DNA from: Neodothiora populina
Taxonomy: Eukaryota
Reading direction: 5' to 3'
Length of the DNA: 64,000 nt
Assembly (NCBI RefSeq): GCF_041146345.1
Contig: NW_027191411.1
Span: 310,001 to 374,000 of the forward strand
This document shows, one piece after another, positions 1 through 64,000 of the stretch (positions are counted from its first letter, which is position 1; each line of letters opens with the position of its first letter). The position numbers and the translations under genes were made by a program. Under the pieces are notes generated by a model. The model was not told where the DNA came from. It saw only the letters and a program-made list of their open reading frames with translations, and made no database searches.

Positions 1-704
1 TGACATCCTCCGGCTCTCAGCCAACCCCCAACCCCTCTTCCTCTGCAACAACAGCATCCTCAAGACTCCGCTCAGGCACCCAAACCCGCCGCCGCTTCCT
101 CTCGCGCGCAGGGCAAGAAGTCTGGTCCTTTCTCGTGTCCGCCCGCCGCAAAGCCCTCCTTCAACTCGGACAGGACCCACACGTACTGCTTCCAGTGAGT
201 GTAGACTGGAGCTCGTACGCCGCGCAACCGACCTGCGTATGCGGAGGCAGCACAGCGCCCTGCGCGCTGACGAAAACCGTCCTATCGCTGCCTCCTCCCT
301 CGCAGTCCCGACAACCCAGCAGCGACCAGCAAAATCACTTCGACGCGCATAATATCTTTCCCTCCTCATCTGCTGCTGCTTCGTCGACTCGTCTGCAACT
401 CCAGGGTCAAAGCTTAGATTTCTCCTCGGCTCCCTTCTCAAACTTGTTGAACAACAGTAGCAACAATGCAAATACTTATGTCTCGGCAAACACCATCATT
501 CCCCAAGGCCTGTTTCCGGACCTATCCTCTCTTTCCCCCTGGGGCAGCAGCGACGACATCGGCAGTGCGGGGTTAGGCGGTCCTTCATCAATGGCATCAC
601 CTTCTTCCGGTGGTGGTGGTGGTGCATCGGGCACGGAAGGGATGGCATTTGATTGGGATCAGTGGGATGCGGTTTTGGGTGGTGCTATCGGAAGTTTGGT
701 CTGA
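1..704 (+). CDS. 3' end of a gene truncated by the window edge; probably a fungal transcription factor C-terminus
   Basis: The frame is open from position 3 to TGA at 702-704. It is S/N/G-rich and ends in an acidic-aromatic tail (FDWDQWDAVLGG) typical of fungal TF activation regions. No diagnostic domain lies inside the window. Confidence 0.5.
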   Translation, partial: TSSGSQPTPNPSSSATTASSRLRSGTQTRRRFLSRAGQEVWSFLVSARRKALLQLGQDPHVLLPVSVDWSSYAAQPTCVCGGSTAPCALTKTVLSLPPPSQSRQPSSDQQNHFDAHNIFPSSSAAASSTRLQLQGQSLDFSSAPFSNLLNNSSNNANTYVSANTIIPQGLFPDLSSLSPWGSSDDIGSAGLGGPSSMASPSSGGGGGASGTEGMAFDWDQWDAVLGGAIGSLV

Positions 705-1356
705 TCTTCTTTTTTCCGCTTTCTTTTCCTTGTTCTCTGTCGGAGAAGAAATAGTCATTTCTTTTTTTCGGATCGCTTTGTTGCATTCATGGTCTTGGAA
801 ACAAGTTGTCCGTGTGGGATATGAGAAATGCTAATAACGTCTGTCTTATATGGTTTGGTCCAGTCTGGACTAATTTCGTCATTTTGGTCCTTGGGTATTT
901 TGTGAGGCGGACGATATTCGCGTACTTAGGCGAGAGACAGGGTGTCATCAATTACTGGGATTAATGCCAGGCTTCAGGATTACTCTCGTTAATGTTGCTG
1001 CTGCTATTGGTTCTGCTACACTAAACCTGCTTCTGCTTCTGCTCTTGCTCCTACTCATGCTTTTCGCCTGCTGTCACTGCAGCACCTATTTCTTCTCTTA
1101 CCCGTCTCTTATACTCTTACCCATGACTCTTACTGCTTCTGATTCTGCTACTGCTACCGCTACTGCTGCACTACCAAGCAGAGATCAAATGGATAGATAA
1201 AAAAACAACTACATGAGAATAATTCTTGACCTTCCCTCTCTCTTTCTACTTCCTGCTTGTTCTACTACCAGAACATATTACGCGCACCTTGTGCCTTCTA
1301 GGCGCCAACCAGAAAAAAAAAGGACAAGTCTGCAGCGAACGAAACAACGACCAAAT

Positions 1357-4300
1357 CTAACCCCGAGCACAACCACCAGCGGCCGAAGAAGAAGTATCAC
1401 AAACAACCACAAGGCCCGGAGTGACGACGCTCTGGCGCCAACTAAATTGCGCGCCGACTCTGCTCCCCGCCCCATCGACCCCCTGAACCCCCACAGACGC
1501 ATACGCGCCATTTTGATCGTCCGGCGCTGCACCACTCGCGTCTCCGCTTCCCGTCGCGTAGTAGTTGTACACAAACTGCCCGGGTCGGTCGGTGGTGTAC
1601 GTGAGAGAGAAATGGAAGAGTTGCGACGTGTTGCCGCGGGTTAGGATCCATTCGTAGTAGACTGTGGTGTTGGTGTAGGAGTAGAATATACCTTGGCCCG
1701 GGGGGTAGGGTGAGTTGTTGTTGTTGTTGTTGCTGCTTGAAGGCGGGAGGAGGTAGAGGTCGTCGAAGAAGGGGCAGGCGGTGCTGTTGGGAATGTCGTC
1801 GTTGGATGAGGGGAGGCGCGCTGCGGAGTAGGATGCTGAGCCGGTTGTTAGGGAGAGGATCTGGTGTTGGATGTTAGTGGGTTGTCATTCTAGCTTGTCG
1901 AGAGCAGTAATTGAAGGAAAAGGAAAGGAAGGACTTACGCCGTTGGTCGAGGCAAAAGTGTGCGAGTCAGACTTTGAATATACTTGCATGGCGAACGGTA
2001 GATCAATCTCGCAGTAGGTATCATCTTCTTCTGTGTCTCTCGGATCTCCAAAATCGCACAAAGTGGGCGAGGGGATAGTGTTGACTGTGTTCGAGGGAAT
2101 CGGGTAACCTTGCCCTCTTGAAGATGTTGACGAAGGACTTGCCAGTGACGACGAAGAGCTGGTTGTAGAGACCGAAGATGTGTGACTGTTAGATACCGTT
2201 TGGTATGCAAAAGTGCCGGAAACTGGTTGACCGGACTGGGAAGCAAACCCTGAGCTACTGCTCGACGACACGGGTGGAGGCGTCCCGCCTGTGCCAACCA
2301 GAATAGCAAGACTGACAAGTGGACTAGAAGCTGCATTGCATGTGCCCAAATCGACATGCAGATAACAAGTTCCTGAAGTTTGAGCTTCTTGTACAGCAGA
2401 AAATACAAATGCTTGACAGCCACTCAACACATCACAAGCTTTCATACATCCTGAGATCCCGGCCGAGGTGAATTGTACAGAGTCTGCTCCTCCTGCCATG
2501 TCTGTGGAGGGGTAGATCTTGTAGATATTGCCAATGGAATCCGTCATGTAGGTTGGAGTCTGAGTAGTTGCACAGGTATAGTTTGAGGTATATGTTGGTG
2601 TTGCTGCCGTCATGCTGCTGGTCGTAGATGAAGGGGAGCTGTTGACTTGTGTGGAAGACAGCGAGCTTGAACTTGACGTATCTGTTGATATCGACGAAGA
2701 GCTCGATATTGCGGACAAGGTTGATGTCGAAGCCAACGACGTTGGCAGCGATGACGAAGTGTATGAAGATGTAGAGGTCGGCAGACTTGTCGCAGTGAGA
2801 GGAAATGAGGAGGTTGAAGTCAGCAGTGTCGAGGAGGTGGACGAAGACCTTGACGTAGTGGTTGACGTTGAGGTTGATTGGGAACTGTTTGATGTCAGAG
2901 TAGACGTACTTGACACTGCAGACGACGAGCCGCTTGAAGTTGCAGACGATGAGCCACTTAAAATTGCAGACGACGAGCTACTTGACATTGCAGATGAAGA
3001 GCTTGACACAGCTGTCGCAGTCGATAAAGTCGAAGTTGCAGATCCAGCAGGCGACGACGTCGTGCCCGCTGCAGAAATGAGCCTGATGGCACCAACAGCA
3101 TATCCACCAATTGGAGCAGGCTGAAACATCATTTCCTGAGGATAGTCGACCTTGATATAGCAAGTACCCATGCCAACACCATTCATGGCTCCGAGGTAGG
3201 TGAAGCCGTCACAACCAGCGGCCGCGTCACAAAGTGCAAAACATGCATTAAAGTCATACACGGAGCCAGCGTTGCTTCCTCCGCCGGTGGTGTCATTACC
3301 ACAGCCGAGTGCATAATGCATGCCATTGCAGTCCGTAATGTTCTGCATGTTGTTTTCAGGGCACGTATAGATGGCGCACGATATCGACGGGCTTGCGGAG
3401 CTGCTTGTGCTTGTGGTTGAGAAAGCCACGGACAAGACTGATGTAGACTGTGAAGATGGCGTGCTCGTACTGCCTGTCAATGTGGACGATGCTGATCGCA
3501 ATGAAGTTGAGGTCGACGTTGATGAAGATAAGACAGAAGGCGAAGACAAAGCTGAAGGAGAGGACGAGATAGCACCACTGGAGGACGATCCAGTCGTGCT
3601 TGATGGGGTCGGTGCTGAAGTAGAACTAGAGGGCATGGAGGTTGAGGTACTTGCCGGACTTCTTGTTGAAGATGATGGTTGGACAACTGGACCAGGTCCT
3701 CCGGAAACCGAGATGCTGGCAGATGAGACAAATGTTCCTGTTATTGAACTGAGAATAGAGCTAGAGGTCGTCGTTGTAGTGGAACCAGCTAATGACGAAT
3801 TTGCAGGAGCAGCCTGAACCAGACTGATGTATGCTGTCCTAGGCGCGCCACTGATGAGGGTCCCACGGGAAGCTTTTAGATAGCAAGCCCCAGTTGTCCC
3901 CGTCCCATCACTCATACCAAAAGTGACGGCTACGAAGACTGCATATCCGTTACAGGCAGCAGTACATCCTGATATACCGCTGGTAGTGTTGATAGTCAAG
4001 ATCGTTACAGCAGTTGTGTCAGAAGAGCAGTGTACGGCATAGACCGCGCCCTCAGCATCAGTGAAGCTTCCCTCGTGACATTCCGCAGTAGAGCCTGATG
4101 GGATGCTAGTGGTGGAAGACGTAGTATCAAGTGATGTAGAGTCTGTTGAAGTGTTTGTAGGCACTGTATTGGAGCCAACACCAGATGTCCCTTTAGCGGG
4201 AGATGTTGAAGAAGATATTACACTACCAGTCTGCCCACCACTCATCAGTGTGCTCGATGAGGTGAGAGATGCAGACAGGATGTTTGAAGACAAGCTACTG

Positions 4301-5461
4301 GGAACAGAAGTGCCCATGCTTAGAGAGCTCGATCCAGAATTGGTAGACGGTATGCTTGATGACATTGAAGCGAGAACTGACGAAGTTCCCGAGTTCCCTA
4401 ATGATCCTGACGATGACCTCGAAGACACACTATATCGATCAAGGTTGCAGTTGCCGAAAGCGACCTGACATCCAGTTGAGCAGTAGTCGCTCGTAGTACC
4501 GCACCATCCATATTTGCTACCTGGAACTTTGTCAGACAGATGGGCTCTGAGATTATACTGATGGGAATCATCGTGTCTCACAGCAGCTGCCAAAACTGGA
4601 TCCGCTACACTGCTCAGCAGAGTCGCCTCCACATCTACCGTCTCGAGAAACAGTCGTGGGTTCGACAAAGAAGCCAGTGTAAGTTGTATTCGCCGTCGTT
4701 GAAGATACAGATGGTGATTCAACTCCTGAGGGAGTCATCAGGGGCGATCCTGTGGAAGTTGCTCCCAAGGCAGTCAATGCTGATGTAGAGCTTGAGCTTA
4801 CACCAAGTGGAACTACTAACGTCAATTAACGCGGTATACATGATTCATATAATGACTTACCTGATTCTACGATTAACATGACAGAGCTCCAGCTTCGCTG
4901 AGGCTCCATAGGGCCGACAAATTTAGCTAGGATTTGTGCATTCTGTAAAAGACCAGGGGGCAGCTTGTAAAATTGAGCAGTACCGTTCGTGAACAGCGTG
5001 TTGTTCCAATTGAGTAAGTGATCATTGGAGGAGAAGAAAGTACTGATACCACCCATACTTGGAGAGCTAGCGAATATCTGGTCGGCCAATCCTGCCTCGG
5101 TAGCTATGTAGCTGCCGTTCGATGATATGATCTGACCATTGACAATCTGGTACACTGCAGCAGAAGCAGCATCGATGGTAGTATTTCCGTTCGTAGTCAG
5201 CCAATATGGCGCCGTAGATACATCTGGATATCCCGAAGTATCTACCTGCTGAAGTCGTATGACGAAGGGAGTCCCACTGTTGGCCATCGAGTCTGTGAAA
5301 GGGGTAGGCAGGACAGTCACTGTAGACGGTACAGTGACTGTCGAATACGTCGCACTGCATACGCTAATATGTGTTGTGACTGTTATCATTCCCTGAGCAT
5401 CTGCGATTCCCGAGTCAAGTACAAGTAAAGAGCCCAGCAACCAGAACTTGGTGAGTTTCAT
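1357..5461 (-). CDS. Secreted ~1305-aa Ser/Thr-rich mosaic protein with hevein/CBM18 chitin-binding domain, three PAN/apple-like modules and a nidogen/NIDO-like C-terminal domain
   Basis: Exons 5461-4861, 4812-4582, 4520-1939 and 1860-1357, with donors GTAAGT, GTGAGA and GTAAGT; the frame is preserved (3918 nt). Signal peptide MKLTKFWLLGSLLVLDSGIADA. Splicing rebuilds the hevein motif DGRCGGDSAEQCSGSSFGSCCSKYGWCGTTSDYCSTGCQVAFGNC. Confidence 0.85.
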
Positions 5462-6429
5462 GATTCGATCACAAGTGCAATTGTATCCACGGTATAGAGC
5501 AAGCCAAACGAGAGTCCCCAGCGAGAAAGGCTAAGTGAAGTATGTGCGAGAACCAGACTGAGATGAGTGATCGAGCGCGACGACAGAGGATCTGAGAAGT
5601 TAGTGCTGGGGACCAGATGAACTCCTGATCAAGGTATGAATCGCGCGCCATGTTTTCATTCCTCATCGTGTCAAGGATGGTTTAAATTAGTCGAGGAATG
5701 CATGTCCTCTTGTCTTACAGTGAATGCTACGTTATTCACAGGCAGGCATGTAAACGGTGTCACACTTGCCAGTAACAAAGGCCTCGCAAGCATCTTGTCG
5801 AGTATGTGATCCACGACAAGACCTGCGGGACATGGTCTCAAGGCTATACCAAAGAGCCTATCTTACAGGAAGCATTGTTGTCGAGAAACGAAGCCGAAAG
5901 CCCCAGTGCCGCGTGATAGTGGTGTCGAATCTTCCACCCCCCCTTGGCCAAAGAGACACGATATACCGCTGTGGTACAATACGTTTTACATCAGGACGAA
6001 ACGCAGTCTCTGCAGAATCATTGATTGCAGCGGTGTTCGAGTGTGCTGCGAAAGATACACGGTAGTCGTGGAGCACGTGATACATGTGCTTTTACCTGGT
6101 CTAGACACAACCAGAGCTAAGGTACCTGGCCACAACATAATGAGAGTAACAAAAATTCAAGAACATCTGTCGAAGTTTTGAAATACTGAATTTATCGCTG
6201 TTTGAACAGAATTATTCATTGATGCGGAAAACAAAAATTCATTTGGAGAACATGCGACGATTGCATTACAGTAGAGCATTGAGTTATCCACGCCATTCAT
6301 CCAATAACAAGAATCGAACGCTCCTTTATTGTTCATTGTAGAACACCCGACTTGGCACTAGTAAAAGGAAAACCATCCGCTAACGATACAAGGAAATATT
6401 GGGAATTTTGAGGGTCATATGCTAGCACT

Positions 6430-8157
6430 CTACAAAAGGACCATGGCGCCACCAGAGAGGACGGCACCGACGACATACATGCCGAGTCCGAAGACTCCGA
6501 AGTCGAGGCCAGGGGCGGACAGACCCGCAGCACCACCAGTGCTGCCAGTGGAAGAGGCGGAGGCAGAGCCGGAGGAGCCGCTGGAACCAGAAGCGGAACC
6601 AGCACCAGCACCAGTAGCGGTAGGAGAAGCAGTCACGACTCCAGTGCCAGCAGTGCCGGCCTGAGCCATCAAGGAAGAGCAAGCACCGCTGGGCTTTTGG
6701 GTAGCCTTGGTAGAAGCAGAACCCTTGAAGTCACAGGCGCTAGCCTTGTTGGCAGAGCTCTGCTCGTTGTAGTATGCGTTGAGCACGTAAGCAAGTTGCT
6801 CGGTGGAGTTGCACATGCTGTATGCACCGTAGACACCGGTGGTAGCGTTGTGAGTAATGCCGTCGCAGGCAGTATCACTGAGACCGCAGACAGTGCCAAA
6901 GAGATCACCCATGTCATCCTCGCTGACATCGGAGGAGACAACGCAGGCGAGCGAGCTGTACATGCAGCTGCAGAGCTCCTGGTTGGGGCTTGGGGGAAGA
7001 GGGCTGGCCTTGGCCTCCCAGGCGGAGTTGATGGTCGGGCAAGCTTGAGCCGAGTTGGTGGGGCTATAAGAAGCAGCGTTGACAAGGGACGGGCTGACGG
7101 TGGCGAGACGGCTGGAGAGGTAAGAGAAATCGCTCAAGGTGCTGACGGTGTTGCCGCTGACGGAGACGAGACCGTAGTCGTTGGCCTCCTGGAAGTACAT
7201 GTAGACGATACCACCAGACCAAACGCTGGTCATCTCGTCGTTACCGTAGAGAGCGTCAACCTCGGAGAAGGTACGGGGCTGGACGGTGTTGCAGCCGTAC
7301 TCAGCGAAGAACGAAGGAACAGAGTAGTTGGAGAACTCCTCGGTGCGGACATCGTAACCAGACTCCTTGTAGGAAGAGTCACCGCACCACGAGTAGATGT
7401 TGTAACCCCAGAAGTCGATGGCAGCTTCTTCATCACCACAGTTGAAGTAGTTGGCCATATTCACACGAATGTCAGAGTCGTCGTTGGTAGCGTAACCGAC
7501 ACCAATGGTTCTGTAACCCTTGGCCTTGATGTAGGCCTTGGTGTCACGGACAGCAGCCTTGACGAAAGCGCTGGCATTGGTGGTGTTGGGGGCGTTCGAG
7601 ACCTCGTTGCCGGCGAAGAAACCAAGAGTGTTGGTGTACTTGGACATGACATCAACAACGGAAGTGTAGCGAGCGTAAAGCTCATCGTCCCAAGCGGGGT
7701 CATCACGATTGATGGACACGCTGGGCTGGGACAGATCAGAGACGACGTAAATGCCAGCATCGGCAAGAGCGTTCATGCACTCGTCGTGATCCTGTGTAGG
7801 GTTGACGGCGTAGACACGGATGGTGTTGGTACGCAACTGCTTGAGGTAAGGGATATCACGCTTGCAACCAGCAGGGTCAGCGAGAGGATCGCTGTAGGTA
7901 GTGGTGTCTGACGAGTTGCCACCAGTCACATCCTGCTGGTAGGCGACACCGCGCATGTAACTACAGGAACAGATTAGCCCTTGTCGTTGCCATCAAGAGA
8001 TAGGCGTGCAGCAGCCATAATCGACTTACAATTGTGTGCCATTTGTCTTGTAGAAGAATTTAGAGCCCTTGATGACAATAGGGTCTACATCTGCGACAGC
8101 ACTCTTGACAAAGATGCTGGCAGCAGCGAGGGCTGTAGCAATGCCGACGCCCTTCAT
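6430..8157 (-). CDS. GAS1: GPI-anchored beta-1,3-glucanosyltransferase, GH72 with X8/CBM43 domain (Gas1/Gel4 type), 552 aa
   Basis: Exons 8157-8030 and 7960-6430. Signal peptide, FYMRGVAYQ, catalytic motifs AGNEV and FAEYGCN, Cys-rich X8 domain, S/G linker and hydrophobic GPI signal. Confidence 0.95.
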
Positions 8158-10835
8158 GTTGAGACTGTATGAATTGGTAGTATTGAGATTGTCGGAAATG
8201 TGAGGAAGCTGCTTGTTGATCCCAAGATAAGGGGTAAGAACAAGTCGAAAACTCCCACGGAAGGCACGGCCTTGATGTGGATGAGGTTATGAGCGAATGT
8301 GCAAGAAAGTTGTACTTGGTCTAATAAATGAGTGTACGAAGATGGAATATCACAAAAACAAGATGATGAAAACAAGAAGCACCTGATGAAGATGGTGAAG
8401 ATGCAGAAGCAGTTGTTGTCGTTTGGGAAACGACGGGGGCGGGTCACATAAAGACACAAGTGTGGGCCACGCAATGCGCCCTCCCTGGAATATGCTGATC
8501 AACGGCACCGCGGAACCGACTTCGCCACTGCACGTTCAACATCGATGGTTTTAGCACTTTACGTGGAGCCCAAGCCCTGGGCCCGTCTGGGCACTAATCT
8601 CCCGTATCTACAGCATATTACTGAAAGTGGTATCGAGGGAATATCGCCCTTGTCGTCACTCGTATCCATGCTGAACTCAGAAGACCGCTTCAAGCGTCAA
8701 CTCTGGGACATCTCAAAAATATTCAAATCACTGAAATGTTCGCTCTGAGCTTGTCTGCTCACATTGGTACTAATCGGGGGCCTTGGCTCGGAGCATCACC
8801 TCCTGCTCTGCTGGATGACAGGCCATCCTCCGCTGCCCGTTGAACCTTGAAGCGCTGAACCTTATAAAAACTTCACAAGACGCGCGCCCACTGTGCACAT
8901 CGGACGACTGGAAGACCGAGAAATATATCGATCTTCTGATGTCGCAGCTTCTGAAATCAGACACTTAATGGAAGAGTAAGAGTAGTCCAGAAGCTGCACA
9001 TCTGAATACGATCCCTTTACAAGGCAATGCATCGGCCATGAATACTTCCAGGCACTCTGGTCGAAGGGAGGTGGCTCGAAGGAGGGAAAGCAACGAAAAG
9101 GGGGATGTCCTACTACTCAGTTGTGGCGAGGCGTTGTTGCCTCCTTATGTATTCAATGATGTTCTCTCTCTTAGGGGTGAATATCAATCACAAGCTTCTT
9201 CAAGCTTCCTCAGGTGTGGTTTCTAGAACACCTTCACATTGGTGATATACAGATAAGGGAGAGGGAGTAGTAAATCAATAGAAGCACTATGGACATGCAA
9301 TGGCCAATATCCACTTCCAGATGCAGTATCAGACCGCAAGTCGGCAATGCGAAACACAGCCTTGCGCCACGCTTACGAAGCACAAATATCGTGATAAAGC
9401 ACGAATTTAGTGGTGATAAAAATACAGGATTTGATCATCTGTAGTAAAATCAATCGTGGGGCTAGCATCGAGGAGGAGATTATTAGCAAGGCTACACCCA
9501 CACTAGCATCTCCCGCGCAAGGTGTGAACAATATTGCTATCATTACAGGACTCGGTCAAGGTGGTCCTTCAGAGTCGGCCAACAAGATCAGACGCAGAGA
9601 AGAACCACAAGACAGCAAGTACCAGGTAGATTACGTGAAGCACTCTAAGGTTCCAGCCACGGGCCCTCCATGGATGACGACCAATCTGTTGATCACGGAT
9701 CCGCTGGCAATCCAAGCGGGTCGCCTCTTAGGTGGGAGGCGTGCATAGCATAAAACCAGAAATAACTCGCATGAGCAAATGAGCTGGTTGGCCACTCTCG
9801 CGTCGGTATTGACACAACACGCTCCGATCGTTGAGCGTTGCTGGTGCTAGTCTACGTGATCACCGTGTACGGCTGGCGGGAACACATTGCATAAAGTGTG
9901 GTAGGGTTGGAATTTGTTTGTCGTATGAAACCAACATTGGTGAGTGGGCGATGCTGCATTAGGAAAAGTGCTGTTATCCGGCAGCGGGCGGGGGAAGAAG
10001 GTACCGAAAGTGCAAGCACCAATGTTTCTGAATTAATGGAGCAACCAATCGATATCGACAAGGTGGAAAACTGGTGAGATTGAGAGTTGGCTGGTGCACG
10101 GTAGCGCGACCCGCCCCTGGCGATTCATATGCGGCACAAAGTGTTTGGTGTCGATGATCGCTCGCTGCAAGTTGTCGTGCCCGGTCGTGAGCTCGGATGA
10201 TTTTTTCGCCTTCCCAGCCGTTGAAACACGATTTCAAAAGTCCGCCCCTTTTCCCGTTGCTTCGCGCCTTCTTCGACCTACGGTAGGCTCACCAAGCGCG
10301 ACCATCCGTAGCTTCTACATTCGTTCTTCCTATTTTCATTTCCCTGTCGACAATACCTCCCTTTTGTCCTTTTTTCTCAAGACACCACACTCGTTTTAAA
10401 AGTGCGAGTGCTTGAGTTTGGAGGGATATACAAGACTTGCTGCACGAAGCTTCGGACTTGGTACTCAAGGCCGCCAATCAGCTTCCGAGTGGAGGGAGAC
10501 ACTTGACTGCCGCGCGTTCTCACGGCAACAGAGCCTTCGTTAACGCAACACACGACTGCAATCATTGCAACCACTGCAACACTGCATATCAACAGCAATC
10601 CACCTCTTCAGAACGAGCCTGCCAATTCTTGTCAGATTCACTTTCTGCGTGGCGACTTGTTTTCCATCCCTTTTCGTTGCGGAATAATCGTCTGTCTGCA
10701 CGATCTAATCAACAGCTAAAGCCTAGAGGCAACGTTCGCTTTGACATACAAACACGACATCCTTCCATCCTGGACCATCAGAATTCGATTTTCCAATCCA
10801 AAATTGCATTTGGGACGCATGTTAGAATAACTAAG

Positions 10836-10958
10836 GTGCGTTTGATCATTAGTTCGCCGTACACCTGCGTGGTCGACGTGATTGCCACAATTCATCAACA
10901 ATATTGCATCTTGGCACCCAACGGCCATAATTTTTTCAGCTTCTAACTCATGTTTCAG
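10836..10958 (+). other. Probable 5'-UTR intron of FKS1
   Basis: Donor AAG|GTGCGT at 10836, branch CTAAC at 10943 and acceptor TTTCAG at 10958, ending 22 nt before the ATG. Confidence 0.55.
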
Positions 10959-10980
10959 TACTCCCAATTAATCAACAATC

Positions 10981-13900
10981 ATGGCGCAACCTCAACAGCA
11001 AGGTGGCGGCCATTACGATGATGGCTATGCTCATCAGGGCGATGGTTATTATCACGATGATCAAAGTCAAGCTTATTACGACCATAATGGTCAAGCTGGT
11101 GGTTACGGCCACCAAGGTGAGGGTTACTACGACGAGAGGTTAGTCGAAATTCTTTGGATGTGAACGTGTGATTCTTATGGCTAACACGATCTCCAACAGT
11201 GGCTACGAGCACGGCGAGCAGGGTCCCTATCAGCACGATGCTGGATACTACGATGCGAACCATCAGGGCTACCAAGACGAGTACTACGACAACCAATACT
11301 ACGATCAGGGTGCCCCGGCTGCCGGACAGCAACGTGCTTATGGTCAACCCAAGCGTCGCGGTGATTCTGAGGAAGAGTCAGAGACTTTCAGCGACTTCAC
11401 AATGAGATCTGATCAAGCTCGTGCTGCAGAAATGGACTACTACGGACGTGGTGACGAGCGTTACAGCGGCTATGCCGATGGCCAAGGCCGTGGCTACCGC
11501 CCCCCATCGTCCCAGGTCTCATACGGTGGCAACCGATCCTCTGGTGCTTCAACGCCTGTGTACGGTATGGATTACTCTAACGCCCTTCCTGCCGGACAAC
11601 GCTCCAGAGAGCCATACCCTGCATGGACTTCCGATGCTCAGATCCCTCTCTCAAAGGAGGAGATTGAGGACATTTTCCTCGATCTGACCGCCAAATTCGG
11701 TTTCCAGCGTGACAGCATGCGCAACATGTTTGATCACTTGATGACGTTGCTCGATTCGCGTGCCTCGCGCATGTCCCCTAATCAGGCTCTCCTTTCGTTG
11801 CACGCTGATTACATCGGCGGCGAGAACGCAAATTACCGAAGGTGGTATTTTGCCGCCCATTTGGATCTCGATGACGCTGTTGGTTTTGCCAACATGAAGC
11901 TCGGCAAAGCCAGCCGCAGAACTCGCAAGGCCAGAAAGGCCGCAAAGAAGGCTGCCGCCAAAGCTGATACCGAGGAAGAAACCATCGAAGCCATGGAAGG
12001 AGACAACAGTCTCGAGGCAGCTGAATACCGCTGGAAGTCTCGCATGAACAAGATGTCACAGCACGACAGAATCAGACAGCTTGCCCTTTACCTTCTTTGC
12101 TGGGGTGAAGCTAACCAGTGCCGTTACATGCCCGAGTTGATGTGTTTCATCTTCAAGTGCGCAGACGACTACTACAGCTCTCCAGCTTGCCAGGCCAAGG
12201 TCGAGCCCGTCGAGGAGTTCACATATCTCAACAATGTCGTCACCCCTCTCTACCAGTACTGCAGAGATCAAGGCTACGAGATTTTTGAGGGCAAATATGT
12301 CCGCAAAGAGCGAGACCACGAAAAGATCATCGGTTATGATGACATGAACCAATTGTTCTGGTACCCAGAAGGTATCGAACGCATCATCTTCGAAGATAAG
12401 AGTCGTCTCGTTGATCTGCCCCCGGCCGAGCGTTACGAGAGACTTCAGGATGTACACTGGAAGAAGGTGTTCTTCAAGACCTACAGAGAGACTAGATCCT
12501 GGCTCCACAGTATCGTCAACTTCAACCGTATCTGGGTCATCCATTTGTCATTCTACTGGTTCTACACTGCCTACAACTCTCCTACTCTTTACATGGGTCA
12601 CTACGAGCAACAACTAAAGATGGTCGTGCCGGCGCCTGCCCAACGATCAGCTGTCGCTCTAGGTGGTACTCTTGCGTCGTTCATCATGATCTTGGCTACC
12701 CTTTGCGAATGGTCCTACGTGCCTCGAAAGTGGGCTGGTGCTGAACATCTTACCAAGCGTTTGATCTTCCTCATCATTGTCTTCGCAATCAACTTGGCAC
12801 CCGCCATCTACGTCTTTGCTGTCGGCCATAATAACGAAATTGCAAACGCTTTGAGTATCGTTCAATTGATAATCGCACTCATCAGTTTCATCTACTTCTC
12901 GATTGTCCCGCTTGGAGCATTGTTCTTCGGCAGCTACCTTAGTGGCAGGTCGAGGAAGTATGTCGCTAGTCAGACGTTCACGGCATCTTACCCTCGCCTG
13001 AAGGGCAACGACATGTGGCTTTCATATGGTGTCTGGATTGCGGTCTTCGGCGCCAAGTTGGCAGAGTCTTACTTCTACCTTACTCTGTCCATCCGTGACC
13101 CTATCCGTATCCTGTCTACGATGAAGATTCGCAACTGCATCGGAGTCACTTACATTGGCAACGTCCTCTGCCTGTGGCAGCCTAGAATTCTCCTGATCCT
13201 TATGTACCTCACTGATTTGGTGCTGTTCTTTTTGGACACCTATCTGTGGTACATTATCCTCAACACAGTTGTCTCTGTGGCTCGCTCTTTCTACCTTGGT
13301 GTTTCCATCTGGACACCATGGAGAAACATTTTCTCGCGTCTGCCGAAGCGTATCTATTCCAAGGTTTTGGCTACTACTGACATGGAGATCAAGTACAAGC
13401 CCAAGGTTCTCATTTCTCAGGTTTGGAATGCCATCATTATCTCCATGTACCGTGAGCATCTTCTTGCAATCGACCACGTCCAGAAACTCCTATACCATCA
13501 AGTTCCTTCGGAACAGGAGGGTAAGCGTACGCTCAGAGCCCCAACCTTTTTCGTCTCACAAGAAGATCACTCTTTCAAGACCGAGTTCTTCCCTGCCCAT
13601 AGTGAGGCCGAGAGACGTATCTCCTTCTTCGCACAGTCATTGTCAACTCCCATCCCTGAACCCGTTCCTGTGGACAACATGCCAACTTTCACCGTCATGA
13701 TTCCTCACTACGGCGAGAAGATTCTCCTGTCCCTTCGCGAGATCATTCGCGAGGACGAGCCTTACTCTCGAGTCACCATGTTGGAGTATCTCAAGCAGCT
13801 TCACCCCGTGGAGTGGGATTGTTTCGTCAAGGACACCAAGATTCTCGCCGACGAGACTTCCCAGTTCAACGGTGATTACGAGAAGACCGACAAAGATGCC

Positions 13901-16900
13901 CAGAAGAGCAAGATCGATGATCTGCCTTTCTACTGCATCGGTTTCAAGTCTGCTGCTCCTGAATATACCCTGCGCACCCGTATCTGGGCTTCTCTTCGAT
14001 CTCAGACTCTGTACCGTACTATCTCGGGTTTCATGAACTACAGCCGCGCTATCAAGCTTCTCTACCGTGTTGAGAATCCTGAGGTCGTGCAGATGTTCGG
14101 TGGCAATTCCGACAAGCTTGAGCGTGAGCTCGAGCGCATGGCCCGTCGCAAGTTCAAGATCTGTGTCTCTATGCAACGTTATGCCAAGTTCACCAAGGAA
14201 GAGCGCGAGAACGCCGAGTTCCTCCTCCGTGCCTACCCGGATCTGCAAATTGCTTACCTCGACGAGGAGCCTCCTCTCAATGAAGGAGAAGACCCCCGCA
14301 TCTACTCTGCTTTGATCGATGGTCACTCCGAGCTACTGGAGAACAACATGCGTCGCCCCAAGTTCCGAATCATGCTTTCTGGCAACCCTATCCTTGGTGA
14401 TGGCAAGTCTGACAACCAAAACCACGCCATCATTTTCTACCGCGGAGAGTACATCCAACTCATCGATGCCAACCAGGACAACTACCTTGAAGAGTGTCTT
14501 AAGATTCGTAGCGTCTTGGCCGAATTCGAAGAGATGACCACTGACAATGTCTCGCCTTATACTCCTGGTCTTACGACTCCTAAATTCGATCCTGTTGCCA
14601 TCCTTGGTGCTCGTGAATACATTTTCTCCGAGAACATTGGTATCCTCGGTGACGTTGCTGCCGGAAAGGAACAAACGTTCGGTACTCTCTTCTCACGTAC
14701 ACTGGCTCAGATCGGTGGCAAACTCCATTATGGTCATCCTGATTTCCTGAACGGTATCTTCATGACCACTCGTGGTGGTGTGTCTAAGGCACAGAAGGGT
14801 CTCCATCTGAACGAGGATATTTATGCTGGTATGACTGCGCTCCTTCGTGGTGGCCGCATCAAGCACTGCGAATACTACCAATGTGGTAAGGGTCGTGACT
14901 TGGGTTTTGGCTCTATTCTCAACTTCACGACCAAAATTGGTACTGGTATGGGTGAGCAGTTCTTGTCCCGCGAGTACTACTACCTTGGAACTCAACTACC
15001 GCTCGACCGCTTCCTGTCTTTCTACTATGCCCATCCTGGTTTCCACATCAACAACACCTTCATCATGTTGTCGGTCCAGCTTTTCATGTTCTGCATTCTT
15101 AACTTGGGTGCTCTACGTCACGAGACCATCGTGTGCAGATACAACCACAACCTGCCCATCACCGATCCCCTGATGCCTACTGGCTGCGCCAACCTTGTTC
15201 CTGTCCAAGACTGGATCGAACGTTGCTGTGTGTCAATTTTCATCGTGTTCTTCATCTCCTTCGTTCCCCTCACCGTTCAAGAATTGACGGAGCGCGGTGT
15301 ATGGCGTGCGGCTACTCGTCTTGCCAAGCATTTCTCGTCCCTTTCCCCCTTGTTCGAGGTTTTCGTCTGTCAGATCTACGCCAACGCCCTTCAATCAAAC
15401 TTGTCGTATGGTGGCGCCCGTTACATTGGTACTGGTCGTGGTTTCGCAACTGCACGTATGCCATTCGGCATTCTCTACTCGCGATTCGCCGGTCCTTCCA
15501 TCTACCTAGGCTTCCGCCTACTGCTCATCCTTCTCTTTGGAACCATAACAATTTGGGGATACTGGCTTCTTTACTTCTGGGTCTCTCTGCTCTCGCTTTG
15601 TATCTCACCATTCGTCTTCAATCCTCACCAGTTCGCATGGGCCGACTTCTTCATCGACTACCGAGAATTCCTCAGATGGTTGTCTCGCGGAAACAGCAAA
15701 GGCCACGCTGCCTCGTGGATCGGCTTTGTTCGTCTCTCGCGTACTCGCATCACTGGTTTTAAGAAGAAGGTGCTTGGCGAGCCATCTTCCAAGCTTTCCG
15801 GTGACACCCCACGTGCTGGCTTCAGCAACGTCTTCTTCGCCGAAATTGTCGGTCCTCTATTCTTGGTTGCTGTGACCTTCATTCCTTACCTTTACATCAA
15901 CTCCGGAACCGGAATTACTCGCGGCAAGAACCCTGGCCTTGAAGCGAACGATCCTAAGCTTCAGCCTACCAATGCTATTGTGCGTATCGCAATCGTCGCG
16001 TTCGCTCCAATTGGTGTCAATGCTGGTGTTGCTGGTGGTTTCTTTGGCTGTGCATGTTGTTTCGGTCCTATCTTCGGCATGTGTTGCAAGAAGTTTGGTG
16101 CGGTCTTGGCTGGTATTGCACACGCAATTGCAGTCATCGTGCTGATCATTTTGTTCGAGGTCATGTTCTTCCTTGAAGGCTGGAACTTCACCAGAACCCT
16201 TCTGGGCATGATCGCATCTCTTGCCATTCAACGCTTCATCTACAAGCTCATTATCGCGCTTACTTTGACCCGTGAGTTCAGGACAGACTCATCGAACATT
16301 GCCTGGTGGACTGGCAAGTGGTACAACATGGGCTGGCACTCGATGACTCAACCCGGACGTGAATTCCTCTGCAAGATCACCGAGCTTGGTTACTTCTCGT
16401 CCGATTTCTGTCTCGGCCACATTCTGCTCTTCATCATGGTTGTGCCCCTTTGCATTCCTTACGTTGACACTTTCCACTCGACCATGTTGTTCTGGCTCCG
16501 CCCCAGGTACGTAATAATGATTTGATACGTTTTTCCTAATATTCTCTAACCAATTTCGCAGTCGTCAAATCCGCCCTCCCATTTACTCTCTGAAGCAATC
16601 GAAGCTTCGCAGACGCCGTGTCATCCGATACGCAATCCTTTACTTCACGCTTCTAATCCTCTTTGTGGTGCTTATTGTAGCACCAATCATTGCCTCAAGA
16701 TTCGTCAAGGATCTACCCTCAATCCCAATGAATCTGGTGCAGCCCACCGGACTTAACAACAACGACACCTCTGGAAAGAAGACCGGTCACGGTCTGCCAG
16801 GCGTGCAAGTAACATCAGCAGCGTCTGGATCTGGTGCTGTTGCTTCTGGCTCTGCTGCTGCTTCTGCCTCTGCCTCAAGCACTGACTCGGCAGCTCGCCG

Positions 16901-16928
16901 CTGGGTATTCAACGAGTTTGCGTACTAG
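10981..16928 (+). CDS. FKS1: 1,3-beta-glucan synthase catalytic subunit (GT48), 1943 aa
   Basis: Exons 10981-11138, 11200-16506 and 16562-16928. Motifs [45 protein letters not shown] and [10 protein letters not shown], plus multiple TM segments. Confidence 0.99.
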
Positions 16929-17804
16929 ATGTTATGACCAACGGAGCTCAATTGTTCGTATCTACAATAGAAAGGAGTGGTTAGGGGTTGGCTGCGGAGT
17001 CAGCGAGATTGTTGACTGTTGATTGTTTATTATTTGTCTAGCCAAGGGCCTCTGCATTTAAATTCAGGCGTTATTTCATTCTTGAACACAGCTGTGTACC
17101 ATAAGGGCAAAGCGGGAGAGCTTCACTTTCTATCCCTACGATGATCATTATGGTCTTAGTCACCACCGGGGGCATCGGGGATTACCTTGAGTGCGTATGT
17201 CATTTGCTTCTGTTCATCGGGAAAGGAATACGGCCCGTAGGATCAATCTTTGTCTATAAAAAGATGCCACCATTTCTCTACGATTTTGTTGAAATTGCCT
17301 CTGTGAGATTAATACTTTGAAGTTGCCATAGTAAGATTGATCGTACAAAGTGGTTCGACACAGCAGCGAATGAGAAGTCCGGATAATGCTCGGGTAAGCA
17401 GGCCTCCGTCGGCGAGCTGTAGTGATATTCGAAGGAGGGGTTGACATGGGCGTAGAATGTATCCCACCAGACACCTAGCTAGCACGCATTATCGAGTATA
17501 ATAGCACGTACTCGATATTACACCTGTCCGTCATTGGTACGTCCATATTCCATTCACTAGGTTTTGCGGACTTGGTGAGGTTGATGGCTGTCGTGACTCG
17601 CGATGCCCGAGATGTCGTCGAGTCAAGGAAGGAGCGACACGTCAATGGCTGTAGTTGCCTGTCCAATCCACGCATGCCCTCTTTCGTAGCGCTCAGGCAT
17701 CTCATTCACCTCAAGTCCTTTCGTCGAAGTGAAGATAGACTCGAGTGAATGGGCAATGAGCTGACCGACAGTAGTGCTATCTTGCCTCGAAACCGCCTCT
17801 CAAG

Positions 17805-19529
17805 ATGCCCGCCATGCTCGATGACCCAACGGCGGCCATCATATACCGTACTTCAGGCGAGGCTCCATACCCTCGACCTCATGACTCTTTGCCGGCGAGC
17901 ATTACGCCTCGTCATGTCACGCTACGCGATCGGTCTACAATGGCAACTCTCGTCCCTTTCTCCACGCCAGCCCAGGTTCCAAAGTCTCTCGTCGCCTATC
18001 TTTGCGCGCTTCTAAACCGCGAGATCGGAAAGGGTGACACGTATCCCATGGTCAATCTGCTCACCGAAGACAGCTTTGGCCCATATTGGTTCGCGAACTT
18101 TGGTGCTGTCATGTTGCTCGGCGAGCTGGCCGATGTGGAAAGTGTATGGGCCATGGAGCGCGAGATGGAAGCTGCTGGAGAATGGAATTGGGGAAAGAGA
18201 TGTCTGGGCAGTTTCTATATAAAGCCTAACTATCCAGGTAGGTCGAGCCACGTCTGCAACGGCGGCTTCTTGGTCACGGACGCTGCTAGGAATCGAGGCG
18301 TCGGTAGACTGATGGGAGAGGGATACTTGGAATGGGCCCCGAAATTGGGCTACACTTACTCTGTCTTCAATCTCGTCTACGAGACAAACATTGCCTCCGT
18401 GCGCATCTGGGACGCACTTGGCTTCAAGCGTATAGGTAGAGTGCCTGGTTGTGGCAACCTCAAATCTCACCCGGATACTCTTATCGATGCCATCATCTTT
18501 GGGCGTGATCTCAACGGGGAAGCCGAGGATTACCTGTCCGAGGAGCGCTTTGACAAGATAAGATACTACCTCAAGACAGGCATGTATCCTAATGGAAGCG
18601 ACCGCGCCGAGAAGAGCCGTCTGCGTAGTGCTGGTGCTCACTACAGACTTGTCACCGATCGCGAGAGCGGCGAAGAGAAACTGATGCTGAAGGACAAAGA
18701 AGTCATCTCCGACCCTCAGAAACAGTACGAGATCGCTCACAAGACACATTCCATTGCCCATGCTGGTATCAACAAGACCACCGCCAGTATTGCCGACAAG
18801 TATCACTGGATACGTATCAAGGAGACTGTGTCCCAAGCGATCCGCAACTGTGCCGACTGCAGAGAGACTAGCAAACCGGGAGGTCAAGCCAAGCAAGCAA
18901 AGGCGAGCACTACTACAGCGCCAGAACGCCAGCCGAGCCCGCGAGGTGGTGTTCCGCAAGAGCAGCGTGACTTGTCGCCATCCTCCGGTCAGGTTTTGAG
19001 TCAAAACCATTCCGCATCGGCCACGCAGCAGCAGCAGCAGATGCTTCACTCTCCTGGGACTTCTGCTGCTCCTACGTCCCTAGAGTATCATCACCATCAA
19101 GAACCCCTGAGTCCTTCTCATGTAACAGACCATCATGAGCAACACCAACACCACATGCCTGCTTCTATGGACGATATACATGCTCCTTTTGACGACTACG
19201 ACGCTATGCCCGTTGACCCCCAGATCATGGAATATGAGGCGCGAAACTTCGGTACAGATCCCAATGTCGCGCAGCAACAACACCAGAGCCAAGCTCAGTA
19301 CATGCACCCCATGCATGATCATGACAATAGCTTGATTGTTACTGACGATGACGGGACCTTTATCAGTGCTTCTCAGCCCCATGGCACCAACAACTTCTTT
19401 GACAGCCAGCAGCAGCAACACCAATGTATTTCCACGGAACTAGGAGGCGGAAATGGCGGCGTGCGCGCTGCACTGCTAGAGGAGCAGCAAAATACGGAGG
19501 ACCAGTTGCATGAAAGTATGAAGGACTGA
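17805..19529 (+). CDS. SPT10: Spt10-like GNAT acetyltransferase with H2C2 zinc-binding domain, 574 aa
   Basis: GNAT core LGSFYIKPNYPGRSSHVCNGGF...RNRGVG...YSVFNLVYETN; Zn motif HSIAHAGINKT...CADC; Q/H-rich tail. Confidence 0.9.
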   Translation: MPAMLDDPTAAIIYRTSGEAPYPRPHDSLPASITPRHVTLRDRSTMATLVPFSTPAQVPKSLVAYLCALLNREIGKGDTYPMVNLLTEDSFGPYWFANFGAVMLLGELADVESVWAMEREMEAAGEWNWGKRCLGSFYIKPNYPGRSSHVCNGGFLVTDAARNRGVGRLMGEGYLEWAPKLGYTYSVFNLVYETNIASVRIWDALGFKRIGRVPGCGNLKSHPDTLIDAIIFGRDLNGEAEDYLSEERFDKIRYYLKTGMYPNGSDRAEKSRLRSAGAHYRLVTDRESGEEKLMLKDKEVISDPQKQYEIAHKTHSIAHAGINKTTASIADKYHWIRIKETVSQAIRNCADCRETSKPGGQAKQAKASTTTAPERQPSPRGGVPQEQRDLSPSSGQVLSQNHSASATQQQQQMLHSPGTSAAPTSLEYHHHQEPLSPSHVTDHHEQHQHHMPASMDDIHAPFDDYDAMPVDPQIMEYEARNFGTDPNVAQQQHQSQAQYMHPMHDHDNSLIVTDDDGTFISASQPHGTNNFFDSQQQQHQCISTELGGGNGGVRAALLEEQQNTEDQLHESMKD

Positions 19530-20966
19530 AAATCTGAATCGTCGAACAGACATATACATATATAGTTTAGATCCACTCTGATCCTCGTATGTTCCGAAGG
19601 ACAAACACAGTGATCACACTTCAGGTCAAGTTCGAGGTGGACCTTGACACAATTCGATCAAATCATCCTAAATTCACTCGAGCTTTCTAGATTAATGGCA
19701 ATTGGGATATACCTTTTTTGGACCTGATAGATTGTTTTGAGAATCAACATGAGATGTCGAAGACACGCCTAGCATACGACTGCCCTCGTGGCATCCCTTG
19801 ACTTTATGTTTGACAGCTTGCATAAATATGACGAACAACCCTCACCTTGACGACCTCGAGTCAGCAAGCAGATATTTATGGAGATGTTCCAGGGCTCCAG
19901 CAAGTGATCTGCGCAGGGATCCTGCCAAGACCGGAAGGAAGGCGCACTCCGGCCCCCTGGCGTGTAATCTCGACACGGCGAGGAATGCTTGAACGGCACG
20001 TTGTGCTTTGATACTGATCATCAATACTTTAGTGTTTTTTTCTGGTCACTGCAGACGTAGAGACTTCGAGTCGCTGGACCTGATGAAAGAAACGGGTTGC
20101 TGCTATCGACAACATGAAGCAATATGTCATCGAATGCGTCGAATGTGCCCTCTGAGCCTTTCCCCCTCCACCCACCTGCTTACGACAAGATCAATATCAG
20201 GGACGATCCTGGAGTCCTTGCAAGACATCACGTGGCCATACTTCGGCATGCTTTATGTCTGTTCGGTGGCTATCACTAGGCAACAGGGTTAATATCTCCG
20301 TGTTGCACAGCACTTCCTGACAAGTATGCAAATCATTCCATTCACAGCAGTAACTCCGCCGTATCCATTGTAGTCAGGTCCACAGGCCCGCTCAGTATAG
20401 CACAGCACACAGACCAAAACAGACCGCTATTCGCCTGGAAACAACGCTTTTGCATTGCCCAATTAGATTTCGGTCAACCCTGCCGAGCATGTTGTCGTAA
20501 TGAACTTTACTACACACATATTACAACTCAAAAGGGGAACTGGTGTTATGTGACCGAAGCCAAAATCATAGTGAAAGGGTCTGGCATCACCGTCTACTAT
20601 ATGCCAGATGTCGGTGACATGATCCACAGTTCAGACAGCCGTGGGACCCTTGAGAATCTCAGGTTCACCTAATATGAAGGACTATCCAGACGTCCTGTTG
20701 ATTGGCAAAAGATGGCGCGGACGTCACAAAGGGGTAGAGACCCGAGTCATAGAATGCGAATCCTTATGGTAATGTGAATTCCAGCGCAGTGGTTCATTCA
20801 GTGGCGACTAGATGTGATCAGAGACCATAGGCGCCAGTGACTCCATCACTGAAAATCATGCGCTATTAAGCAAGGCTGCCAAGTCATCCTAATTCCTTTC
20901 ATATAGCTAGACAGATCTCCTCAGTATGGAGCTGGCGCGAAAACCTCTTCGTAGACCTGGTCAAAC

Positions 20967-23439
20967 ATGGTCGGCAAGTGGCTTGAGGCAGATGCACATC
21001 AAGATCAAGATATTCTAGACTGCGAGCAGCAGCCCGAGTACTATAGATCGGACGAAAGGCAGTCTGAGCATGAGAAACCATCCCAGAACGGTACCTGGAG
21101 ACAAATGTATCCCGTTCCCCTTCTTGCTTCGAATAGCTGTGACGACGGCTGACAAGGCACGGCACAAGACTATGGATAGCCAGTGCTGCAACTTCGATAT
21201 CGACCACAAACTACATACTTAGCTCGACTGCTTGTCGTATGTCATTATGGAAGTATGCCGAAGTGAAACAAAGTTGACCGATCTACAGACTATCGTATGT
21301 CTTGTACCAGTGAATTTACCTAGCCTTGCTAACTTCACAGCCTGGCGTCTTCTTCTTTACCAGCAGTCCGTGGCTATAGGCATATTAACTGTGCGAAGTG
21401 TGATCACAGAGAAGCACGGCTTTTCGAATCTTATATCACGACCTCAAGTGTTCCTAGGTATTAAGGACTGTATTGATGAATCGCTATCTGTGTCTCTGCT
21501 GGCCGGCTGCCAAGTCGTTTGCACGGCATTGTCGTGGATCTTCTTCAGTCAGTCGATACTGCATTTGTCGAGTCTACCGGTTACTCTCATGTTCTCAGTA
21601 AGGGGATTTCTTCTTTCCTGATCGTTTCAAGCTAATGTTATGCTGCAGGCGATCGCTTGTTCAGTCGACATGACTCTTTTTCACGTATTCTTCAGTACGA
21701 GTAATTTGGGCTGGGGCAAAGCAAGAACGATATGTCTGCTCGTTGCCAGCACTAGCATTATACTTGGTGAATACAGACTTACGGTCAATGGACTTGTCAT
21801 GGGTTTGATAGCAATGGTCTTGACTGGAGCCTCGAGGACCCTCTCCAGACCACAAGAATCGCCCTTGACGACAAGGATGCAGTACTCAACCTTGATGGCC
21901 ACCGCACTATTTTGCTCGATGGTGACTGGCCTTCTGACATTGATCTTTGAAAGCACACACGGTTCGTCCTTGTTCTCGAACCCAGTGTTCTACCTGAACA
22001 TCATAGCAAGTGGTGTATCGATCGTCACTGGAGCATCTGTCATCCTTCCGATACATCTACACCAGCGAGAATCTGAGACGACAGAAAATAAGGAGACACA
22101 AAGACAGGTCACATCAAGGTATCAAGTTTCTGCATTTGCAGCTATGGGTTTATCAATTGGTCTTGTACTGCAATCTCGCATTCCCCCAGTTGTAAGCATT
22201 GCTCAAGCAGTGGCGTTCTGTGTGGCGGCTGTTTGTTCTATTGATGCATTCTTCACCAACAAGCGAGTAGTGTCCGATGCAGCATCCATTGACTTTCCAG
22301 AAGCTGCCATATCCGAGGTAAGCGTAGAGTCGGGATGGCTCAAGTATCTACGAGACACTGCTGGTGGTGTATTATCAACGTTTCGACTCCCGTCGAGACA
22401 AGAGTGGAACGCCTCCTCTTCGGAACGACGAGATTGTCAAGGTAGCTCTGCTAGAGTTTCAACCATGCTGCTCAAACTGACAGGTTTGATCTGGCTTTTT
22501 GCTTTTGCAAGCATCATCTCACCACGGAACTATGAGCGCCAAATGCCCGCCACACAGCTCGACAACGCCTATGAACCTCCAGCTGAGTTCGACGTCGTAG
22601 TAAGCATGTACGGAGAATCGCCAACCTTAATCACCAACATGATGTCGGCCCTGTCGAGAAGCTCCTTCATTCGCGAGAGAGACTCTCGCAGACTGTTCAT
22701 ATACACCAAAGACACAGCCGCGGACCTGGACAAGATCAAAACCTTCACAGGCGCAACGGCCGTGACGCTTCTCCCGAACAAAGGGCGCGAAGGCGAGACA
22801 TACCTGCACCACATAACGACGCAATGGGACAATCTAGCGCGCCACACGCTCTTCACGCAAGCCGAAGTCCACAACCCTCGCGAGACATACACTCGGATCC
22901 GCGACTACTTCGTCTCGGACACAGGCATGTTGAGTCTAGGCTTCAGCGGGCACGTATGCGAAGACTGCGAGTCGTGCACGGACAGATGGGGCTGGAGCGA
23001 CGACAGCAGCCGCGTGGTGCCAGACCTCTACTCGAGAGTCTACGCCAACGAAAGCTGCGCCGCGTCGAAGACTCCGATCCTCTTGTCGTACAAAGGCCAG
23101 TTCATTGCCTCGGCGCAGCGTATCCGCGGTATCGATCGTGATATCTACGCGGACTTGCACACGGCTTTGGTAGACGAGGACAGCTGGGCGCATGATGTCG
23201 ACTATCTACATGGAAGAAAAGACGACATGAACGCGCCTGTGCTGGGGTATACGCTCGAGAGGATGTGGGGGTTATTGCTGCAGTGCTCTGGAGACATGAG
23301 GATCGCGGCCAAATGTCCTAGTTTGCTGAGTGGGCTGAGCGGATGGAGGAAGAAGACGACGACGTCTTTTTGGTCCATGAGATGGGGCAGTGATGAGGGG
23401 GATCAAGGGCTCCGGGATTGTCAGTGTTTGGACTCCTGA
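20967..23439 (+). CDS. Membrane protein: divergent TPT/nucleotide-sugar-transporter-like N-terminal half fused to a DUF3431-like C-terminal domain, ~753 aa
   Basis: Proposed exons 20967-21106, 21169-21236, 21289-21294, 21341-21597 and 21649-23439 (2262 nt, in frame). The N-half has many TM segments and TPT-like features (LWIAS...NYIL...HYP; LGEYRL..NGL). The C-half has the DUF3431-type motif PNKGREGETYLHHITTQWDNL...FTQAEVH and GYTLERMW. The first exon is the least certain. Confidence 0.7.
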
Positions 23440-24295
23440 GTTCACTCTTTTTGTGTTATTTTTCTCCTTTCTTTTGACACCCTGTTTTGCACTTCACTGT
23501 TCATATATGTAAGACAAGCGATACGGCGTTCCTGATAGAAGAGCGAAGAATAACACCTCTTAAGTGCATTATTGTATGTACACTCTATATACTGTATATA
23601 AGAACACCATAAACCCTCGACCTCGCCACTTCCCACCAAGAGACCTACAAGACAGAACAGAGCGTTACTGCAAAACACCTCAACAAGAACAACACGACAC
23701 AGAAAAAAAATGTGACGAAAAAGCGAGAGAAGCAAAGTGCCAGGCAAGCAGATTCAAACATGGAGCAAGAGAAGGGGAAGGAAAAAGAAAAAGAAAATTG
23801 CACCATCCGTGAATCGAACACGGGGCTGGTCGAACTTGCTGGCTGAAGAGGCGCTGGCAACGACCAAGTTTACCACTAACCCAATGGTGCTTGTATTATG
23901 TAATCACCTCATCACTAGCTAATATATAAAGCTTTAAGAGATGCAGTAATGAGTGAGGCTGGCAGGTACTTCTTTTCTGCTTTGTGACTCTACCGATCGG
24001 ATATATGTGTCTGCATTTGTCTGGACGACTGTATTCGTCGACTATTCGTGTTTGGATATGCTTTTTTCCTGAGTCGTGGTGTGTGAAATGATAGATATAG
24101 CTATGGATGATGACAAGAAAGTAAGAGCTGGATTATATGAGGGAGGACATTCGGTTAGAGAGCGCAGAAGTGAGGGAGATATAGGTCCAGTTGTGGCAGA
24201 TTGCCACGTCTAGCCAGATAGAAAGGTACCTAGAGGCGGTAACTTGCGTTGGCAGTCGAATCACTCGTCTTGCTCAGCAGTCTTTTGTTCCTCTG

Positions 24296-27200
24296 TCACT
24301 CTTCTTCTCCAGCGGCCAAAAGCAATTGATCGGCATCATCCTCTTCCTCCATCTGTTTCTCGTCTTCCCGCTCCCTCTTCTCTTCTTCCTCCTCTCCTTC
24401 CATTTCCTGCCTATCCCCATTGCCGTCCCCCTCTTCTCCAATGCCCTGTCCATTCACCTGCTTCTTGTCGAGACCGGCCGACGAAGCACTCGTCTTCCCG
24501 ACCCCCTCTTGCTTCCACCACAACCCAGCCAAAAACGCCGTCGAGCTAGCGTCATCAATCCCCTTGTCGTTTCTGACCCTCAGAAACCTCGGGAAGCGTA
24601 GACTCAGTCCTCGCTCTTCCGAGACCATGCCGATTGCTGCCGTGTATGTCGGTGATAGAGTGATGTCTGCGAAGCTGATCTCCCATACTTCCTGGGGCGA
24701 GAACCAGATGTCGGGCGTGTGCGCGTAGGAGAGGTAGGGAGGTTTTTTGTGGAGGGTGTTGTTTTTGTTCTTGGACGAGGGTCTTGGGATCGTGGTCATG
24801 GCTCCGTTGTCGTCATTAGATTCATCCGCGTCGTCAGAGTCATCGTCCTCGTCGTCGTCAGAGTCAACGGAAACATCGGGATCATATCTGATTCTGTTCT
24901 CCTTGTAAAACGCATCTGTAAAGCCAGACATGCACTTCGTCACAGCCTCCAGCATGCCCGTTTCCTCGTTTCGCGCAGCCAGCAAAATCGGAGACCACCA
25001 TTTTGATTTCCGTCCTTGGCCGTGCCATGCACCTATCGGAATCAGATCGATGGTTTCGGCGAACCCGAACCCGTTGGGGTTGGCTGCGGTCGTGTCGTAG
25101 TCTTTCTTGACTTTTAGCCAGCTGTCTAGCCGCTTGTCCGGTTCATAGGTTGCGAGCAAGGCTTTCCGTCTGCCGCTCGTTTTCTTGTCTGAGCTTTCGT
25201 CTTCCTCGTCGAGGTTGTTAATGTCATCACTGTTTGCGGTTGCAGCAGTGGTTGATTTGTTCGTTGCTGCGGTTTTGGATTTGTTGTTTGTCCTCTTTCG
25301 TTTTGAAGGCGTCAGTGGCACTTTAGACTCTGCTGCTTCGATGGGTGGTGGCGTCGCTCCATCGACACCATCAATTCTCACATCAGCATCCGGTAGATTG
25401 TCGAGCACCTTGGCCATGAAGCCCTCGCACTTGTCAGCAATAGCTTGCTTGAAAAACTCAGAGACAATGTCCACGTCCGCAGAAGTGGCATCGATACTTT
25501 TGACCCACGTGAAATGATGCGGCAGTTCGACAAACAAGCTCCTCAGTAAACTCCTTCGTTCCCTCATCGGCCGATCAAGCAGTTCCTCGCCATTGAGATA
25601 CATGAGATCGAAGGCAAAGAGGCAAACATCGACCTTGACGCTGCCGATGACGACGTCTTTTCGTGCTCGATTGCTCAGTACTTGGAAGGGCTTAAGTTCG
25701 CCAGTTTCCTTGTCAATGGCGACGACTTCGCCTTCGATGATAAAACTTCTGACGCCTTCGCCTCGAATCTTGGGGACCAAGGCAACAAGATCGGGATATT
25801 TGTCTGTCATGACTTCAAGATGGCGACTGAATATCGTGACTTTGCCATTCGCGTCGCAGTGGACTTGAGCTCGTTGACCGTCGTATTTGTATTCGCAGGT
25901 GAATTGACGTCCTTGTAGCTTGGTGAGCATCTCGCCGAGATCTCTTGTGATGCCTCCCAACATTGGTCGCAGTGGAATATGCATGGCCAGACCACACCGG
26001 AGAAGTAATTCTTCATGATTGATGCCAATTTCCAATAAGGTAGGCACGAGATCGTTGTAATTCGGCCGTCGAGCGAAACAGGCCTTGACCAATTCCTCAG
26101 CGGGAGCATACACTAAAGCGAGATCTTGCTTGGACAGCTTCGCAAGTTGTGCCGGATCCTTGAGCTCGAATTGCGCACCTGGCGGTCTTGACAGCAGAAA
26201 AGCACGGGATAGGGCGATTAGCATTGTTGTCTTGACGGCTCCGATCCTGAGATGCTGCACCAGCGTCCTGACAATATATCTGCTTTCCTCGGCACCCCTA
26301 GCATCTTGCACAAGTCTCTCCACGATCCTCTGCTTGACCTCAACACTTCCGTGACCTTTGGAGTTTGCGATCTTATACAGAGAATCATAGACACTCTTGA
26401 CGGTCAAGGGTTTCGGCTTCCGCAGGGTGAGCGACTGACGCTTTTTCGCCTCGAATGCAACGTCACCTGCGTCACCGTGTTTGTCGTACAACTTCTTCAG
26501 TCCAGGTCCATCGAGACCGCACACCTTCTTGAGTGCCTTGGATATCGCAGACCCACCCAGGCCGAGTTCGAGATCGATGTAAGGTGGTGAAATGGAATTT
26601 GTCGCAAGCCACACAGCAGGCAACAAGCTCTCTGGATCCGACTCAATGATGACGCGGAGTGTATTGACCAATGTGTCGACAATCTTGATGCGCGAGGTCG
26701 TGCTGTTGACGAGGATGAAGCAATGTGTGAGAAGCGCATATGTGACTTTGCCCCCTTCGGCAGCCCATTGCTTCTTGAGCTCGGGTACATACTTTTGCGG
26801 ATCAAAGGTCAAGGGAGAAGAGTCGAAGGGGATCTCGTAGGTCATGCTATCGTCGTCTGCGGTCGCAGATTGCAGGGAGAGAGTGTTTTTCTTCGTCGAA
26901 CCAAAGGAGGCGAAAGGATTGATTGGTTTTGGTTTCTGCTTATCTGTTGACACTGGCAATGCTGGTTCTACTTGCGTCGATGACTCTGTTTTGGTTGTTC
27001 GCAGGGCCTCGACCATGACTTCTTCCTTGACCGGCAACACTGCTGGGATGGGAGCCTCTTTCGCACCTTCCGTGCTTCCGTTCGTAAGGGCATGCTGTTG
27101 CCTATCCTGCTCCTCCCATTCAGCCTGCAACTTCCTGGCCAATGCCTCATCCGAGAGGATCTCATCCACCCTATCCCCTTCTTCGCCCAGATTCCCCTCG

Positions 27201-27343
27201 TCCTTACCTCGCCCATTCACAGCCGGACTCGGATCGTTTTTCTTTAATTGCTGTTTGCCGAAAAAGTAGTCCAGCCCACGGTTGACTTTCTTGGGCGAAG
27301 CCTCATGGCTGCTGATCTTCCGCCTCTTGTTCGGTGCCGACAT
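24296..27343 (-). CDS. ATP-dependent DNA ligase I family member, probably the second fungal paralogue (S. pombe Adl1-like), 1015 aa
   Basis: Single ORF. Motif I EYKYDGQRAQ, also EGEVV, FAFDLMYLNG, EGFMAK, WLKVKKDY and SLRFPRFLRVRNDK. N-terminal PIP-like RGLDYFF. Confidence 0.93.
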   Translation of the reverse strand: MSAPNKRRKISSHEASPKKVNRGLDYFFGKQQLKKNDPSPAVNGRGKDEGNLGEEGDRVDEILSDEALARKLQAEWEEQDRQQHALTNGSTEGAKEAPIPAVLPVKEEVMVEALRTTKTESSTQVEPALPVSTDKQKPKPINPFASFGSTKKNTLSLQSATADDDSMTYEIPFDSSPLTFDPQKYVPELKKQWAAEGGKVTYALLTHCFILVNSTTSRIKIVDTLVNTLRVIIESDPESLLPAVWLATNSISPPYIDLELGLGGSAISKALKKVCGLDGPGLKKLYDKHGDAGDVAFEAKKRQSLTLRKPKPLTVKSVYDSLYKIANSKGHGSVEVKQRIVERLVQDARGAEESRYIVRTLVQHLRIGAVKTTMLIALSRAFLLSRPPGAQFELKDPAQLAKLSKQDLALVYAPAEELVKACFARRPNYNDLVPTLLEIGINHEELLLRCGLAMHIPLRPMLGGITRDLGEMLTKLQGRQFTCEYKYDGQRAQVHCDANGKVTIFSRHLEVMTDKYPDLVALVPKIRGEGVRSFIIEGEVVAIDKETGELKPFQVLSNRARKDVVIGSVKVDVCLFAFDLMYLNGEELLDRPMRERRSLLRSLFVELPHHFTWVKSIDATSADVDIVSEFFKQAIADKCEGFMAKVLDNLPDADVRIDGVDGATPPPIEAAESKVPLTPSKRKRTNNKSKTAATNKSTTAATANSDDINNLDEEDESSDKKTSGRRKALLATYEPDKRLDSWLKVKKDYDTTAANPNGFGFAETIDLIPIGAWHGQGRKSKWWSPILLAARNEETGMLEAVTKCMSGFTDAFYKENRIRYDPDVSVDSDDDEDDDSDDADESNDDNGAMTTIPRPSSKNKNNTLHKKPPYLSYAHTPDIWFSPQEVWEISFADITLSPTYTAAIGMVSEERGLSLRFPRFLRVRNDKGIDDASSTAFLAGLWWKQEGVGKTSASSAGLDKKQVNGQGIGEEGDGNGDRQEMEGEEEEEKREREDEKQMEEEDDADQLLLAAGEEE

Positions 27344-28088
27344 GATGCTTGAAGACCGGACACACGGGCTTCTTCTATCTCATTGTGATCGATTTGTTTA
27401 TTGGATAGTCGACGATATGGTTACGCAGTGTTGCTGTACTTGTCGTGTATTATGATTAATCTATACTTTCTTCTTCTGTCGCGACACACGCGCGTGGCTA
27501 CCTCGAGGTACAGAAGACGCATAAAGTGGTTGCATATTATTCAAGACGTCATCGCCGTTTGGAGTCTATGAGTGCACGGAGACTCGAGTTATGACGATCT
27601 GATTATCCGTCTTTGTCAGATCGTCGGGCCGGTGTCGCAACGCACATGCGCGGCACAACTACCTTACTTTACCTGATCTACTTGGTCCTGTTGCGAGGCG
27701 CAGAGGCTACTTGTCGAGGACATTGAAGATGTTGTGGAGTGGAGACCTGCACTTGAGATAAGGGGGTTTCGGGTATATGGTAGGACTGAGTTTAGATTAC
27801 TTTTTTTGGTATGGGTATGTATACATTTCAACTCTCCTCCTGCCAATTGATCAGGAGCTCCCGAGGACTCGGCCATGACCAGGGTACTGAACTCTTCTTC
27901 ACTCCAAGACTTATCGTCGTGAGACCATGCATGCCAACGCCAGGAAGAAAATGATCATTGCTGAATGGTGGGAACCGCAAGATTATCAAACGAACTCCAT
28001 GCTGTGTGAATCGTGACCGCCCGCTGGTGAAAATCTCTCCGCTGTTGTACTTGTTTTGCTTTCTGGTCGCTACCTGTGGAATATGACA

Positions 28089-29510
28089 TTACTCCTTGTT
28101 TGCGTTCTTGGCGTTGACGGTTCGCGCCATCTTCTTTCCGATCTCGTAACTGCTGATCATAATGGCACAAGCGGGGGCGACCTTGAGGCAGCGTGCCGCC
28201 CAGCCCTTGAAGAGTCCGGCGGTGCCCTCGGTCTTGAAGATGTGCCAGATGAAACGAGGCATCGCTCTGTCCTCTGGACGGATCGTCTCGCCGGGTTTCA
28301 AGGGCGAGTGTCGCGACGTCTGTTGTCTCGTCTTGCCTACATCAAATGGCGTCGTGCCGAAAGCCGCGATTGCTCCAGATCCCGCTCCTGCGAGGAAACT
28401 GTCGATCAAGACGGTGCGATGGTCGAGCTCGCTCTCTGATCTGCTCCGGGGGCGTGACTTTGGATCTTGCGCTCTTCCCTTTTCTCTCAGCTCGTGTAGC
28501 TTGTCGCGTCCGTACTCGTAGCCCCACCAGTAAAAGGCAGAGAAGGGAACGTCTCTCCACAGAGTCAGACTCAGGCCTCGCCAGAGTGCGCGGTAACCGT
28601 CAGATCTGACCATCTCTTGAACGCCCGAAAGTGTATCTCGAAACACGCCGGTGGGAGTGGCGGCCTCCGGGTGGCTGGCCTGCATTCTCGTCCTGAACAT
28701 TTCAATGGGACTGACGACAACAGCGGCCAAGACCCTCGCGATGGAGCCAGCGACCAGTGGGGCGTAGGCGTCGCTCATTCTTCCGGCCAAAGGGCTCGAG
28801 TGGCTGGCCCTCAGCCAGTCGTAGCCGGCAAAGTAGATGACGTTGGCGGGCACGGCCATGAGCAGAGTCGGGCTCAACCCTCGCCACAGTGTGGACAGTC
28901 CTTCGTTCCTGGCAATCTTTCGCAGGCCGTCGAGGGTAGAGTTGAAGGTTCGGCGCTGGCTCTCCTCTGCCGCACATTCAGAGATAAGCATTTCATCGAT
29001 AGCGGACGCTGCAGGGGCGGACGAGGGAGCTGAAGCAACGCAGAACTGACTCTGGTTGGGGACCCAGAAGACCTTGCGACAGCAGGCAGAAACGCCCAGG
29101 TTCGGTGGGAGGCGCTCAAAGGAGAGAGGGTGAGGAGTGTAGGTAGACGGACCGGCTTGAGCTTGTAATCGTACACGAACAACGTCTAGAGGAGTGACTG
29201 TGATGCGCGAGTGGCGTCAGTGATCATAGACGCTTTTCGTCGCTTGTTTGATCTATGCTCGCGCATACTCACCAAGTAGCGAAGTCAGAATACTGCCAGA
29301 CACTGCAGACATCATCTTTTGCGACAAGGACGTGTCCCCCAATGCTGGCGGCGCCGGTGATGACGGGGACGACGAGCTGTGGGAGATGGCAGTCATGACG
29401 TCTGTGTCGTGGGTCTGATCCGAGAGTAATCGGTCATGTCTCTGGCCGTGTGAAGGTTGTGTCGAGAGCTTGTCGTTGTCTGCATCTTTGGCAGGGCCGA
29501 AATAGGCCAT
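28089..29510 (-). CDS. MTM1: Mitochondrial carrier, Mtm1/SLC25A39-40 subfamily, 448 aa
   Basis: Exons 29510-29273 and 29197-28089. Three carrier signatures (PLDVVRVRLQ, PIEMFRTRMQ, PFDVGKTRQQ), a Cys-containing first loop (ACCRKVFW..C), RDVPFSA and KVAPACAIMISSYE. Confidence 0.9.
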
Positions 29511-30066
29511 TGCGATGGATGTCGAGGATCACCACCGACTGTGTTGTGTCTCACAATCGTTGTAGTGTATATATTATATTCATTCAGCGGCAAGCCGAGA
29601 ATGCGACGCGTGAAGAGCACCTATCAACCACAAGGAAAGGACACAGCAAAGGTACAGCAGTGATTGTAGAGAAATGCAAGATACGGTACGGTAGATGGGA
29701 AGGATGCGGAAAAGTGATTTCAATATGATGCGCCCTTCTCTCACTGTGGCTGTTCTGGGGACAAGAAGCAGCGACACTCTGCGACACCGTACTTGTAAAT
29801 CAGTGCATCATCGAAACCCTGCCCGTTCTCGACTTCTCCGACCAAGGGCTATTTAGTTTGTACAAGTAGCATTCTCTCGCCGCTCGATAGAATTGCCCGT
29901 AACTTAGTCGTTCCGTTAGTGAGATATTTCTTATTTCTTTATTCTGGCCGCATCGGAGATCGGAGCAGACGAAAACCTTATCGCCGACCCACGGGACAGC
30001 GTGACTCGAACACCGACTTGTATCTTATCGCCTGACTCAGACACAAGCTCGTGCCACTATCGGTCT

Positions 30067-30115
30067 ATCTCCATCTCCATCTCCATCTCCATCTCCATCT
30101 CCATCTCCATCTCCA
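30067..30115. repeat. Hexanucleotide microsatellite (ATCTCC) about 8 copies
   Basis: Directly visible tandem repeat ~65 nt upstream of the HRT3 ATG. Confidence 0.95.
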
Positions 30116-30179
30116 GCTTACAAGTATATACGACGATGTCCGAGTAGGCAACTAAATCTACAGGACAACCAGGATCACC

Positions 30180-31949
30180 ATGGATCAGCAGCAGCAGCCA
30201 CACGAGACAGAAGCCGAGCTGGAAAGGTTCCGGCGACAGTGGCAGGAAGAAGTGTCGAGGAGAAACCGACAGAATGCCGCCAACGCTGCCGCCACCCGAC
30301 CAGACAGGCGGAAACAACAGACCTCGGCATCCTCTGCCTCTCGTGCACCTGCCAGACGAGGCGATGGACCACAACCAGACGAAGAAGAGCAAGATATCCC
30401 TCATGCTTATCATGATCTGCCCAACAAAGAAGCGCATCTCCGTCTGGATGCAGCTGACCATGGGTTGGAGAGAGGACGCTTGTCGAGGAAGACGGAGCCT
30501 CAATCCGCACTCGAGCATTACGAGCGAGCAGTGGAGAAAGAAACACAAGGCAGTCTCGGAGATAGCTTAAACCATTATCGAAAGGCCTTCAAAGTGCGTA
30601 GTGATTGTTTTATGTCTAGTGTATAGAAAACAGACCGAGCTGAAACCGCAATTCTTCAACAGCTCGATGATGGCGTGCATGAACAATACAAGAACAAACA
30701 CTTTCCTCCCTCTTCTTTCCCTCCAAAGCGCCCTACTGCACCACAACAACCACAACAGCCATCCCAATCAAACTCTGCTGCCAAGACCAATCCCAGCACA
30801 TCCACTGCACCTGCTGCTCCTGCGTCGAACGCCAGCCCGACGCCGTCTATACCACAGCTGGTCGAAGACTTCTCCCAGCTCTCCATCCCAGGCGCACCAG
30901 CCCCTACGGACGCCGACCCGCCACCTCCGTGTCCTATAGCGAACCTGCCAGGCGAGCTACTGACAGAGGTCTTGACCCACGCCGCTCTTCACGACTTGGC
31001 ATCCCTGTCTCGCATCGCCCAGGTATGCAAGCGATTCGCCTACCTGGTCATGACAGACGAGCAAGTCTGGCGCCGCATCGCCCAGGGCCCCGAGTACGGC
31101 TTCGCAGCAATGCACTACGACTACGTCTGCGACCTGCGTGGCGAGCCCGTCGACGACTACTCGGACCTGATACCGGAAGAACTCGACATCGAAGACATCG
31201 ACAATGAAACCCAGCTATTACCGCCTCGACGTCGTCTCCGCAAGACAACCCCCGAGATAGACACGCACCTGCTGACGACGCTCTACCGCTCCTCCTGGCG
31301 CCAAATGTTCCGCCAGCGCCCTAGACTCCGCTTCAACGGCTGCTACATCAGCACGGTCAACTACACGCGCCCGGGCGCAGCATCGACAGACACGAGGACC
31401 TGGGGCACTCCGATCCACATCGTCACCTATTTCCGCTATCTGCGATTCTACCGCGACGGCACGGTCATCAGTCTGCTGACCACCGCCGAGCCCATCGACG
31501 TCGTGCATCATCTCGCCAAGGAGAATTTGCGGAAAGACGCTTCGACGACGACGACGACGCGAGGTGCTCAACAGTATGCTAGTGGTGGAGGAGGTGCAGG
31601 GCCTTCGATTCTTGCGAATTCGGTCATGAAAGATGCGCTCAGAGGGCGCTGGCACCTGAGCGGTCCTGGCGATGGGTCTTCTCTCGACTCGCTCCCCACT
31701 ACTACCGAAGCCGAAGGCGACGTGCACATAGAAACCGACGGCGTGGTCCCCAAGTACATGTGGAAGATGCAGTTCTCGCTGGGCGGCTCGTCATCAAAGT
31801 CAGCTTCATCCTCGAGAAGCAATAAGTTGTCCTGGAAGGGGTTCTGGAGCTATAACAAGCTCACTGATGACTGGGGCGAGTTTGGACTCAAGAACGATAA
31901 GCCGTTTTATTTCAGTCGTGTCAAGGGGTATGGCAGGGTTGGTGCCTAG
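30180..31949 (+). CDS. HRT3: F-box protein Hrt3/Pof7/FBXO9 family, 566 aa
   Basis: Exons 30180-30593 and 30663-31949. ELERFRRQWQEEV, ALEHYERAVEKE..G.LGDSL..YRKAFKLD, F-box LPGELLTEVL, RPRLRFNGCYIS and VTYFRYLRFYRDG. Confidence 0.9.
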
Positions 31950-32105
31950 CATGTTTTTTCTCTGTGTATATACATGCATGTAAAGATTGAGATATAGTCA
32001 TGACCGCACACGCTCGCACGCTTGGTTTCTCACCATAGACAAACTGAAACACTCAAATGTTGATGTCGTGATTTCCTCAGTCATACCCTCTTTGGCACCA
32101 AACCA

Positions 32106-33123
32106 CTACTGTCGAGGCGCATCAGTCAAGGGAACATACCGCACCCCGTACAACTTCTGCTTCTCCACCGATCCGTCTTCCTTTTTGTCGACGGTGTAAA
32201 TGTACTGTAGCCCGTCCTCTTCTTCGACGGGTATGAAGAGTCTGCGAGGTCACGACAGCGTTAGCACGTAGACCCGTACAAATCACATCTCAGAGCTACC
32301 ACCATCGACTCAATCGCATAGTAAGACAAAAAGACAGGAGAGAATACTCACCTCCCGGGACTCTTAAGCTGATCGACAAGAGCCTGATGCACGCCGGCAG
32401 CAGCAGCGCCAACATGAATAGCATCCCACCCTCTTCCTGCGTCTTCACCATCACCCCCCTCATCAGCCCACCCTTTCCTCCCATCCCCAAGCACAAACTC
32501 CATGCTCCCACTGCTCAACAACCCCCTCCCCTCAGCACTCTTCCCCGCATTCCGCTGTCCCATGTCCACCAGTGCCTGGATATGCTCGACCCCGATGACG
32601 CGACCGCCGGGCTTTATCAGTTCGGCGAGGACATGCGTCAGGTACCCGCTTCCGCTGCCGATGTCGAGGACTCGTGAGCCTGGGTGCAGGAATGGGAGGA
32701 GAGACTCGGCGGCGTTGGCGTGCATATGGGGCGCGGAGATTGTGGCGCTGTGGCCGATGGATTGGGGGCTGTCTTCGTAGGGTCGGGTGGGGGAGTAGTG
32801 CGCGCGGTCGACCTGTGGAACGGGGGGAGATGTGAGAAAGCCTGCTTCATTTCTCCTCTATGGCTTTACTTCTTTCTCTATCTTTGCATATGGAAAAGAC
32901 GTGAGGGGTGGGGTCAGGCAGGGTCGTGTAGAGTGGCGAGAATATGCAAATAGCCGCAAAAATGAAAGCTTCACAAGAGAACAAACAGCAAGAGAGCAGA
33001 AGAACAGAAAACAAAACATACCCCCTTCATAGCCTCCTTGACTCTCTCCGAGGTGATCAATCCGTTGCGGAACAAGTTCTCAATCAATTCATCGTTACTT
33101 TTCCCCGTCGATCGCCACGCCAT
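32106..33123 (-). CDS. PCM1: Protein-L-isoaspartate O-methyltransferase, 232 aa
   Basis: Exons 33123-33022, 32812-32352 and 32241-32106. MAWRS.G.SN.ELI, ATISAPHMHA, VLDIGSGSGY, DAIHVGAAA and YVPLTD. Confidence 0.95.
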
Positions 33124-34786
33124 GGTGACGATACTGCTCTTGTGGTAGGACGCTTTGTCTGTTCTCCTTATGCTTGCCCCGCTGGATCTCAGTATTGCGG
33201 GTCTGATATTCGTTGATAGGAGGGATATGGTCGGAGAGCAGCGGAGCCCTCTTTTCAGAGTGGAATATATGGTTGGCAGCTTGACAGTAATTGCGAATCC
33301 GAAGGATAGCAAGTATAATCCTTGGAGCGAGGTTATACTAAGGCACGTCTGTTGTTTCCTCACATGGGATAGTGGAGTAGGACGGGATGCCGTTACGGCT
33401 CACTGAACAGCTCTATATGAACCCGACTATCAGTCATGCAGCTCCTCTGTCGGATTCAAGAAGTAAGTAGAGATATAGTTTAGGTCATCAAACGAGCAAG
33501 CCAGAAGCCCAATGCGATCATCGAGTGTATTGAGAGAACTCTGGTAATAGTCACATGCGATTTTGACAAGATCGGAGGGGGCTGATGTAATCTTGAATCT
33601 CGAATTGCCTCTGTACATGTGCACATCACAGGTACCTTACTGCATCTCTTGCTTAGAAGGTAGAGGCATGAAGTTAGGTACCTTGACGTGCTGGAGTTGA
33701 TGGCGGGGTACAGTCAAAGTGTGGGGGAAATGTGAGGTGACTGACCCAACGATTCAATAATGACTACTACAAACCTTTAAGCTACACGAATGTTAGAATG
33801 CTTATGACACCTCACCTCGCAACTGATAGCACTGCCAAAGTATGGCAGTGACTACGATTATCTGGACTTGAGAACATAGATGTTTGTCGACTCGGCATCC
33901 TCTCGAGGAAGCATGCGCTATGACTTGTGAAAACAGCTTCTTAGCATAAACCAACCCAGGAAACCATCCGAGTCGAGTACACGAGACAGTGAAACCGACT
34001 TTGTGTCCCAGCCCTGAGCGATCAACTTGTGGTCCCACCATTGCCTTTTGCTATCAATAAATCATCATGTGTACAGATATGTATAGGCGGTTCCATTGAC
34101 ACTCAACATGTTTCAACAATAAGTTAGGCAGTCAATATAAAGGTCAAGAATAGACATAGTAATGGTGTATCCAAAGATAAACATCACTTTCCACACGTAT
34201 GCGCTAGAGTCAAACGTTTCAGCCGCCCTCCCTGATCGACAAGTGATAACGCTGCCTTCAGCCAACCCCGGTAAATACGGCACTCCTTTTTATTGTGATA
34301 GTCACGGCAGGCAGTAATGTAGTAAACTTTGTCCATGCAATTCGTAAACTCCTAAAACTGTACGAGAAGAAGACCCAAGGCCTAGTGTCTCGTAAAATAG
34401 TATGTACATGAAGTGTTTGTACCAAACAAACACCCCCCTTGTTGACCGCAGACGATGTCATCAACAAGGCCAGATGTCGTGCAAATTCGAGGTTTGCCTG
34501 ATAGAAGAAGTGGTAAGGAAGAAAGGAAAGCTTTAAACCAAGCCCGAAGACGACTCGTGCTAATATAGGAAGTAGAAGATCAAAGTGTAAATCACGTCTT
34601 CTCTATGAGAATGCGGCAGATCTGCCTGATATCCAGAAATTACCGCCTCTTTCGCATCCCCACAAGCCCTATACGGAGTTGTGGAAATGTTCAAGTGGCC
34701 AGTGAATCCACTTATCACCCCTTTGTACATTGCGGCAAGCGGCTCGTTACATAGCGATACCCCTAGATGCATACCGAGATAGCCAT

Positions 34787-36077
34787 CTAAGAGGAGAACT
34801 TGGAGCTTCCGAACATGCCCCAGTACTTCTCAGCACCGTAAGTGCCGGCGTTGTCGGACTTCCAGAAGTCGTTGAAGGCGGTGAAGAAAATGATGTTGGA
34901 TGAAACCTTCTCCTTCATGGAAGAGATGGCGGATGACTGCTGAGACTTGCCGGGGACGGCCTTGCCGTTGGTCTCGCCCTGAGTGGGCCAGCCGGTCTCG
35001 GTGATCCAGGTGTTCTTGCCACCGCAGGCGGAGGAGACACGGTTCATCTGCTCGAGCAACCATGGGCCAGCATCCTCAGCAGCAACGTTGCCATCGAAGA
35101 AGGGGTGGCAGTTGACAGCGGCGTAGTCGGAGGCCTCGCAGAGACCAGGGTTTGCGATAGTAGCGACGAAAGTATCGACGGTGACAATCTTGCCGCCGAA
35201 TCCAGTTGACTTGAGGAGGCTGCGAGCAGTGCCAATGGCGGCGACGACGGCGTCAACGGTGTACTTGCCGTTGTTGACACCCTCGTTACCGACGGCAATG
35301 GTGTCAATGAGGTCCCAGTCACCACCGACAGCGGAGATGATGGTCTGGATGTCAGAGGAGACCTGGGTGATATCGAAGATACCGAGGAAGAGCTTCATGC
35401 CCTTGGACTTGCAAGCAGAGAGGATGGTCGAGACCTGGTTGCAGTCGGTGCCGTAAGTACGGACAAAGCCGTAGCCGGAGATGGACTCGAAGTCCTGGGC
35501 GACCTGGTCGGTAGTCTTGCAGTTGCCATCGTCCATGTAAGGGGAGTAGGTGATTCCGTAGCCGGAAGGTCCGGAAGCGGACGAAGAGGATGAAGGAGCG
35601 GCAGCGCTGGACGAAGATGCCGGGGCAGAGCTGCTGGGTGCAACGTAAACGGAAGAGCTGCTGGAGGGTGCAACATAAACGGAAGAGCTGCTGGGAGCAA
35701 TGTAGACGGAGGAGCTGACTGCGACCTTTGCGTGCTCGACGCTGGGAGTGGGAGCGGCGTAGGAAGCGGCAGGTGCAGAGTCGACGTAAGGGGAAGGAGT
35801 GGGGGTCGAAGCCTGTCCGGAGATGGCGGAGGAGAGGATGTTGCCGTTCTCGTCGACGTAAACAATAACGTCGGGCATGGTGTTGGTGACAACGTCAGTG
35901 ACAGTGGCAACAACATCACGCTTGTCGTGAAGATGCTGGTGACGACCTGCTGCGTATCAGTGCTCTATTGCTTCTGAAACGAACAGGGGATTAATTGAAC
36001 TTACGGTGACCGGAGGGCTGAGCCATGACGGCGGTTGCCAGCGACAGAGCGCTGATGCATGCGATGGAGGTCTTCAT
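34787..36077 (-). CDS. Secreted GH17 cell-wall beta-glucanase/glucanosyltransferase (Scw4/Scw11-like), 410 aa
   Basis: Exons 36077-36005 and 35946-34787. Signal peptide, KR processing site and S-rich linker; motifs ITYSPY, VRTYGTDC, VGNEG, NCHPFFD and ITETGWP. Confidence 0.92.
35628..35717 (-). repeat. Coding tandem repeat SSSVY(I/V)AP x3 in the GH17 linker
   Basis: Three near-identical 27-30 nt units. Confidence 0.8.
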
Positions 36078-39000
36078 TTTGATAAGATGTCTTGGAGAAA
36101 TCAGCTTTGTTCAGAAGCTGTTGACAGCAGCGACAATTGCGAAAGAAAAGTGGCTATTCTCGTCTAAGCTACAGTCCAACTGTACTGAAGCGATATCAAG
36201 AAATCTACCACCGGATCGAGGACGAGGAAATCCAATGTTTCTTTGCGACTGAGAGAAATGGATCACGGAAAGAGACTTACTGAGGACTGGGAAGGATTCG
36301 AATGGGTCCGATCGAGGCAAGGAATGTCAGTTCGTTGTCGGGGTGCTTTAAAGAATGTGGGCAGCTGTCGAAGCGCGTGGATGTGCTGTTTCAAACAGGT
36401 TACACGACGTGAACGAGAGCGTGGAGCTGTGGTGAGCCTAAAGAATGTGTATACACCGACTGGGAGACTGGGGTTGCTTCTCGAAAGAATGGAGAGCGAC
36501 GAGGACGCGTATAATAAGAGAATGCCGTGGGTAAAGAGCCAAGTGGAGCGTGGGCAGGAACACATTCAATACGAAAACCGCTCAAACGCTCTAAGGCAGG
36601 TACGCACGAGCAATCAAAACAAGGTCTGCGTTTACAGCGACACCTTCCCATTTTGGGACGCGCCAGACCCGTTCCTGAAATTGCGCCAAGCTGGCTGGCG
36701 ACGGCTCGGTCGCTCGTCCAGGTACGGTGCACGCATGCTTTGGTGACATGCACGTCTGAAGCAGACGAAGCCGTGAGAACACCCCACCAGGCTCCCAATT
36801 TTTTCGCGATCTTCTCGAACGTCGGAGAGAGTGGAGACAATTGACACACTGCGAGCCATCAAGTGTCGTGCACAGGTTGCAGCCTTGCCACGGCAGAGGC
36901 TGCTCGTATTCTCTTGTCCCGCCCGCACCGTACGTAGACTAGGTACCTATGCACGTACTTGATATTTGTACTGTACAAGCACAGTCTGCCGACTTGCAGA
37001 TCCAACAAAGCATGAAGACAAGGCTCATCCCCAACTCACTTGGCAGCAAAATTGGGCTCGAGTGAACTGTCAACAAATGAGTTCCATCCGCACCAATGTA
37101 CTGCACAGTTGGCACGTTATCGTAACCGCCGTTAGCTTCGCGAGCCCGCAATGCGGAGCATATTAACCAACGAGAATCTATAGAGCTACGGTACAGCAGG
37201 CAAGGTACCAAGAGCCGGAAGCGCTTCGGATTACAATCCCAATCAATCACCTACCGTATGTCTTTCACTTCTACATACCTCAACGGAGTGTACATACTAT
37301 CTTCCCTGTAGCATGCCCAGAACATAGTGCATTCTCCGTGATGAGGTCTCTTCTTCATTTTCTTCTTCTACAAACGTTGTCTGGATCAGCCGACTCAGCC
37401 TGACCGTTCTGGGCGCTGCGGTGACGAGTCGTTGACTTCGTCATGGCAGCCAAGCCAGTACGTTATCAAGTCACCGTATCCAGACCGGTAGAGACCAGAA
37501 CTCAATGAATGTACAAGTACAGTATCTTACCGAACCTTTTCAGTTTACCATAAGGAGGAAAAGCAAAATAGCAGACTCCGAGACATAACACGCCCGGCGT
37601 AGTCTTAGCTTACTGCTGGTTTTCGCGTCAATTGAGCCCCGACTTGTCGATAAAGAGCGGAACGTTCATGGTGAACGTAGATTATACGAATTGAATCTAA
37701 GACGAAGAGCCTCGATCTCCATGTAGTCGAGGTTGATTTGCCTTTCGTTCTGTCAATCCTCAGCTATTGTCTTGCAGTACTACAATACATAAGGCTGTGT
37801 GCAGTGGTCTTTCTTCGAAGCAGAACCTGGACCTGAGTCCGAGACAATCATTTGTTTAAAGTCCGTGAAGCTCTGCTCGGAGACAGGACCTATTCGAGTT
37901 TCACAGATCGGTTCACCTGCACATCCTTCTGTTGAGGATTGAGACTTAACTCTTGTCTCAGTATCCTGCAACTCCGCAATAATCCTGCGTGAGAACACTG
38001 CCGTAGCTTTCCACCGTGATTGAAAATCCGGACCCATTTTGCATTGTGGGTTCATGGCTCCATAGCCGTTTCGATAGTCGACACTTAACACGAAGATGAA
38101 GAGAAGTGGGAGTGTTGCGCCACCTCGTCTGGCCTAGATCTATTGAACTTTGCATGAATCAGAATCTTATCAGGATCTATCGCGTCCGACTCTGGGCATT
38201 TCAGCCTAGTGGTCGATACTTGTAGATAGTCCAGAGTCAGACCAGACCATAAGGCTGAGTCGTGTGGGATGAGATTCTTTGTGGTGGTGTCATTTTACCG
38301 TGCATCATTTGTCGGTGCTCGCTCGAGTACCTTATCCCGCAAACCCACTCATCTCGAGAGCGGGTGGTCTGGCAGTGCCATATTCATCCAAGATATACAA
38401 ATACGCTTCACTAACATGAAATTATCTGAGCAATTATGATTGAAATCTTTCCATAGTCACCACTTGTTGAAATTGATATGCACATCACAGTCAAGTTCGA
38501 CTTGAAAGACAATATCGTATACGATAGTTGGTGCTTGCTTCCTGTGCTTTGGTGCTGTCCGTCCGCACGGAACGCCGCGGTCCGCTGCTGTTGGAAACAA
38601 CGATCTCGTCGATCCCACTCAGGTCCCAAGGTTCATCACGGACTCGCAAACCCACAAAAAATCGTGATCGACTTGTTTCGCTTCTCCGCCTTTCCATGCT
38701 CCACTTACATCGCAGTGCAGAATCATGATATCAGAAGAAGGAAAGTTGACTTTCGCTCTAGCGATGGACTCGGGAAATATGAAAGTCATTCACAATAAGG
38801 TATTTATTCTGTTGTCTTGATTGTTTTTATGTGCAGCACACAGATGTGTCCGACACACCTAAGGACTACGAAGAATCATTAACGTTGTCTATCATGTCTC
38901 CGTGATCTCCATATCCATGCGTTGGGTATGACTAACGCAAGCTAGAAGAGCTTCGTCTACTGTAGTACCGCAGAGAGGGTATCCTCTGTGTAAATTAACC

Positions 39001-39169
39001 AAATGCCCCCATCAAAAATGCTCTAATATGATCAATATGACCAATATCATTCACCAACGCCAAATGCACCCGCGCCTCGCTTGCAAGAGAAACATGACCA
39101 CATGACAGCGTAGCAAGACTCCAGGCCTCGCAGCAAAAACTCTCTCCGTCAGAAACACAAGGTAGAGGT

Positions 39170-40516
39170 TCAACCGAGCAATACTTCGTGCTCTGCCGCA
39201 GTCCAGTCCTGGCCGGATTCCCATATATGATGCAGAAGATTCCGAACTCTAGCAACCTGGGACATTCCTGCGTCTCCGATGCGCTGCAATCGTCTCGAGG
39301 TCTCGTTACGGAGACCAGGATTCTGAGATTCAGAACCTGCTAGATACAAGGGCAAGATGACGTCGGGAATGTCCAGATACTGACATATATCAGGCTGGCT
39401 TAAGGAGGCCATGATACCATGGACCGAAGATTGTACGAGTGGTGACTCTGAAGGCAGAGCATACACTCGTCGATGTAGCATGATCAATGCTGCATGACAG
39501 AGAGATGTATTGACGGCCCGGAAAATCTCCGAGGATGCATTGACGCTCACAGAGGTGCACTCGTACCGTTGATGAGGTATCTCCAGCGTCGTCAACTCCA
39601 AAGTACATCTCAGAAGTTGCGATTCCATTACTGTCTTGGGTGAGAGATTTCCTGTTGTCTTTCGCTCTTGATCACATGCCTTTGCCAAATCAGCAGTACG
39701 AGCGAGTAAGACAAGAGAGCGATTTGTGTATCCGACCAGGCAGCCCATGGATGCATTGTTCTCGACTTCTAGTAGATCTGGAGACCATACCTCGAAGCTG
39801 CCGCGATAATGGTTCGCACTACAGCTAGCAAAGGTGTCCAGGTAGCCGAACCAACGTAAGAAGAAGTACATTGCTTTTGATCGTGGCCGGTTCTTACGGC
39901 TGACGACTGATTGACACATCTGGCGCGCCATACCAAGATGCTGCGGCCATGAGATTGGGGCGTCGAATGCCCAAGGATAGGATTGTGTTAATGAAGCCAG
40001 CATCACGCATGTCCCAAACAGAGTCTCCGAGACGGGCTGGCCGCTGGCCAATGCCTCCCTGAACCGTGGGAATAAGTGGGTGACATACGATGCAATGCGA
40101 TTTATGGGTTCCGCATGATGGAGTAATCGTGCTCGGTGGCAAGAGGCGTACGCGAGGACCAGACTGAGCAAGTTTTCATCTTTCATGGCTAGCTTTGGGA
40201 GGACTGTTCTAAACGGATTCGAAGCGCAGTCGTGCGTCACCAAGATCTTGGAGGTATAGTTGATGAAATAATGGAAATATACCATGTTCATCTTGTTTTC
40301 CAAGACCAATGCCGGCAGCGGCGTGAGATCGCTCGGAAAGCACACAGGTACAGGGCGTGCATAGTACCATGAATCGCTGATGGGAGGCGTCAAGAGGGCT
40401 GGCGAGTCCACGCGCTGCTCGATTCGTTTGGGATCTGTAGAGCTGAGAGCCTCATAGTCATTATTGCGGGGCAAGTCGCTATCTGGCGTTCCACGATCAT
40501 AGCCATATATCTCCAT
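39170..40516 (-). CDS. Fungal-specific transcription-factor domain protein (Fungal_trans_2-like); no Zn2Cys6 seen
   Basis: ORF of ~448 aa from ATG 40516. YFHYFINYTSKILVTHDC..NPFR.VLP.LA, LLSLVLAYASCHRA, FFLRWFGYLD and PLYLAGSE. An in-frame stop lies at ~40553 upstream. Confidence 0.75.
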   Translation of the reverse strand: MEIYGYDRGTPDSDLPRNNDYEALSSTDPKRIEQRVDSPALLTPPISDSWYYARPVPVCFPSDLTPLPALVLENKMNMVYFHYFINYTSKILVTHDCASNPFRTVLPKLAMKDENLLSLVLAYASCHRARLLHHAEPINRIASYVTHLFPRFREALASGQPVSETLFGTCVMLASLTQSYPWAFDAPISWPQHLGMARQMCQSVVSRKNRPRSKAMYFFLRWFGYLDTFASCSANHYRGSFEVWSPDLLEVENNASMGCLVGYTNRSLVLLARTADLAKACDQERKTTGNLSPKTVMESQLLRCTLELTTLEIPHQRYECTSVSVNASSEIFRAVNTSLCHAALIMLHRRVYALPSESPLVQSSVHGIMASLSQPDICQYLDIPDVILPLYLAGSESQNPGLRNETSRRLQRIGDAGMSQVARVRNLLHHIWESGQDWTAAEHEVLLG

Positions 40517-42448
40517 TGCAGGCGCCACAAAAGGTGTGTTTAGTGAAGCGCGTCAAAAAGAGAGCAAAGGTTCGGTCTCTCCGAGAAGCCTGGTTATGAG
40601 AAGATCGACTGCTCCTCTTGTTGGCCCCTCTACTCAAGTATTCGTGAACACTGAGGGCCTGTACCATGCCTAGACCCAGAAATGCGGAACATAGCTTGGC
40701 TAAGAACTCAGTTGACCCTCCACAAAGTCCAGCGACCGGTTGATGTGATTGGCGACAAAGACTTTACCGGCAGTTTGAGTTTGTACCTTCGGAGGCTTAG
40801 TAGTTGAACTTCTCCTCATTCGTATAAGCAGTAGAACATCCAGAAAGTAAATGCCCTTGCAGGCACAGAAGGATCGACATACAGTGCACTTGTGCAGACT
40901 CTTCGAAATCCCCTACCGAGGTTGACGACCATAGATGTGTTTTTCCGTTATCTTATCATGCAACGCTTCACAGGGTCGCACTTTGCCGAGGATATAGGCT
41001 CAACGAGATCATTGCCAGCCAGGGATCCGGAATGCAGAGCCCATTGAACACCCTTATCTGGATAGAGAGAATGATTTTTCTTGGAATTACCACGGCCGTA
41101 TCGCTTGGCCGACTCGGCGTAGCATTTACTTCTTGAGGATGCCTGATGGGGGGATGCACGTGCACAGGTTACAGGGGCAGGGCAAACCCGCTTTTCTGTT
41201 GACCGCAGCCGCGGGCAAGGTTGCGATTCTCTCAGAATGTACTTGTATCTGCTCTCTGACCCAAGTCTTGTTCAAGTACCGGAAGCGCTCATCGCTGTCC
41301 TGCTGTCGCCAAAGCAGCAGTGCAACTTGACCATTTCTAGGTATACCATTACAGCACTTTACCCGCTTTGAGTCTGCGAACCTGGCTCACATCACGCCAC
41401 GGTCGCGGGCGTGGCATGAGGCGTCGATCGTACTATGCCTCTTGGTCTACTTGTCCTAGGAAGGGACCATCAGAGGTGGAAGTCGTCAGAGAGCCAGGGC
41501 ATACTCCCGTCGATACTCGGAAGGTTACAACAAAGAAGTTCGTATTGAAGCCTTTCGGTTTTCAGTAGTGAAGTTGCTCGTAAGTGGTACTCGACTGTGA
41601 TAGATGTAATTCTATGCGTCGACATTGAAATACGAAGACGGCTCATCTGTAGTTCTGTAGTACTGAAATGCCTTCTCAGATGGGGAATGTCGTTCTTATC
41701 ATCTCGTCTTTCTCGCATTAGTAGAGCATTGATTGGCTACGGAAGGTAGATGAGTTGAAAATTATACCGATAGTAAGTGAACTCTATATACGGCAACGTC
41801 TCGCGGCTACACAGGTGTGTCCTCCATATTCACATAGTCAATCGTATAATGTTCACATACATATATATGAGCAAAAATGGTAAGTAGTAGATACTCGCCG
41901 CGGCAACATACCTCTAGGAAATGAAAGATCTTGAGACAATGGTTCTTCTATCGTCCCGCTCTTGCGTTGAAGTAACCGCAATGTATCCGCTATAGGCGAC
42001 GTAGGATTTTCGAACAGACAAAGGATCAAGTAGCCCACGCTATAATCGAGAAACACATGGTCAATCGAATGAAGGAATACAGATTACGCGGGTAATAAGT
42101 GGACAGTGAGATCCTGCCAGAACAAGTCTTCCCATCCGACTAGACATCAGGCAGTTGGTGAGCTCTGACGGCTGTGATAAAGCGGATAGCACAAGGTACT
42201 ATAACAAAGCATAGACCTGGAGGAACAGTCAAAATCCTCCCCCTGTGCTTCGGTTGCTGCCAGGATTGTTTTAGGTATGGGAGGTATCGAAGTTGTTATA
42301 CTGTTGAGCGGGTCGGTAGTTTCCGCATGCGACATGCGGGCATTTGAACCGTCAACTCCGGGGGAAAGGACGTCATCACCAGGGCAGTCGCATTAAGTCA
42401 AAGTTGCGCCTCTCGAGGTCTCATACCTTTGATCGCATCGCATAAGTA

Positions 42449-44398
42449 ATGGCGTGGCCGCCGGACCATTCACATGACAGAGATGAAAATGAGTTGAAAC
42501 TTCGACATCAACATCAGCATCCACAGAGTGCTGCCACGACAGATCCTAAAATGCCTTACGACTCGAAGGGATCTACAACTACCCTGACCATGGCTTCTTT
42601 TCTCCATCTCCCTGACGAACTTCTGCAAGAGATCTTCTCCTATCTGCCTGCTTCCTCGACGGCCTCACTAGGTCTCGTTACGAAAAGATTACAGAAAATC
42701 TCCAATGCGCCCTTCTTGTGGCGAAATCACGTGCTGGACACCTGGAAATATTGGGAAGGCGAAAAGGAGCATGTGAAAAGAGTGAATGGGAGTCCTGTGT
42801 CCCCTCAGTGGCGCACAGTATACGCCGAGCGATGCAAAAAAGACAAGAAGATTGCACAGATCTTCGATGAACTATTGTCAACACAACAATATCGCATCGA
42901 GCGAATGGAGAGGATCATCTCACAATTCGGTCATGACGCCAAAGACGCACTGCTGCGGCTGGTCGCCACTCCCGACCACGTCGAAGATGTTCTGGCAAGA
43001 CGATACTACAGCGAAGCATTGATCGGACTTCTCAACCGACAGGACGCACTACAGATATGGGCCGACATGGAGTTTCTCGACTTCCCCCGATTGGAAACTT
43101 CTCTAGGCGCATTCGACACATTTGTGCAGGGTCCACACGAATGTGACGTCCGCAGTCTCGATCAGGAGCTTGACAAGATCGCGCAGCAGATACGGAATCA
43201 GATACCCGGCATCGAAGAACTGGACTACACAACCAGGGCAAGCACTGTCTCTGCCGAGCTGCGCAGGATGGAATTACTAGGATCGTCAGAGCAAGAATAT
43301 CACCTGCTGCGGAACAATTTCATGTGCCACGTGCTGCAGAGCGAACATAGAGTCTCCCTGCCTCTGGTCTCAACTGCGATCTTCTGCTGTGTCGCTCAAC
43401 GGCTAGGCCTCCGCGTGTGGCTCTGCAACTTTCCCTTCCACGTCCACGCAGTTCTGGAATCGCCTGCAGATCCCCCGCTTTACGAGACCCGCTCGGCAGA
43501 GACCCTTAGTCCTGGCGTTGTATGGATGGATCCATGGCGACACGACAACATCATCGACCAGGACGCAATGCGCATCCAACTCCAACAACACGGCATGAGC
43601 ACCGACGCATTCTACTCTTATCTATCGCCTGCCTTTACGAGAGACATGGTCATCCGCACAGGCCGTAACATCATGCGATCCGTCAACGAAGCGCGAGACA
43701 ACCGAGACGAAGTAGCAGATCAAGAAATCGACGTCGACGCCGCCTTCTACAGTTTCCTCTGGAGCGTCTTCCTCGTCGGCCTCAACGACACGAGAGAAAG
43801 CACGCTGCAGCGCCGGAACTACATCCCTTACCTCCTGGACCAGTTTAAGCAACACTACCCCGAGGACGTCGGTCTCGTCGAGCGATTCGTGCTGCCGATA
43901 TATGCTGGCCACCCTGCGCAATCGCAACTGATCGATATGATCAACGCGCACAGAGCCAGTGATCACACCGCCAAGCCTGTGAACCGACGGTACGACGTGG
44001 CGGGCGGCGTCAAGTTCAAGGTCGGGCAGCCCTTCAGACACGCGCGCTTCCACTATATCGGCATCGTGATAGGCTGGGACTCGAGCTGTCAGGCGGGTGA
44101 ACCCTGGATCATGCAGATGAGGGTCGACGCCTTGCCGAGAGGCAGGAGACAAAGCTTCTATCATATCCTGTAAGAACACAACATCCCATGAGGCTACCTT
44201 TCGCTTACTGCTTGCTAATCATTCACATGCAGAGGCGCAGACAAGTCTTCGAGATACGTAGCAGAAGAGAACATAGAGCCCTTGACAGAGCCCCCACCAC
44301 CCAGTCTCATGAGATTGGCGGGGAGACACTTCAAGCGATATGACAGCGAGACCAATATGTTCATAAGCAACATCAAAGACGAATATCCCGATGACTGA
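42449..44398 (+). CDS. F-box + transglutaminase-like + YccV/HspQ-like domain protein (FBXO21-like), ~628 aa
   Basis: Exons 42449-44169 and 44233-44398. F-box LPDELLQEIFSYL; SLPLVSTAIFCCVAQRLGL...NFPFHV; YccV FKVGQPFRHARFHYIGIVIGWD...RYVAEENI. The true start could be a later ATG. Confidence 0.88.
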
Positions 44399-45094
44399 GT
44401 GAAGCCGAGCCTGATCGTGGACTGGATTGGCTAGACTGACTGATTGATTGACGACAGAATTATAGGAAAAAGGTGTATATAGGAATAACACTTGTGAAAG
44501 GGGACTGGGCTGGCTGATTAACCGTACTTTTTGGGTCTGGGAAATTGGCGTCTAGGAGTGTATACCCGACGTCTGAATTGCTACTGGCTTTAATGCGAGA
44601 TTCCTATACTTTGGGAAATCCGTTCACTTTAGGATGTCCAGGAGGCTTAGCCTGACGAAAACCATCGCACTTTCATTTGCTACTTCTCGTCTAAGTGAAG
44701 GGAACAATAAAGCTGCGTTGTTGGTGCCTATCAGCGTTGTATCTGCCTCGCTCCTTCAGCCTCATGAAGGTCATGGTCTTTTTTTTGGTTCCTGTCAATC
44801 GTGTCTCCGTTGATCATGAAGAATAAGCTACACGTAGCTTCGCGGATCGACAGGTGATGTATGTGCACCAAGCGTGGAAAGAACTCATATAGCACACATC
44901 GAAGCACGCATCGACTGCCACCTCCAAGTGAACGAACCTCTACCAAGGCATAAAGAGATAACTACAAAGAAAAGGAACATCAGTCTGAGCTAGCGTCCAC
45001 GAACCCACGGATCTTAGCATGTGCTCTCTAGCTGATCATCGTCGATTATCTCAAGAGTCTCGCGAGAGCTGATCTTCGAATCCTGATGCCGTTG

Positions 45095-46360
45095 TCAGTG
45101 CCGCTGACCAAGGTCTCTTTGCTCCTGAAAGTGCTGGATGATCAGCCTGTTATTTTCAGTCATCTTCTCTACCGCTTCTTCCAATCTCGCCACGGAAGAG
45201 CTCAATGCTTCGACTTCTGTGCAGAAATGGTTAGGTAAGAGTGCCTACGTTGTGCCGTCAGATCATGCTGGTTACTCACTTAATTCAACAGTTTCTGGAG
45301 TTTGAGCAACTCTCTGCGGCGGTAGGCAGATAAGCAGCTGCTTTGAGTATGCCGCGGCGGTCAATGCCGCGTATTGTTGCCAGCTTCTATTCTTGTGCGT
45401 CCCGCTGTAGCCGCCGATACCTCTTATGGCTAAACACGGGAAGTAGTCCATCAAGCCGGCAGCTTCTGTGTCGACACACTTCGCGCCCAACCATTCCTTC
45501 AGAACGAGTCTCAAGCGCTTATCGATCCGGCACGTGTTACCAGAGGCAATAATGCCGTAGTGTATCGTGGGATCCGTGCTAAGTCGAGGTTTCCGACCAA
45601 AAGGCAGGTCTGCGATCTCACTACACACACTGCAAGCTGCATCAAGTTTTTCGTGACTTGCGCATTTCGCAGAGTCTAGCGTATCTCCTTTGGGGTCTTG
45701 TTGGCAGAAAGTGTTTCTGCGTAAGTGTTGCTTCTTTTCTAGAATTCTATTGATAGTGCTGGAGATTTCAATACTGTCAAGCAGGCGATATGCTCTGACA
45801 GCTCGCAGAGCTGTGAGCAATATAGGTGGTGGCTTGTTGAGCGACCTATTGAGCTTGGGTTTCTTTCCTTCCAGTATCTTGGTACTGTCCCAAGGCACTA
45901 CACCACTGAAAGATGAATCAGGGTGACTGACTACTACGTCCCCAACTCGGATATCGTCGTCTTTGCTGGGTATGCCGTCAGCAATGCCCACTGAAACGCC
46001 GATTTTGAGTGATCCGAATGTGCGAAGCATATCCTTAGCAACTGCGGTAGCGGGAACTGCACCGCGCTCCGGAAGACACGCAATAACGATGTTGTGTTCC
46101 TTCATACGACCCAAACGGTATGTATTCTTGTCAGTTGACGGCTGCCCCTGGAAGAACCCGAAGTTTTCGTCTAGCATCAATATCGCTGCAGTAAAGTCTT
46201 CCGGAACAGTGCAGATCCAGCCGATGGTGTAGTCATTTGACCCTGGAGGAGATTTTGACACAGTGCCATTCCTGTGGTTTGCGTCGGACTTGAGTCGCTT
46301 CACAGGAACATCATCAGCGAGGTCAGGGCTGTGCCCTCGCTTGGAGGGTCTCTGGGCCAT
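45095..46360 (-). CDS. Stand-alone PNP_UDP_1 (nucleoside phosphorylase-like) domain of the fungal NLR effector type, catalytically degenerate, ~400 aa
   Basis: Exons 46360-45280 and 45216-45095 (GTGAGT...CTAAC...CAG). Family motifs DYTIGWIC, DKNTYRLGRM..HNIVIACLP, DIRVGDVVVS, IHYGIIASGN, EAAGLMDYFPCLAIRG and HKN..WQQYAA. Confidence 0.82.
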
Positions 46361-47423
46361 ATCCTGATGGCTTGAGATAGCTGAACACGACGCTCTGCTT
46401 TCTGCAGAGATACACACGCGGTGGTAGTGTAATTGGTGAGGTCACAGCCGATACAGATTATGGATGGTTATCCACATATGGGCCTGTACGAGATCTTTTA
46501 AGGGCTAGAAGAGGAAGTAGACGTCCTGCCGGTAGACGACAGAGAAGAGAGCAATCGTGTCGATGACCCGGCGCCAATGCAGCATATCCCATTGGACGGT
46601 TGTGAAGTAGCCGCCGCACAGCGTAACACACTGTAGAGCTCTCGAGTCCAGTGGACATGGTTGTTGTCCAAGGATGGTGCTATTTCCAGGTGTTGTATGT
46701 TGATAGGAAGTGATGTTATGTTGCTCCCTGTTTAGTGCTGCGAGGCATCTTCTGACATGAAGCAGTTTTGGAAGAATTGAAAGTCAACAAAACATCAGTG
46801 CCATCAAGCTATGTTAGGCAGTATGTTGAGCAAGTATCAGCCAAGCATCAATCACCTCTCCTAGTAGCAATTGCATATTTGTTCAATGTATCAGCAGTGA
46901 AGAAGCTACATAGCCTGATCCAAGTCAAGCTTCAGCGCAATAAGCTATTTATCTGAACTCAGTACATACGGTATGCAATTTGTACAATCCGATCGTACAT
47001 TACCTGCTGTAGCAAGTTCATCTTTTGCTCGGTACTCAGCATGTCTCGTCGATGCTTCGGTGTGTGTGTGTGTTTGAGATATACAACTGTTAGAACAATC
47101 AGCTTCTCGTTCAGGCGCTTAGGTTGGTGACTTGTCCTGCATTTGGTCGGCGGTTAAATTGAATACGAGCCTTAGGTAGGTAGGTCGCACTTCCCTGATC
47201 GAAAAGCGTTGGGTTTGAGATGTACAGACTACAACACTTTTCTCGCTCGATGAATGTCCACCATTCATCTGACTACCTGCAACTTGATGCCTATCGCGTT
47301 TAGTATACGAACATTTCTGATATATGTCCTACAATTTCTTGCGTAGCGCGTGCATGTCGTTATTGGAGCGATAGCTACGTGAGCTGCCTCCTTACAGCCT
47401 GTTGTCAGTCCCGATAATCCACT

Positions 47424-48152
47424 TCAAGCCTCCACTGAATCAGCAAAAAGTGCACCATCTCTATCCCCAGTAGCAGAGGGTCGATCTTCATCCCTATCAT
47501 CCCTATCATCCTCTTTCCAAAATGCAACTTTAACACCCGGCTCCTCCCCCTCCCTCGCAACATGACTCTTCCTACAAACCCACACGCCTGCTTTCCCCTT
47601 CTCCCCATCCATCTCCCCATCCCTCTCTCCAACACCCCACTCCACGCGATCATTAACAACATACTTTGCGCCGACCCTCCAAACCCCCCGATTACTTTTT
47701 TTCCTACCATCAGCATTCTTCGCATTTTTCCGTTTCGGCTTCTTGGCAGAAACGCCCGCGTGCTTGTTCTTCCACATGCCGCCGTATCTGTAGCCTGGGA
47801 AACGGGATTTGTCGCCGTCGATGACGCCGCCTGAGACTTGCGTCCAGCAGGGGGATGGGCAGATGAAGTGCCATTTCTTTTGCTGATGTTGGGGATTTGA
47901 TGGTTCTGCTTCTGGTTCTAGAGGTGAGGAGGGGGAAGGGGAGCGGGATTGAGATAAGGATGTAGATGAATTTGAAGAGTGAGGAGAGGGGGGTTTTCCG
48001 ATGTTTGAGGTAGGAGGAGATGTGCTTGCAGGTCTCGCCGGGGACGAGGGCGCGTCCGAGTCGATCTGGCAGCGCACTAGTACATCGCGCGGTTTACCGC
48101 ATATTGTGCATTGTTTCCTGTGGTCTTCTGGCTTGGAGGATGAGATAACCAT
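47424..48152 (-). CDS. Hypothetical 242-aa protein: Cys-motif N-terminal domain plus CBM5/12-like C-terminal module
   Basis: Single ORF. CTIC...VLVRCQID...WHFICPSPCW...YRYGGMWKN, then W....KY.VNDRVEW....WVCRKSH.....EPG....FW. Confidence 0.7.
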   Translation of the reverse strand: MVISSSKPEDHRKQCTICGKPRDVLVRCQIDSDAPSSPARPASTSPPTSNIGKPPSPHSSNSSTSLSQSRSPSPSSPLEPEAEPSNPQHQQKKWHFICPSPCWTQVSGGVIDGDKSRFPGYRYGGMWKNKHAGVSAKKPKRKNAKNADGRKKSNRGVWRVGAKYVVNDRVEWGVGERDGEMDGEKGKAGVWVCRKSHVAREGEEPGVKVAFWKEDDRDDRDEDRPSATGDRDGALFADSVEA

Positions 48153-50251
48153 TTTGTAGATTGAAGTTTCTGGCTGATACTGATTCTTTGGTTCGAATGT
48201 TGATATGAAGATATGAAGATAGAAGACCAGGATGTGTGAGGAAAGAGTATTGCTTTCTTTTGTAGTCTGCTTGATAGAAAGATGCAGTGATGTGTAAGAC
48301 TCGGAGGGAGTGAATATGAAGAAGATTGAAGGTATAATGAAAGCAATATCAAGACAGTACCAAACCCGCCTAGGAGACCTAGAGCATATACGTCTCTTGC
48401 CTATACTTCAATGCAACGATATATCAATACTCGCACCACAACGCAAGTATACTCAGACCACAATCCGGAATAACAATCCTTTAGGACACAAACTTTCACT
48501 AGCAAACACATTCATCAGCAAAACCCTGAAAGTACTCACCTACCTCATCTCACCTCGAACCAAGGGCTATGTGGAGTTCTCAGATAATAGGGTATGGTAC
48601 ACATGAAGTCGAGGTCGTCATGAACGATAATGACGACATCACCCAGCCAGCCCGTTCTTTCACCTCGGCTTGTAAACGTGAACACGAGGGTAACCCTGTC
48701 CTACTTTCGCGCCTTGCGTCTTCGCTGGGGTGGGTGTTTTGGTGCGCTGATTCAGAGGGGGAGAGGGGAGATGGATGATATGGATGGGCAAATGAGCATG
48801 TACAGTATGTTGATTTGTTCCTCTTCATGGTTGGGGAACTTGAATGGCTGTTTTCGTTGGTAAACATGCCATAACGGTTGAGACAAGAGCACATGATGGA
48901 AAGATCACCCGCCCTGTTATTCCATCGGTATTGATTGATGTCTAGATTGCTTGATGTTGACCCTTGCCCGCCTCGAGAGCTCGCAGTGGAAGTCAAGTTG
49001 TCGTACGCTGGCCAGATCGTGATAGGGCATAAGCATTCGAGAGATAAAGCCTCCTTCAAGGATGTAATTGTATAAACATAGACCCTTCGAGTCTATCCCT
49101 ACCTCCCTGCTCCGTAAGACGAATGATACAAGACCCCAAAAGGACAGCGTAAGAAGCGGGACCAATATGCATCGAATAATGAATACGCGTAATGCTACCA
49201 TACCGTACTGTGCTACAAACAAGCCCAAAAAAGCGAAAGAAAAAAACAGATCCCAAAGTACCAGTGCCTTCCCATCCAATCCCCATCCATTCACACCCCT
49301 TTCAAGCCCGCCATCGCCGACCGCCAGCCACCTAGCCCATTCCCTTTGCGCGCCTTCCAGAAAACATATGCTTTGTTTATTACGTCCCTTGAACAGGGAA
49401 CGAGAGAGAAAGCGAGAAAAGCTCCGATCCTCCCGCCAGGAGGGCGGCCTTACCTTGCCTGCTGTGTGCCTATATACGAACGAACGAACAACCGGCGCCG
49501 AGTATTATCCTCTCCGCTGCTTCGAGTAGCTCTTTCCTGTAATGAGGTTCAACTCCCATGTTGCCCCTGTGGTTTCTATCCCTCTCCTGCCTCTCACGTG
49601 AGACTCCGATCACCGAAAATGTTTTTCGAAAAGGAAAAAGACAACAGCACTTTGTGTTTCAGACGCAGAAGCAACCTCTCCCTGTACCGAGTATTCCACT
49701 TTCTAAATCCAAAACGACACTGATTCATCGAAAGTCCCAACAGAAGGCTGGTCTTTTGCTCGTGCGTGACACATTGCATCATGCCCGAATCGGAAAAGAC
49801 TGTCGGCATTTGGGCGCGTTTCAAATGGAAAGAAGAGAAAGAAAAGAGACAGGAAAGAAGCGTAAAAATCGGAGGAAGAAATCCAAACCTCTTGTATTTC
49901 TCATCTCGTCTTCTTCCTGTATGGCGTATTTCCGGGAGGCTGTCTACATGGAGAAAGCCGTTTCGTATGCTAGAAAAGATGAAAAGCCATCACATGGTGG
50001 AAAAACGGATCCGCGCCACTCAGGAAACAAGCGACAAAAAACCCCAAGAAAAGAAAAGCGCGAAAGAAGAAAAAGAAAAAACCACGCCTTTGCACACATT
50101 GCTTCGTAGTCAAAGAAGTCCAAAAACGCCACTATTTCTCTTTCTTTTCTTCTCTTCTCGCCTTCGTCTGCTTCCCAATGTCATGTTCGTTTCAGGATTT
50201 GTTGTTTTCGTATTGGTGACACATGTCTTTGTGTGTTATCAGACAAAACAA

Positions 50252-52558
50252 TCATCGATGGTGACCAAAGTCCGCATCGACAACCTTCTTTTCCTTCCGT
50301 GGCTTGACCACGAATTCAGTCATTAGTGAGATATGATCTGAGGGATGATAGATATGGGGGAAGCCGGGCACGCGTGACAGGTATTGCTTGTCAATATCAC
50401 CGAGTAGTCCGACCACCGATAAGGTGTTGGTCGAGTACCAGATGTAGTCGAGAACGCCGGCGAAGCTGGTCGTGTAATTTGTGAACTCGAGCTCGTTAAT
50501 GTGAGCGTAACTGGACTTTAAGCTGAAGGGATGAGCTACACCTTCTTTGGTGAAGTTTCCGTATTTGCGGCCAACAAGGTCATCGTGTAGACTTGAAAGC
50601 GAACCGTGAGTCAAGAGATCGTACACCCCGGAATCGGGGGTGGAGTTGAAATCTCCGCATATGATCATTGGGATTTCAGATCCCGAGCTGTATTTCTGCG
50701 ATGGAGCGGGCTGCTTCGTAGGAATGTCTCCATTCACATCATCTCCATTGGCGTATTTGAAGGGTTCCTTGTCCTTGAGAGGAGGATGATTGACCCAGGT
50801 GTCGCTCAATTGCTTCAGAGTTTCGAGAAGGATGGCGACTTGTACAACCTTGACGTCAGGGAAAGCAGGGTTCCAGAAGACGTGGATATTGACAACGATG
50901 TGCCTGGCACCGGTCGCACGGTTCTCCAAAAAGGTGACTGTGGCGATGTCGTCTCTGGTCATGACACGGTTGAAGATGTCGTGTTCGCCCTTCATGTCAG
51001 GTCTGTTGATGGCCTTGCGGCCGAATTCGACGACGGCCTTGTCCAGCAAAATGTACTTTGCGTTCTTGTAGAAAGTGGCACAGCCATCGACGAATCGCGA
51101 ATCCTTCTCGCCCATGGTCTGCGCTCTTGACTTTTGCCAGAACACGCCCTTGTAGTCGCTCCTCGCCAGCTCAGGTCGGAAGAAGTTGTCGAAGCTCTCC
51201 AGGTCGATCTCTTGCAAGCACAGGATGTCGGCGTCGCGTCCTTGAAGTTCGTTAAGGATTTGCTCTCTGCGGTTCTCCCAGGACAAAGCTCTTGTGGGTG
51301 CATGGCCGTAGAGGGCAAGGGTACAGGCTTTGTCGCACAGAATGTTGTAGCTCATGACTCGGAGGCGGTCGTCTTCGTTGACCGTCGATGAATCATCCTC
51401 GAGGGAGATCCAATCGCGCTCATTTGGAGGGGCAGGATCTTTGTCACACAGTCAGCCTTTACATCACCACACGTAAATTGAGATTCGGCGAGACATACCT
51501 GGAGCGGTCTCTCGTAGCTGGCGAACCAGCTCTGAGGGTCCCGACTCTGCCACGATGGCTTTGATGTCATCGTTCAGAGGATTGCCTTCGATGGCGAGTG
51601 TGTCAAGCTGGTAGAGATAGCCAAGCTCTGCCGGAAGGTGGTCGAGATGGTTGTCAACCAGCAGGAGAGTCTTGAGGTTCGTTAGCATTCCGATCTCAGC
51701 AGGTAGCTCAGTCAGGTTGTTTTGTGAGAGATCAAGGAAGGTCAGATTTCGTAGCAGGCCAATCTCCGCAGGTATCCACTGCAATTTGTTCTGGTTCAGG
51801 TAGAGTTTCTCCAGGAAGCCATATTTGAACAGATTACACGAGAGACCTTTCAGGCCTTGGCCGCTGAAGTCGATGGCGTCGAATTTGCCCTTGGGCTTTG
51901 GGGGCAGCTGAATCTTGCGCCATTGGTCGGGATCCTCCTTTTCCTTGTTCGCTGTTTGTCCGGAGGCCAGAGCCTGCCTACTGATGACATGTGCGTTCCT
52001 CGCGTAGTGATGTGGTTGGTTGGCGGCCCTTGACTCTTGCGCCAAGGACAACTGCTGTGCCCAGAACTCGCTGGTGGGCTTGCTCAGGGCGCTGTGGTTG
52101 CTCGAGGGCGTCCCCGACTGCAGATGGCTAGGCGTGAAATGCGGAGTGGAAGAGGAGAGAGTGCCCGAGGAGATGTTGTGAGTGTGATTCCCAAAGGCAG
52201 AGGCGTGTGGGTTGTGAGGAGGGTGGTCGTGGTGTTGTTGGTTCTGATGGTGGTTCGGATGCTGATGGCCGTGCTGTCCAAACTGCTTTGCTATGTTCAT
52301 CTGGTTGATGTACTGTTGGTGGCTTTGCCCGTTAAGCAGAGCATGTCGAGATTGATTGTGGTTCTGACCAAACATGGCTGCAAACGCGGGAGACTGAGTG
52401 CCAGGCGAACGGTTCGGAGAGGGAGTGTCGGTCGAGGGGAAGCCTATGCGGGGATTGTTGACAGGCGAGGCGTGTCGAGTGTGGATCTGTCGATTCTGCG
52501 TCTGCGGATTGTAGAAATATTGACCGGCTCCCTGGAACCGGAAGGCACCATCGGCCAT
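50252..52558 (-). CDS. CCR4: Ccr4 mRNA deadenylase (LRR + EEP nuclease), 748 aa
   Basis: Exons 52558-51499 and 51438-50252. Q/H-rich N-terminus and LRRs ([11 protein letters not shown]...); EEP motifs SYNILC, CLQEID, CGDFNS, LDYIWY and PSDH. Confidence 0.97.
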
Positions 52559-54420
52559 CTAAAGATAGAGGGACGGTGTCGATAGAGAGAAGGGTGTTGT
52601 GTCGGAGGCGAGGGTTTAGCGTAGGAGGCAGAGGTCGACGCTCGGCAAAGGAGATGGCGCAGGGGGAGGTCAAGTAGGAAGAAGAAGTGATGACGGTCTG
52701 CGGGTCTTTCTTTTCTTCAACATGAGCCAAGTGTACCCGCTTCCGCATGTGCCAACACGGGCCAAGATGCTGCTCTTCGTCTTCTCTTGCGCCAGTAGTT
52801 GTCTGTGTCTCTCACTCTTGCTTTGCTTCTGGGGGCCGAGTTGACGCAATCCGAATCAAGAGGGAGGAAGTGGCCACGTTCGAGAGAGGGGAGGTGGTGT
52901 CTCAGAAGCTTTGACGTCTGATTTGAAAGCACTTGCTTGCTGCTCTGCTCTAGCAGACTTGAAAGAGGCGAGTGACGCGTTTGCGATTGCTGAAGAAGCT
53001 GTTGAGGAGGATGGAGGAGAAGAAGGAGGCGTTTGGTTCGAGAGAGCGAGCGAGTGAAGGTGTCTGGGTGGGATTCCTGGTGACTGTATTGGCTGCGGGT
53101 CAAGCGAAAGAGTCAGCAGGGTGCGCAATTGACTTTGGACAGAGTCGCCATCCGACTGTGATTCCCATGTAGCTGCACCGGAGAGAAAAGTCGCTGAGCG
53201 AGGACAATATGGGTGCGGTGCAATTGCAGGTTGGTCCTGCTGTCGAGCCAGCCCAGCCTAGTCGCTTCTTCTTGGTGGAGCTGCCGCAAACGCCTCCTCC
53301 AACTTGTCCTCCCGCCTCTGCCACATCCAGATTGTGCGCATTGGTGGAGAGTTGACTTACAGTACAGAGCTGACCTCCAGGGCTACTTTTTGATGATGAT
53401 GACTAGATCGAATAATAAAATAGATCTGTGGTGCAATGAGTTCCGAGCTCCTCTCGCCCTCTGTCTTGTTCCTTGTCAGTCGGCGACGTACAAGCTTCGG
53501 CATTAGTCCGGTCTGTTTTATGCCAAGATCGACGAGCATGTCACGTGACCCCGTACAGAAATCACCCTACAATCACCCTCCGTCCATGCCACTGACGCCG
53601 TTCCATCGTCCACTAACGTATTAAAGTCCAGCCACTGCTCTCCACAATCGTAGATTCAGATCGTTGGACATGGTTGGACATGGGACGATGCCTCCTCAGT
53701 CCTACAGCTGATCATTGGCAGGGGCTCACAAAGCCTGGCATTCTGTGATCCACTCTCTGACACAGAATCTACCTTTTCTAGCTTCAAGTTGCTGCTACAG
53801 ATACATATGCAGCGATATCGCAGAGGTGCCGTAGCAATCTAGCCATGATGGTTTGTGTAGGCCGCGTATCTCTGCAATTGCGCGACAGCTTGTATTTGAG
53901 TGGCTGAAAGACAAGTCACGAGTGTTCTACCATGTTGAACTCACTTGGAGTTTCCTTTTTCTCCAGTGATAGCATGACATTGCATATTGGCTCTTTTACT
54001 GAGCTATATGCCCTGCCTAGCCTGCTTTGGCAATAGACACCTCACCCATCTAGCCAAACCCAGCATGTTGTTCATTGCCACGCAGAGGGCTTCTTGGAGA
54101 ATGCTTGCGTCTTCTTACGCCATGTGTATTCCTTGATCTCTGGCAGCCATTGTTGGCCAATGCTGACGATAGAAGCTATCGATTTGTCCCCCGCTCCGCT
54201 TCGCTCGGCCCGGCGAGGTACAGTAACTTACCCTTACCTTTACCTCACATCCACATTACTGTACACAAAGCTTGAGACCACCGAGTCAACTTGAGTCGAT
54301 CAATTCTGTCACAATCACCACCAAAGGTCGCTGTATCTCATAGACAGTCACGCGCATATCTCATACGGCTCGCCTAGTGTTCGCTCTCAAGAGGACTTGA
54401 ACAAGAGTCGATAAGCCACA

Positions 54421-55606
54421 ATGCCGCCGCCGCCGCGACCTCGACACCTCCCCCTCCCTATCGCTGGCTCCGTGACCAATACGCCACGACTACCTCCCAT
54501 CACCACCGCGCAGCGTCGCCAAAAATCAACCTCCTCGACAGATCCCGAACCCCCAGCAGCGGCACTCTCTCCGCGCTGGCTATCGGATCTCAAGTCCCGT
54601 GTGGGGAAATGCATAACTTTCGGTCTGTCATCGTCTCAAGTCGGCGTCGCAGGGAAAGTAATGGGCGAGATCGCGCGGGACTGGAGGGATCTGGTCGCGG
54701 AACGGGAAGGGTTCCTGACCGGGCCGCAGAGGAGGGGGTTGTATAGACATACGGTTGTTTGGGGCGAGATGGATAGTATGGTGAGTCCTCTTGATTCGCG
54801 CACGTGAAGATGATGGTTGTTGCTCGATAATGTGTTGCTTCTCCTTCCCTCTGTGGGAGATGAGAAAAGAAGGCTGATAGTAGGCGAAACGAAAAGGGTG
54901 AGTACATCGTCTTCTACCCTCTGCTGTGCTAGCTACTGTATTCTCCTTCGGCACTATCTATGCACTACGTCCAAAACTATAGAAAGAACTGAAATAGAGA
55001 GAGGTAGGTCACGTCAATAATGTCACATACAACCGCTATGCCGAATCCGCACGTGTGGAGTGGGCCAGGAAATATGCCACATACATCGACCCCGCTCATC
55101 GAGTGGAATGGGGTCAACTGTGTACGAACAAGGGAGACGGGCTCATAATGAAGAGCATCAAGACGGATTTCAAATTTGTCAGTCAACACGTCTTTCTTCT
55201 CAAACATCTTTTCTTTTGCTGACCGGATGGATTTGTTGATTGGCATAAGCCCATGACATGTCCAGATCACATCACGGTGTATCACAAACTGGCCCAGGAG
55301 CCGGAGGCGGGATCGAGCTCGTTTGTGCTCGACGTGCTTATATTATCCGAGCTGCACCAGCGGCCCGCCGCGAGACTTAGCGAAGATCTTGTCCTATATG
55401 ACTACACGCAGGGCAAGAAAGCTCCGCTTAGACCATTCATGCTCGACGCCTTCAAGCAGACTTGGAGACTGCAGGAGGAGGCCAGAAAGGCCAGCAGTGA
55501 GAAAGTGAAACAGCTGCTCCACACGGTCAGGCAGTTGGAACTGGACAGCTGGGATAGAGCGGACGCCAAAGAGGACTTTGGCAGTGCAGCGGCATCGGGC
55601 CAATGA
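54421..55606 (+). CDS. Hot-dog-fold thioesterase (4HBT-like), probably mitochondrial, ~295 aa
   Basis: Exons 54421-54780, 54897 (1 nt, proposed), 55008-55177 and 55250-55606, giving WGEMDSMGHVNNVTYNRYAESAR...FKFPMTCPDHITVYHKL. The N-terminus is Arg/Pro-rich and presequence-like. Confidence 0.85.
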
Positions 55607-56963
55607 GAGGTGCACATCGTCATGTACAACAAGAAGAACTTTGAGCTATAGCATGTCGTGATCAACGGGTCTGACATATAAGGGCAGTTCGCCGTTTTTT
55701 CTTTGGATTCTTGAGTATCCGTGGCTACTGGCTGTCTCTTGACTAAAGCAGCTCGATGCACTAAGACACGCAAGCTGAGCCCGAAGTCCTCATGTACACG
55801 TACACTGTGACTGAACAGACCAACAATGTACAGTATTTCCCTGCTTGCAACATACAATCTGCGGTGTGGCACATGGACTGGTTCTTGTCATTTAAGAAGA
55901 GAGGGGAAAAAGCCTTGATGAACATATGTGGATCCCCAATGCGGACGGATAGTCTTATCGGATGTCAGACCCCGCATTGGAGTCTTCTGTTCTACTGCAC
56001 GCTGTCTTATCTTACCTCAGTAGATGTGATAGACGATGAAACACAGCCGCTTCAGAACGGCCAATGATACAACCGTGTGGATAGATTCGTGTGCTAGCAA
56101 GATGCAGTATGAGCAGCAGGGACCGCGTGATGTTGCACTCCGAGGGTTCTTCTTGTTATGCATGTGCAGTGTGCAAACGCGCATGGTGACACGCAAGTTG
56201 CATATACAAGCAAGTATGCCTCGTGATACGGCATGGCTGCGCGAGGCAAGAAAAGGCAAGGCAAGGCAAGCATAACAACAACAACAACGACAACGTCAAC
56301 GACAGCGATCGCAGCCCAGCATCAAATGCGAAGGTTTGCCGACGGGACAGCACGGCTATATTTGCTCGCTCTGCAGCCTCCAATCTCGAAAAAGCCCGAG
56401 GTGCAGGGGAGAAAGAGAAAGATCGTCGTTGCTTTTCGCCAACCCCATGAAAGCAAGATCGACCTTTTGTGGATCACATAGAGTAGAGGCAAGAGGGAGA
56501 AAATTGATGCAGCTCCCACCCCCCCCCATCGAGTCATAGATCGTAGAGAGAGAGGAGAAAAAGGGCAGCAGTGCATGCGTGAATGCAAGCTTTGACCGAA
56601 GCTTCGGATAGAGTTAGCTGCCTTAGCACACCTTACCCAGAGAAGCAGTCGGCCACAGAGAAGCCGGGATTCTAACAGAAGCACCGAACGGTAGAAGGGC
56701 CCTGTGGCCCTGTGGCTCTTCCCTCAGCCGCGGTTCTTTGGCATGCGAAAACTTGGTTAGAAGGAAGTTTAACCCGGGGTTGGAAGCGGCAGAAGGAACA
56801 CCATGACTGTATGGGTTTTTTTAATGAAAGGCGGTGACCTTGGTCGATGTGCCGTTCTGCATATTAATTAGTTTTGGTTGTCAGTGCTCTTCCCGTAACT
56901 TGTACCTGAGCGAAGAAAGATTCGATGGTCGAGCGTCAGTGATAGGTACTTGGGTCTACTGCC

Positions 56964-56994
56964 ATTATCATCATCATCATCATCATCACCACCA
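56964..56994. repeat. (CAT)n/(CAC)n trinucleotide microsatellite
   Basis: Directly visible; intergenic, upstream of acrB. Confidence 0.85.
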
Positions 56995-57484
56995 CGGTCA
57001 TCGTCAAACCACCGTCGGGCGACTATAGTACAGTGCAGCATAAACCTTTTCGGCTGTTGTGCAAGAGAGAGAATCTGTGCTCCAGAATCTCCACCGTTCT
57101 GTCTTGTTTCTGCGCGAGAGTGGTAAAAGACTCGACGTAAAAAGAGCAAAAACAGTAATTAGCAAGACATGACATCGCAGCCACAGATGCCAAGACTTTC
57201 CTAGTGTGTGCATAATTGCATGAAGGCGTTTCTTGTTTGATCTCCCTATATTTCCCCTCCGAAGGCATGAGAAAGACTAGCATTTGACACCAATAAGAAT
57301 TAATCCCACACTTAACCACCACCACCACCATCACGAGCTGCTGCTGCCACAGCGCCCCTCCCCCCTCCCATCACGATCATTATCGCATAGACGCCGACTT
57401 CCTTTTTCGAAATTGATAGAAACCACCCATCGCGCCTCGTCCCCGCCAGGCTCGCGAGGATTCTGACGAGCTGGCGGCGCGCTG

Positions 57485-60400
57485 ATGCCGCCTAAGGCCA
57501 AACGCAACAACGCAAATCAGCACGACAAACGTCATGAGAGCGGCCTCGCTGCTCCTGGAAAGCGCATCACCAAGCAGAAGTCAAACCCGAGTCTTAATGG
57601 TCAGGCAAACGGAAAGGCGGGCTCCGGTGTGCCTCCCCCGCCGCTTCCGTCGACTGGATTAAACCAAGGTCTGGTTTTCCCGAGACCGGCGAATCACACC
57701 AATTCGACCGAGACCATCGCTTCCGCTTCCGCTGCTGCTGCTGCTGCGAAAGGAGAAGAAAGGACTGGCTGCTTGGCTGGAGGAGTAGCAGGGGCAGGAC
57801 TAGGATTAGGAGGAGCAGCAGGAGCAGGAGGTGGATCAGGAGGACTAGGGATTGGTGGAGGAGCTGGGGTGGCCGGGTATGAAGAAAAGGGTCGCGCGTC
57901 TCCCTCTGTCTCTGTAGAGGACGACGCATCGACCATGACATCGAGTCAGGCAGACGAGCCCGCGACTACCAAAGTCATTCGTCGCGTGTCCGAAGGCCCT
58001 GCCTACAAGACGTCGATCGTCAGTTCCGCCAGCAGCAGTCTTGCCCTGGCAGCGACAATTCTCACCTCGTGCCCGCTCCGCGACGCCATCGCCATCCTCA
58101 TTCTTCTGCTCTCTCTGCCGCCTACTCTCATCATCACCATTCACACTCTTTTCGCATCTCTTACGTTTGTCCCTCCGGCCACTGCTAACCTCTCATGGAA
58201 CACCTTTACCTCTTTCCCGCCAATAGGAGACTGGTTCCATGCCACCGCGGCCGGGGGACCGTCTATTTTCACCATGTTGACCGCCGACGCGGTCATGACT
58301 CTCACCTACTTGTGCAGTCCGTTATTCGCCCAGAGCGTCTATCTGGATTTATGTCAGGCAGTCATCGCCATTTCTCTCAGTGGAGCCACCGCCGGCAAGG
58401 GTGGCCCTGCTAACAGTGTGGCCATTTGTAGCGTCATTGTCTTCCTGACCCATTTCTTACGATATAACAAGATTCACCTAGCAGGCTTCGACTATCTCCG
58501 CTCTGTTTTGCATAATCTGGGTACGCCCATCACTTGGACTCCGACCCCGGTTTCCGCTCACTCGGTCTCTTCTCCGCCCATTTATGGCTGGCCTCGCACC
58601 TTGCTTGGCTGTCATATTCTGGCTCAAGGCCTTCTCACTCTTCTGCGTCGGACACTGCAGTCGTATTCAAGCCACCAACGCGCGAATGCGATCAAGAAAC
58701 AAGACCCCGAAGCAGCATCACTGGCAGAAGGCAACAGGGCGTCGATCAGCGCTGGAAGCGGCGAGCAAGACCCTGTGGGCAGTCTGAGTACAGATGGAAG
58801 ACCCCCTGGGCCGTCGCCCGCGTTACGAGACGGAGAGAAGCGGCTATCGAACAACAAGCGAAAGCGGAAGCAGGCCAACCAAGTCAGGAGCCAGCAGCCG
58901 CTTTGGGCTGCTATCGGAAGCACAAAAGTCACATTCTTGAAGGAGATGGAACAGAAACAGGCCTCGAGGGATGCCATCGAGGCCGAAACAGCAAACAGCA
59001 ATCACGCGGACGGGCTGAGAGAGGAGTCCGACACGGATCGTTTCTGGATAACTGAGATTGGAGCAACCGAGATTCTCTTCCGCGCAGACTTGTCTGCGTG
59101 GTCGAGCAGAGACGCATCGACCAAGACGGAAACCGGAACACTTATCAGCGCGGGAATCGACAAGACCAAGCCTTTCTTTGTTCGCATCAACGGTGCAGAC
59201 TGGGGCTCGACGAGGATCAGCGGGGTGGCCAAGGGTGATGCGGATGTCAAGACGGCAACAAAGATCTGGACGGGCGAGATTTACGGACTCACTCCGCTGA
59301 CCAAGTACAGTTGCGAGTTTGTGGGTCTCTCTGATTCCCAAGTCATCTGCAGCACCAACGTCGTCACTCTGCCCGCGCCGAGCGCTGAACAAGGTAGGCT
59401 AAACATATCAAATGTTCTACAGCGCTTGCAGCTGACAGTTGGAGCCTCTGTCGTTCCACCACCTCCACAGCATCAGGCGCTTCGCCCGCTTTCGCCAGTC
59501 TCGACGCTGAAGCAATCCATTGCTGCCGCAGAGATGAAGCGCGACGAGGCTCGCAACAAGCTAAAAAGAACTCGCAAGGATCACAAGAACGCCGCATCTG
59601 CCATACGCAAGGAAATCGAACAGCTCCACAGCAAAGTAGCTTCCGCCGGAGGACAAGACGAACGCCAGCGCCAGCGCATCATGCAGTTGACGCAGCATCT
59701 GCGCCAAGCGAACGATGCCACTGCCGCGCTCAAGGATGAAACCGACGCGCTGGGCGAGATCCCCGAGGACGAGCTTACCGAGTACGACGAGAAGAAGCGC
59801 GGTTGGCAGGCAGTCCGTGACAAGAGAGCAGCTGCCCTCGCGGAGATGGAAGCTGCCAAGGCCGAAGCGCAGAAGGAACTCGGACAGCTGAGCTCGGAGC
59901 TCGCGTCTCTGGCACAGAAGAAGGAACGTCTCCTGGCACGCGGTGGAAAGCTCAACGAGCAACTCGAACGTCTGACTGTGCAGAAGAACGCCGACACCTC
60001 GGCTCGACAGAAGCACGACCACGACCGCGCAGCGCGCTTACAGGACTACCATCGCCGCGAGAACGAGATGCTCTACTGGATCGCCAAATCTAACCAGGAA
60101 GCCGAGGAACAGAACATCAATGCGAACCATGCTTTCCAGCAGATGGAGTATGTCAACACGATTGTCGCCCAGGCTCAGTCGACCATGTCTGGACCGCCGA
60201 CTCCCGAAGGCGATCTGCCAGGCACCAACGGACTTCAAGGCAGGGCGAATACCTTCGACTTTCCCATGTTCCGCACGTTTCCTGCAACTTCTATCCCGAA
60301 TCATGGCATCAACAATCAACATCAGTTCCGGGGCGGACGAGGACGCAGCAGCTCGATGCTATCGGGTTACAGCGGCTTCACCGACGACCTGGACGTGATG

Positions 60401-60553
60401 CCTGGCATGGAGGAGAACAAGAGCGAGGGTAGTTCTGGCAGCAGCGGTGCCAGCCAGGGTGACCTCATGAGTCCGCGACCTCTGGTTAGCAAAGCGATGA
60501 GCCCGATCGGACCTCCTTCTAGTGGAGTCGGAGCGAGCCCCAAGCGTCGATAG
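57485..60553 (+). CDS. acrB: AcrB-like ubiquitination network signalling protein (TM segments, FN3-like region, coiled coil)
   Basis: N-terminus RHESGLAAPGKRITKQKS; CPLRDAIAILILLLSLPP; QVRSQQPLWAAI.STKV; FFVRINGADW; C-terminal coiled coil. Probable in-frame intron at 59394-59444. Confidence 0.8.
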   Translation: MPPKAKRNNANQHDKRHESGLAAPGKRITKQKSNPSLNGQANGKAGSGVPPPPLPSTGLNQGLVFPRPANHTNSTETIASASAAAAAAKGEERTGCLAGGVAGAGLGLGGAAGAGGGSGGLGIGGGAGVAGYEEKGRASPSVSVEDDASTMTSSQADEPATTKVIRRVSEGPAYKTSIVSSASSSLALAATILTSCPLRDAIAILILLLSLPPTLIITIHTLFASLTFVPPATANLSWNTFTSFPPIGDWFHATAAGGPSIFTMLTADAVMTLTYLCSPLFAQSVYLDLCQAVIAISLSGATAGKGGPANSVAICSVIVFLTHFLRYNKIHLAGFDYLRSVLHNLGTPITWTPTPVSAHSVSSPPIYGWPRTLLGCHILAQGLLTLLRRTLQSYSSHQRANAIKKQDPEAASLAEGNRASISAGSGEQDPVGSLSTDGRPPGPSPALRDGEKRLSNNKRKRKQANQVRSQQPLWAAIGSTKVTFLKEMEQKQASRDAIEAETANSNHADGLREESDTDRFWITEIGATEILFRADLSAWSSRDASTKTETGTLISAGIDKTKPFFVRINGADWGSTRISGVAKGDADVKTATKIWTGEIYGLTPLTKYSCEFVGLSDSQVICSTNVVTLPAPSAEQGRLNISNVLQRLQLTVGASVVPPPPQHQALRPLSPVSTLKQSIAAAEMKRDEARNKLKRTRKDHKNAASAIRKEIEQLHSKVASAGGQDERQRQRIMQLTQHLRQANDATAALKDETDALGEIPEDELTEYDEKKRGWQAVRDKRAAALAEMEAAKAEAQKELGQLSSELASLAQKKERLLARGGKLNEQLERLTVQKNADTSARQKHDHDRAARLQDYHRRENEMLYWIAKSNQEAEEQNINANHAFQQMEYVNTIVAQAQSTMSGPPTPEGDLPGTNGLQGRANTFDFPMFRTFPATSIPNHGINNQHQFRGGRGRSSSMLSGYSGFTDDLDVMPGMEENKSEGSSGSSGASQGDLMSPRPLVSKAMSPIGPPSSGVGASPKRR

Positions 60554-61767
60554 CTAAGGTAGTTTCCGCAAGTTCATCCCCGAAAGCATGACCTGTCGTC
60601 TTGCTGTTTTAACTTTGTGGCCATGTAATTGCTTATATTCGTAATACTCGCTTGCACGTATGTCATCGTTCTATAAGATGAAGGTACTCGTAACGGACGC
60701 CGTAGCTGTGTTCTCCTCCTCATGCTTTCTTTTTCTGTCCCCCTGATGTGTGATGTGTAGGCGACGACGACAATTATAACCCTATAAGATTATGAAGGAC
60801 CAAGTCGAGATAAAGTGAGATTGGATTACGGAGACAAGCTTCGCAATGCCAAGCAAGGGCAAGCATCATCTGTCAAAAATGTGGCACAGTAGTAGTAGTG
60901 GGACCGACCATTTCGTCAGGTTAATTCGAAGCAAAGAGGAGCCAAAAAGACGGCACACGCAGGTTTGGAAGTCACAGCAGTGGGGATGCTGCGCACAGGT
61001 GCATTTGATTTGGGCCCTTCGAGGCTATGGGACCCTGCCTAGTTTGTAGACAGTGTTGTCTAGCAAGGGTGGTTGCAGAGAAGACCAAGAGACTCGATTA
61101 TTCACTACTGAGCACTTGTAGCAGTAGTCTGGGTGTATTGTACAGGTATGCCTGTTTGACAGGGCTGATTAGGCTTTTCGGGGCGGGCTCAGTCAGAGCG
61201 GGAAATTCAGATACGAACCCCAAGGGAAACGGGAGTCTGTTTGGGCGCAAAGGAAAGGCCAAACCCCCGTCGACCGCAATTTGAGAGTTGTTAGCGGCTC
61301 ATGTAGACAGTAGAGTAATGCAGTGCAGAGTGAGGGGGCGAGAGAGAGAGAACGGATGGGGGGCTCAGCTGGTGTCCACCGTGTGCTGCTTGCACATTGC
61401 TGTGGCTTCTTCTGCCTTTGGTGCCTTGTGCCTTGTGCTGCCTTTAGTGCTTTCCCTTCCTGACTTGCACTTGCTTGTTCGCTGAACCCCACCTCCTTCC
61501 CTCTCACCAACTTTCTTCCCCCCCCTTCCCCCTACAAAGCTGTTTACTTTTGCCCGCGACAGAATATCAAATAGCAACGATTTTCTTGACCTTTTGCCTT
61601 TTATTTCCTGTTCTATATTCCTCGGACGGATTTATTCGACTGCTGCTGCTTGTTTTGTGATACAACAAATTAAATCAGACAATCCTGTAGATAAACAGCA
61701 CCGCCCCCCTTTTTATAACATCTGCTTCCCTCTTTCCGCCCTCCCCCTTCTTCGATCACCACTTCGC

Positions 61768-61768
<1 letters not shown>

Positions 61769-61799
<31 letters not shown>
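61769..61799. repeat. (AC)15 microsatellite in the SEC14 5' leader
   Basis: Directly visible; ends 11 nt before the ATG. Confidence 0.95.
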
Positions 61800-61800
<1 letters not shown>

Positions 61801-61810
61801 CTCGCCCAAC

Positions 61811-63032
61811 ATGGCCGAAATGAAGCAAGATCCCAAGTACGACCACTACGACTTCCCCACCGTCTCGTCGACCGCTCTTCCTGGACACCCTGGCCACACT
61901 ACCCCCGAGCAGGATGCACAGGTGCAGCAGCTCAGGATGTCGCTCGAGGCGGCTGGTTACACCAAGCGATTGGACACGTTGACCATGGTACGAGTTCTTG
62001 GTCTCTAAGCAAGCAATTTCGAAACTGACGAGTCGGGTTCCTTAGTTGCGATTCCTCAGAGCGCGCAAGTTTGACGTCAACTTGGCCAAGCAGATGTATG
62101 TAATTGATCTGAGCAGACTCAACGCACTTCTGTCGGCTGTGGTCCAGGAGACTGACAGATGGCACTCATAGGTTCATCGACTGCGAGAAATGGAGAGCAG
62201 ATTTCGGCGGCGGCGTTGATGCGCTCGTCCCTACTTTCGACTACAAGGAGAAGGAGGAGGTGTTTAGGTACTACCCTCAGTACTACCACAAGACCGACAA
62301 GGTACGAGGCCGCAGTTGAACACACTCGTTGCAGAGAGGAAAAAGAAGCCGCTGACTTTTCTTTGCAACAACAAACAGGAGGGCCGACCGCTCTACATTG
62401 AACAACTCGGCAAGATCGACCTCAAGGCCATGTACAAGATCACGACGGAGGACCGCATGTTGCAGAACCTCGTCGTCGAGTACGAGAAGGTTGCCGACCC
62501 TCGTCTTCCCGCATGCTCTCGCCAAGCCGGCCACCTGCTCGAGACGTCGTGCACAATCATGGATCTCAAGGGCGTCGGTATCAGCAACGTCTCGTCCGTC
62601 TACGGCTACGTCCAGAAGGCCTCGAACATCTCGCAAAACTACTACCCCGAGCGCATGGGCAAGTTGTACCTGATCAACGCACCCTGGGGTTTCTCTGGCG
62701 CTTTCAGCTTCGTCAAGAAGTTCCTCGACCCCGTCACTGTCGACAAGATCCACATTCTTGGCTCTTCATACAAGAGCGAGCTCCTCGCCCAGATCGACTC
62801 CAAGAACCTACCCAAGGAGTTCGGTGGTGAGTGCGACTGCAAGGGCGGATGCGCTCTGTCAGACGCCGGCCCATGGAAGGATCCTCAGTGGGTCAAGCCT
62901 GCCGCGTGGGAGACTGAGGCCGCTGGTTCCGCCATCCAGAACTCCGAGGCTGTGGTCGGCGAGGCCGAGCCTGTTGCCTCCGGAAGCGCCACCCACCCTG
63001 CCCCTGCTGGCGCAGCCACTGTTCCCCAATGA
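61811..63032 (+). CDS. SEC14: Sec14 phosphatidylinositol/phosphatidylcholine transfer protein, 336 aa
   Basis: Exons 61811-61987, 62046-62095, 62172-62301 and 62379-63032. [59 protein letters not shown] and SDAGPW. Confidence 0.97.
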
Positions 63033-64000
63033 ACGGATCGTGTGACGGAGTAAAAGAAGGGACACCAAGAAAAGACATGAAAAGAGAGAAACGGCCTCCT
63101 CGCCACGATGGGGAAATTGCAGAGGAGAAGAAATTAAAAAAATGCTTTGGGGCGACATGTTCAACCTTTGTCGAGGAAAGCGTGTTTTGGAAGCATTGGG
63201 GTTTCTGCTCGCTCATGCACCAATGGTCTCTTTTTGCGTCCAGGCATGTGCTGAGTGGGTAGGCAACCGACTGTTGGCGTGCTTGTATCTTGGGCTGGCA
63301 AAGCAGTGAGCTTCAATGCATGGAGAAGCGGAGACTCATCTGTCGTCTGTGTTTTGCAATACATGCGTAGCTAGACAGAAAAGACCAGGACAACTGGACG
63401 GACCGGACCGGGTGACGGTGGGATGGAGCGGGTGGGTAAATAGGGTAGGCATGGTGGTTTGATTTTCCAGGAAGAAACATTTGAAGTCCATCCGTTCATC
63501 GTCGTCCAACCGAAACAAGATTAGAAGAAAAGCAAAAAGACACAACCTGACAACAGTCGACTTCTCTTCTCTTCAGTCTATAAATCCGATTTGTTTCCTC
63601 TTGTCTCCTTTTCCGGACTTTGTTCGAGCCCACACACCGTGTTCGTTCCTCGTTTGTTTCGAGACTTGTTCTAGGCATACACTGTGGTTCTCTTGTCGCA
63701 TTTTCTAGTCCTGTTCCACGTCCCGTCCGTCGGTCATCGTTCATATAGACACTAATGTATAGCACAAGAAGAGAAGAAAGATGGGCAGACAGACAGACAG
63801 ACATAAGGCCGGTGTGATACATGATAGTCAACATATACAAACGTCCACACTCGTAAGGCAGGTGCCTTAGTGAGAGTAGCAAGAGAAGCAAGAGAAGGAA
63901 GGTGTCACGCACAGCTAGCTAGCTAGCTACATAGCAAAGCAAAACAAGACCGAGGGATCTTACACACGGACATCGAGGGGAGAGGACTATTTCATACACC

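Follow-up and report, generated by a model that had tools for sequence, protein, structure and literature searches.

The window analysed in this study is a stretch of 64,000 nucleotides from the fungus Neodothiora populina (RefSeq assembly GCF_041146345.1, contig NW_027191411.1, positions 310,001 to 374,000 of the forward strand), and all coordinates below refer to it. It contains on its forward strand a gene for a predicted thioesterase, the parts of which are listed here together with the evidence for each:

54421..54780 (+): exon 1, coding part, 120 codons; an open reading frame that ends W-G-E-M-D-S-M in phase 0 and is 100% identical to the N-terminal part of the public protein P0001
54781..54896 (+): intron A, 116 nt, GTGAGT...AAG; sequence, and an orthologous intron position in relatives
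54873..54878 (+): predicted branch site of intron A, GCTGAT, branch A at 54877; consensus, 18 nt before the intron end
54897..54897 (+): very likely one-base exon, G, the first base of the Gly codon in DSMGHVNN; orthologues, the join in contig L032 and the intermediate L059
54898..55007 (+): intron B, 110 nt, GTGAGT...TAG, phase 1; sequence
54988..54993 (+): predicted branch site of intron B, ACTGAA, weak; consensus, 14 nt ahead of the end of the intron
54995..54997 (+): competing TAG acceptor, adopted in the public gene model, where it inserts R-E-V; sequence of P0001
55001..55003 (+): competing GAG acceptor, which with the donor at 54781 adds one Val in frame; frame analysis
55008..55177 (+): exon 3, starting GT CAC, first half of 4HBT_2; PF13279 positions 11-56, E 3.3e-05
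55178..55249 (+): intron C, 72 nt, GTCAGT...AAG; sequence, with P0001 joining F-K-F to P-M-T here
55250..55606 (+): exon 4 with the stop codon, second half of 4HBT_2; open reading frame, PF13279 positions 58-122, E 8.7e-08

Exon 3 corresponds to the first half of the Pfam profile PF13279 (4HBT_2) and exon 4 to the second; exon 4 scores 33.1 bits against a cut-off of 25.5 and exon 3 alone 24.8 bits, and by this profile the predicted product is a 295-residue thioesterase of the hotdog fold. Its orthologue P0002 matches the bacterial structure 2FUJ, whose intron-free gene encodes DSMGHVNN at the same place. Compared with hotdog-fold thioesterases at large, the protein has the same family match and the same motif as 2FUJ but differs in about 110 extra N-terminal residues ahead of the domain and in scoring far under the cut-off of TIGR00051 (YbgC/FadM), the 68.7 bits of which are not reached by P0001 (no match), P0002 (24.3 bits) or P0055 (19.7 bits). 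We take the Asp of the motif to be catalytic, as in 4HBT/YbgC-type thioesterases. In the N-terminus encoded at 54421-54530, Pro, Arg, Thr and Ser are abundant and the first 40 positions are free of acidic residues, a composition that, by a rule of thumb, may reflect a mitochondrial targeting sequence. A search of the species' own genome found the gene to be single-copy, with no second copy for comparison. Its neighbours are an open reading frame at 51464-52558 (-) with a His/Gln-rich N-terminus followed by leucine-rich repeats, which we assume to be Ccr4-like, and one of 1,028 codons at 57467-60553 (+) with hydrophobic stretches and a coiled-coil-like end.

The DSMGHVNN motif is interrupted at its center. 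Exon 1 ends GAT AGT ATG at 54780, directly before a GTGAGT donor, and the exon after the TAG that ends at 55007 resumes with GT CAC GTC AAT, one base short of a Gly codon. In between, an AAG acceptor ends at 54896 and a second GTGAGT donor begins at 54898, leaving one base, G54897. The original prediction read this G as an exon of a single nucleotide, and all of its coordinates, from the two donors, GCTGAT and the AAG to G54897, the end of the TAG and the GT CAC GTC AAT beyond, agree with the sequence. As it also held, excision of 54781-54896 and 54898-55007 yields DSMGHVNN, and a single intron from 54781 to 55007 shifts the frame. The G is required both for the reading frame and for the conserved protein sequence, and each of the two introns has its own donor, branch motif and acceptor. 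Other readings also keep the frame: a single intron could run from 54781 to TAG54997 or GAG55003, in either case putting extra residues into the motif, or intron A could end at AAG54869 or AAG54872, giving a middle exon of 28 or 25 nt. The original prediction had weighed the first of these and overlooked the other three.

In 20,000 shuffles of the intervening sequence of the window, the full AG-G-GTRAG arose in 0.5% and the bare AGGGT in 16%, and hence the window taken alone is suggestive and not decisive. Introns A and B are each about twice the median length of their orthologues, the branch motif of intron B is weak, and folding of the introns gave z-scores of 0.18 and 0.53, i.e., no special structure. 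Intron B ends AG-GTAG-GT-CAC (55001-55009), with tandem acceptors 4 nt apart that are also donor-like, an arrangement likewise seen at the locus L084.

A pattern for an exon starting at HVNN retrieved 109 metagenome loci, 101 of them with the upstream Met anchor, and these together with the window form 61 clusters at 90% exon identity. At one position the pattern admitted no residue other than N, K or T, which leaves Eurotiomycetes, Sordariomycetes and many Leotiomycetes under-represented; the eight loci lacking the upstream anchor stay outside the counts (L077, L084 and L093 show AGGGT, and the other five extend at most 63 bases upstream). Across the anchored loci the spacer between acceptor and donor changes in step with the shortfall of bases in the next exon. 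Where that exon is one base short, AG-G-GT stands at the orthologous place in 47 of 49 external loci (30/32 clusters); where it is two bases short, namely in Aureobasidium-like loci, AG-GG-GT is found in all eight (3/3 clusters); and where it is complete, AGGGT occurs in only one of 30 loci (1/19 clusters). Fisher's test of spacer against missing bases gives a p of 1.2e-10, a figure that overstates independence because the clusters have common ancestry and are not phylogenetically independent. AGGGT is present in 31 clusters, the window included, against 2.4 expected from shuffling, which is far beyond chance. The conservation of AG-G-GT among orthologues, to which the original prediction had pointed as a check, is thus borne out.

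The orthologous introns are normal short fungal introns, with medians of 62 nt for A and 55 nt for B, and in the one-base clusters a branch motif could be recognized in 31/31 A and 30/31 B introns; its distance to the intron end is at least 8 nt in the orthologous introns. With the exception of L059 and L085, all 55 intron-bearing clusters have intron A in the same position, and these two exceptions are also the clusters that need one base and lack AGGGT. L059 is a transcript-like contig; at L085 only 25 bases lie between the Met and His codons, with the start of intron A fused to the end of intron B when set against L044, and this locus is probably a deletion, pseudogene or misassembly, with deletion or misassembly favored. 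At L042:936-1056 (-) and L060 the one-base G starts an Ala or Val codon in place of Gly; therefore, the one-base exon outlives a change of the residue. Fourteen loci have no intron at the motif. On long genomic contigs, the intron-free lineages number three (L049/L050/L057/L106, L038/L051/L052 and the L019 group); L106 and L038 are also without the downstream intron, and the L019 group retains it.

A search for RNA of the window's own species listed no source, and its one read run spans 55578-55900, downstream of the junction, neither outcome speaking for or against the exon. Two contigs of relatives, L032 and L059, are judged to be RNA-derived from their missing introns and not from library records. 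Over 1,327 aligned bases L032 shows 3 mismatches to the genomic locus L053. Of the 138 bases that separate the Met codon from the next exon there, it is missing 137 and keeps a single G, which constitutes the mature join; two further introns are also gone from it. It retains the first, upstream intron and uses, downstream, a GAG acceptor 10 nt before the CAG, on account of which we regard it as an unproductive form. As a side observation, the last exon of the L053 lineage is interrupted by an additional intron. L059, the N-terminal part of which is 97-98% identical to Tuber proteins, is without three introns of its relative L108, intron A among them, and keeps the 55-nt intron B, which is identical to that of L108 at 46 of 55 bases. 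As intron A is removed and intron B retained, the internal acceptor before the G is in use in this lineage. The public model P0137 of Tuber indicum makes the same join as L059 and then reads on into intron B. Based on the structure of the orthologues and these two contigs, we conclude that G54897 is very likely a real, constitutive one-base exon, for which we would put the probability at roughly 0.93.

The public protein of Neodothiora populina, P0001, presents a different picture: it uses TAG54997 and reads DSM-REV-GHVNN. A single intron from 54781 ending there, or at GAG55003 with one extra Val, would leave the internal AG-G-GT unused in this species. Both versions are in frame, the first has the public model behind it, and GAG acceptors are usable, given that L032 uses one. 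However, TAG54997 lies only 4 nt past the branch hexamer as against a minimum of 8 nt in orthologous introns, and here the original prediction was right that this acceptor has no well-spaced branch site. Such an intron also leaves unexplained a full internal set of branch motif, acceptor, G and donor at the orthologous place. The public homologues are no kinder to it. Of 136 that were fetched, 102 have both anchors of the motif by a regular-expression search; 85 of these have an 8-residue link (78 with Gly, 63 exactly DSMGHVNN), and the insertions in the link of the other 17 are all different, each being a single case, with R-E-V confined to P0001 among all 136 proteins. A single intron of this kind is accordingly very improbable as the main form, although a product ending at TAG54997 or GAG55003 may arise at a minor level by skipping. 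As for the 34 homologues without both anchors, three are normal variants falling outside the regular expression and 31 are broken or without the stretch, and an insertion, gap or break affects the motif stretch in 48 of the 136 homologues, for which the same micro-exons are the likely cause. The models from Aureobasidium that are broken here comprise P0058, P0063, P0064, P0068, P0123 and P0124.

An assembly error or recent deletion is a different kind of objection, under which the true sequence has an extra G after the TAG at 55007 and one phase-0 intron, or else the gene is broken. A single phase-0 intron followed by a whole codon does exist in 19 clusters of relatives, and there are no independent reads at the site; yet the internal AAG-G-GTGAGT and its branch motif match 30 external clusters that are likewise one base short, and the remaining reading frame is intact, which renders this objection highly improbable. 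Hardly credible is a longer middle exon, with intron A ending at AAG54869 or AAG54872 and 9 or 8 residues added by exons of 28 or 25 nt: these are both in frame and share the second donor, but no branch motif lies upstream of either acceptor, both exons would swallow GCTGAT, and the spacing of the motif would be broken. Finally, a non-canonical cut might supply the G by keeping the first G of the donor or the final G of the acceptor, or a nested twin intron might be its source. The mature join of L032 cannot by itself tell which G is kept, and in that respect agrees with such a cut. Nevertheless, TG...AG or GT...TA would then have to serve as intron ends; twin introns of the donor- or acceptor-split type, as treated in the relevant passages of PMC5587772, remove a G and supply none; and both the use of the internal acceptor in L059 and a spacer of two bases where two are needed speak against it, making the chance practically negligible.

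Returning to the one-base exon, we advance the following mechanism for its splicing. Two ordinary spliceosomal introns would flank G54897, and their excision would join ATG, G and GT CAC into DSMGHVNN. Because each intron has its own donor, branch motif and acceptor, introns A and B could be recognized independently. In recursive splicing with a zero-length exon, the donor follows directly on the acceptor (AG/GT) and nothing remains of the exon; here one needed base stands between them. Intron definition applies in filamentous ascomycetes according to a statement in PMC5587772, from which it would follow that each intron is recognized singly, the exon itself needing no recognition, and the two would then be cut one after the other. 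The original prediction went further in taking the one-base exon to imply ordered, twin-intron-like splicing. The exon has stood up, by way of the orthologues, L032 and L059, but the order does not follow from it: the splice signals of both introns are intact, neither intron cutting into those of the other, and a retained base separates them. The pair therefore falls outside the stwintron as defined in the passages of PMC5587772, in which an internal intron breaks up the donor, branch site or acceptor of an external one, and either order of excision fits and is permitted by the sequence. The intermediate foreseen by the original prediction lacks only 54898-55007; the sole intermediate seen, L059 from a truffle relative, is of the opposite order, with A out and B kept, and on this one contig excision of intron A first is the likelier route.

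In evolutionary terms, the distribution of these layouts was followed on a quick tree that is unrooted and weak in its backbone, omits the short clusters L011, L013, L038, L090, L092, L094, L098 and L101, and places L009 beside another long branch. The one-base state appears beside several Pleosporales genera, Lepidopterella, Aulographum, Diplodia and Dothideomycetes sp. NU457, as well as in a group with Tuber and Morchella (support 100). Intron A alone is found in three separate groups, respectively with Epicoccum (99), with Cladosporium, Cercospora and Hortaea (96), and with Leotiomycetes (85). As far as a quick unrooted tree allows, the filamentous ascomycetes sampled here probably inherited the one-base layout from their common ancestor, losing intron B on several occasions. 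Genomic loci with intron B alone were absent from the 61 clusters, in which A-only lineages are common (19 clusters); the idea of an intron shift through alternative loss of A or B finds no support, there being no such B-only locus. Only the Aureobasidium group shows the two-base state (support 99); in it, L080 is 98% identical to an A. pullulans protein, and the second intron is in phase 2, one base further downstream than in every other lineage. This likely represents a one-base slide of intron B in Aureobasidium. The loci showing the two-base state are L039:783-900 (+), L080:936-1191 (-), L043, L048, L064, L067, L095 and L100.

Two other features recur around the exon. Of the 30 external one-base clusters, 23 have one more intron, 9 nt upstream, resulting in the order intron, 9 nt, intron, 1 nt, intron; being inserted after W-G-E-M, it makes a 9-nt exon coding for D-S-M (e.g., L003, L008, L053 and L108), which the window does not have. 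The acceptor of intron A is AAG in 28/31 one-base clusters with the window (27/30 external) and in 12 of the 17 A-only clusters examined, often with a GCTAAG or GCTAAA branch motif, as compared with 2/30 for intron B, 0/26 for the upstream intron and 14/42 for the downstream intron. AAG is apparently a conserved weak 3' end of intron A, and shared ancestry may be the cause of its conservation. More tentatively, and with the odds rather against it, one might imagine an ancient exon, common to truffles and Dothideomycetes and often following a 9-nt exon, that has been retained to serve as a splicing checkpoint for the active-site motif, with the weak AAG setting the order or rate of excision and the slide in Aureobasidium providing a clean case of a change from one to two bases.

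These observations correct the gene model at an active-site motif, where the R-E-V of the public protein looks false. They also provide a natural series within one gene, namely: (i) no intron; (ii) intron A only; (iii) a one-base exon; (iv) a two-base exon; with or without a preceding 9-nt exon. Such a series opens a way to study the treatment of the very shortest exons by the spliceosome, as well as the sliding of introns by a single base.

A literature search, with supplements and most subscription journals outside its reach, found no work on a micro-exon of this thioesterase gene. The passages of PMC7138796 that came up concern nested donors and not one-nucleotide exons. In the basidiomycete Coprinopsis cinerea, long-read annotation yielded 13 one-base and 57 two-base exons in one genome (PMC12230235); this is a genome-wide count, the text of which, in the parts consulted, has no thioesterase or cross-species comparison, and an orthologue could be among the one-nucleotide exons of its supplementary list. 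In plants, the 1-nt exon of APC11 was proved by base substitution (Guo and Liu 2015, PMC4674806), and that of VPS55 is conserved across land plants (PMC8831610). Going by the passages on them, these resemble the exon described here in being constitutive, placed between GT-AG introns, long-lived, lost with the introns in some lineages and missed by annotation. They differ in that APC11 was established by substitution, in contrast to sequence comparison and the contigs of relatives here, and in that the passages on APC11 and VPS55 describe loss and intron retention and no change from one to two bases.

Among fungi, the alternatively spliced [D1,2]/[A2,3] stwintrons and their 1-nt intron shift (Fekete et al. 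2017, PMC5587772) have much in common with the present case as far as the consulted text goes: two short adjacent introns are cut consecutively in a filamentous ascomycete, at positions one base apart, and the shifted base is a G. There, however, the introns overlap by one G and one splits the signal of the other, whereas here one exonic G lies between complete introns; a stwintron intermediate for the Aureobasidium shift was not noticed in an unsystematic look at the loci. Another close parallel is the one-nucleotide exon of the CYP621A P450 genes of Fusarium (Nelson and Syed 2026, PMC12940212). By the portions of that account at hand, both are found in a fungal nuclear gene with AG-G-GT, the G belonging to the Gly codon of a conserved motif, and both have support from orthologues and mostly wrong gene models (nearly all of them in Fusarium). 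The Fusarium exon supplies the middle base of its codon in one genus and has transcript reads from exon-bearing species, whereas that of the thioesterase supplies the first base across Dothideomycetes and truffle relatives, with transcript-like contigs coming from relatives only, and adds variation between zero, one and two bases along with one intermediate. One-base exons are thus already known in plants and fungi, and no new kind of splicing is involved here; what this gene adds to them is wide conservation, a likely one-base slide of an intron, a conserved AAG acceptor, an intermediate that has been caught and widespread trouble for gene models.
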